From contig OZ024741.1 of the NCBI GenBank assembly GCA_964016885.1, positions 200,570,001 through 200,634,000 on the forward strand: a stretch of 64,000 nucleotides of DNA, given 5' to 3'. A program made the translations under genes and the position numbers. Under the pieces are notes generated by a model. The model had not been told where the DNA came from. It searched no databases and saw nothing but the letters and a program-made list of their open reading frames with translations. Shown one piece after another: positions 1 to 64,000 of the stretch (positions are counted from its first letter, which is position 1; each line of letters opens with the position of its first letter). The stretch is from Eledone cirrhosa. Lineage: Eukaryota.

Positions 1-9
1 TGCTGCTGG

Positions 10-73
<64 letters not shown>
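10..73. repeat. (TAC)n microsatellite
   Basis: Direct trinucleotide run. Confidence 0.95.
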
Positions 74-74
<1 letters not shown>

Positions 75-614
75 AGCTGAAGGCACATTGATGATACCCC
101 ATCCTCTACCCTTGACCAATATCTATCGATTTTATCAGTAGGACACATTTGTGTTAAATATATTTCATTTGTGCGTTCGTACAAAAACAAAACAAATAAA
201 AACAAAACAGACGCGATCCTTGACGAATTTCTCATACAGAGAACTGTATAATTTCTACCCGAATTAGAAATATGCACACAAAGAGAACAGAATCAGAATT
301 GAGCATCTTAACACTATGTCAACAGAATGTAGAAAAGCCGTTAATGAATTTGTTACGCTTTTGTCTTTTTTCAGTCTAAATAAAAAATAATATATAGACG
401 CCACTAAGAGGAATATTGGTAATTTGGGAATTAAGGAGGATTCTCTTATCAACAGATATAAAACTATTATTAAAAGCAGATCTAACCCACGTGGAGCCGA
501 CTGGCTATCGCGAGCGGTCTGCGCATGTTACATGTCTACTAATTGTCAGTCACAGAACAAGATGCACCAATTAAAAAAAAAATTTTTCATTTGATTATGA
601 GATTTTTTTGATGG

Positions 615-910
615 CCCTATTCGGTCACGAATGACTATGGGTTTGCAGTTAGAAAGTTTCCCTCCGAGGCACAAGCCTGGGCAAGGTTTGTTTTGTGGAA
701 GACCAGTAGTCGCCCATGCATACCAGCCTCCCCTCTCCACGCCACCCATGTTGTCCAAGGGAAAGGCAATGACCCATACAGCTTGGCACCAGTGACGTCG
801 CAACTCATTTCTACAGCGGAGTAAACTGGAGAAACGTGAAATAAAGTGTCTTGCTCAAGAGAATCGAACTCACATCCAATTGGAAGCCCAATGTTCTAAC
901 CACTAAGCCA
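615..910 (-). mobile_element. tRNA-derived SINE (CORE-like family)
   Basis: Minus strand begins TGGCTTAGTGG (A box), then GTTCGATTC (B box), then CTTGAGCAAGACACTTTATTTCAC. A related copy lies at 58403-58540. Confidence 0.7.
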
Positions 911-1008
911 TAAGGTTCTAACCTTGAAATATTATGAAATAGGGTAAAAACTATTGTTTTATTTTGTCATTCTTATTTTACTCTACACTAGTTCCACCAT
1001 TATATAAT

Positions 1009-1122
1009 TGTTTCTACTTTAGGCACAAGGCCAGCAATTAACCAGTGCATTACTGGTACTTTATTTTATCGACCCCGTAAGGAAGAAAGGCAAAGTCAAC
1101 CTCGGCGGGATTTGAACTCAGA
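1009..1122 (-). mobile_element. 5'-truncated tRNA-derived SINE (abundant ~190 bp family), 20-bp TSD
   Basis: Matches the family body GAGTTCAAATCCCGCCGAGGTTGACTTTGCCTTTC...AGAAACA; TSD tagttccaccattatataat at 989-1008 and 1123-1142. Confidence 0.9.
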
Positions 1123-1599
1123 TAGTTCCACCATTATATAATATTTTCTATTCGCATTGTACAGGCTTTCCCAATACATTCTTAATTTTAATTTAATATT
1201 TATACTTTTTGCGTTTACTCAAGTAAAGTAAGCACCCATCATATAAATTGTATTCAACAAGCAAATGATGTGTATTATAAAAAATAGTGTGTTGGAGATG
1301 ACCCGTTCACTCAATCATACGCATCAACAAGGGGCGCTGGGGTTTCCCTTTAATAATTCTTGAGGCAAGTCAACTCATTCGCAGCATTACCGCGGGTAAT
1401 AGCGAGGCTAAGGCGCAGAAACAACCAGGCACCCACACAAGCATCACCTGATATGTCGGTAAGGCGAGCTGCTAACAATGACAAGAACTTCGTTGTCAGT
1501 GGACCAGCTAACCAAAACGTCTCGCATGTTACAGGATGAAAAAATAATTTAAGAAGCTAATTACAAATAAATGAATAAATAAATAAGTGATAGAGAATA

Positions 1600-2950
1600 A
1601 ATAGGTGTGTAAGAAAGACATGAACCAGCTTTGAAGTTCGGGAACATTAGATTATAGGAAAAATAAAAGACAGCATGTATAGAAACAATTAAGATATAGA
1701 GCAATAGCAAGAATAAAGACAGGGCGTATAGAAAGGAATAAGAAGAAGGAGGATAAGAGAAAGAGCAAGGAAAGGGAACAGGGAATTAAATATTCAGATT
1801 GTACACAGAACAAATACTGAGGATACTCAGACAAAGAATAAAAACAGGGATTATATAAATAATAAAGATTGAGAGTATATGAAGAATGAATTCATACGCT
1901 ATTAAAAAATATAGACATTATGAAATACAGAAACAGGGACTATAGTACGAATAGGTATTTAACAAAGAATAATTATAGAAACTGCAGGGAAAATAGTCAT
2001 GAACTATACGCAGAATAAAGACAGAAATTATATATAGTATATAACAGACGCTATATGAAACAGAGCATATATACACTGCATCGAATAGCAGGCCCTCAAC
2101 ACCAGGTGGAATCGTGAGGAGGGCGCCGATTCATTATTTAAACCTGGGGAGCTTATCACTCTTCAGATCTGACCACGGCCGTTTTCCTCCAGCTAGCTGG
2201 CTCACCTTGGCCATGAAATGGAGGCCGCTACAGTTTATCTGGGAATTATTTTCCGCCCTAGCCGGTGACTTCAGTTTGAAGTCGTTTGTCCAGTGGTGCT
2301 ATATTAACACCACCTCCTCACATGGTTTTGTTCACCGGCTCAAGTAGTTTACCAAGTGATTCACACATGAGCGATTTAAGAGATGAATGACGACCAGTTA
2401 AGGTGCAACGTGTCAGCAGTTAAATATATAACCTTTATATAGGAACTGGTTCTTGAGAAAGAGAGAAAAGTACATGGACTACTGAATGGTGAAAACAGGA
2501 GTAATATATAGTACATAGAAGACGGACGCTAAACCAAAAATAGAAATTGAGTCTATAGAAAGAAAAATATGCAAGGACTATTGAAAGGGAAAGACGAAGA
2601 CTATGCAAAGAATTCAGTCTGAGACTACACAAAGACTAAAATTAAAACTATACAAAGAATTCTCACAGAGACAGTAAAAAGAATAAAGGCAGAATCTATA
2701 GACACGATGAAGACAGTGGTTAAAAAATAGATACCACAGAAAGCATAAACGGAGGGACTCTAGAAATAGTACAGATAAAACCCATAGAAAGACTTAATAG
2801 GCTACACGAATAAAAAGGATAAGTTTACATAGAATGAAAATAAACTATAAAATAAGATAGAGACGATAAAGATAAATTGTGACTATACACAACGATAATA
2901 AAGAGATCAAAGACGGAGACTATAAAACGAATAAAAATAGTCTAAAGAAT
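1600..2950. repeat. Degenerate purine-rich minisatellite/low-complexity region (AGAATAAAGACAGGGACTATA-like units), interrupted at ~2080-2430
   Basis: Recurrent gaataaagacag / gactata motifs and strong A/G strand bias. Confidence 0.55.
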
Positions 2951-2979
2951 GACAGACACTCTAAAAATATTTTTTTTAA

Positions 2980-3900
2980 AATCAGAGGACTTGCTCGCTA
3001 CAATGTGGATATTGCTGCAGTGCACTACCAGAAACATGCATCACCGATGAAGACCAACTGCTACTGGTACTAATTAGATCTTCACTGGTATGAACGCCAC
3101 ATTTTGTCATCACATCATGCACCATGCGCAACCTAACGAACTTATCAAAAGGTATCAATGACCGGCTTATGATATTTCATCTCCCTCTCAGTAACAGCAC
3201 CTAAGATGTCACGCTGGTCAGTGTATATGCACAGGACAAGGATCCTAGATACAAGCACGAGCATATGTTAAACTTATATCATAACACAACAAACTGACAG
3301 ACAAGATGCCCTGCACACAAGAGTTATTCATGGATCAGAAAGTCGGAACGATCACAAATTGGTGATATCTGTACTCGCCATGATTGCCAAACCAAAACGA
3401 AGACCACAGGGTGAGAATCCTCTTGAGGAGCTCAACACTTTAAATTAAAATCAAGGGATACTTTTGAGACAGCCTTGAAAATCATATCAAAATAAACTTT
3501 TCAATCTAAAGTTTGGTGAAATAAGTGTAGAAGATGAAAGGATAGACCTAAAGAATCAGCGTTCGAAAACCTGCATACAACAATCAGGAAACACCAGCAA
3601 TGTTTTGACAAGAATGATGCAGGATTCTCCAAGGAGAAGCACAAGCTCTTTGCCTCTTATCAGTGCGATCTAACTAGTGCATCAAAGAATCCATCTTTTG
3701 TAAAGAAATGCCAGAATATACAGTAGCAATTAAGGCACATGTAAGAAAATGAACTTTACAAAATGCTAAAGAAATCCAGCCTAATACTGATAAACATGAC
3801 CTGAAGAGGTTCTATGATTCACTGGAAGCTGAATATGCTTCTCAATCTTCAGGAACTGCATTTCTTTTAAATACTGACAGATCAACACTTATCAAGAACA
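2980..3900 (+). pseudogene. Decayed RTE-clade LINE, APE endonuclease and linker region
   Basis: Fragments translate as LARYNVDIAA, INDRLM, TLVSVYA, DRQDALHTRV, DHKLV, with many stops and deletions. Confidence 0.7.
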
Positions 3901-3959
3901 TATTTACAAAAACAGAGATTACAGAAAGAATACATAATGCATGTATGGAACCGTAACTC

Positions 3960-5025
3960 CTGACGAACTTTTTACTTGGACAAATATACACATATATTTG
4001 TATACAAATATCCGTGTTTCCTGTGTTTATAGGATAGCAGAGTGAAAGACAAATATTAGGCACTGGCCAGCTAGAAATAATTTGACTGTTGAGGAGAAGA
4101 ATATCATACACCAACCACTTGTTGGGCGAGAGAAAATCATCTTCCCAGTTCTTTATATTAAACTAGGACTAATGAAGTAGTTTGTCAAATGGCTTAATGT
4201 GGCGGGTGACTGTTTCAAATTCATATGTACAACATTTCCTGGCCTAAGTTATTATGAAATAAAGGCTGGTGTTTTTGACAGGACACAAATCAGAAAGTTA
4301 ACGAAATGTCAAACATTCTCGAGCTCAATTACTGATGTAAAGAAGAGAACATAGGATTCATTTGTGTCTGTTGTGAAAGGATTTTGGGGGCAGCAAAGAG
4401 ACTGCAAACTACAAGGATTTGGAAGAGACATTGCTTGATGGCTTTCATCTTTTAGGCTGCAATATGAGAATAAAGATTCATTTTCTCAAGAGCCATCTCA
4501 ATGAATTTCCTGCTAATCTTGGAGACATGATTGATGAGCATGGTGAGCGCTTCCATCAAGATATCAAGGTTATGGAGGAGAGATATCAAGGTAGATGGAA
4601 CACATGCATGATGGCAGACTACTGTTAAAATATTCAAAGAGGCTGTGTAGACATGAAACACTCCAGGCGCTCTTGTAAGCGAAGATTTGTCCCATGAATA
4701 TGTTGGTGAGTGTATAATTGTTTGTGCTTTATCGATTTTATTTGAGAATTAACAAGATGTATTTAATAAAAGGTGATGTTATCTTATATTTTAGCTATCA
4801 TATCAAATTCTATTGGCATTATAACTTATGGTGTCAAGCTATAAGGCTTAGTAATCCACCCTAAATAAATTATATTATTCATATAGTGCATAATAAAATA
4901 GTGATGTGTTATAAAATGAAAACCTGATGTGTTGAGAAAAAAATGGACGCCATGTTTGAAATCAGCACCTCAAAATTAGCTGAAAACAACAAAATATAAG
5001 TCCGCAAAATATGTGTTGACCAGTG
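3960..5025 (+). mobile_element. Chapaev-like (CMC) DNA transposon, 3' part with decayed transposase and right TIR
   Basis: HWPARNNL..KNI..PL..IKLGLMK*FVK and IKIHFLKSHL.EFPANLG..DEHGERFHQDIKVMEERYQGRW..MMADYC; ends ...TGTTGACCAGTG (rc CACTGGTCAACA). Confidence 0.75.
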
Positions 5026-5616
5026 TTATAGGTCGGCTTGACCATATTTGATTTGATAACAACACTTTTATAAGATCACAGAAACTGAAAATGCAGATAC
5101 TAAAAATAATAATAATTTTTAAATATGAAAAATTAATTACAAAGATAATCATGACTCCGAAGGCATCTAATACGTCTTTCTAACATAGGCACAAGGCCGT
5201 CAATTTAGGGGAAGTGGTAAGTCGATTATATCGACGCCAACACGTAATTGGCACTTTATTTTCTCGTCATTGAAAGAATGAAAGGCAAAATTGATCTCAG
5301 ATTGATTTGAACTTAGAACGAAATGATCCGTAAGTAAAGACCAGAAAGCATCTAACGTTCTAGCCAAAGCTATCTAATACTAATAGTAAGTAGAAGGAGA
5401 TTGAGAACTTCTACAAGTTAACCAAACTCTACATTGGAAATAAAAGTACTGTAAAAAGGATTTTAAAAACCATACTAATATTTGATAGATAAAAAAATTA
5501 GAATTATATTACTTTAGATGAAAAACAAAATCATAAATGAATATTGGCATTTGGCCCATCGATATCTTTGACAGCATTTAGCTGTTTTAACAGCTGTTCG
5601 AGCGATGAGTTTTCTC

Positions 5617-5680
<64 letters not shown>

Positions 5681-5766
5681 CGAAGGAGTTGTTGTAAGGA
5701 ACCAGATGGACCATAACGCACCAGAGTACTCAATACTTAGGGTAGTAGAGTGGGTAATAGGAAAAT

Positions 5767-5868
5767 GTATGACCCCGACGGCAGAGCTCAAGCGGTTTCG
5801 ACGGCTATTTCTGGATTAGTCCAGAAATAGCCGTCGAAACGGCTTGAGCTCTGCCGCCAGGGTCATAC
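5767..5868. repeat. ~49-bp-arm near-perfect hairpin with TTAG loop
   Basis: gtatgaccccgacggcagagctcaagcggtttcgacggctatttctgga / tccagaaatagccgtcgaaacggcttgagctctgccgccagggtcatac. Confidence 0.9.
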
Positions 5869-5879
5869 AGTACACAACA

Positions 5880-5932
<53 letters not shown>

Positions 5933-6399
5933 GTATATGTATGTATATATGTATATATACGTGTGCATATATAAGTATATGAATGTATACAGTAGAGAGA
6001 GAGAAAGAGAACGCCATTTTTCTCATAGAATTGCTTTACTTTTGAGTTTCATTGATTCTATAATAGAGGGGGGAATTCTACAAGGTCACTCGATCTGCTA
6101 GAAATAGCAATCAAAATGCCTTCAAGTTACCATCCTATGTCTTGAAAAGGAAATGATTCATTGAAATAAAACTATATCTAAAAAAAAGAGAGAGTAAGAC
6201 GGGATGGTTATGGTTGGAATGCTTTTTATCATAAGTCAGCTCAATCGGCTGACCTGAATATAAACAATAGCATCACATAAAGTTGTTATTTAGTGCAAGC
6301 CGCGTATTTTTCTGATAAGATATTACAATCGCTGATTAAATGGGCCTCAATATATTTTGTACTTACTTTATCGTTCTAAAAAGATGGAAATCTAAATTA

Positions 6400-6601
6400 A
6401 CTCTGATTTATATACATATATATATATACAAATCATGTTTGTATGTATATATATATGTGTGTGTGTGTCTGTATATATATATATATATATATATATACAT
6501 ACAGACACACACAGACACACACACACATATACATACATACATACATACATACATACATACATACATACGTACATAAATACATACACATATATGTATGTGT
6601 G

Positions 6602-6670
<69 letters not shown>
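6400..6670. repeat. Compound microsatellite (TA)/(CA)/(TACA)/(GA)
   Basis: Direct runs. Confidence 0.95.
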
Positions 6671-6675
<5 letters not shown>

Positions 6676-9511
6676 AATAAACACGACGCTCCACCATTTT
6701 TGCCAAGCCACCACTGCCGCCTCCCTAACACACAATATCGAATGTTTTAATTGTCCAGTTGTTGGCAGCTACATACAGGCATCCATCTGTGTCTATTCCA
6801 GAGTAGAATTAAAAACATCCTTCCTGCTCGAAAAGAAAATCTCCAATAGAATTGGCAGAGAGATTAACATCTGGCCGAGTTATAATCTAGCAGACGCAAT
6901 GTCAGAGAAGTAGAGTTTAATGCGATACTTAACATAGAGCTGGGTGTGGGGATCTGTAAATTTGGAACGACTAGGAAAACTTTATTTAGAAAACAAAATT
7001 CATGTTAACCGGTGTAAAGCTGTGAATAGTGCCCATAAAACATGGTTATGAAATTCTCTTTCCAGCGGTAAAGCATTCAGCGGGGAACACTAGATAATCA
7101 GAAACAGATTTCTGCGAGAAGAATATATATAAAGAAATAAATAAAGAAAGAAAAAAAAAAAAAAAAAAAAAGGAAGAAAGAAAGAACAGGAAAACAACTA
7201 CTGTTGGCTGCTGCCAAGTTAGTTTCCCTGCTGTAGGATTAAAATTCCAGATTTTATATTCTTTGCAGCTTCTGTTTTCTTCTTGGATTCTAAATAAATA
7301 TTTGTGGCCAATTCCATTAAGAGATAGAACAACCAGTATATTTGGGCTGTTACGATCTGTGATATGTCTATACGTAAATGTCTGTGTGAGTGTGAGTTTT
7401 TTTTTTTTGTATCAGAATCTGTGCGCGTGTGACTATACGTCTGAGTCTGTGTCTTGCGTAAACTCGTTCGTGTGCCAATACCCCTTTCAAATTCAAACCG
7501 AATTTAGATGTAATATTTAAAGGTGAAAGTTCTTTGTTTGGGGTAGATTTGTTGTTATTCTTCTTTTGGTTCAGAATACTCACTGAAAGAATAAATTTAC
7601 GACACATTATTCTGTGTCAGTATCTATTTCATTATTTGTCAGATATAGGAGAGATGGACTGACAAAATCAATAGAACACCGGGTAACATGTTTTGCAGCA
7701 TTTAGTTCAATTAGGTCAACTTTGTTTTTCATCCTTCCCGGGTTGATCAAATAAATCACAGGTACAGAACTGAAGACGATATAAATGACTTTCTCTTTCA
7801 CGACTTTCTCTTTCAGAATTATCTGGCAGGTATAATGGCAGGGTTTTAGCAGAATCGTTAGAGCGTCGGACAAAATGCTTTGTGGTATTTTGTTACGGCT
7901 CATTACGTTTTGAGTTAAAATCCGTACCGAGGTCAACTTCCGGGGTGGATAACATAAAGTACCAGTTACGTACTGAGGTTGATATAGTCAACTTTCCCCC
8001 TACCCCCAAATTTGTGGTTTTGTGCCTAAATTACAAATCGCTATTTGGCAGGTGTCATCAGCCTTGGTCTTGGTATAAGTTTACAAAAGATAGTATTAAT
8101 GTGTTTGAAAGTTAATGGCATATCTCGAAACACATTGGACAGTCAAGGAACCCTTAAACACTTAGTCTTCAAGTTGTAATTTCGGAGATGACGACTTAGA
8201 ATGGTTCCCTGTTATTATCGCTGGGAAAACACGGGTGATTTATAATCAGATTTACTATATAATGCGACAGTCATGACAAGAAGAGGGAGCTTTTGCATGG
8301 TCACTCAGCCTATTAGAGACAATAGAATATATCTTAATTCACGCACTTCCATCTTAAAAAGGATGGATAAATAAGGCGTTCGATTTGGCAGAGTCGTTAG
8401 AGCGTTTCGCGTCTCTGTGTTTTAGGTGTTAATCCTGCTAGGTTTCACTTTGTCTTTCGTTATTTCTGGATCGGTAAATAAAATACCAGTTCAGTGCTGC
8501 TGCAGCCCTCTTTCCTTCTAGCTATGATATCCTGGATGTTCCACCTGATTAAGAGAGGGGTGTTGATAAAGTGTATGTGTCTGCTCGCGACTGCTCGGGC
8601 TCCTACAACCCTTAGCATGTCATACTCGATTGTAGTTTAATATCTGAAGAATAGAAAGATAGTAGCGGTTAGAAACCCTTTGACCATAGATCTACAGGAT
8701 CAGAATTGAACTTATAGACAAAAAAGAAGACTAGTCATAGTTTATATAGTCTTCCTCGGATCACAGCAATGACCTATATAGTTTATTTAATTTATCAATC
8801 AATCAGGTGCCCTGCATAGATGATAATGTTCTCTATCTCGTATGGTCTCTAACCTTTTAGGTTGTGACTATTTCTCACTCTCTGTCTCGGCCGCTAACCA
8901 AAATGTTAACCCATTCATTAGTTTTAACATTTGTCAGCTGTTACTCCTTTTACTGCAATCTTTTCTGCTGTTACCAGATGTTCCAGGGTCTCTCTTCTCA
9001 TTGAATTCCCCCCAAAAAGTCTAGTTGTTGCTTCTTGACGCTATTCAATAGAGAAAGCAACAATATTGGATGTCACTGAACAAAGACCGAAATGGTCAAA
9101 AAAGAAAAGAAGGCAAGCAAGGAAGATAAAGAAGCGTATTTTTTCCACTGTGTAAAATCACACTGTATAATAAAGTACTATATTAAGTCGACAATGTCAC
9201 ATATCTAGCAACATGGGTCACATCCCACAGCAAGAGCGAACAAAATATAAAATATAAAATGAAGAATAAGGAAAGAAAGCAAAGGACCTTTAGACTGATC
9301 ATTTAGTCAGGTATTCTTTATAACTGAGCTATCATTACGTGCAGTTGCCATTAAAACAAGCTTATACTATTTACAACTATCAAAATATTCAGCCGCTACC
9401 AGACCCTATGTATCGCGAATCCTACTAGAAATAATAGCCAAATCTCACAGAAACTCCACCCTTTTGACTAAACAGGAGAAAGGTCACTATGTTAAATATA
9501 TTATGAATAAT

Positions 9512-9615
9512 TGTTTCTACTTTAGGCACAAGGCCAGCAATTACCCAGTGCATTACTGGTACTTTATTTTATCGACCCCGTAAGGATGAAAGGCAAAGTC
9601 AACCTCGGTGGGATT
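9512..9615 (-). mobile_element. 5'-truncated SINE with 17-bp TSD, nested in an older dispersed repeat (CTAGAAATAGCAGCCAAATCTC family)
   Basis: TSD aatatattatgaataat at 9495-9511 and 9616-9632. The host repeat also occurs near 6095, 10740-10920 (-) and 23520. Confidence 0.85.
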
Positions 9616-10080
9616 AATATATTATGAATAATGGACGTTGGAATGCCTTTCATTATAGGCCTACTCGATCAAAGCCTACACGAGGAAAACACAAGCAACA
9701 ATTGTCAATTATACATTGAATATATGAAGTTAAACATAGAATACTGAGTACCCCGTGTGCATGGACATATATTTATTACTAATCTATCGTATATGGCTAT
9801 ATCAATTGCACCTCTGTAAGTTTGGAAACAGGTTTATTTTACCCCGATCGACAGGTGTGTTTACACCTGACTAACTTCTCTGTTGCTTATTAATAATATG
9901 GAGTTGAAGTGCAGTGAATACGTCATTGTATGTGTGTGACTATATATAGAGAAATACGTCTTTACATATAGACAGATACATTTCTTTACACACATACATA
10001 CCACAGATAAACGTATATATGTGAATGAATATACAAACACATACATGAAGGTATCGTGTGTGTTTGTGTATGTTTGTATA

Positions 10081-10140
<60 letters not shown>

Positions 10141-11989
10141 AATACTAAGCTAAACATGACAACAAGAATACCTCTTCAATGACTATTTAGCAGCTGTAAT
10201 TACATCCATAGTTTTAGGAAGAAAACATATCTGTGTAATTGACCTGTTGTTCTTCTCCTCCAGAAGTGACTGTCACACATCTAACAAAATTCTTTGCTCC
10301 ATGAAATGGAGACATATTATTGTAATCGTAGCTGTATCCTGATAGCACCTGAGTCTGAGTACCGAATGACATATAATCCGTTCCTGTTTGACACAAACCT
10401 CAAGTTTATCCTTTACTTCGACATTGTTGATAAGTGGGATTGTCTATTGATCATTATCAAGCTCATTAGAGAGGGACATCGAAAGGAATTTACTGGAAAT
10501 CTTCCAGATAGATCAGCCATGAGAATTTATACTCGGTTGGTGTCTCTATTGACGAGTTTCTGGTGCACTTATATAGTGAACACACATTTTATTCCCTTTT
10601 ACCTGTAAATAAAAGAGAAATTCAGCTTTGTTACTATTTCCACTAGTTACGCTATTGTAAAAGCTGTAACATATTTAGCCATTCAACATAGAATTGATAA
10701 AGAAAGGAAAATAATGCACGAAGTGAATTTAGTTGCTTGTTGTTACTGTTGTTGTTGTTAAGCTCCACGTTGACCTTGATTACGTATACCTATGATCATT
10801 CTGTTTATTTTTTGACATAGTATATCATGGATTATGTCGTCCAGTATGTTCTACTTCTTAGAGGTGGGATTTCAGAGACTGCTGTTTTTGGCAGGTCGAG
10901 CGATTACGTATAGGCTTCTTCATCGGCTCATTTCGTTGCTTGCGGGTTGGATATGTGTGTGTTTGTGTTCAACTAATTGAATCCTAAGATTACCCAAGTT
11001 TACTCATATTCAAATCCGATAACTATGTATTTACTGTTTAGCTAAATGTACGTTTTGTTCATAATTTGTTGTGGTTTGGATGCTGTGGAATTTGTTGTTC
11101 TTTTGAGATACTGGATCGCCAAAAATAGTTTATGGTAAACATGAGATATTACACGTTTAACAATGTCATGATTTCTGTGATTTGATTAAATGCAGAATGG
11201 GTCCAGTTTGTACAGACTATTCATTTTAGTATTTTGGATTTGTTTAGTGTAAGGGATAATAGTGTATGTACCCTGCTTTCTATCCTTGAGAATTCGTATG
11301 AAGAATACTTCTTTCGACTCTGTTGTAAGTTTTCTAGTACAAGGCAACATATTTTTAAAGTTACATAACAGCCAATATTATTAAAAAAATGGCAGCGAGC
11401 ATTTATATGCGACCGAACAAAGTATTAAATGACGATCCCATTAAAAGAACCAATCTCAATAGAAACCATAAGTAAAGTAAGGTTAGGCTAGAACTTATCT
11501 ATTTATCAATATGAATTTTATATTGTAATTGATGAACAATAGCGTCACTGATTACAGGTTTTCAACACATCATCATGGGGTTCATTGGATTCCTAACGAG
11601 GGCCGTGACAAACAAATGTCTGAAATTCTTTGCACAGAAAGGATATCACGGGGAACCAGCATTAGGTGAATTTTAAGGTTGATACAATAATCATTTGGGC
11701 AATACTCATAGAATATTTTCAACATCATACAAACACTGTAGCGCTCACGGCAACATTAGACAAAATAAACTTCGAGCATTTTGAGTCGATCCGATGCTGT
11801 CTATCTTTTTTTGTAATTGAACTCTGGCGGTGCTTTTCTAAATACTTTGTTCCGTGTGTGGCAACAATATTCAAGGTGGCGCCGGGTAAAGTTATAGAAG
11901 TAAAAGATAATGGTATGAATATTTCTAGACCAGAACACATCTTGTAGGCCGTGCCGATAATTTTTGCTTATGTGGCCCCTCTTCTTAAG

Positions 11990-13030
11990 TTGTTATCAAC
12001 AGTTACTTATAGGGCTCTAGTGTTATTGGATGCCACGAGGATTTCACCCGAGAGAAGAGAACTTAAATGCATCTTCTTTTCCAAAGTGGATTGGCTCAAA
12101 TTTAACCTCGCTTAGTACCATATTGTTTTTTTCCGCCAATAACAATGACAAAATCCGATGGGAAAATATATCTGGTCTCACACTTCGTTGATGACCTTCT
12201 GGAATCATTTGCAAAGGTTCTTATTTTTCTGTGCTCGATGACGTCTATGATGTCATTAATATAAATAATAAAAAAAATAGTAAGAGCAACACAACGTCCT
12301 GTGGAACACCACTAATGACTTTTGCTGGGCTTGATTATGTTCCTTTGATCATAACATGCAGAGTTCTATTCACCAAGAAAAACTCGATTCAGCTATAGTA
12401 GCTTCCCACAGTTTTCATTATTGAATAGTTTCTTTAAAGGATTTACTAAAGTTATGCTTTATAACACTTGTGTTGGAACCCTCTCATAGCGCATTTAGAA
12501 TGTTATCATATTGGTGCAGATACTGTGTTAAGCGATCCCTGCCGTTGCTGAAACCAAACTAGCTGGAATCAAAAAGCTTGCTGCTTTCAAAGAAGTGGAT
12601 TATTCGGGTTCTCACCGCCTTCTCAAATAATTTGATTATAAGAAAGATGAGAGAGAAAATAACTTGATTATAGTTACTAAAAGTGACCAGTTTTCATTTT
12701 TTTAAAACTGGGATGACAAACTGGGATAGATACCGTTTAGGTTTTGAACCTGCATCCAGTGCCACCAGAGATTAGCTATAGAGGTTGCAAGTTGATGTTA
12801 CTACCACTTTAAGACAATAACGGGAACGCATTGGGACCCATTCCTGAGTTGTATTTAATTTTGTATATTGCCGCTGATACCCAGAGCACCGAACGTTATG
12901 TAAGATACGATACCTTAGAGAATTACTTCAAGGATACTGTCCAGATCAACCCCATCGAGATTTTTGAAAGCAGAACAGTATTGTTTCTGCAGAATCTCAC
13001 CACTGATTTTAGCATCATTGTGGAGAATGT
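11990..13030 (-). pseudogene. Heavily decayed CR1/L2/Jockey-group LINE reverse transcriptase
   Basis: Minus-strand remnants VISGVPQ..., YINDI, KLFEKAVR, FGF..GR..LTQ, HFGK. Confidence 0.65.
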
Positions 13031-13139
13031 TGTTTTCGTCAATCAGTGGTCCAACAGACGAGACAGTGACGATTTGCCCTCCCCCAAAATTGTTGGCCTT
13101 GTGCCTACATCAGAAACAATCATTAGTCTGTATGTTAGA

Positions 13140-13357
13140 GCGGTGGATTAGCAGTATTGGCAGGGCATCGGACATGTTTTGCGATATAGAGTTACTGCCC
13201 TTTACGTTCTGAGTTCAAATCCCGCCGGGGTTAACTTTGCTTTTCATCCTTACGGGATCGATAAAATAAAGCATCAGTAATGCACTGGGGTTGATTTAAT
13301 CGACTTTTCCCTCCAACCATCATTGTTGGCTTTATGCCTAAACCAGAAACCGTTATT
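13140..13357 (+). mobile_element. Older subfamily copy of the ~190 bp SINE
   Basis: GAGTTCAAATCCCGCCGGGGTTAACTTTGCTTTTCATCCTTACGGGATCGATAAAATAAAG with a longer 3' part. Similar degraded copies near 5185, 7700-8050, 8380, 15980, 60400. Confidence 0.8.
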
Positions 13358-13533
13358 AGTCTTTATGTTAATTCAGTGAAGAAAACGGATATTTTATTGT
13401 CAGATCTCCTATTCACTCATCTCGCTAAGGATCTCCTTCGCCGGATATCAATAGCAAAATGTGACAAGTCAATGAGGGACCCATTACGTAGTCACACCAC
13501 TTGTTACAAACTGGGGTTAAGCAACAACAACAC

Positions 13534-13842
<309 letters not shown>

Positions 13843-14811
13843 AAATGCGAATCAGCAATTGTTTATTATTGATGACATATAGCATCTATATTCAGAAATA
13901 CTATTCTTTTATGAAATATGACGTATTTGCAGATCTAGCAATACACGTGATACATAAATCCCAACGGCATCAATATTCCGGATGTATACACACCGGTTTT
14001 AGTAATACTATCAAATGAATAAATACACTGCCAACTCTGCAGTCAATAATGAGTCATGGAACATTGGATTGGTGATGGTATTAATATATGTGTATTAGAA
14101 AAACACAGAATCGTTTTAAAAGCAACCGACATGCGACATTTTATTGTAAATCTATAGAGACCATGGATGTGAAATTGAATGTGTAGGTGCTGGCAAGGAA
14201 TACTAGGAATATGATATAGTCATTATTTCCACGATCGTGATTACAATATTGATAGGGATAATGATGCCGATGAGGAATTTTAAGCAGATACATGTATTTT
14301 TATAGGTGTACACAAACTACACACACTACTGATAGTCAGATAATGGAAGCAAAAGCTGCGAGAATAACGATGACCATCACTGGGTTATAAAACGCTGACC
14401 TCTCAACCATAAATACTATTTGCAATGAGTTGCTTCATATCGGATACAACCTAGATAAAAATTGCCGACCTATAGATATATTTTATTGCTTTTATGGACT
14501 TAAGTGACAATAACCAAGGAAGTAGCATACTAAACAAAATGGCTATTCTAAACTTTTATTCGAGCATATAAAAAAAAGCTAACAAATTATCTTCAATTGA
14601 TGTGTATGGAAATAATAGTAATTTGAATTTATAAAAATGTCTCTTAGCGTGATAATAATACAATACTGAACATGAGATGACACTTCTTTGAAGAAATAAG
14701 GATAATAAAATTCTTTTTTACAAGTTTAATTCATATGACAAAGATTAATTAAAATTTATCCAAGCACATTTCAAGTTACTGACACTATAAAAACACAGTT
14801 GCAGTCTATAA

Positions 14812-15233
14812 TAGGGATGGACAAACATGTTTGATGGAGGGCCGGATTAGGAAAGATTTTACGTTTTGCAAATCAAGACGAATAAAATATGAAACCTTGA
14901 TCATACAAGTTCTTATTTTATTACTTTAATATAAACGTCTAACGTAGAATAAAACAAACGTTTTTCAGTAAAATGAATGTTTTTGCTTCATTTATTCAAG
15001 AAAGTGAAAACATTTATTGTTTAAAATCTCTCACTTGGGAAAAACTTACGTTGATTTTTTTTTATTTTCCCTTAGTGAGGAGATCTCACTTTTTTTCTCT
15101 GTTAATATAAAACGTTGATTCAATTTAGGTCATTGCAAAAAGTGAGACATTTTTCATATTACATTTTACTGTTCGTTAACCAAAGATTGATAACCAGGGA
15201 TTTGGCCCGGGAGCCATAATTTGCTGACTCCTA
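14812..15233. mobile_element. Non-autonomous hAT (Charlie-like) MITE
   Basis: Imperfect TIRs tagggatggacaaac / atttgctgactccta, internal ggcc(c)gg motifs, imperfect 8-bp TSD gtctataa/gtttatat. Confidence 0.55.
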
Positions 15234-16563
15234 GTTTATATTAATATTGCAGACTTTGTAATATAAATAAAAAAATTAATCCTCCTTAAAGAAATCATGT
15301 GGGGATTGCTTAGTCAAGATATTAAAATGTGAGAAAATGCTTTTTGCTTGTTTTCCATTAATCCGAGTCTATATTGTGAAAATAAACTGTTTGAGTACCC
15401 TTCACAAATCCATATGAAGCAGGTTGCTCTTCAGTGCTGTCTGGACACAAAACTTTTCAATTTGTTTGAAGTATTTGGTAGTATAGGGCCTACAGCAACA
15501 TAGCATTTTTATTTTCACCGGTCCTAATTTACAAACATATTTTATGAAGTTTCACCACCAAAAAGCAACCGAGAGCATTTTCTTTTGTAGAATTAACCTG
15601 TTTATTGTAATATAGCAAATATACCTGTCGTGCCTTTAAATTCCTGATCGTGTCGTAGGGGCACCATCAATAAATATGACGTGGGAATAAATACTTTAAA
15701 ATGATGCTAAGAATCTTCAGTTCATCTGGGAAAGTTGATTCACCCAGAATGGTCCCAGTTCAAGGTAAAAACAGAAAAAAGAATGTTATTACTGCATGCA
15801 CGCATGGACCTTTAACTCCTGATAGAGTCGTGGTGGGGGTGCGTAGTGACATACAGCGTGTCTTGAGCATTTTAAACCTGGGAAAATCCATCCCCTCTCC
15901 AGGTCGAAACACAGACGATTTTTTCCAGAGACGGAGAGTGATAGACAGGAAGTGAGAAAGAGATGTAGAGAAGAATCGCCCCCGGTATTAGTCAGGTATT
16001 TCTTTTATTAACCGTGAAAGGATGAAAGGCAAAGTTGACCTGGGCAGGATTTGAACTAAGTCCACAGAGGACTGAAATGAATACTGTAAACCATTCTATC
16101 GGACGTTCTAGCTAATGGGGCCCTCTCTATACTGTATATAGAGTTGCTGAGGCGTCACCTAAGCGTTGTAAATATTTTGAGATATGACAGATGTTTGAAA
16201 AGTTTGGAAAATGAATTTGGTAGCAGGGGGTCTCTTTAATTAGTATATATATATTTGACATCCGGTGAAAGTAGCAAGGTAACTAATGTTAATTAGTAAA
16301 GTAGGCGCGAACACACTTATTGTAATAAAGCCTCCAAAATTCAATTAATTAAAACCTCACCCGACAACAGTCAAGTGTTCTTTTCGAGAGATGTTTAAAA
16401 AATGTTTTTGATGAGTGGAAAGTGAGTAATACAACTGAACACTTTCATGGTGTTAATCATAGCGTAATGCATGATACCAGGTTCTCCGAGGCAAATGTTG
16501 TAAGGTAGAAGAAGACTAGTTCGGGTCACGGGGAATGTTCAACTCTACTCAAAATTAAAGTTA

Positions 16564-16603
<40 letters not shown>

Positions 16604-16662
16604 GCAGCTCCACTACAACGGTTAGTTCACCATACCGAGAACAAATGTTTCAACTTAAGCGG

Positions 16663-16733
<71 letters not shown>

Positions 16734-16772
16734 GATATTAACAAATGGAAACTATATTTATAAAACCATATT

Positions 16773-16837
16773 TATTTTATTATACATATTTCAAGGACAC
16801 CACGTTAAATTATGGTGTGCTTTCATCAGACAAAATA
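16773..16837 (-). ncRNA. Type I hammerhead ribozyme motif (pLTR-like module)
   Basis: tattttgt-CTGATGA-aagcacacca...tggtgtcctt-GAAA-tatgta-TA-ataaaata; stem I 8 bp. Confidence 0.75.
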
Positions 16838-16940
16838 CAATATAGATCAGTTTTATAAATAAATATTGACATACCCTTAACAAATGCAACCATTACTGTT
16901 GGAAGCTCCCGGATAGTAAATAGAACTTAAATAGAACTTT

Positions 16941-17016
<76 letters not shown>

Positions 17017-17054
17017 AATTGTAATGTCCACATAAATGGGTAACTTCATCATAC

Positions 17055-17199
17055 CCGTACTCGAGTTTCAGCCACACTTAATGCAGCAATAGAGTGCACA
17101 TCATCTTCTGTCTGCATTTATTATGCAACAATGCACAATCGGCGCGTCTGCATTTATTATGCCACAATGCACAACAGGCGCATGTGGCTTCATCAGCGG
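17055..17199 (-). ncRNA. Type I hammerhead ribozyme motif with very long stem/loop II
   Basis: ccg-CTGATGA-agccaca...(~105 nt)...tgtggct-GAAAC-tcga-GTA-cgg; palindromic stem III. Confidence 0.7.
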
Positions 17200-17521
17200 C
17201 TTTCGTCTAATCAATAACCAATCGATATACATATATACATACACACACACACATATATATATATATGTGTGTGTGTGTGTGAGTGTTTGTGTGTGTTTAT
17301 GTACACTATATACATACATGATGGCTGCTCCCCTCGCTATCCCCTCGTTATCGAGTATAGCCATTGCACGAGAAAAAAAAAAAAATATATGTATTAATAA
17401 CAATAATAATAATAACAACAACAATAATAATAACGACAACAACAACAATAATAATATACATATATACACACACACGCACACACATAAACATATCTATACA
17501 CACACACATACACGATAGCAA

Positions 17522-18270
17522 CTAACAGCGCTGCGATCGAATGTGGCTTTTTAGCCCAGCCAATGATCTAAAATGTCTTGCACAGAGTCGGCAACCAAAA
17601 CATTCACTGGGAATAGCCGGCTGTGGTTGGAGTTCATATACTTTTGATGTCGTTTGAGCCCTCCTGCTGATTTACATTCTCTACCACATGCTTGGCAAGC
17701 ATGATGAGTAGTATCTCCAACAGCAGCCTGGTAGTCAACCACTGGTCTTACTTTATGACTGCGAAGATGACTTTCGAGTCCAGCTTTGCTTAGGCAGAGT
17801 CTCGCACAGACGCTGTATGTCAGCACCATAGGAGGACCCTCGCCGTCTGGAAGTGCAACAGCAATGCCCTTCCTCACATCCCGCTTTACTTTCTCGTATG
17901 CGATTCGAGATGCCACAAAGGCAACTTTTCCCTCATATACAGTCTTTCTCCATTTATTACGATCAGCAGCAATATTTTCCCATGTATCAGCAGAGATGTT
18001 AGCGTCTTTCAAAGAGGCTTTCAAGGAATCCTTATACCTCTATTTTGGTTTATGTGGCGGTCATTTTCCTTTAACCAACTCTCCATAAAAGAGTTGTTTT
18101 GGTATTCTAGAATCCTTCATCCTGGCAAGGTGACCACTCCAACGGAGTCGTTGCTTAAGCACAAGAGCTTCTATACTGTCACACATATAGCTTTCCAAAA
18201 TCTCGACACCACTGATGTGGTCCCTCCAGTGAACGCCATGGATCCGTCTGAGACATATCCGTCTGAGACA
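17522..18270 (-). pseudogene. 3' end of RTE-clade LINE ORF2 with three C2H2-type zinc fingers
   Basis: CLRRIHGVHWRDHIS..RLRWSGHLARMKDSRIPKQLFYGEL..; DTWENIAADRNKWR; YSVCARLCLSKAGLESHLRSH, CQACGRECKSAGGLKRHQK, and (after a frameshift) CRLCARHFRSLAGLKSHIRS. Confidence 0.85.
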
Positions 18271-18284
18271 CATATACATACATA

Positions 18285-18430
18285 TGGTGGCTGCCAACTC
18301 GTTTTCGAGTACGGCCACTACTTTATATCCATGTAGGAGAACTCCTAGCGATGCGCTGAACGAGTGTGACTTTTTAGTCCAGCCAGCGACTTGAAAACTC
18401 TGGTACAAACACTACACTTGTGACAATTAT
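18285..18430 (-). mobile_element. Second RTE-like 3' terminus (zinc finger, stop, short 3' UTR, TATG tail)
   Basis: HKCSVCTRVFKSLAGLKSHTRSAHR* followed by ...gcagccaccatatgtatgtat. Confidence 0.6.
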
Positions 18431-18699
18431 TGACACATAGTGCTGGGCCCATGGTACCACGTGACGACAAGTGCAGAGAGATCTCCAGATGTAAAGCAAT
18501 GCCTGTGCCGTGAAGCTTTTATAGTGAGCAAAGGCACTGCACAAAGCCAGTCCCACTCTCTTAACCAAGATCATATTTACCAAAAAGAAGAACAAGTCAA
18601 CATCATTGGATACCATCAGAGTTGCAGGTGTTATATCAGAGTTTTCCTTCTCCTAGAATTCTGCCTTGACAAAGGCTAAGGGGTCATCTCTCCCGGACA

Positions 18700-18783
<84 letters not shown>

Positions 18784-18829
18784 GAAATGACAGGAGGCTG
18801 GATTTGTGTAAATCCTTGAAAGGTTTATT

Positions 18830-18887
18830 ATACTATGATCATTTCAATGACCGGGTTCCGTATGAATCCGGTGATATCATCAGGTAT
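18830..18887 (-). ncRNA. Type I hammerhead ribozyme motif
   Basis: Reverse complement of 21055-21112. Confidence 0.8.
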
Positions 18888-21054
18888 TCGAAATATAATA
18901 CGTGAATGTAATAGGTAAAATCCATGGGGCTGAAAATCGAGACCCGAGGGCGACCGCTATTCTGTTCCTTCAACCTCAGCCGGTCGCCCTCAGCCGCCCC
19001 CGAACTATATTGTATTTCTCCTGTCTCTTGAACTCTACATTTACTAGACAACGACTATTGTTTGTTTATCTATATCTTCACATCTTTGTTTGCTGTATTA
19101 ATGTCCTGATTTCTCCATCTTACTCCAACACCACTCTTGTTGGTTTATTTACATGTTTATACCTATATATTGATATGTTTATATATTTATACCTCTGCTG
19201 TACCAATGTGCTCTTCCACGTATTCCACTTCTATGTATCCATGTATTTCTACCCCTCACATTGGGACCTGTACCCATTAGCTCTTCCACGTATTCCACTT
19301 CTATGTATCCATGTATTTCTACTCCTCACATTGGGACCTGTACCCATTAGCACACGACACTAGAATGTCTCCTCCTGAGAACAAAAATTAAACATTACAC
19401 GACTATATCCCGTACTCTACATCCCACTAGGATAAATTACAGATCTACATAATACAATTAACGTTTCTTCATAAAAGACTATTTAATTAAACCCCGCAAC
19501 CCAAAACCTCATAGAAGTTATTTGAATGTCTAATCTTCAATTTTCTGTTTGTTCAATTCTCAATCCTCTTACTCCTTAGTTTCATAATGTTATTCTGAAT
19601 GTTATTCTGAATGTTATTCTGAATGTTATTCTGAATTCTTTCAACTTCATCCGATAGAGTTAAGCAAAATTCTAAAGTTCCAACTTTCTGTCGGACCGTT
19701 GGGTGGGTTTTAGCGGCGGCGCGACCAGCTCCCTGGCGAACGGGCTCACCTGGAGTGCTTGGAAAAATAAATTACCCTTCTTTCAGTAAATGAAAATACT
19801 CGGCGTGGCTTAATTAGCCATGGGGCCTGGGGCGCGGCCGGTGTTTTAACCGCCAAATAGTACCTTTAAATTATAGAACAAATCGGAACTATTATATATA
19901 TCAACCTGAAACTGTTGAGCTTTAAGTTTTCTAACCTCTTTAATATGGAATATTGATTATTAATTTATTAATTTTTTAACTTCATCCTATAAGTCTAAAC
20001 ATTGTAACACACTGACCCCCATTATATTCACCTCTGCTAAGATGCGAGTCCCTGTGAAAATTTTGTCGCGCCACTCCTGGCCCGACTGTGGTGTGACATT
20101 AATATCGACCTTCCTTCCTCTCTCTTTCTATCTTCCTTCTTGTAGCTATCAACCATTACTCTTTTACTTCTCTAAGCTAAATTTTAAAGTTCCAACTTTC
20201 TGTCGGACTGTTGGGTGGGTTTTAATGGCGGCGCGACCAGCTCCGTGGCGAACGAGCTCACCTAGAGTGCTTGGAAAAATAAATTTCCCCTTCTTTCAGT
20301 AAATGAAAATACTCGGCGTGGCTTAATTCGCCATGGGGCCCGGGGCGCGGCCGTTGTTTTAACCGCCAAATAGTACCTTTAAATTACAGAACAAATCGGA
20401 ACTATTATATAATTAATTGTTAAACTGTTGAACTTTAAATTTTTTAACCTCTTTAATATTGAATATTGATTATTAAAATTTTTTTAACTTCATCCTAGAA
20501 GTCTAAACACTGTAAAACACTGACTCCCAATATATCCATCTCCGCTAAGATGCGGGTCCCTGTGAAAATTTTCTCGCGTCACTCCTGGCTTGACTGTGGT
20601 CTGACATTAATATCGACCTTTCTTCCTCTTCCTTTCTATCTTCCTTCTTGTAGCCATCAACCCTTACTTTTCTACTTCTCTCTTCCCTTCCTTCTCTCCT
20701 CTCCTCCTCCCTGCAGACTTATATTCCTTCCCCCTCTTGCTTGCCTATATCTGACCAGTAGTAGTTACCTTCCTCTTTTAGCTGACATTAACCCTGACTT
20801 CTCTTCTTCTTTCTTCCCCCTTCTTCTCCTTCCTTTCTTTCTTTCTTTTACCTTGTGTCATGGGATCGACGTTAACCTATGCTCCCATCTCTTTCTGTTT
20901 TCGTTCATCTGACCGGTAGTAGCATACTATAAAATTTAGCCACGTCACTCCAGGGCGACCGGCTGAGGTTGAAGGAACAGAATAGCGGTCGCCCTCGGGT
21001 CTCGATTTTCAGCCCCATGGATTTTACCTATTACATTCACGTATTATATTTCGA

Positions 21055-21112
21055 ATACCTGATGATATCACCGGATTCATACGGAACCCGGTCATTGAAA
21101 TGATCATAGTAT
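21055..21112 (+). ncRNA. Type I hammerhead ribozyme motif
   Basis: atac-CTGATGA-tatcaccgg...ccggtcatt-GAAA-tgatca-TA-gtat. Confidence 0.8.
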
Positions 21113-21306
21113 AATAAACCTTTCAAGGATTTACACAAATCCAGCCTCCTGTCATTTCATTATAATATTTAACTCCGTAATAGCACCACCAACTACAAAA
21201 ACAAAGACGGTTGAACTGCTTTACGTTGAGTACTCTCTATATTATTGCATTACGATTGACCATACGGAATAGACCAGCTCTATACAGTGGTGAACCTCAA
21301 ACCTGA

Positions 21307-21352
<46 letters not shown>

Positions 21353-21394
21353 ACGAAACATAAGTCAATTGTATGAACTCATAATCCTTTATTT

Positions 21395-21453
21395 ACTGCT
21401 ATATATATATTTCGATGATAGCCATTGAATGGCTATGACCTCATCAGGCGGTT
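21395..21453 (-). ncRNA. Type I hammerhead ribozyme motif
   Basis: accgc-CTGATGA-ggtcatagccattcaatggctatcatc-GAAA-tatatatata-gcagt. Confidence 0.65.
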
Positions 21454-21511
21454 AGTCAGTTCTTAGATATGCCAGCTCTGTGTGTATAGTGTTGATGGTT
21501 TCAGAGCCTTG

Positions 21512-21580
<69 letters not shown>

Positions 21581-22028
21581 AGAAATGTTGTAGTCCCAAC
21601 GGAGATGACTATAATAATAGGTGGTTATTTGAAGTCGTGTAAATTACTGTTGGAGAAGGGAAAAATGGACAGAGGTGCCTGTAAGGAATCGAATGCAACA
21701 TTTCTTGGATGCCGGCCGAGTGCGTTAACTATTTCGTTAATGTTTTTCTGGCCACTGATTGCCGATTTTTAGAAGATATCAAGTGTGTAGCTATAAGTGC
21801 AAACATTCGGTTGACTTAAGAAGCACTGGGAACATTTGAAGTTTGAAATATAGTTGTCCCATCCCTGAAGGTGACTATGATAATAGTCGATTGCTATAGA
21901 TAATGGTTGAAAAATCGGGTAAAATATATCCACACACACATACACATACAAATACATATGTATGTATACATTACCCGATTTTTCAACCATTATTTACAGC
22001 AATATATATATATATATATATTTATCGA

Positions 22029-22418
22029 TACTTTGGGAGAGTCATGTTGCCAATAAAAACACACGCACCTGTTGGTTTTGCCTTTAATTTACTATAAATT
22101 TCCGGTTGGCTGATTGGTTGGTTCGATAACTGGGAGGTTGTTTATATATTGTCAAAGATCTTTCGTCACACATTCTGTGACCTCCTCAGTAACTAAGTTT
22201 TTATTTTTTTATTTTATGTGTATCACCTTTGTTCTGTCCTATACCAAAATGGTGGAGGAGCTCACAAGAATGTGTGACGAAAGAGCTTTGATAATATATG
22301 AACAACCTTCCGGTCATCGAACCAACCAACCAACCAGCCAACCGGAAATTTATAATAAATTGAAATGAAAATCTCAGGTGCGTGTGTTTTTATTGGCAAC
22401 ATGACCCTCCCAAAGTAT
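22029..22418. repeat. ~390-bp imperfect foldback (MITE-like) with ~160-bp arms
   Basis: atactttgggagagtcatgttgccaataaaaacacacgcacctg... / ...caggtgcgtgtgtttttattggcaacatgaccctcccaaagtat. Confidence 0.85.
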
Positions 22419-22551
22419 AACAATATATGTTTCAACACACGTTTTCAGATAAGAAATCTCGCAAAACAAATTTAAATATATAAATATATATATAGTGAAA
22501 GAATGAAGAGTAGCATGGGGTTGGCTGTACAACAAGGGGCTTTATTTCAAG

Positions 22552-22655
22552 TATTAACAATTGTTTCATTGATCAGGTGAGTCTAGAGGCCGCTAATCGC
22601 TCAAAGTTGCGTCACTCGATCTCCATTACATTATTTACCTTTGACTAAATCCTCA

Positions 22656-22660
<5 letters not shown>
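22552..22660 (-). ncRNA. Type I hammerhead ribozyme motif
   Basis: tatt-CTGAGGA-(long imperfect stem II)-GAAAC-aatt-GTT-aata. Confidence 0.55.
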
Positions 22661-22694
<34 letters not shown>

Positions 22695-22696
<2 letters not shown>

Positions 22697-22810
22697 GTTC
22701 AAATCCCGCCGAGGTTAACTTTGCCTTTCATCCTTACGGGGTCGATAAAATAAAGTACTAGTAAAACACTGGGTAATTGCTGGCCTTGTGCCTAAAGTAG
22801 AAACAATTAT
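22695..22810 (+). mobile_element. 5'-truncated SINE
   Basis: Family body from the B box to ...GTAGAAACAATTAT. Confidence 0.85.
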
Positions 22811-22836
22811 CTATAAAAGGCAGATTGTTGTTGTTG

Positions 22837-22925
<89 letters not shown>

Positions 22926-23231
22926 TGTCTGCATGTTCCATATACATATACATTTGCACAATTTCAAACCGATTCGACTCAAAGTCTGTATGAATGTTGT
23001 AAATGGTCTAACTTAGTTCTACGACTATTTATCTTTTTCCAACTCACCCACAATTACGGAAATAATCGATAAGACTAAATACATGACGCTTTATCCCTCT
23101 AATACAATCTGATATCCTCTCTCTACCCTTAAAATTCGATAAAACTACATACATGCTGCAACTTTCTCTTATATATGCTTAAACTTACAAACTTCCTTTA
23201 GGAACTCGGAAGAAAGAAGAGAGAAAGAAAT

Positions 23232-23267
<36 letters not shown>

Positions 23268-23501
23268 AGAGAGAGAGAGAGAGAGAGAGAGAACGTTTGT
23301 TTTTTAGTGTGGAACGGTCAAACATTTATTTACTTCAATGACAACGAAGAGAACTTATTACATTTCATACCAAACAACAATTATTCAAAAGCAACAGATA
23401 AATTTATTCAACAACAAAAAGAAATAGCGATAATTTTTTTTAAAAACATCTCTCAACGAACGTGGAAGAAAGAAGTATCAGTTTATCTACTATACACAAT
23501 A

Positions 23502-23683
23502 ATATCCTCTATGAGTTCACTAAACCTGCTAGAAACAGCAGCTAACTCTCCCCCATATCACACCCCTCCCTACTGTCTTAAATTTAGAAAACATATCCTC
23601 TATGAGGTCACTAAACCTGCTAGAAACAGCAGCTAACTCTCCCCCATATCACACCCCTCCCTACTGTCTTAAATTTAGAAAAC
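23502..23683. repeat. 91-bp tandem duplication
   Basis: atatcctctatgag(t/g)tcactaaacctgctagaaac...tttagaaaac twice. Confidence 0.9.
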
Positions 23684-24461
23684 ACATATTAGACAACCAT
23701 GCAGAACAACTCCATCACAGCTCTGTTGTTCGGCTGGCATCGTCTACGCGCGTGTTGCGCAAGTACTGTGAAACAATAAATTTCAACACTTCTTTGCACA
23801 GAGATAATATCCATAGGCGAAACTACAATTGTCACTGCTGGCGCAGCTCCTGCTTCGGCAGTCTAGGTCTGCAATTCATTCACCCAGTGCCTGGCAGACA
23901 AAAAAGTGCTGCCATAAAATGGGTGGTGCAACCCAACTTTAGTAACTTACTGACCCCCGAGCAACGCCGGGCTTTAATGCTAGTATATTGCTAAAAATAA
24001 TGGTTAAAAAATAATATATATATATATCCTTATAAAAAGGAAGTTTGTTTGTACGTTGACTGCTAATAACACTAAATAAAATTGATAATAGTTAAGGTTC
24101 TCCATGTATTTTCAACTAATGTGACCTCCATCAAGCTAACTGTCGACTTATTTTACGAAAATGGAATGGGAGGAGGGCGATTTGTTGGAGAATTTACTGC
24201 TATTTCTAGTACAGTGGTACTGTCTGGTCCTGCCTCATGCTATCTATAAAAAGAAAGTGAAATACTACTTCAGCACTCATTCAGTCCGCCTCCCCTCTCG
24301 CTAACTCAGTAACTAAAACTTTTCTATTTTTTATTTCGTTTGTTGACTGCGGATCTGACATCTGACTCATTCTCTCTCTTCCCATCTCTCTCTCTCTACC
24401 TCTTTTCTATCTACCTGTATGTGTATCACACTCTTTTTGTATGTATGTATATATATATATA

Positions 24462-24638
24462 CCGAGGAGTTGAAAACGTTCCTGACTTAAGGGTATCGCC
24501 AAAGGGTAGAGCTGTTACCGACATAGATGAGGTAGAACCGCTGCAATGAGAGATTCCTCTCATGTTGAATAAAACCATAATTAACTGATCCTCCTGTATT
24601 TTCTTTTATCCAAAGCGAGGATCTTTTTAGCACACCAG
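24462..24638. mobile_element. Possible Tc1/mariner MITE
   Basis: Degenerate TIRs ccgaggagttgaaaacgttcctg / cgaggatctttttagcacaccag, flanked by TA. Confidence 0.4.
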
Positions 24639-24827
24639 TATATATATATATATATTTTCAGCACAATTTTGGCTGTATTGTGCTGCGCTTTCTAACAAAG
24701 GGCCACCAGCCGTAAGCAACTAATCACATTCTTTCTAACCTGACCGCTGCTACGTCACAATTCTTAGCCATTTTTGAATGTATTCTTGGCGCGATCACTT
24801 TGGAAAATTAATTGTCTAAATTTCAGC

Positions 24828-24907
24828 TAACTCCTGAAGAGTCCGGTGCTCCAGATGTCCGATGTTATCGGATATCTTAAAATGCGGACGAAACCATGGT
24901 AGAGGTA
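24828..24907 (+). ncRNA. Type I hammerhead ribozyme motif
   Basis: ctc-CTGAAGA-gtccg...cggac-GAAAC-catg-GTA-gag; canonical G10.1-C11.1 pair and palindromic stem III. Confidence 0.8.
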
Positions 24908-25223
24908 ACTAAATATGTTCACTTTTCTCATAGTTTATTTTACACCTAATTCTGTTTAGTTGACTGTATATCTGGACGATTTATACACGCTGTCGAAATA
25001 CTCGATAAATACTCCGTCGCAACTGCCGCGAAGGGCTGCTTTCGGTTATTTGTCGGAGATTTCTTCATAGAAGCTTTTATTCTTATAGCTTGGTCTAATC
25101 GATTTTTTATATGGTTAATTATGCTAATTGGGAGAGGAAACGGTATATATTTTATCTGGTGATTCTATAGACATTTTTATGATATATATATATATATATA
25201 TTTGCTTAAACTTTAATCTGTTA

Positions 25224-25292
<69 letters not shown>

Positions 25293-25328
25293 CAGATTAA
25301 AGTTTAAGCAAATATATATATATATATT

Positions 25329-26025
25329 TACAAATTAATATACATTAATATATGATAAATACTAATACAATTATATAAGTGTTTGTATTGCAAATGACCA
25401 AGTTAGCTAGATTGAAAAATACTAATTAAATTAATACAGTTTGCCTGTCTCGATTTAAAATAATAAATCAATAAAAACAAACCCATATTGGCAATAGCCA
25501 TGATACCTGGACAAATTTAAATTTCAAAACTCAAATCTGTTTCGCAGACAAATTTAAATTTCAAAACTCAAATCCGTTTCGCAACGATAAGTGAAAATTC
25601 CATTTCTGTGCTCTCCTGCAGGTATCCAGAAATTGGTATGTTTCACCTCAAAATACTTAGGAGGACTGATAGAAAAGTGTTGAACGCACATGGTTTCCCA
25701 GCGCCTAGCCAGTCCTATACTCGTGCCGCTAGAAATAACAGCCGTTTTTATGGGACTAAAATTTAGCTCAACAAAAGGAGCCGTTAATACTATATATAGA
25801 GTTATAAACTCAAACAGTCTTTTACAATTAAATAGCTCAAAGAAAGAGATATTTCTGAGCCGTGAAATACAAATTAATATACATTAATATATGATAAACA
25901 CTAATACAATTATATAAGTGTTTGTATTGCAAATGACCAAGTTAGCTAGATTGAAAAATACTAATTAAATTAATACAGTTTGCCTGTCTCGATTTAAAAT
26001 AATAAATCAATAAAAACAAACCCAT
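25329..26025. repeat. 158-bp direct repeats (25329-25486, 25868-26025) at the 3' side of a Penelope-like element
   Basis: Near-identical tacaaattaatatacattaat...aaacaaacccat copies. Confidence 0.85.
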
Positions 26026-27230
26026 GTAGTGTGAACAGTTGAGGGAGAGGGTGGTGGTGTGTGTGGGGGGAGGGTTGTGTGTATGTTAGTGGAGGTGCTG
26101 GTAGGATGTGAATGGGAGTGTTGGTAGTACGGAGGGAGAGAGAGAAGGTGCTGGGTACAGTATGAATGAGTGTAATGTACTGGTGTGTGTGTGTGCGTGT
26201 TTGGATATGAATGCGTGTGTGTGTGGTAGGGTGGGTGTTAGTATTATTAGTGGTGCGGGGAGTCGAATATGGGTGTGTGGCGGCGGTTTGTGGTGGTAGT
26301 GCGGGTGTGGAGTGGGTTGTGTATCCGTGTGTACGTGAGTGTGGGTGAGTGTATGTATGCTGGTGTGTGTTCGTGTGTGTGTGTGAAGTGAGGGGGGAGG
26401 TGGGTTGGGGGATGTTTAGTATTATTAGTGGTGCGGTGGTCGGATGTGGGAGTGTGGGTGGGGGTTAGTGGTGGTAGTAGATTGAGCGTGTGTGAATAGT
26501 GTGAGTGAGTGTATATATGTACTGGTGTGTGTGTGTGCGCGTGTGATAGTATTATTAGTTGTGGGGTGGACCAAGGGGGTAGGGGTGACTAGAAGTGGAG
26601 GGGACGGTGAATCTTGGGAGTGTTTTAGTGGTGTTTATAGGGGAAGGGGAGGCGGACAGTCGAACGCTAAAGGAAGAAGGTGGGAGTTCAGGCCGGATGG
26701 GGGGGGGTCTGTAGGGTGAAGATGGTGTGTTGTTTGGCTCTAAGGCGGGTTGCGGGGGTCCCATGGCATTCGATAAGACCACAGACCGTGAGGTTGTTGG
26801 CGGAGTGTCCAGGGGAACCAAAGTGGCGGGCGATGGAGGAACTCCCGCCGAAACGAATATCTCGGAGGTGCTCCGTGAACCGATCCGCCAGGCGGCGTCC
26901 GGTCTGTCCGACATAGGTTGCGCTGCACTCCGCGCAGCGAAATCCACAGACGAGGCTGGGGGGAGGTGCAGCGGAAGGCATGCCGGACAGAGAGAGTGAC
27001 CATTGGGACTCTGGGAGATGGTGGTGTTGGTAATGTGGGGGGCAGGTGTGGCAGCGGAGTCTCTGGAGCAGGGAAGGGGCCGGGGGAGGTTGGGAGCTGC
27101 GGACGAGGAGGTTGCGGAGGTTGCGCGCGCGTATGAAGGAGGGGGGTGGGGATGGGATGATGGGGGTGGAGGGTTTGGACTAGAGTGGTCGGAAGAGGCG
27201 GAGGATGGTGCGGTGGAGGGGTGGTAGGTG
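26026..27230 (-). pseudogene. Penelope-like element 3' fragment: Cys-rich linker + GIY-YIG endonuclease + CA-rich 3' UTR
   Basis: PCSR..CHTCPHI; RCAECSATYVGQTGRRLADRFTEHLRDI...SIARHF..GHS; frameshifted. Confidence 0.85.
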
Positions 27231-27363
27231 GGGGGCGGTGTTAACAACGGAGTTATGTTCATAACAGATATGAAGCACTCGAACGTAAAATTTATCTGGA
27301 GTATTATGATAATAATAGTAATAAACGGAATATATAACACTATAGCATCATTATTTATTTCAT

Positions 27364-27549
27364 GCGGTGGATTGGCAGTATCGGTAGAGGTTCGGACGCC
27401 ATGCTTTGACGCATAGAGTTACGGCCCTTGCCATTCTGAGTTCAAATCCCGCCGAGGTTAACTTTGCCTTTCATCCTTACGGGGTCGATAAAATAAAGTA
27501 CCAGTAATGTACTGGGTAATTTTCTGGCCTTGTGCCAATAGTAGAAACA
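27364..27549 (+). mobile_element. Full-length SINE, 14-bp TSD
   Basis: TSD attatttatttcat at 27350-27363 and 27550-27563; A box tggcagtatcgg, B box gttcaaatcc. Confidence 0.9.
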
Positions 27550-27555
27550 ATTATT

Positions 27556-27615
27556 TATTTCATTATATATATTTCAGCTATGCTAAATTATAGCATGCCT
27601 TCTTCAGACAAAATA
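27556..27615 (-). ncRNA. Type I hammerhead ribozyme motif
   Basis: tattttgt-CTGAAGA-aggcatgctataatttagcatagct-GAAA-tatata-TA-atgaaata. Confidence 0.75.
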
Positions 27616-27769
27616 CAATATTGGATGTATAAAATGTTATATGACATACTCGTAAGAGAGACTGTATCCGATCAATTCTAAATGTTTAGAATTGATATTT
27701 ATATACCCGTTTAGAATTGATCGGATACAGTCTCCCTTACGAATATATCATTTTATACACCTAATAGTG

Positions 27770-27823
27770 TATTTTGTCTGAAGAAGGCATGTTATAATTT
27801 AGCATAGCTGAAATATATATAAT
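27770..27823 (+). ncRNA. Hammerhead motif whose 3' stem I strand is displaced by a SINE insertion
   Basis: tattttgt-CTGAAGA-aggcatg...catagct-GAAA-tatata-TA-at, then SINE; remainder atgaaata resumes at ~28023. Confidence 0.7.
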
Positions 27824-28013
27824 TGTTTCTACTTTAGGCACAAGGCCAGCAAATACACAGTGCATTACTGGTACTTTATTTTATCGAGCCCGTAAGGATG
27901 AAAGGCAAAGTCAACCACAGCGGGATTTGAACTCAGATCGTAAAGGGACGTAACTATGCTGGAAAGCATGGCGTCCAACCCTCTACCGATACTGCCAATA
28001 CACTGCCCTCCGC
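27824..28013 (-). mobile_element. Full-length SINE, 11-bp TSD
   Basis: TSD atatatataat at 27813-27823 and 28014-28024. Confidence 0.9.
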
Positions 28014-28113
28014 ATATATATAATGAAATAAATAATGATGCTATAATGTTATATATTCCGTTCTTTACTATTATTATCATAATAGTCCAGATAAATTTAT
28101 TATGCAGTATTAT

Positions 28114-28295
28114 GGGTGGATTGGCAGTATCGGTAGAGGGTCGAACGCCATGTTTTCCAGCACAGTTACGTCCCTTTACGATCTGAGTTCAAATCCCGCC
28201 GAGGTTGACTTTGCCTTTCATCCTTACGGGGTCGATAAAATAAAGTACCAGTAATGCACTGGGTAATTGCTGGCCTTGTGCCTAAAGTAGAAACA
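28114..28295 (+). mobile_element. Full-length SINE
   Basis: Family consensus; same 3' flank (attatttatttcat) as the 27364 copy. Confidence 0.9.
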
Positions 28296-28301
28296 ATTAT
28301 T

Positions 28302-28361
28302 TATTTCATTATATATATTTCTGGAATGCTAAATTATAGCATGCCTTCTTCAGACAAAATA
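28302..28361 (-). ncRNA. Type I hammerhead ribozyme motif (third copy of the module)
   Basis: Homologous to 27556-27615; base of stem II altered. Confidence 0.6.
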
Positions 28362-28950
28362 CAATATTAGATGTATAAAATGTTATATGCCATACTCACA
28401 AGAGTGACCTATCAGATCAAATGGGAATTATAATACTCCAGATAAATTTACTGTCAAGTGCTTCGTATCTGTTATGAAGATAACTCTGTGGATTACATAA
28501 CAAGTCTCTAACTCATTGTTTATATATCTAATATATAAAGTGAAGTTGGGCGTTATTTGTTTGTTTGTTTGGTGTCCGGAACTTGCAGGCTACACCGTTC
28601 ATCCGATTTTCATGAAACTTGACACATATATAAAATTCGATCTGTAGATTGGAATAGGCTACTTGAAATTTTCGAAAGATCGATAATCGGGCCGCCAGAA
28701 GCCAAAAATCGATATTTTAAAAAATCGTCCGATTTCGATGAACCTCGACGCAAGTATGTATTTTGATCCGAGGATGAACATGGACTACATTAAATTTTCG
28801 AAAAAATCCATAATTGGATCACCAGAGGCAAAAATCGATATTTACGAAATTTGTCCGCTTCCAATAAAATTTGACGTAGGTATGTATTTTGATGCGGGGA
28901 TCAACGTGGGGTATTTGAAATTTTCAAAAAAATCGATAATCGGACCTCAG

Positions 28951-30150
28951 ACTCAGAAGCTCCCGCGTCTTGCGACGCATGAGGCAATCATAGTGTCCCA
29001 TCGTGTTCGGTTAGCAGCCAGTTGCACAGCGTCCCGCCATTGTCTGTTTGTCGCTCGCAGGTCCCTCTCAACTGTCTAGCGCCAGTTCATTTTGGGTCGC
29101 CCTCTCCGTCTGCTTCCCTGCGGGCTCCATTTAAGTACTTGGTTCACCAGTCTCTCCGGGGGAAGTCTCAAGGCGTGTGCAAACCAGCCCAGGCGTCGCT
29201 TGCAGATGGTAGAAGAGACTAGCTGCTGGTTGATGCGGTTCCTGACTTCCTAATTTGTTACATGGTCACTCCATTTAATCCCCAGGATCTTTCGCAGACA
29301 TCTGGAATCGAATGCGTCCAACTTCTTCTATTGGCTGGTCTTAAGGTGCCATATTTCACTTCCGTACAAGAGTGTGGACAGCACGTTGCTGTTGTAGAAT
29401 CTCATCTTTGTTTTGAGGGTGAACTTCCTGCTCTTCCAGATCTTGTCAAGCTAGTTAAATGCTGCTGAAGCCTTTCCCATTCTGCATTGCAGTTCACTGT
29501 CCATGGTGCCCTCATTATTAATGGAGCTTCCTAGGTAGGTGAAGTTGTCCACTATTTCCACCTCCCCCTGTTCAATGAAGACACTGGTTGGTGGTGGGTG
29601 TGTCCCAGATAACATGCTTTTGGTCTTCTTGGCACTGATATTGAGACCTAAGCTTCCTGCTTCAACATTGATATTGTTCACAATGATTTGCAGGTCAGCT
29701 GTGCTCTCTGCAAGTGCAGCAATATCGTCCGCAAAGTCCAGGTCAGACAACTTTTGCTCTCCCACCCAAGATATACCCTGGTCTTTAGATGCTCTTCTTA
29801 GTACCCAGTCAATGGCCATGGCAAATAGAATTGGAGAGAGCGAGCAACCTTGACGTATGCCAGTAACCACCTCAAACCAGTCACTGTAACCATCCTCTGT
29901 CCGTATGCAGCACTTGGAGTTTGCGTAAATCTGTTTGATTGCCGAAATGACTTTCTGGGGCAGACCATACTCATGCATGATGCTCCAGAGTGACGGTCGA
30001 TGAATGCTATCGAATGCTTTGGAGAAATCGATGAAGCTGATGGCGAGGGGCCTCTGGAATTCGTTGTACCTCTCAATGATGCGGCGTGGCGTAAAGATCT
30101 GCTCTGCACAGGAACGTTTTGGTCGAAACCCTTCCTGTTGTTCTCGCAGG
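28951..30150 (-). pseudogene. 5'-truncated RTE LINE RT fragment inserted in the Helitron
   Basis: EQQEGFRPKRSCAEQIF, FIDFSKAFDSI, GIRQGCSLSPILF, LDFADDIA, FTYLGS; imperfect TSD aatcggacc(t/cc)cag; CTGAGT tail. Confidence 0.9.
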
Positions 30151-30689
30151 AATCGGACCCCCAGAGGCAAAAATCGATATTTTCAGAATTCGTCCGATTT
30201 CAATGAAATTTGATATTACCACAATAATAGATCCATTAGGAGTTACTCCAAGGCTGCAAACATTCAGAAAGTATTTTTAAACTCATAAATCATGCGTTAA
30301 ATGAGACCTTTAAGAGTTAGGGTAGACAATTATTCATAGTTTAATTATCAATGGCGCAATATCTTCTACCCTGGGACCAATTCTCGATGCAGAGCCTTAA
30401 AGCATCCCTTCGCGCACGCCGTTATCTATCAGCTTCATTGAGCATCACCATCCGGCAACCGAAAAACGCCATTCTTCTTGCTTCCATTTGTCGCGACTCC
30501 CGCCATACAAAAAACGTTCAATCTATCAGGATTAACCACCGTAAGTCTCTTTAAATTAACGCTCACCATATTCAGCAAACCTTTTATGCCGATTCTTCCA
30601 TTTCTTATATAAGGACTATCAAGACTATACCGATGCGCATCATCCTGTATTGCGCCCAGTCTTCTCAAGCGATCATCGAGCCTCCATGT

Positions 30690-31700
30690 GCTCTCTTCAT
30701 TCCCGTGGTCCCACTACCGTAGCATAATGAGGCAACCGTCAACCCCTGCCCTCTCCCTTCCCTGCATGCGGTCGACCCACTGCATCGTCGTGCATCACCA
30801 TGTGCATCACCATCTGCCCTGTCAGCCGCAATTCATTCCCCGACCCTTTCCATTGCCTGCCCTCCGTGGTCCTTAAGGACTGCCACGGCTCAACATGCCG
30901 AATCCCTGCCACCGTCCACCCCTGCCCATTTCCATTGCCTACACTCCGTGAGAGCTCAAGACTTCCATGCCTGACCAAGCCGCATCCCTGCCACCGTCAA
31001 CCCCTGCCCTCTCCCTTCCCTGCACGCCGTCATCCCACTGCATCGTCATGCCTCACCATGCCGCATTACTGCCCTGTCAGCCACCATCCCCTCCACAGCT
31101 CTTTCTTTTGCCTGCCTGCCGTGCTCTTGCCTTGCATCCGGTTTTCTCAAACAATCATTGTGCCTCCCGGTGCTCTCAACATTCCCGAGGTGCAACTCAA
31201 TTGGCATGCCGCAACCACGCCCTGTCAGCTGCCGTGCACCCTGCCCTTTCGTCATGCCTCATCATGTTGCATCCCTGTCCTGTCAGCCGCCATCCACTCC
31301 CTGACCCTTTCCACTACCTAGGCGTGGCAGTCTTGAGGGACCAAGTCGCATCCCTGCCACTGTCAACCCCTGCCCTCTCCGTTCCCTGCACACTGTCGTC
31401 CCACTGCATCATCATGCATCACCATGCCGCATCAATGATCTGTCAGCCGCCATCCTCTCCTCGGCCCTTTCTTTTACCTGCCCGCAGTGCTCCTTCAAGA
31501 CTGCCATGGCTCATCATGCGGCATCCTTGCCACCTTCCTTGCCTGCTGGCCGTCGTCCCACTGCATCGTCATGTCTCAGGATGCCGCATCTATGCACTGT
31601 CAGCTACCATCCCTTCCTCGGCCCTTTCTTTTGCCTGACCGCCGTGCTCCTTCAAGACTCCCATAGCTATCTATGCTGCATCAATTCCTTGCCACCCGCT
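30690..31700. repeat. GC-rich degenerate minisatellite inside the Helitron
   Basis: Recurring atgccgcatccctgccaccgtcaacccctgccctctcc / cccactgcatcgtcatg / ctgtcagccgccatcc units. Confidence 0.85.
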
Positions 31701-32059
31701 TAAACGTTATTGTTGCCCCATTTGACCACCGATTTTCGCAGGCTAAACACAATACCAATGTGCACGATAGTCCATGGTAAATCTTTTTAATTACATGTTT
31801 ATCATGCTAAGCAAAGGATGAATAGCAACTCTTTCATTTCTCCTGACATGCCTTTCTGTCAATTATGGCCGAGAAGCATCCTGTGTAGCATCGCGTCTTC
31901 TCAAGCGATCAGCGTGGCTTCCACTGTCCTCACAATTGACTCACAACACAGCATCTATTCCCTGCGACGCCCCTAAACATCATCAGCATGGCTTATTTTT
32001 TCTGCCGCGTTTAACCGGCCCCTCATTCTAGGCCATAAACAACAAAACCGCACGATGAT

Positions 32060-32560
32060 GCTGCGTAAGTCTATTTAAATTAATGGTCAACATGTTCAGC
32101 AAACAATTGTACAAATTCTTCCTCTTCACCTCCAAGGCCTACCCATTACATCTAAGAGGTCGGGATTCGCAATTTCTACGAATTCAATATTGACACAACA
32201 GTCCGTCAGGTTTTTCGGCACATGTTGCTCCGATAGGAATATCAACGTGATTTTCACTTAATTCATAAGTATTCAGTCTTCCGTATGCTTTTATTTTTTA
32301 TTGATACAACACCGACTACAATCATCTAACTTCACTTTGTAGGCTAGACGCGAATCACAAAGAAAACAATCCTCTGATATACAACCCCACCAAATTCTTT
32401 GGTCGGCCTAGATTTCAATGGCTATATCCTAGGCTTTTGTACAGTTGTACATTTGACAATTCGCAAAACATTATTCCACTTGATTCCTACCTTTCAGCTA
32501 TGAATTGGGCAGTGCCTTAAAATCCCCGTTTATTTGCATGCAATTTTGGGGTATCTTATG
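32060..32560 (+). pseudogene. Possible remnant of the Helitron Rep N-terminal region
   Basis: Frameshifted traces resembling KINGQ..I..LP, FAQ..DT, YN.P, AL..PL; very degraded. Confidence 0.35.
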
Positions 32561-33456
32561 AAAGGAGAATCGAAAACCCTTTTTCTCATAACCTGATACA
32601 TGCGTTATACATGCTCCATGGATGTTTGTGGACTAATTTTTCAAAATACCAATATCACAGATTGGAGCACAAAAAGAAACGTTTGTTCTTCATTTATTTC
32701 GGTTAAAACATCCTGCTGAAATTTAGCGCAGACCCGTTTAAATCCAGCGCCTTATAACCTCGAGTGTAACCGGGTACACCAGCTAGAAAGACAAATGGAA
32801 ACATAGTTTCCTCGGTCCGATTTGACGAAAGTCGATTTAGTTCCACAACAAATTAACAAACCATACTTGAAGACACGTTGAGGCTGTTGCAAAGGGCAAT
32901 AACCCTAGACACAATTTTGGTCAACTTTTTTTCACCTATAGCAAATTTACCGGGACAGGTTTTTAGCTACTCAAATCTACTTCAGAGGTCACGCATTCAT
33001 GTAAAAAATCAATGAAACTGAAGTGGGGTTCGACTTTACGCAAAAAACAAGGCAAAGTTGCACATGGGAGAACTTTTTACAGGAACGCCCGATTTTCTTG
33101 AAAACTGTCGCAAAAGACTCGCCATTATGCCGCAGTTCAGATAAAGTCCCTTTTATTTCTTCTACTGCACATGTGAGGGGGAAAATTGTAAAAAAATTTT
33201 AAAAATTTCAATTTCAAGTGAATTTGACTTCCGTCAGTCGTGCAAAGAACAATTTCAACGATACACTGTGTACCTACAATTGATCCATTATTTATACTCA
33301 ATTACACACCTGCGTCTACTAACCTCTGTTTTTTTTTCCTTGGGGTTCGAAGTTTTTTGCACCTGTAATCCGCGGGAAGTAACTTTCACACATTTTAACA
33401 ACAGAGCAAAGGTCGACTTACACCCGGGCAACGCCGGGTACTTCTGCTAGTATATA

Positions 33457-33500
<44 letters not shown>

Positions 33501-33685
33501 GATAAATCTACCAAGAGTTCACGGTAGTGTCCAATCCGTATGAAGAACTCAATGTATTCCGGATATCATGGAAAGAAGAGATGTAATGAAAAACGACTTT
33601 CGGTGAAAGATAAACGGTATACAGAGTCAAGATAAAATATTAAACAAATAATGAATAAACAATTCCTTATATTAAACAAAAAAAG

Positions 33686-33840
33686 TTCATTATTTAACGA
33701 TCGTTTCTAGGATATATATGTGTTATAATTGGTATGCATATTCAACAGATCTATGTACAAAATTATACAAAATTATACAAATTATCAAGATTAAATATAC
33801 ATACCAAACACATATATACGCCGTCTTCAGAAATAATGAA
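33686..33840 (-). ncRNA. Type I hammerhead ribozyme motif (left arm of palindrome)
   Basis: Reverse complement of 39297-39451. Confidence 0.75.
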
Positions 33841-34646
33841 GTATATTTATTGATAATAACAACAATTCAAAATTTCAGTTCAAAATTGACCAATGAAAAC
33901 ACAAAGGGTTAAATGCAGTTCGGTGTGTGTATATACATGTAAAACCCTTACACATATTTTACAAAAATGTATGTATAATTTGTATACGCATACTAAAAGG
34001 ATGGATGCAAATACGAAATTTCAAGGTTAATGTCTCTGTGAGCTTACAATGCGCAGATAAGATACTTATGAAATCAAGTATATAAATATATTTTTTCATA
34101 CTCACACATATCAGTACAATCACACATACACGCGCGTATATGCATAAATATACACATAACCACGAACATACAAACACACACACACCCCCACTCACATTTA
34201 TATATGTGGATATAAAATCATAAGCACATGGATATTAATTCACTCACATAAAACACTGGCACACACATTTCTAGATCAAGATACAGAAATTAGGTGGGAG
34301 GGGGGGGGGGGTCAGTATTCAACTGTCTGAGCAAACTGTCTAATATAAATGTATCTATAAATTAAGAAAAATAAAAAAATAAAACAATAAAATATAATAA
34401 ATATAATATAATATACATACACATACAGATATATACACATACATACATGTACGCACACATAGAAATATTTACGCATACACACATACACACATACATATAC
34501 AGTCATACACACACATACACTTACACGAACATACACATACACATATATAAAGATATATATATACACACACACACACACACGCAACACATACACACATACA
34601 CATATATATAAAAATAAATAATAAAGATATATACCTATATACATAT

Positions 34647-34697
<51 letters not shown>

Positions 34698-35096
34698 CAC
34701 ACACATACATCTAAATATACATACACATACATACACACATACATGTACATACATGTACATACATATACGCACATCGATATACATATATATATATATACAT
34801 ATATATATATACACACACATAGACATGTAGATACATACACACACAACTTACATACACACATATATATATACATGTATATTCATACATAGAATTAGATATA
34901 TAATCATACATACTTATGCACTTACTTATACTCATATATACAAATACATACGCATCTATATATGCATATATACATAAAAAAAACTACAACCTCACCTAAC
35001 TCAGACATACAAATAAAAATAATAATAAAAAGGCATATGTATATACATACACACGCGCATTAATAGAGATATATATATAGAGACACATACATACAC

Positions 35097-35160
<64 letters not shown>

Positions 35161-35163
35161 ACT

Positions 35164-35205
<42 letters not shown>

Positions 35206-35273
35206 GATATCCACACACTCATACCACCATAAATACACATACAAACACCCACATATATATATATATACACACG

Positions 35274-35305
<32 letters not shown>

Positions 35306-35425
35306 TAAAAAACAGACATGCACATATATATATACATTAATTACACTTATATATACACATATTATATACACGTACACAACCTCACTTATACATACATACA
35401 CATAAGTTATATTATAATAATAAAG

Positions 35426-35478
<53 letters not shown>

Positions 35479-35572
35479 TATACATACATACATACATATA
35501 CATACATACATATAAACATATACATACATAAATACACACATACTAATAAAGACATATATTCACACATAGACA

Positions 35573-35612
<40 letters not shown>

Positions 35613-37629
35613 TATATACATATATACACACACACATAAACACAGACACTACACATATACACACTCACATATATATATGTGTGTGTGTGCGCACACACAC
35701 ATATGTACACACACACACACAAATACACATAAACACATACATATGCATTCATGCACACACACACACACATATATCACATAGATACGAAGATAAACATATA
35801 AATAGAGAGACATACATATATATACAACACACATACACACACATACATACACACGCATATACATATACATATATAATATACATATATATATTCCTATATA
35901 TACATGCATACACATATATACACATATATACACATACATACACATATACGTACACACATTCACATACACATACATATATAATGCATATATACACATATAT
36001 ACATACATATACACACTCATATATACACACGCAATCTTACATTCATATTTGCATGCGCATATATGTATTTTTATATTTAGATATAAATACCCAAACCTAT
36101 ATAGACACCTACCTACATATATATTCATACATAGACGCTTACAAATACAGATGATAATAGTATGGGGGAAAGGGGGGGTTTGGAGAAGGGGATCAAAGTA
36201 AATATATGTTTCAAGAAACATAGAAAATTTTCCGTATTTTTATCCAATGTATGTTCTTACATATTTTCAGTGTTAGGAAATACGACAAACAAGAACCAAA
36301 GCAAAATCTATGCATCTCAAAATAAATAAGTATATCATTAATCATATGTTAACTAAACCAAAGATAGTCAACATATTGATTTCTAAGGTGTAAATTAGTT
36401 AGGTTTATAATATTTGAAGCAGAATTTTGAAGTCAAACAGTAGTAGATTATTAATTACAGTATAACTAAATTAAAGTTAATAACGTTATGGTATCAATAT
36501 TAGGAAATGAATTTAGTAATAGGGAAAAAAATAAAATAAAGTATTACATCGGTAGTAGAATATAAATTATATGTTAACTAAATTAAAAATTATATATTTA
36601 TTTCAATAGTATATGTTAATTAGGTATAATTAACATATACTATTGAAATAAATATATAATTTTTAATTTAGTTAACATATAATTTATATTCTACTACCGA
36701 TGTAATACTTTATTTTATTTTTTTCCCTATTACTAAATTCATTTCCTAATATTGATACCATAACGTTATTAACTTTAATTTAGTTATACTGTAATTAATA
36801 ATCTACTACTGTTTGACTTCAAAATTCTGCTTCAAATATTATAAACCTAACTAATTTACACCTTAGAAATCAATATGTTGACTATCTTTGGTTTAGTTAA
36901 CATATGATTAATGATATACTTATTTATTTTGAGATGCATAGATTTTGCTTTGGTTCTTGTTTGTCGTATTTCCTAACACTGAAAATATGTAAGAACATAC
37001 ATTGGATAAAAATACGGAAAATTTTCTATGTTTCTTGAAACATATATTTACTTTGATCCCCTTCTCCAAACCCCCCTTTCCCCCATACTATTATCATCTG
37101 TATTTGTAAGCGTCTATGTATGAATATATATGTAGGTAGGTGTCTATATAGGTTTGGGTATTTATATCTAAATATAAAAATACATATATGCGCATGCAAA
37201 TATGAATGTAAGATTGCGTGTGTATATATGAGTGTGTATATGTATGTATATATGTGTATATATGCATTATATATGTATGTGTATGTGAATGTGTGTACGT
37301 ATATGTGTATGTATGTGTATATATGTGTATATATGTGTATGCATGTATATATAGGAATATATATATGTATATATATATGTATATGTATATGCGTGTGTAT
37401 GTATGTGTGTGTATGTGTGTTGTATATATATGTATGTCTCTCTATTTATATGTTTATCTTCGTATCTATGTGATATATGTGTGTGTGTGTGTGCATGAAT
37501 GCATATGTATGTGTTTATGTGTATTTGTGTGTGTGTGTGTACATATGTGTGTGTGCGCACACACACACATATATATATGTGAGTGTGTATATGTGTCTGT
37601 GTATATGTGTGTGTGTATATATGTATATA

Positions 37630-37669
<40 letters not shown>

Positions 37670-37763
37670 TGTCTATGTGTGAATATATGTCTTTATTAGT
37701 ATGTGTGTATTTATGTATGTATATGTTTATATGTATGTATGTATATGTATGTATGTATGTATA

Positions 37764-37816
<53 letters not shown>

Positions 37817-37936
37817 CTTTATTATTATAATATAACTTATGTGTATGTATGTATAAGTGAGGTTGTGTACGTGTATATAATATGTGTATATATAAGTGTA
37901 ATTAATGTATATATATATGTGCATGTCTGTTTTTTA

Positions 37937-37968
<32 letters not shown>

Positions 37969-38036
37969 CGTGTGTATATATATATATATGTGGGTGTTTG
38001 TATGTGTATTTATGGTGGTATGAGTGTGTGGATATC

Positions 38037-38078
<42 letters not shown>

Positions 38079-38081
38079 AGT

Positions 38082-38139
<58 letters not shown>

Positions 38140-38538
38140 GTGTATGTATGTGTCTCTATATATATATATCTATTAATGCGCGTGTGTATGTATATACATA
38201 TGCCTTTTTATTATTATTTTTATTTGTATGTCTGAGTTAGGTGAGGTTGTAGTTTTTTTTATGTATATATGCATATATAGATGCGTATGTATTTGTATAT
38301 ATGAGTATAAGTAAGTGCATAAGTATGTATGATTATATATCTAATTCTATGTATGAATATACATGTATATATATATGTGTGTATGTAAGTTGTGTGTGTA
38401 TGTATCTACATGTCTATGTGTGTGTATATATATATATGTATATATATATATATGTATATCGATGTGCGTATATGTATGTACATGTATGTACATGTATGTG
38501 TGTATGTATGTGTATGTATATTTAGATGTATGTGTGTG

Positions 38539-38587
<49 letters not shown>

Positions 38588-39296
38588 ATATGTATATAGG
38601 TATATATCTTTATTATTTATTTTTATATATATGTGTATGTGTGTATGTGTTGCGTGTGTGTGTGTGTGTGTATATATATATCTTTATATATGTGTATGTG
38701 TATATATCTGTATGTGTATGTATATTATATTATATTTATTATATTTTATTGTTTTATTTTTTTATTTTTCTTAATTTATAGATACATTTATATTAGACAG
38801 TTTGCTCAGACAGTTGAATACTGACCCCTCCCCCCCCTCCCACCTAATTTCTGTATCTTGATCTAGAAATGTGTGTGCCAGTGTTTTATGTGAGTGAATT
38901 AATATCCATGTGCTTATGATTTTATATCCACATATATAAATGTGAGTGGGGGTGTGTGTGTGTTTGTATGTTCGTGGTTATGTGTATATTTATGCATATA
39001 CGCGCGTGTATGTGTGATTGTACTGATATGTGTGAGTATGAAAAAATATATTTATATACTTGATTTCATAAGTATCTTATCTGCGCATTGTAAGCTCACA
39101 GAGACATTAACCTTGAAATTTCGTATTTGCATCCATCCTTTTAGTATGCGTATACAAATTATACATACATTTTTGTAAAATATGTGTAAGGGTTTTACAT
39201 GTATATACACACACCGAACTGCATTTAACCCTTTGTGTTTTCATTGGTCAATTTTGAACTGAAATTTTGAATTGTTGTTATTATCAATAAATATAC

Positions 39297-39451
39297 TTCA
39301 TTATTTCTGAAGACGGCGTATATATGTGTTTGGTATGTATATTTAATCTTGATAATTTGTATAATTTTGTATAATTTTGTACATAGATCTGTTGAATATG
39401 CATACCAATTATAACACATATATATCCTAGAAACGATCGTTAAATAATGAA
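39297..39451 (+). ncRNA. Type I hammerhead ribozyme motif (right arm of palindrome)
   Basis: ttcattattt-CTGAAGA-(~115-nt stem II: tatatatgtgtt/aacacatatata, tggtatgtatattta/tgaatatgcatacca)-GAAAC-gatc-GTT-aaataatgaa; 10-bp stem I. Confidence 0.75.
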
Positions 39452-39496
39452 CTTTTTTTGTTTAATATAAGGAATTGTTTATTCATTATTTGTTTA

Positions 39497-39557
<61 letters not shown>

Positions 39558-39660
39558 GTTCTCAATATTAAGGTATACATATTGAGTTTTGTCATATATT
39601 ACTCACTACCATGACTGAATCTTAACCATCTACTATGTCAGGGTATGTCATGCATCATCT

Positions 39661-39727
39661 TATTTTATCTGATGAGGTCGTACTGTTGAACTTAACTCAG
39701 TACCTCTGAAATATGTATAATAAAATA
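39661..39727 (+). ncRNA. Type I hammerhead ribozyme motif
   Basis: tattttat-CTGATGA-ggtcgtactg...cagtacctct-GAAA-tatgta-TA-ataaaata; perfect 8-bp stem I. Confidence 0.8.
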
Positions 39728-40030
39728 TACTTGATCACAAGAATATCTATTTTGTTAATATTTTGAATTAATAGTAATAACTCTGGAAAACCATAACTGT
39801 TGAGTGCTTCCAATCTATTGTAAAACTCCTTCTTTGATTTATTCATTGAACGTTGTTTAACTTTTAAATATATATATATATATAATATATAAAGATACTA
39901 TTTATAGTTATGTATATACTATACTATAAACAACTATAAACAGGGAAGGTGAGTAATTATTACTACCTTATTACCAGTAAGATAAATAGATCACTGTAAG
40001 AACATCAGTTGTTTTACAGAGCAGTAATAT

Positions 40031-42923
<2,893 letters not shown>

Positions 42924-42931
42924 TATATATA

Positions 42932-42990
<59 letters not shown>

Positions 42991-43074
42991 CTACAATTGA
43001 TCCATTATATATATATATTTATATATATATATATATACATATATCTATGTATCTATGTATCTATGTAAATACAT

Positions 43075-43350
43075 ATTTATGTTAGGTTGTTTACCAATGA
43101 ATAGAACTGGTGATTCCGGTTTAATAAACGACGAAGCAGTAAATTAAACTACTCAACGTTATGCAAATCACCCATCGTAGATGTGGTATCCCGCAGCTGG
43201 TGCAGTAACGGAGTTATGTATTCATTATAAACAACAGAAGGCCGGATTGGACAATTTACTTCAGAATGTTAATTCTACAGAAACACTATACATATTTGGA
43301 TGGCTTTATCATCCGATCATAATGCAAGACTTGGGCGATTTCACCAGGTG
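43075..43350 (-). mobile_element. Diverged pLTR-like module related to 21120-21310, between (TA)n tracts
   Basis: Shared motifs taactccgt..gcacca, acgttgagta, accag.tctat.ca.tggt. Confidence 0.5.
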
Positions 43351-43356
43351 TTAATT

Positions 43357-43401
<45 letters not shown>

Positions 43402-43404
<3 letters not shown>

Positions 43405-43690
43405 CGAAGGAATTGTGGTAAGGAACCAGATGGACCAAAACGCACCAAAGTACTCAACACTTAGGGTAGTAGAGTGGGTAATAGGAACAAGTGTGACCCC
43501 ATATATATATATATATGGGGTCATACTTGTTCCTATTACCCACTCTACTACCCAAAGTATATATATATATATGGGGTCATACATGTTCTTATTACCCACT
43601 CTACTACCCTAAGTATATATATATATATATGGGGTCATACATGTTCTTATTACCCACTCTACTACCCTAAGTATATATATATATATATTA
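43402..43690. repeat. 100-bp module (also at 5677-5776) followed by three reversed copies of its last ~40 nt, separated by (TA)n
   Basis: ggggtcatac(t/a)tgttc(c/t)tattacccactctactaccc repeated at ~43517, 43573 and 43631. Confidence 0.9.
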
Positions 43691-44196
43691 GTAAACGGAA
43701 TAGAAAATGCTGACAAATTGTTCACAGTGAAAAATAGTTTAATTAGGAATAAGTGATAATTAGTAATAGTAATTGGTTAGTATTAAGTTTTGGTTTTAAG
43801 TTTTACCGGTTGCGCATTTCTAATGCTTTTCAAAAATAATTTTGAGATAGAGCGTCCGTGATGTTTGCTCTGATCTGATTAGTTTTGGGAATTCTACCTG
43901 TTTTTATGTTAAAAAAGTGGCTCCAGCGGTATTAAAATAAGTTTTGCGCCAATTCGTGTTGCAAAAATTCTTGTGGTCAAAACAATTTTGATTGGTCGGT
44001 AGAGGTCATGTTAATGTAAAAAATTGATTTTGCGCCAAATGTAGGTTTGTGTTGGCTGACTGAGAAATAAGTCTTTCACAACAAATATGTGTGTTTGTGT
44101 GTGTAGTAGTAGTAAAGAGGTTCGTTGTTGTGATAATGGTCAGCAGGGATGTGTGTGCGAACCGGAGCCTGTTGACAGTTCAAATGCCTATTAAGA

Positions 44197-44235
<39 letters not shown>

Positions 44236-44343
44236 CAGAGTAATTCGTGGTAGAGGGATGGTCAGTATGAGTGTGTCTGTAAGTGTGTGGGGGATATTTT
44301 AACATGTTAAAAGATATTTTTTCAGCTCTTGTCTTATACGGAG

Positions 44344-44381
<38 letters not shown>

Positions 44382-44624
44382 TTGTGTGTGTGTGTATGTC
44401 TCTTTGTATGTTAATGTACGCGTGTGTATGTGTGTGTGTATATATGTGTGTGTGTGTGTGTGTGAGAATGTATGTGTGTGTGGGTGGATTAGTATTTATT
44501 TCTGTTAAAATGGTGTACATTATTCGATATTTTCAGTAAAATCGATTCTCTCAATAGAACATCAAAAACCTTAATAGTAAAAGGTGTGAAATGATATATA
44601 GTATTGGCATAATATCAAGGTGTG

Positions 44625-44935
44625 TGTGAGTGTGTCCAGATTGTACGTACTGCAAGGGGCATCCATTAGGCCTTGCCGTATTGGAATACCTGTGCACAAA
44701 TATGTATCTGGAGTGTGTCCAGAAATTGTATACCTGTGCAAAAATTGTACACATATATCTGGAGTGTGTCCAGAAATTGTATACCTGTGCACAAATTGTA
44801 CACATGTATCTGGAGTGTGTCCAGAAATTGTATACCTGTGCACAAATATGTATCTGGAGCGTGTCCAGATTGTACGTACTGCAAGGGGAATTCATTAGGC
44901 CTTGCCGTATTGGAATACCTGTGCACAAATATGTA
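44625..44935. repeat. Composite minisatellite (A-B-B-B-A, ~51-bp B unit) in the Penelope 3' UTR
   Basis: tggagtgtgtccagaaattgtatacctgtgcacaaa units flanked by duplicated gtgtccagattgtacgtactgcaagggg...ttggaatacc. Confidence 0.9.
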
Positions 44936-45147
44936 TGTGTCCATCAGTGTGCAATGCATGTGTGCGTTTATGTATGTGTGTGTGTCGGCACGTTTATATC
45001 TATAGACATCAAAAGTATGCAAATTTGTGTATATTTGTGTTGCACCATAGAACATGTGTGTTTACGTATGTCATTGTGTTTATATGTGGATAGAGATGTA
45101 TGCTGATGTAGGTATGTATGTTGACGTGTGTATGTTGTGGGTTCGTC

Positions 45148-46810
45148 TTAGGGAGAAGTGTTTAGACGGGGTCCGTATTTGTTAATAAAGTAAGATTCCT
45201 TGCTGATGCGCTGGGTGTGGGTGGCATTATCTTTAAATTTGTAGAGGGGAAAGATTCTGAAGTTGGGATGATTTTGGGCGGCACAGGTATCAATGTGTTC
45301 ACTCAGTGGTATTTTCCTGTATTCCCGTATTTTAATTTGGGATTTATGGACAGTCATGCGTTGGCGGAGGCTGTTTTTGGTCTGGCCTATGTATTGTTCT
45401 CGACAACCTGAGCAAGTTAATACATATATTAGATTTTCTGATGCGCATGTGAAATTGTGTTTTACTATAAAACGTTGTCCTTCTTTGAAATAGAATTCCG
45501 AACCCTCTATTAGGTTGATGCATATGCCACAGTTGGGTCTATCGCATTTTTTTTACTGTGGGTTTCGTTGTTGTGGTTGGCAATACTTTGGCATGTGTTA
45601 GGATGTTTTTCATTGACTTAGATTGTCCTTTGCTCTTTATGATATCGTGTGTTCGTAGGATTTGGTTCATTCTATGGTCCTTTTTCAACACAGGGATGTT
45701 CTGGAGGATGGTGTCAAAGGCCTCATTGTTGAGGGGGTTGTGTGTGGAGATGTATGGAAGAGCTTTTAGTTTCGGTTGATTTACTTTAGGGTGTCTAAGG
45801 TCCTGGGTACTGAGTTTTAGGGCACGTTGGATTCCATTGTCAATTAGTGATGCAGGGTAGTCCCTGCCTATGAGTGTGTCCTTTAGTTCTTGTAGCCGTA
45901 AGTTGCAGTGTTTTTATTGGAGACTATAGTACAGATTCTCTTGGCTAAGTTGTAGGGAATATTAATTTTAACGTGTCTAGGGTGGCAAGAGTTGAAAGGA
46001 AGATATTGCTTGGAGTCTGTGGGCTTGTAGTATATGTCTGTTTCTATTTTTTTGTTATGGATCTTAATGAGGATGTCGAGGAAGGGGAGTTGTTGATGGC
46101 TGTATTCCATCGTGAAGTTAATATTCGTGTTGAGCCCATTTATAAGGGTGTGAAATTCTTTAAGTTTCTCGATGTTTTCGTGCCAAAGGATGAAGCAGTC
46201 ATCTAGATATCGCTTCCAGTTCCTTTCTATGTGTAAGTGGAGAGTGTTTCCAAATTTATTTAGGACTTTAGTGTAGAGGGTGATTTCCAGGTATCCCATG
46301 ACTACGTTGGCATAAATGGGGGCTGTTTTCGTTCCCATAGCGGTCCCAGGTTTGTTATTGAAAATGAAGTAATTGTTCTCCAAGATAAATTTGAGTCCCT
46401 CTATCACGAATTCTTTTTTGATGCGTTGTGGGAGTTCATTGTGGTAATTATCCAGCCAGAATTGGATAGCTTCTATTCCTAGGTTGTGGGGGATGTTGGA
46501 GTATAGGTTGACTACATCGAACGTCACTAGTAGGGTTTGTTCAGAAAGTGGCATATTAGGGAGGTGATTGAGCATATCTAGGTCGTCCCTTATATAGCTT
46601 TTGATGTGTTTGAGAAAAGGCTTGAGAAGGGTATCAATGAAGTTGCTGAGGCGGTGGGTTTCGCAAACGGGGCCTGCTATTATAGGTCTTAATTTGAGAT
46701 CATTGGGTGAGGGGACATTGATGACTATGTCTGTGGCTTCCTTGCATGCCTTACTTATTAATTCGCTTTTATGTACTTTAGGGATACCGTAGAAAAGGGT
46801 GGATTTACTT
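45148..46810 (-). pseudogene. Penelope-like retroelement, 5'-truncated RT + GIY-YIG endonuclease
   Basis: FYGIPKVHK, LRPIIAG, VTFDVVNLYSNIPH, GTAMGT, WKRYLDDCF, LPFLD, YYKPTD..YL..SCHP; then NLIYVLTCSGCREQYIGQTK..LRQRM..H; frameshift near 45890. Confidence 0.92.
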
Positions 46811-46859
46811 GTGAATTCATCCGCCAAAACTAAGGGTTGCTCCCCTTGTCGAGCCCCAC

Positions 46860-46918
<59 letters not shown>

Positions 46919-46964
46919 TATATATACAGTTGAAAATTGCGAACTTGACTGTCACCACAGAATA

Positions 46965-47003
46965 TGAACCTGAAGATTGTGAAAGCATGAAAGTACTTGT
47001 TCA
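46965..47003 (+). ncRNA. Minimal type I hammerhead ribozyme motif
   Basis: tgaac-CTGAAGA-ttgtgaaagcat-GAAAG-ta-CTT-gttca; palindromic aagtactt. Confidence 0.75.
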
Positions 47004-47133
47004 ATTAACACTTAACATTTAATATTCTACCATACTATTTCATTCTAATACCATTATAAATTTTAAAGGATTGTAAATAAAACGAGTAATTCAGACAAAG
47101 TTGGAATTCCTTTTATTAATATATACATATATA

Positions 47134-47209
<76 letters not shown>

Positions 47210-47210
<1 letters not shown>

Positions 47211-48148
47211 CGTGGGGCTTGACAAGAGAAGCAAACCTTAATTTTGACGGATGAATTCAGTATGTGTGTTATTATTGCAGAATTGCAAAATATCACAAAA
47301 CGAATTAAGTTCTCAACACAATGGTTACAAAATTAACAAAAGCGATTCATCAGTCAATAGAATTAATTTAAAAAAATCAAGAATATTAACTGGTCAATAG
47401 CTAGACTTTGGAGATTAATACAAATAAAAATTTGCGAGAATCGTATTTCGGCTATTGAAAATTAACGAAAAATAACTTCCGAGATGTGTGGCAAGCGCGC
47501 CATAGAAGCTAGTGAACTAGAGCTACAACATAAGTTAAAAGGCCAAACACACTGAGACGATGGTTAAACCATTATCCGCACAGCCATAGAAACAACCAAG
47601 TAATTCGGGGCAAACAATTAAAATATGATTGAAAATTATACCCGGACCCCAGGAAGGTTGGTAAAATCCAGCATTTGGGTTTCTTCAACTCCTAAATCAA
47701 GTACTGTCTGCTTAGACAAATAATTGTTTCTACTTTTGGCACAAAGCCAGCAATTACCCAGTACATTACTGGTACTTTATTTTATCGACCCCGTAAGGAT
47801 GAAAGGCAAAGTTAACCTCGGCGGGATTTGAACTCAGACCGTAAAGGGACATAACTATGCTGGAAAGCATAGCGTCCGACTCTCTACCGATACTGCCAGT
47901 CCACCGCTTAGACAAATAATGTTAAGCTTTTGGTAAGATGATCGAACAAGGAAGTCACTTTCTCAACAGGCTTTTAGTTCAAGGGCCAGCGATGGACTGA
48001 CCGTTATCAAAACCTACGTGGGGCTCGACAAGGGAAGCAACCCTTAGTTTTGGCGGATGAATTCAGTATGTGTGTTATTATTGCAGAATTGCAAAATATC
48101 ACAAAACGAATTAAGTTCTCAACAGAATGGTTATAAAATTAACAAAAA
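47210..48148. repeat. ~132-bp direct repeats (47210-47341, 48017-48148) plus inverted 50-bp copy at 46812-46861 fused to the Penelope 5' truncation point
   Basis: acgtggggct(c/t)gacaag...cggatgaattc motif in three places. Confidence 0.85.
47725..47905 (-). mobile_element. Full-length SINE, 15-bp TSD
   Basis: TSD gcttagacaaataat at 47710-47724 and 47906-47920. Confidence 0.9.
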
Positions 48149-48172
48149 TTAACATAATAAAAAAAACCGCTC

Positions 48173-48265
<93 letters not shown>

Positions 48266-48433
48266 TATATTAGAATTGGTGCTCTGAAATAGCGATATAT
48301 ATAAGTATATACACGTACATACATATACGTATACAGACGTACAGTAGCATGTATATATATATATACATACATGCACACATATATATATATGTACGTATGG
48401 ATTCACTGAACATTTATTATAATGCTCGGTGTG

Positions 48434-48658
48434 TTTGTAAACAAACATCCCGTATTAAGCCGTAGTGTCCAGCAACCATCGTTGCTCGTTTGTTCAACAC
48501 TGACAAAGGAACGCTGTACTAGTTTCAAGCTTATTAGCTATCGTCAGCAACGTATACCTTCCTGCCAGATTGTTGAACGTATATACTTACCTTATTTTTA
48601 TTAACGGCAACGATGGTTGCTGAACACTACGGCTTAATACGGGATGTTTGTTTACAAA
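48434..48658. repeat. 52-bp inverted repeat with ~120-bp spacer
   Basis: tttgtaaacaaacatcccgtattaagccgtagtgt(c)cagcaaccatcgttgc and its reverse complement. Confidence 0.85.
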
Positions 48659-49031
48659 GTTGGATTACTTTGAATAAATAATGAATGAATATTACATAAT
48701 TTATCTACTAAATTTCGTTATTCTTTATTAAATATAAATAATTTTGTCGCTTATTTTAAGATTCACTTCTTTAAAATCTTCAAATGTCAACACTTCCGGT
48801 TCGCGATCGCTTAAATAAACAGTCATATATTTCCGTCAATGGATTACGTTACTGATTACATAAGACAGTGTAACGCAGTCTTCGTTCAATTTCTGTGTAT
48901 ATTGTCAATTACGATTTTATTTGATGTATCATATATACATGTATATATACTTGCGTATAATATCAATATACACACTACACATGCTAGCAGAAAACCATCC
49001 GAACGGTGGTTTTTCTGCTAGTATATATAAT

Positions 49032-49217
49032 TGTTTCTACTTTTGGCACCAGGCCAGCAATTATCCCAGTGCATTACTGGTACTTTATTTTATCGCCCCG
49101 TAAGGATGAAAGGCAAAGTCAACCTCGGCGGGATTTGAACTCAGATCGTAAAGGGACGTAACTCTATTCTTCAAAGCATGGCACCCGACCCTCTACCGAT
49201 ACTGCCAATCCACCGCC
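49032..49217 (-). mobile_element. Full-length SINE, 17-bp TSD
   Basis: TSD ctg(c/t)tagtatatataat at 49015-49031 and 49218-49234. Confidence 0.9.
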
Positions 49218-49692
49218 CTGTTAGTATATATAATGATATATTAATATTAATGATAATTATTGGCTGATATGTTTAAATGGTTTCTAAAACATTATAAGAG
49301 ATATACACTTCCTTTCTTCCTCTCTCTCTCATTATTCCTCTCTCCCTCCTCTGACGTCTTTCCCCGGGTTTATTTCCTATCTACTTCAAAACTTATAACA
49401 ACTAGTTATTTAAGATTGAGATTAGTTTTCAACAGATTCTTCCTCCTCATTGTTGCTTACACCTGTGATGATCGAGCAAAGACCGGTGTTTCCCGAGAAT
49501 ATTGACTGTATACAAGGCAGTGTTTATTTAAACAAATAGCAAGCTGCTCTTCCTTTTGTGTGTTTATCACTTAACGTTTGTATGATGGTGACAATTGTGA
49601 AGAGAAGGAGCAGCCTAAGAGGAAGGAGGGTGATGTGAAGGGAGATAGGTAAGGAGTGAAGGGGACGGAATTAAACTGACATAGATGTCAGT

Positions 49693-49750
49693 GAAGAAGA
49701 AGAAGAAGAAGAAGAAGAAGAAGAAGAAGAAGAAGAAGAAGAAGAAGAAA
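49693..49750. repeat. (GAA)n microsatellite
   Basis: Direct run. Confidence 0.95.
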
Positions 49751-50105
49751 GGAGGTGAGAATGACGACGTCTACGACAACAGTAAATGTAAGGCTCCGTA
49801 AGAAATCAAGCAAATGCCAAAAGGTAATATAAAATCAGATTTTATTGCCAAGTTACTGGAAATTAAATTCTCTTCAGTCCTCTTTCCTCTCTTCCTCCTT
49901 CGTCTAGTGGAGTTCAACAGAGCACGTATGAATCACAGCAGTGATTAGATCGAGGTAAATCTGATTCAATGGACCACTTGACAGCATCTTGGTTCTTTTC
50001 ACTGATTGAACTAAACAGAGCTAAATTTTACTCTTTGAAGTCAGCAGGCAACATCCTTTTTTATTTTTTATAACAGCCTTTTCTTTATTTTAACAACGCA
50101 CACAT

Positions 50106-50148
<43 letters not shown>

Positions 50149-51004
50149 AATACACACATCGACTGAGAAGGGAGAAGAAATGTAAAACAGAGAGAGAGAG
50201 AGAAAGAGAGGGAGAGCGAAAAAGAGAGAGAGAGAGAAAGGAGAAAGTGAGGGAAGAGAGAGTGCGCGGGAGTGAGAGAGAAAGAGAGACGAGGACGCGA
50301 TAAAGATGAGTGACAAACTTTTGACTTCAGAGCGACACGTAGCGTTCATCCTTAATGAGGTGTCACCTCTTATGTGTATGCATGCACGCAGACATACACA
50401 CACACACATATGCACATGCACACACACACACACATACGCACATATATATATATATACATACACACTCGTATAAACATGTATACATACATACACCTACACA
50501 CGCCGAAGCGAGGCTGCAATCAAGACAATGTTGTCGCAGATGTTTTACAGATGCTGTGACAGTAATTGCTCCGGTCATCTTTAAATTCCTTGTGACACGA
50601 ACTTTGATAGATTAACTGCATATATATAAAAGATTGCTTATGAAGCACCATAACAGTAAACTCTATTTTATATATTTATGTATTAACATTTCTCAGCTTA
50701 ACTGTCCGTAGGAGAATAGAGAACACAATCGAAGTTGTTATATTGTGTCCATAAACAGCAAATTTATTGTTTATTTTGCAAAAGTTGGTTAAAAGTTAAC
50801 TTGCTGACAATTGCGTGCAGTCATCAGTCATGTTCTGTTATTTAAATGTGGGAAATAGATATTCAACTAGTCGGCTCAAGGTAGTAGTAGTAGAAAAGAT
50901 CTGTTTTCACTTGAGTATATTACTGGTACACAGTCTATTTCTTTAAGATATTTAGGTATAAAATCAGATTTGATTTCCAAGTTACTGGAAAGGACATTAC
51001 TTGA

Positions 51005-51650
51005 AAATCATGCCCATCTACAAAAAAAAAAAAAGGCTACGAAAATTCTTCTTCTTGCTTGCTTGTTAAAAGGCACATGGTGAAGTTCTCGTACCCCACC
51101 ATGCGCAACTTAGCCCGACACATGGCTAGAATCAATATTAATAGGCTTACGACCTTTAAACAGGCACCAACTGATTCTCTGGACACCAAGCAGAGTCCGG
51201 ATGAGGAGAGTATTAGGCCGAAACTGACCCGGATGACACAAATTTACTCAGGGACCCAAGCAAGTCACAGGGGCTGGCCGCTTCAGCCTAACCTCAGGAC
51301 ACCCTGCAGTAAATACACAGGTGTCGACCACATCCTGTAACCCGTCTCATATCAACTTAACCACAAATTCCTGGTGAAAAAATCTAGTTTACCAGTCCAG
51401 GGTAACTACACCCAACTCGACGTATATATACAAAAGAACAACGTCAACTAGCTTCACAGACAGATGGTTTTTAATCACCCTTTAGGGAGATGCCCCCAGA
51501 CAGAGGTGGGTCTGGCATTTGCAGCCCCTGTCTGGGTGAGACCCTTGAGATACTCGGGGAGGTGGGGGGGGGGGGGTGTCAAATAATTAATCGTAGAGCC
51601 AATGTTTTTGGTACTCGTCGACACCTAAGGATGGGAACTTTCCTCAAGTC
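51005..51650 (+). pseudogene. Decayed Penelope-like element (different clade), thumb/linker and GIY-YIG remnants
   Basis: HMVKFSYPTMRNLARHMARIN; later LN.K.LVK, VYQSRVTT, TSFTDRW.NH traces. Confidence 0.6.
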
Positions 51651-52267
51651 ATATAGCTAGAAACCCTGCCACATAGAGGTCCCAGATATACCACCCCCGC
51701 CTACTGTTCTTATCTTACTTTGTCTCCATTAATCTATAAACGTATCCTATGGTCACACTAACTAATCATGGTAGGACTCATGCCTTGCATTTCCTTGTAT
51801 TTCTCCTTTTCCTCACTTCCTCAATTGCTAATATAACTGTATTATGTTTTTTGGCGTATTTTATATCTCTGTACCACTATCAACTTTGTAAGGCATATTA
51901 TGCATTGGCAGAGTCCAATCGTGGGACTTTCCGCACATCCCACATTTTTGCTTTCAAGGTTTTTTTCTTCTTTGCCCTTTGTTTCTACTTCTGTACCATT
52001 TATTTTACGCGTGTGATGTGACATATTCCTTGTTTACATAATGGATGGCCATCTATCTCCAACCTCATTTTTACTTTACCTTTATTTCATTCATATATGT
52101 CAACACTAACTGTGATAAGTAAATTACAAGTGCAATTGTTAATATAGATTAGCATGCACATGTTATTTTCATTCTTCTAAAGGACGTATATATATATATT
52201 TGTAATTTTCTCTAACATCCCAATACGGCTAAAAGTGATACAAACAAAATTTTAGACTATAAGTTCT

Positions 52268-53190
52268 TTTATTATTATTTTCTTGGAGTCTCAGTCATTG
52301 ATATTATTTAACTGGAAAGGGTGGTGGATTGGCAGTATCAGTAGATGGTCGGACGCCATGCTTTCCAGCATAGTTACGTCCCTTTACGATCTGAGTTCAA
52401 ATCCCGCCGAGGTTGACTTTGCCTTTCATCCTTACGGGTTCGATAAAATAAAGTACCAGTAATGCACTGGGTAATTGCTGGCCTTGTGCCTAAAGTAGAG
52501 ACAATTATTTAACTGGAAAGTTTGTTCAAATGAACATCAAGTCGCTACCTGCAGCCTCAGATATTCAGGACGTATCGGAGCGTTCTTGCTGTTCCCAGCA
52601 AGCATACCTTTTGAACTAATGTTCTTTGGACTAATGTTCTTTAACCATACTTGAAAACTCTTCGAGATAGTACCTAGTGCTCCTTGATCTCATGACAGTC
52701 CCAAATCTTTTTTAATTCTCACTTTAAATACTGGTATCGGTTAATTTTCTCCTTCTTCTTTTCTTGCACTCTTGTGTCAAAGGGGCAGGCTACATCTACA
52801 ATCAGGCATGATTTTATTTCCTTGTCAAAAACCACCCGGTCAGGCATATTCGTTCTAATTTTTTGTCAGTCTGTATCCTGAAATCCCATATCACCTCCAC
52901 TCGATCGGTTTCTATCACCGACTCTGGCTTATGCTCACACCACGTCTCGGAATGTGGTAAATTATTTAGTTTGTATAAATGCCAGTGAATCACCTTCCTA
53001 TCACATCATGTCTCCAGCCTTTATAGTGAATCTGAGCTAGGTGTTTACACTCGGATACGATGTGAGCCACAGTTTCCTCTCTTTCTCTCTACAGATCCTA
53101 CAGAGTGGATTAGCCCCTTCCTTGTCAATATGGTGCTTCACCCACTTCGTTCTGAAGGCTTGCTCCTGTGCAGCCAGTAGCAAGCCCACC
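52268..53190 (-). pseudogene. 3' part of an R4/Dong-like non-LTR element (CCHC finger + restriction-like endonuclease), (TAA)n tail
   Basis: AAQEQAFRT, ETVAHIVSECKHLAQ.HYK.RHD, IWDFRIQTD, PDRVVFDK..CLIVDVACPFD, GALGTI, LLGTARTLR. Confidence 0.8.
52320..52503 (+). mobile_element. Full-length SINE, 17-bp TSD, in the 3' UTR of the R4-like element
   Basis: TSD attatttaactggaaag at 52303-52319 and 52504-52520. Confidence 0.9.
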
Positions 53191-53237
53191 AGCTTTGAGT
53201 CTGCTGGGTGACAGCGTCTTAAACGTTGGAATCAAAA

Positions 53238-53259
<22 letters not shown>

Positions 53260-53268
<9 letters not shown>

Positions 53269-56200
53269 CCAACACCAAACTTATGATTAATGTAAAGAAT
53301 AACAGCACAACAGATAGCAACAAAAATAACAACACCAACGGCGATAAAGGCAACACCACTATCAACAACAACATAAACAAAAACAACAGCGAAAACAACA
53401 GCGAAAACAACAGCAAAAAGGCAACAATTGAAAATAACAACACCAACACCATCGGCAACAGCGACAACACCAACTGCACCAAGAACAACACAACCAACAC
53501 AACCTCCAACAACGAAAACAACAACAGCGGCACCAGGAATAAAACTGACACTAACTGAAACATCGTCAACAACAACACCAACAAAAAAGCAACAGTGAGA
53601 GCAGCAACAAAGTGAACAACAACAACAACACATTAACGACAGCGGCTGCTACTAAAAAAAAAAATTAACGTGAACATCACAGACAAGAGCAACAATTGTC
53701 CCAGGTGTGGAAATGAATTAACGCTGAAAATCCTGGGCCAACATAAACATTCTGGACGAAGCGATAACGGCAAAGTAAAGGAGAACTTTGCATTTTCGAT
53801 GTGTTTCGGTGCAGACAGGCAAGGCGGAGGTCGCCAGCCAGGTAGAAGTCGAGGCTGATTGAAATACATTAAAGATGACATTGGATACAAAGTAGAGGCC
53901 AGACAGTTCAGCACCATCTCGGTGTTGTTCAAAACCGAGGCCCTTGCTATTAAGCACTCCGTGGCCACCGGCAGAACGGAACGCATCATGATGTACCCGT
54001 CCTACATGGGCAAAAGAACAGTGAATGCCCGCATCACCAGGACTGAACATATGGTGGCTCCTGGGATGCGTGGTCAAGGAGGATAGCGACAGTACCCTTA
54101 TAGATGTCAGAAACACTGAAAGAGAAGACTGGTCCGGGATTGATATGGAGATTCTTCTCCAAATCAAACCAGAACAGCTAAATAACATCCCTGCCCATGT
54201 CCGCCTGCAGGGCGGGTCAACAATTCAGTTGATTACTGTGGGAAGAAGGCCACACTGCTTCGTCTGCAGCGAAGCAACGCATCTGCGAGCCTTCTGTCCT
54301 CAGCTCAAAAAAGCAGGGAGCAGTAAACCTCCTTTGCTGCCAATGCCAGTGTCGAGACGGAAAGCTCCACCAACTCTGACACCGGAAGTCCCACAAACAG
54401 CAACAACGAACCACCACCATCACCAAAACCAACCCAGGGTAAAAACAAGGAAGGCTCTCCTATTTCCCCTCCCCCGCAAAATATACACATGCACAAAAAC
54501 ATAAACGCACACACAGACACAGACTGACTTAAAGCCACAGACCCCTCATCTTCCAGTAGTAAAGATGAGGGGTAACCCAAATCCCCCCAAAGCAAAAAAG
54601 AAAACACACAACGAAAAAGTTTCCACAGAGCACAAAAACACCCGCAACAAAAAATGCAGACACCACAACAAACACAGACACACCCGAAACAACACCAACA
54701 AAACATCACTACCACAGTCACCAAACACAAACAACACACCAAAAAACAAAACAAAAAAAACTTCGTGCTCGTCAAAAGGGCCAACGAAAAATTGATGGCC
54801 CTTCTAGCATGAAGTGAAGAAATTCAAACACAAGGGGAGATTTTTTAATGGAACACATTTCGTGTACCAGAAGATTTGTTTCTGACGCGAATGTCACTTA
54901 ATGCCTACAAAGGAATTCGAGAGAGCTTTCCCCAGGACGTGGGAGCTCCAAACGTGAAACCCAATTCAAGACTTTTAAAGGGGTTCCCAAAAGAAACCCC
55001 ACAAAACTATGGATGTCGAACCACCCGACCTCCACAAGACCTCGAGAGGTAAGTAAACCTTTCCTCACTCTTTAAGCCCACGAACGTGGCCATATTAAAA
55101 GTAGGAGGTTTAAATGTTCGTGGCCTCGGGTCGCACAGGAAGCAGGATCACCTGCTCAACGACCTCAGGTCTCTAGAGACTGATGTAATTGCCATCAGCA
55201 AAACCGGATTTCCGACACGCGCGCACTAGCCCCCATTTTCGATGACTATCAGATCTTCGCATCTGTTAGTCGGCCGGGAATGGGAGATGGGGTGGTAGTG
55301 CTGTTTAGGAAAGACTTGGATCTCGAGGTAAGATCAATCTTCCGGAACCCGGGCAATTAGTTGGTGGACCTGGACGTTAACAATAGCGAAGATGGACCTT
55401 TAGACTGGTAACCGTCTACGCTCCTGACGAGGCAGGACGGCCGAACTTCTTTAGGCGCCTGGAAGCCTTTCTGGGTACGTCTCGCCCATTACTGTTAGCA
55501 GGGGACTGGAACGTCATCTTAGACGCGCGCTGGCATTATGTGGGAGTAGCTTATAAGAGCGGAGGGTGGGTGCAAAAGCCTCAAGTACCTGATCAGCCAG
55601 TTCCAAATGTCTGACAGGTATCGACTAGATTTCCCTAATGCGCCAGTGTGGCCCTGGACCAACCGCATAGGATCATTTAGATCATATATAGACAGGATTC
55701 TCATTAGCACAATAGAGAGGAATAGTGTAGGCTGTCGAATTTTTAAAACAGTCGCCTATTCAGATCACACATTTGTGATCTGTATGGTCTAATGGAAGCT
55801 GAACATGGCATTTCCGGCACGTAAGGCTTACAGGGACCAGATCAACAATTTAGTTAAACAAAAGTTGACAGGGGAAGTCGCCAACAGGTAGTTGGGGGCT
55901 CTCAAAAGAGATTAGAGTAATTTCGATAGGGTTTAGCAAAGAAGTAGCGTTAGAAAAAATAGAAAGGAGGGGGAGCTGGTAGCTAAATTAGACAAGGCCA
56001 TTTGTAATGACATTGCAATTGACGTGCTAGCAGCGAGAATGGATATTAGACAATTTCTTCAATGCGAAACACGAAGGTTGCATTGTCAGAGCTAAGTCGA
56101 GTGTTCTGAGAAACGAGGGAACCAAAGCTGTTCAATGGGCCCCCGTGGCAGAGGCGCAGTGTGGTAACAAAACCACAATTCGGTCTTTGACGGACCGAAT

Positions 56201-57300
56201 CGGACATGAGCTGAGCTATTCCAGGCGGATGTGTGAGGCCTTTCGCCAGCACTTTGCTCGGTTCTTCGCGGGTAGGTGGGGTGGGGGAACGGTGGGTCGG
56301 AGATGGTAGCGGACTTCAGTTCCAGCCTCGACGGTTACCGCGTCTCTCGATGTCCGATGCTGAGCGCTGCGAAAGTTGGTTGCACAAGGCACAAGTCACC
56401 CGGATTGACAAGTCTGCCCTACTTGCTTTACTTAGATATGCGCTCTCCTCGAAACGCTCTACTGCAACTGGCAACAGAACGAGAGTGTTCCCAGGTGAGC
56501 CGGGGTGTAGTGACGCCGATAGGAGAGACACATTAGATATCTTCAGACCCATAACTATGCTCAATACAGAGTTTAAGATTTTGGACGAGGTGTTAGCGAT
56601 GAGGTTGGTGCTTGTCGTCGAGGATTTGGTTGTGGACGCACAAACTTGCACAATCCCGACCAGGTCCACACACGACAACCTCCACCCCATGCGATACATC
56701 ATAGAGAGGGTCGGGTGTAAACATGGCTTTGGTGGGGCTCTCATCAATTTAGATCAATCGAAAGCTTTCGATAGGGTTGACCAGTGATAACTGGAGGCTG
56801 TCCTCAAGTCAGATGGCTTCGGTCCCGTCTTCAGTGGCTGGATCACTGCAATGCACAGTGACATCTGTTCGGTGGTCAAAGTTAAGGGCCACCTTGCAGA
56901 ACCGTTTCAGATCTCCAGATCCGTTCAATGGTGCCCTCTCTCCTCCCTTCTGTATGTTTTGATTCTCGAGCCTTTACTGCGGAAGCTGGAGCTGTCGCAG
57001 GGCATCCCACTTGAATCGGACGTGGAAAGCCTGTCCCAGCTTATGCGGACGACATTACTCTGATGGTGTCGAACACCTCAGAAACAGAGGTAGTCGACAC
57101 CTTATTGGATGAATATGAAAGGTTAACTGGAGCGAAACTTCTTAACCCGGAAAAGTCGGTGGGATTGCAACTCGACACCTGGAGAGGCATGCCTATGCCG
57201 TCCTACAGCGTCGTCGGGCGCTGGACGGACGGACCGGTAAAGTTGCTCGCGGTTTGGTTTGGACCAGACCTCAAGGTGGATAACAATTGGGACGAGGTGG
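53260..57300 (+). pseudogene. Tx1/L1-clade LINE: ORF1 with CCHC zinc knuckle, ORF2 APE endonuclease + RT; many disablements, 3'-truncated
   Basis: CFVCSEATHLRAFC (~54255-54300); GGLNVRGL, GDWNVIL, SYIDRIL, YSDH (55090-55790); FRPITMLNTEFKIL, LDQSKAFDRVD, CPLSSLLYVLILEPL, AYADDI. Confidence 0.88.
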
Positions 57301-57317
57301 CGATCAGTTTAGACTAT

Positions 57318-57418
57318 TAGTTCCATAACAGTTATTACACCATTTAAACCGAGCTGATGATCCGTTTGAGGTGAAACAAATTGTTCTCGGAAATGGTGTA
57401 ATAACAGTTGTGGAACTA
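57318..57418 (+). ncRNA. Type I hammerhead ribozyme motif with ~30-bp extended stem I
   Basis: tagttccataacagttattacaccattt-aaa-ccgag-CTGATGA-tccgtttgaggt-GAAAC-aaatt-GTT-ctcgg-aaatggtgtaataacagttgtggaacta. Confidence 0.75.
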
Positions 57419-57421
57419 CTT

Positions 57422-57475
<54 letters not shown>

Positions 57476-58252
57476 TTTAGTACAGCATTGACGAAGCTGT
57501 AGTATACGGCCAAGCTAACGTATATGCATAGTCGGTCTGTAGCTTTAGCACTCACATGAGGAAAGACCCCAGATTACGTTCAGACAGCTTAGCAAATCAA
57601 ATATAGCAGTCGACAGTCCGACCGCATTACCAGAGCAACGAAAATACAGGACCCAGGAAAAGATTTTATACTGACCTGGACATAGCGCCGAGGCTGAGTG
57701 TAAAATATATAACTTACATCGTGTATCCACAATATATATCACAATATCACACGCAACATCAACGCTAAGTTTCTGCAAATCCAAATCGACAAATTCCTAT
57801 TGCAGGAGTCTGCAATATAATGGTTTTTGACGACAGAACATAGGATTTACTTCTTCAGCAAGTCTTTCGTTCTTAGCCAAAGCGGGTATGTTGTAACTTT
57901 AAAAATATATATCAATTGGTTGCTATTTTGTCGTATTCATTTTATTGATTACCATAATTGATTTTTTATTTGTTCAAGTATTGCCATCACACTACTAAGC
58001 CTGTATGAGTATACTCTCTTTCTAAATATATTTTTGATAACAATGAGAATAGAGTAAGATAGTGAGTGGCAAGAGGTTACACTACCAAAGCATCTTGTTG
58101 TAGTGTGATTTCGTAAAGCTATTAATATATGAATTTTTTTCTTCAAAATGGGTAACTGAATCCACACGTGTTGCCCCCTCCCTCAATCTTTCTCCATTCC
58201 TTCCTCTTCTCACTCTCTATCTTTCTATTTCATCTTGAATTTCTCATATCTA

Positions 58253-58288
58253 TCTTCTGATGAAGGACTTGTCTCCGAAATGTAAAGA
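58253..58288 (+). ncRNA. Minimal hammerhead motif downstream of a Penelope-like 3' remnant
   Basis: tctt-CTGATGA-aggacttgtctcc-GAAA-tg-TA-aaga; upstream FFKMG..NPH trace at ~58135-58170. Confidence 0.6.
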
Positions 58289-58402
58289 CTGTTTTCCTAC
58301 TACATCAAGCGTTATACTAATATATTGTATATTTTTGCTTTGTTGTATTGTTTGCTTCGTTGTTTCTGTTTAATTTTGTTTATATATATATATATATATA
58401 TA

Positions 58403-58540
58403 AGGCGTGTGGCTGAGTCGTTAGAGAATTGGATTCACAATCTTGAGATTGTGAGTTCGATTCCTGGACCGGGCGATGCGTTATGTCCTTGAGCAAGACA
58501 CTTTATTTCACGTTGCTCCTTTTACCTGGAGTTGCGACCG
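58403..58540 (+). mobile_element. tRNA-derived SINE head (CORE-like family)
   Basis: tggctgagtcg A box, gttcgattcc B box, ccttgagcaagacactttatttcac. Confidence 0.75.
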
Positions 58541-58637
58541 ATAGATAGTATTAGCAACTGGAAAGACCGACGAAAACATTGTTTCCTCGGTCCGATTTGA
58601 CGAAAGTCGATCGATCCTATATATATATATATATATA

Positions 58638-59263
58638 CATTTATCAAATAATTGTTTCTACGTTAGGCACAAGGCCAGCAATTACCCAGTGCATTACTGG
58701 TACTTTATTTTATCGACCCCGTAAGGATGAAAGGCAAAGTTAACCTCGGCGGGATTTGAACTCAGAATGGCAAGGGCCGTAACTCTATACGTCAAAGCAT
58801 GGCGTCCGACCCTCTCCCAATAATGGTAGTTAAGACAGGATTAAATCACCATAATTATTTATTGCATTATATATGTTTCTGTTACATGGCTATTCATCCA
58901 GTAGTGAAGTAGTTCGAACCACTTAACTACTGGATGGACGTGCACGGTCACCGGCATATCATAATTACTGCATAACTGCACCAATGATTATGTAAGCACC
59001 TAACAAAGTCACATGAATAAGCTTGTAACAGAAATATATATAATGCTATAAACAATTATGGTGATTAATCCAGTCGGCAGTATCGGTAGAGGGTTGGACG
59101 CCATGCTTTCTAGCATAGTTACGTCCCTTTACGGTCTGAGTTCAAATCCCGCCGAGGTTAACTTTGCCTTTCATCCTAACGGGGTCGATAAAATAATGTA
59201 CCAGTAATGTACTGGTTAATTGCTGGCCTTGTGCCAAAAGTGGAAACAATTATTTGATAAATG
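58638..59263. mobile_element. Foldback made of two mirror SINEs (58653-58822 -, 59076-59248 +) around an inverted pLTR-like core
   Basis: Outer flanks catttatcaaataat / attatttgataaatg; inner IR ggattaaatcaccataatt...tttctgttaca / tgtaacagaaa...aattatggtgattaatcc. Confidence 0.8.
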
Positions 59264-59395
59264 AATACCCCGTCATTCATTATCACTTACCTGGGATAAA
59301 CTACTGACGTGTAGTGCTTTGTTTTTGCTAAGACATGTTTATCATCAGGAAGTTACTACGTAACAACTAAGATAAGATAAACAACACTCCTGCGC

Positions 59396-59437
<42 letters not shown>

Positions 59438-59794
59438 TTGTATGTGTGCGTAAGCACTGAAAATTGATATATTTCCGGAGAGCTGCTACGTAAGTTCGCC
59501 TCTCGGTTAAGTTTATTAACTTCAAATATCCTGGTACTTATAATTTCCGGTCGTAGTAAATTGCCTGGTATGTGGTGAGTTACACCTGGCTGAGTTGCCC
59601 TCAATAGACAAAGTCTTTAGTGGTATCCCAGCGACTCAATGTGACTTATGAGACAAAGAAAGAATATGCGTTTGTATAACAGGAAACGTATATGTGTGTG
59701 TGAGTGTGTTTGTGTGCGTGTGTGTATAAATAAATATATATATATAAACGTATAAATAGATATCTATGTTTCTCTCTCTCCCCTCCCTCCCCCC

Positions 59795-59865
<71 letters not shown>

Positions 59866-60614
59866 AAATGGGTGATAGAGGGGTTGGCAGAAAGAATACT
59901 TTAGGTAAATCTTGTGTCTTTCTGATTCATTTCCCCTCCATCGCCCATGGCAATTATTTTCCACGTCTTCCGGTTTTTTACTCTATGTACAACATTGCTA
60001 ATAGTTATCTTTATTTCCTTGAGATTTTTATTTTAGTTTATTTTATTCTATATTTTACAGTCTTATTCGACGCTTTTGTGTGTAAACATTTCATTCTTAT
60101 TTCCCGAAGATCTTATAAGTGGTGTATATTGTAGCTTCGAATAATTCATCCACTATATATGACTATATTCAGTGTTGTCGTTGTTTCGTTTGTTGTATCA
60201 TCACATACGTCGCTATACTCCAAGTATTCAACCGAGGCATCCCATTTGCGATTTTTTCGCTAAATGGGATTTCTTCACGAATTTCTTCCATATCCAAACT
60301 GCTTAAAATCCTGCATACAACAAAATGGATCTCGGAAGTTGGTTTAAGTAATCTTTTCAATCTACTAAATTGATTTCTAATTTAGCCACAGGGCCAACAA
60401 ATTTAGAAGAGAGGCAACGTTGATTAAAACATCTCTAATATTTCACTGGTACATAATTTTATCAATCCTGTATGGATGAAAGTGAAATTCGACACCAATG
60501 GGATTTGAACTCAGAGTGTAAAAACCAGAACAAATACAGCAATGTCATTCCGCCAATCTTCAATTCTGCTAAATTAAAGTATGCAAACTTACAATTACAT
60601 TTAGATAGTACCCA

Positions 60615-60840
60615 TCCCGAATCTGATTGACGACATCTTTCAATACTTGTGATCGTCCAGATCCCTTTGCTCTGCTCAGACAACCTTCATTTTGAAACTT
60701 TTGTGTCATGTCCATATCTACTTTCCAGTTGGTGTATTTATATAGAATGTTCTCTAAAACGAACGCTGCACACACTTGTTTGACTGTGTTCGAGCATATT
60801 CTAATATACAAAATGCCTTTTCATTTCTTGTGTGGTCATT
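60615..60840 (-). pseudogene. Tc1/mariner-superfamily transposase N-terminal HTH fragment (DUF4817-like)
   Basis: KAFCILEYARTQSNKCVQRSF...KFQNEGCLSRAKGSGRSQV, frameshifted. Confidence 0.6.
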
Positions 60841-62799
60841 TTTCAACCTGAAAAAAGAAAACATTTAACATTAAATCTGGTTAGTTTTTACATATTTTGT
60901 TAAACTTTGAGATCATTTAAGCGAGAATTGGCTGTTATTAGTTTGATATAGTAGCGAAGTCCTTCAACGGAAGAAAGGAATAGGAGAAAAAAGAAATAGA
61001 AAGACAGACGAAAAACACGTGTGTAATTAGCCGGCCATATACTTGACTTGTGTCGGCGTTCACCTAGGATAGGTTGAGGTGACTCCACTAGAGCATCTAT
61101 TGCACAGTGAACAGAGGCTGCTCATCCATGGTAATCACAGTCGTCCGACGCAGATATTGTTGGCAAGTCAAGATACCAACAGTGAAGACCATATATGCGA
61201 GAACCATGTTTTCATTTAGGTTCCTTATCTCGATGATATAGCCTCACTCATGCGCGTGTCCTGAACACCTAATTCTACTTCTAGAAACTTCGAAGTGAGA
61301 CACATATTTATATAAACAACTCATAAAGATAGTCTCAGTTAAATGAGAAATGTTAAACATGTATTTACACAGGTAAAAGCTTCATTTTTGGAGCCGCTAA
61401 GTAAGCGTGTTCCTCAACGTTAAATATACAAAAGCATATTCAATTAGTTCGATTGCAGTACTTAGTTTGTATTTATTTCACCTACTCCATAAAGATAACA
61501 AAAAAATCCACCTCAGTAGGATTTGAACTCATGATTTGAACACTGCCCTTTAAGGGTTTTACCCAACGCTGTTCTAATTTTTAATTGTTGACTTCGACGT
61601 AAGAATCTTTACAACCCGAATTAACCATAATAATTGTCTCTACGTTTGGCACAAGACCAGCAATTACCCCAGTGCATTACTGGTGCTATGACGACGCGTG
61701 TTTGTATAATATGTATATATCTCCATTTATAACTTGTTTAAATGTACACACATACACACAATACATTTCCTATATAGAGTTAGTCGCTACAATATGAAGA
61801 TCGTTTTCCAGTCACAATGTTCTGGATTCTAACCCAGTAAATAGTTACTAATCCAAAGTTCCTCATACATTTTAATCCTGAATCTCATTTGTATATACAT
61901 GCTGAACACCTATGTAATTATATCCTGGAAATAAATGATTAAAATATCATTTTTATCTTTAGTCATTTCCACCTCTCAATAATCAATATAAACTATAAGG
62001 TTTCTCTTACGCAAACCATAAATTTATCATAATCCAAATTTCCTACTTTGATGATAGTTTATATATCTAGTTTCCCTGGTATATATATAGCATACCAATC
62101 CTGTACTCCAAAACTTAAATACATTCAACTATAGTGTCGTCATTATTGACGGCACTGGTCTACTATTTTTCAATAGAATATATTTTATCTGCGACCGTTC
62201 AACCAAGTTTAGTTTACTGTATAATCAAAATATGTATCTTGCTTCATCGCTATCAGCCCACTCGTTTTTCGACTCGTTTCTTTTTTCCCTGAAATATTCA
62301 AATCAAAAGAGTTATCATGTGTCATGTTAAATAACATTATCTCAGCTAAATCAAACAATCAATTCTATTGCAGTTCTGCAATCTGTTCAATTCAAGCTAT
62401 TCCCGTGGAGAGTGAAACCAAATTCCTAATTTATTTCATGTTTTCTACAGATAGATAGATTCGACTCCAATTTCATTAGTATTTTGTTTCAATTGTTTCA
62501 GATATCTCTGCCAACTCGCTCCGTCCGGACACTCTCAATTATTCGCATATTACATTACCTGGCGCATTTTAAAACACTACATACATACACACATACACGC
62601 ACACAAGCACACACACACACATGATCATAGTTTATGGGAGGGCAACATAAGGAGTAAAGTGAGATTTAATATTTAATGGCAGTGTTCGGCAATACAGACA
62701 CACACAACAACAAAAACAACAACATTTATTTACAGAACCAAAACAATAAACTGTCAACTTGGTGGTGGTGATGGAGATAATGAGGACTTTGTGAATAAA

Positions 62800-63070
62800 T
62801 GTATGTATGTATAAAATCCTTAACTCCTGATGGAGTCGTAGGGACGCCGTCATTACATACAGCGTAGGATTAAATACTTTAACATGGTGCTGAGAATCTT
62901 GGATTCATCTGGGAATGTTGATTCACCCAGAATAGTCTCAGTTCAACGATTGATACCAGTAATAACAGAAAAAGAATGTTTCTACTGTACGTATGTGGAC
63001 CCGTAACTCCCAATGAAATCGTAGGGACCCCGTCGCAACATACTTGGGCACTTTAAAACTGGGAAGAGAT
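62800..63070 (+). repeat. Dispersed repeat shared with 15690-15880
   Basis: ttcatctgggaa(a/t)gttgattcacccagaat...aaagaatgtt...taactcc in both. Confidence 0.7.
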
Positions 63071-63569
63071 GGGCTCCACAAGGTTTTAAATGCCCAAAGA
63101 GACCCTGCGGTGTAAGTCACTAGCGTGCCTCTATGGTTTCATTAGGAGTTACGGGTTCATACGTAATGGCTGCGTCTTGGTTTAGAGAACTTCCATCTCT
63201 TGCCCCTTTTCTCATACATGGGGGGCAGGAACATGACTTTTTAGCCCTTCAAGGATCTAGATTCCTTTCTGCGTATGCTGCAGCGAACGAAAAAAGAAAA
63301 GGCCATGACCTCGCAACACATGTGAGAGTCATTTAAATTAAGTGATGCATGTGCTTGAAGCTTTTTTAAGTGAAGAAAGACCTTACACTGGACCAGTTCC
63401 ACTCTCTGAACACCGATGACAAGCCCCCCCCCCCCCTAAAAAAAGAACAAGTTAACATCATTGGCGACCATCCAGTCGCAAGTTTTACATCAGAGTTTTC
63501 CTTCTAGAATGATGTCCTAAGAACTTGGGGACTCTCACTCATGGTGGGCTACCACGCGTTCGGACACCA

Positions 63570-63875
63570 AAATACATACATACAAAATTAAAAACGAATC
63601 AGAAGGAATATGTTGAGATAGATCGTATTAAAGAATACTGGTGGAACCTGAAAATAAAAACTGCCACCAAATTATAGTACAACCGGCCTGATATTGTTGT
63701 TTGGGACCACACATTGAAAACGTACTCTGTTGTAAAGATCAGCTGCCTATTTGATGTCAGCGTTGTAAGAAAAATACAAGAGCTGGAGAACATCTACGGA
63801 CCATTGATGAGGAGTTTGCAGATCCAGTATCCAAGATACATCTTCAGCTTCATACCCATCATTATTGGAGCTAAG
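63570..63875 (+). pseudogene. Restriction-like endonuclease fragment of an R2-group (R4/Dong-like) non-LTR element
   Basis: EYWWNLKIKT..YNRPDIVVWD..SVVKISCLFD..IYGPL..FIPIIIGA. Confidence 0.75.
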
Positions 63876-64000
63876 GGCGGTGGATTGGCAGTATCGGTAG
63901 AGGGTCGGGCGCAATGCTTTGAAGCATAGAGTTACCTCCCTTTATGATCTGAGTTCAAATCCCGCCGAGGTTAACTTTGCTTTTCATCCTTACGGGGTCG
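63876..64000 (+). mobile_element. SINE running off the window end
   Basis: ggcggtggattggcagtatcgg...gagttcaaatcccgccgagg. Confidence 0.9.

Follow-up and report, generated by a model that had tools for sequence, protein, structure and literature searches.

On the sequence evidence, the large palindrome that we analyzed in a 64,000-nt stretch of the Eledone cirrhosa genome (contig OZ024741.1, positions 200,570,001 to 200,634,000; hereafter the window) is one 5′-truncated insertion that derives from an autonomous Penelope-like element (PLE) of 6.44 kb. It likely entered a TA repeat when both ends of the cut target primed reverse transcription on one RNA, the 3′ ends of the two cDNAs then likely being joined to each other. 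Copying one RNA twice, once from either side of the cut, would explain the inverted copies of Penelope elements, which have long lacked an explanation; in the accessible text of Craig et al. (2021, PMC8557442), the origin of tandem and inverted structures in PLEs is called undefined.

The palindrome extends from 33632 to 39505 and consists of reverse-complementary arms around GGTA (36623–36626), with 2,991 nt on the left (33632–36622) and 2,879 nt on the right (36627–39505). Aligned with each other, the arms are identical in 2,876 of 2,878 columns, bearing out the initial annotation, which had described two such arms of ~2.99 and ~2.88 kb differing by a few substitutions and an indel of ~100 nt. 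The differences amount to two substitutions (a divergence of 0.07%) and seven indels, the largest of 98 nt (34433–34530) and the other six of 1–6 nt, and the innermost 450 nt are free of differences. GGTA does sit between the arms, but, far from being a foreign spacer, it is templated element sequence, antisense to unit positions 3141–3144 (unit positions are counted from the ATG of the open reading frame, ORF), so the left arm extends to 36628 and shares TA with the right arm. In public sequencing runs, loose ends at 36628 run on into upstream element sequence. The element had been taken to end at 33632, but a 134-nt tail (33498–33631) carries on beyond this point, on the left side only. The description of the body as microsatellite fits about 34400–36030 of each arm, but the remainder is ordinary AT-rich element sequence.

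Table 1. Features of the palindromic insertion and its flanks (window coordinates; a point marks features without strand)
Feature	Position	Strand	Basis or remark
(TA)n target repeat, left side	33451–33497	.	sequence
134-nt tail, left arm only	33498–33631	−	one of the family's two fixed 3′ ends; putative reverse-transcription start site A
Left arm, unit 6151 back to 3139 (pLTR and about 2.8 kb of 3′ UTR)	33632–36628	−	unit alignment
Type I hammerhead motif, left copy	33686–33840	−	CUGAAGA from 33830; predicted cut 3′ of 33696; mirrors right copy
Unit position 5946, left copy	33837	−	family hot spot of 5′ ends; putative transcription start, outward-facing
98-nt segment, in left arm and family	34433–34530	−	deleted between short direct repeats in the right arm (at about 38703)
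Non-repetitive part of 3′ UTR, used as query	36180–36622	−	genome search
Center TA-GGTA-TA	36621–36628	.	loop templated, TA a 2-nt microhomology; junction unique in genome
Right arm, unit 3145–6151	36627–39505	+	stops at fixed tail-less site; putative reverse-transcription start site B
Type I hammerhead motif, right copy	39297–39451	+	CUGAAGA at 39307, GAAA at 39430; predicted cut after 39441
Unit position 5946, right copy	39300	+	putative transcription start, outward-facing
(TA)n target repeat, right side	39506–39557	.	sequence

The arms correspond to the 3.0-kb 3′ half of the 6.44-kb unit, intact copies of which, elsewhere in the genome, carry an open 813-aa ORF with reverse transcriptase (RT) and GIY-YIG domains. 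The motifs FDI, MGS, YRDD, and IVY..YIG of this protein are kept in 12 homologs, and its Atlas neighbors carry GIY-YIG, RVT_1, and HTH_animal in some of their members; Pfam gave no RT match to the ORF (a lone unrelated match had an E value of 0.08), and PDB sequences gave nothing meaningful. Features of EN+ PLEs are present, namely one ORF with RT and GIY-YIG, a hammerhead motif in the pLTR, tandem or partial-tandem units as pLTRs, an adjacent inverted 5′-truncated copy, and a one-ended tail. The annotated Penelope origin is upheld, as is, at the level of motifs, the presence of hammerheads in Penelope pLTRs. The label "non-autonomous derivative" is not: each arm consists of nothing but the 3′ half of an element that is itself autonomous, and the center junction occurs a single time in the genome. 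A genome-wide search with the core 36180–36622, which the annotation had suggested, yielded 1,680 candidates and 1,174 exact matches of a 26-mer. Some other copies do form spacerless pairs, but each has its own center, and we reject a non-autonomous family or retrozyme on these grounds.

The motifs of the parent element point to a Hydra-type Penelope-like retrotransposon. As described in the accessible text of Craig et al. (PMC8557442), the Hydra clade likewise has a single ORF with RT followed by GIY-YIG, a hammerhead in the pLTR, a (TA)n target, which the Eledone family also uses, and the motifs RW(K/R), DKT, a CxCx5C linker, CxxC, and CxH; in the 813-aa protein these read RWR, DKT, CNCRNKANC, CRLC, and CNH, and they are kept in the homolog alignment. 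Inspection of its GIY-YIG core by eye for CCHH found no cysteine pair. The placement is by motifs, there being no named Hydra sequence among the 118 homologs. The clade is given as "generally <3 kb," a descriptive rather than diagnostic size, whereas the Eledone unit measures 6.44 kb with a 3.7-kb microsatellite-rich 3′ UTR; the Eledone element also differs in a low-complexity insert of about 100 residues after RT, in thousands of near-identical young copies, and in a tail of 134 nt as against the 30–40 nt given for PLEs in the same text.

Both arms bear hammerhead motifs that face outward, on the minus strand at the left and the plus strand at the right, as annotated. The two are identical, with the annotated 10-bp stem I, core boxes 116 nt apart, and AACGAUCGUU at stem III, and the right copy folds with z = −6.6 relative to shuffled sequences; Rfam at its gathering score gave 0 matches, reporting the hammerhead of neither arm. 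The earlier description as complete type I ribozymes applies to the motifs rather than to a demonstrated activity, given that the base of stem II is imperfect (a C and UA are unpaired beside the core) and that the lowest-energy fold is non-catalytic (−47.8 kcal/mol, versus −44.5 kcal/mol when the core was constrained to stay unpaired, the cleavage-base constraint being one position off). Stem III comprises 2 bp and a palindromic loop, with a predicted self-dimer of −11.8 kcal/mol. The annotation had proposed that transcripts self-terminate at the hammerhead. We consider this doubtful, since read-through RNA holds the full antisense copy of the ribozyme upstream, and this arm should sequester it (predicted duplex −243 versus −48 kcal/mol for its own fold), making a ribozyme-terminated hairpin RNA questionable; moreover, a short palindromic stem III is of the type reported, in the accessible text of PMC4209133, as dimer-requiring and poorly cleaving. 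The hammerheads would appear to ride along as passengers of the pLTRs, the template being uncut RNA. The hammerhead cut site (unit 6087) was rejected as the origin of 5′ ends, which gather at 5946–5948.

Exact matches to the hammerhead end number 6,533 across the genome, and the family has two fixed 3′ ends, one bearing the 134-nt tail and one tail-less at unit 6151. At the sampled loci, ten perfect letters of TA repeat directly follow 57 of 67 non-internal tail ends and 43 of 48 ends without a tail; a variant tail accounts for one more end. The 5′ ends of the family peak at unit 5946, which we infer to be the transcription start. There is a hint of a cap-derived G at this position: 22 of the 100 non-C matches listed have an extra G, and the junctions L123 and L125 are suggestive.

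Head-to-head insertions, with the tail on one arm and the fixed tail-less end on the other, are common: of the first 100 matches to the hammerhead end, 64 fall, by a count made by eye, into 32 such pairs. The tail was seen on one arm at 41 junctions, a non-random sample of loci for which five junctions were taken from another alignment or omitted and the short locus L133 was unmapped. Seven are symmetric (arms within 30 nt of each other), 13 have the longer arm on the tail side, and 21 have the longer arm on the tail-less side. This last class, whose excess among the 34 asymmetric junctions is non-significant (P = 0.23), supports two primed cDNAs because its longer arm could not have been copied from either cDNA alone. 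The two arms stop within 30 nt of each other in 5 of 21 further young head-to-head insertions, whereas the rate in comparisons between loci is 2.5% (P = 1.3 × 10−4). Among short pairs, the stops fall within 8 nt of each other in 13 of 17, ten of these at 5944–5953, and the short palindromic junction at these positions is matched 577 times on one strand and 562 times on the other. In a position-ordered sample of hammerhead-end matches, none of 14 resolved multi-kb pairs is spacerless (one further pair was unresolved), so spacerless palindromes are a minority. Age-related loss of such palindromes is not established by the comparison of the young subfamily with the other sampled copies (5/21 versus 0/14 spacerless symmetric cases, P = 0.07).

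Sister arms are closest to each other. They differ by 0–2 substitutions per kb at 20 of 23 loci and by 5–6 per kb in three short overlaps, and the left arm in the window differs from other loci by 8–68 substitutions per 2.4–3.0 kb. The nearest neighbor is the sister arm for 30 of the 32 arms at 16 usable loci out of 36, the exceptions being A524 and B2_3667, the latter of which looks disrupted. Both arms therefore come from one source, although gene conversion between arms could inflate this signal. Many centers contain overlaps of 1–9 nt or reiterated templated inserts of up to 223 nt, which are signatures of end joining.

For the window insertion, we envisage that the element's protein would cut both strands of the (TA)n target, and that one 3′-OH would begin reverse transcription at the tail end (site A) and the other 134 nt upstream (site B). 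Each cDNA would extend toward the 5′ end of the RNA, the second displacing the first; both would have halted nearly together (at 3139 and 3145), probably at a broken RNA end or a pause site, and microhomology-mediated end joining would have closed the center, with fill-in yielding the palindrome. L1 twin priming also has the second target strand initiate another cDNA from the one RNA, with microhomology joining the two, but L1 yields an inversion without duplication, whereas both Eledone cDNAs span the same sequence and would produce a palindrome. For the anole (Anolis carolinensis) Poseidon protein, the accessible text of Frangieh et al. (2024, PMC11167929) describes cutting and extension of both strands of an AT-rich target in vitro, starts at two internal sites flanking the tail, a predicted dimer, and the use of uncut hammerhead RNA as template, hammerhead cleavage not being needed. 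Poseidon belongs to another clade, and its start sites lie inside the ORF rather than upstream of it, as in the Eledone element; inverted insertions are not derived from double priming in that text. Against double priming stand the absence of any report we could find of strand displacement on one RNA by Penelope proteins and three other symmetric cases in which the tail arm is longer or equal. Our search of the literature, which covered openly accessible text, found no double-priming model for Penelope inversions.

The geometry of the palindrome center also fits a different origin. There the tail arm is 6 nt longer and a 2-bp stem with a 4-nt loop is possible, as expected from the fold-back put forward in the initial annotation: a single tail-primed cDNA would have stopped at 3139, its terminal TA folding over to prime a hairpin copy of itself. 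The other strand of this hairpin would then have ended at the tail-less site, by a cut or a stop, before being ligated to the remaining end of the target. Self-priming is also how palindromes at inverted Penelope junctions are explained in the accessible text of PMC3846280, and symmetric junctions form a distinct, enriched class. We nonetheless consider this origin unlikely. A stem of only two A-T pairs would prime very weakly, an extra rule is required for the exact stop of the second arm at 6151, and the symmetric case L187, with its 223-nt reiterated insert, resembles the joining of two ends. Such copying cannot yield the 21 of 34 asymmetric insertions with a longer tail-less arm, so a second mechanism is required anyway. 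For inverted junctions, our data favor two primed cDNAs over self-priming.

It is very improbable that the insertion was initially asymmetric and lost its spacer later through hairpin processing and repair. Most inverted insertions are asymmetric, and long inverted repeats are recombinogenic, which counts for such loss; however, the concentration of symmetric cases in the young subfamily is the reverse of accumulation with age, the 5′ end at 3139 also occurs in an unrelated asymmetric insertion (L038), and the arms have barely diverged. An assembly artefact, produced by chimeric reads that fold back or by the merging of haplotypes, is more improbable still, and the palindrome is probably genuine: the mirror halts at the family's two different ends with its flanks unmirrored, both arms carry private changes (the junction of the 98-nt deletion is found at 1 of 81 arm ends, the right arm), arm divergence is the same as in insertions with kilobase spacers, and the locus lies inside a 416-Mb sequence, while the lack of center-bridging records over 36180–36680 in four public runs is uninformative on artefact, expression, or editing, as these contain diverged family sequence, likely from relatives, with at most 51% of query words. 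The sequencing runs listed for the query included no RNA run.

Inverted Penelope junctions have been published (Arkhipova et al., 2013, PMC3846280; Craig et al., 2021), and they share with the Eledone insertions the head-to-head order, the one-ended tail, and a palindrome at the junction. In the accessible text of these papers, the inverted copy is mostly a ~200-bp pLTR with palindromes of 18–38 bp; the Eledone insertions differ in that entire arms of 3–6 kb are mirrored with spacers of 0–45 nt. With somewhat better than even confidence, we propose that PLEs in general integrate by double priming on one RNA, from both ends of a double-strand cut and at two starts flanking the tail, that every insertion is born an inverted repeat, and that a shared RNA end gives a spacerless palindrome of 0.5–11 kb; a young Hydra-type family would thereby have written on the order of a thousand multi-kb inverted repeats and >500 short palindromes into one genome, some of them transcribed and re-mobilized. 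The young Eledone family is present in thousands of copies and includes intact ORFs; its 3′ ends lie at two exact positions and its 5′ end is sharp. Rival models can therefore be separated by counting, and the family offers a ready substrate for reconstitution. A retrotransposon that is a source of multi-kb near-perfect palindromes bears on genome stability and assembly errors. Should the palindromes be read through, it would bear on dsRNA silencing as well; according to the accessible text of PMC3681739, siRNAs in transgenic Drosophila correspond to long inverted copies of Penelope.

Animal non-LTR retrozymes, as presented in the accessible text of a preprint (bioRxiv 10.64898/2026.07.22.740005), are also non-coding, hammerhead-bearing, and related to PLE pLTRs, but they are short tandem direct repeats forming families, whereas the window palindrome is a one-off inverted insertion. 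The palindrome has no ORF and is most likely a dead copy with outward-facing promoters. At another locus (L063–L064), an older junction is present twice, in mirror order and with unequal lengths.

Self-comparison of the window returned a single dominant inverted repeat, the 5.9-kb palindrome, whose arms meet at the loop GGTA. Global alignment of the left arm with the reverse complement of the right yielded 2,876 matching columns of 2,878. The arms differ by 2 substitutions and by 7 indels, none longer than the 98-nt one, and GGTA is flanked by a perfect inner 450 nt of the arms. This alignment and inspection of the motifs bear out the initial annotation's description of a palindrome with outward hammerheads, apart from two points. 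The palindrome itself stands, but the element does not end at 33632 as proposed, since it continues for another 134 nt at the left. Relative to a parent Penelope-like unit, numbered from the ATG of its ORF, the left arm comprises positions 3139–6151 plus this 134-nt tail, and the right arm 3145–6151 without it; GGTA itself derives from the element, and the overlap between the arms is TA. TA repeats adjoin both outer ends of the insertion, which lies in the TA run at the end of one copy of a repeat that we take to be Helitron-like. The two copies of this repeat are 83% identical and end in a GC-rich hairpin and CTAG directly before the TA repeat.

Across the 3.0-Gb genome, a query with the non-repetitive core identified 1,680 candidates; the 40 scored have 95–100% identity. 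Fetched loci contain a tandem unit of 6.44 kb, Hydra-type by its motifs, consisting of an 813-aa ORF, a microsatellite-rich 3′ UTR of ~3.7 kb, a pLTR that bears the hammerhead motif, and the tail. The palindrome had been taken for a non-autonomous Penelope derivative; its arms are instead parts of this ORF-bearing unit, and its central junction occurs once in the genome, so it is not an amplifying non-autonomous family. Full units also form arrays, three followed by three in the opposite orientation (G000:C2:36293928-36326626) and four in tandem (C1:126840602-126860847), implying templates or rolling copies of at least 20 kb.

A 43-mer from the hammerhead 3′ half has 6,533 exact genome matches. 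The head-to-head arrangement proved common: 64 of the first 100 matches listed form 32 pairs, counted by eye (17 short, 15 >1 kb). Scaling these counts up from 70 Mb on a single chromosome gives a rough figure of about a thousand multi-kilobase inverted repeats genome-wide. Two precisely defined types of outer end occur, one with the tail and one tail-less at unit 6151, and a TA repeat nearly always adjoins them. Among 41 junctions with a tail on one arm, a mixed sampling, 7 are symmetric, the tail arm is longer in 13, and the tail-less arm is longer in 21. In the young subfamily, counted systematically from the first 100 of 141 matches listed, 6 of 22 pairs, the window's included, end ≤30 nt apart on both arms; their arms reach 5.3–5.9 kb and their spacers measure 4, 7, 0, 33, ~45, and 223 nt. 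With the window excluded, 5 of 21 are symmetric versus 2.5% expected (P = 1.3e-4). Symmetric pairs are rarer in position-ordered samples across all subfamilies (0 of 14 resolved; 1 of 16).

Both arms of short insertions mostly end at unit 5946–5948; their spacerless junction has 577 and 562 matches (one figure per strand), and 629 copies start sharply at 5946. This position is the A of an initiator-like TCA word, and we read it as the 5′ end of the element RNA. Longer arms stop together at scattered positions (arm/arm: 286/291, 848/848, 920/908, 1781/1781, 2610/2615, and 3139/3145). Family-wide, positions 72, 845–851, 908–909, and 3139 are recurrent 5′ ends in unrelated insertions, marking preferred RNA breaks or RT pauses. 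The sister arm is the nearest neighbor for 30 of 32 arms (two exceptions), and by sequence both arms of an insertion come from a common source. Junction centers carry short overlaps or reiterated templated inserts, which are typical of microhomology-mediated joining. At some sister loci, centers are packed with repeated arm-end copies, up to 223 nt (L187 4895-5119, L125, L182 5174-5238, and L073-L074), attributable either to a polymerase of the end-joining pathway or to an element RT that stutters like telomerase.

The palindrome is probably explained by double priming, in which both ends of a cut target start cDNA synthesis on one RNA. The 21 junctions with a longer tail-less arm need two separately primed cDNAs, because the tail-bearing cDNA cannot serve as template for a strand that exceeds it by kilobases of correctly oriented upstream sequence, and copying the tail-less cDNA cannot add a tail. 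The second cDNA would begin at a second RT start site, the fixed tail-less end, which thus needs no extra rule. We liken this end to the anole element, whose protein, according to portions of PMC11167929, cleaves both strands, extends both, and has two start sites on either side of the tail. Given the same source and the shared stops at scattered positions, the simplest template is one RNA molecule; copying it twice would require strand displacement, and microhomology-mediated joining would then unite the cDNAs at the center. At L063-L064 (G000:C2:89511600-89531599, 3912-6644), the junction 3302|420 is present in two mirror-image copies whose arms extend unequally; apparently an older inverted insertion was transcribed and re-inserted by the same two-cDNA route.

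Alternatively, a single cDNA may have folded on a 2-bp stem and primed itself, as parts of PMC3846280 interpret Penelope junction palindromes. Such snap-back copying could have made the window's own center, but it cannot give the 21 tail-less-longer sister cases, and we regard it as the less likely route here. A spacer once present and later lost is highly improbable.

The locus is real. Each arm difference probed against 81 arm ends (all but two microsatellite length changes) is private to one arm, with the family allele in the other, and both arms have private changes. Mirror symmetry stops at the natural ends of the family, a different one on each side; the flanks are not mirrored, and the arms have diverged (0.7 substitutions per kb) as much as those of sister insertions whose spacers are kilobases long. 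An assembly artefact is very improbable, as a chimeric read would not produce such private changes, natural ends, and sister-like divergence. With 51% of query words in the best public sequencing run, the lack of a record crossing the center among these runs carries no weight for or against.

Sections of PMC8557442, PMC3846280, and PMC4209133 already describe inverted 5′ copies, tails on one end only, insertion into TA targets, and hammerheads in the pLTR. In the literature searched, mostly open-access main texts, neither a 6.4-kb Hydra-type element nor Penelope palindromes that are both spacerless and several kilobases long turned up, and no text attributed such palindromes to double priming on a single RNA. 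The palindrome and its family make the integration mechanism testable.

Each arm carries the same type I hammerhead motif, directed outward; Rfam calls neither copy. Because the inferred transcription starts likewise face away from the center, only read-through from beyond the insertion would give a hairpin RNA, and the ribozyme in such RNA is predicted to pair with its antisense copy (−243 versus −48 kcal/mol for its own fold). Stem III is a 2-bp palindrome, a feature of the dimer-dependent, weakly active type in portions of PMC4209133. Uncut RNA is the template, because genomic copies extend through the cut site. Double-stranded RNA by read-through of the palindrome is plausible, with a Drosophila precedent in parts of PMC3681739.

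Four further hammerhead motifs belong to other Penelope-like families, with a shorter stem II and a stem III that is palindromic (TATATA) or near-palindromic (TATGTA); the one on the plus strand begins just past the right TA repeat. The 373-aa RT fragment is 23% identical to the Hydra-type protein. The 163-aa frame has, by eye, two internal cysteines and a late histidine, and no Pfam match.

Features of the window
Feature	Position	Strand	Basis
Tail	33498-33631		
Left arm	33632-36622	-	Alignment
Right arm	36627-39505	+	Alignment
Predicted hammerhead cut	after 39441		Motif
Inferred transcription start	39300	+	
Inferred transcription start	33837	-	
Helitron-like repeat, copy at palindrome	32878-33510		
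Helitron-like repeat, second copy	42332-42983		
Further hammerhead motif	39669	+	
Further hammerhead motif	28353	-	
Further hammerhead motif	27607	-	
Further hammerhead motif	16829	-	
Further inverted repeats	27288-28420		
RT fragment, 373 aa open, canonical-looking different Penelope-like family	45883-47004	-	Pfam RVT_1, E 2e-6
163-aa frame resembling Penelope GIY-YIG end	26688-27179	-	By eye
LINE reverse transcriptase ORF fragment	29451-30182	-	Pfam RVT_1
LINE reverse transcriptase ORF fragment	56215-56787	+	Pfam RVT_1
LINE reverse transcriptase ORF fragment	17551-18039	-
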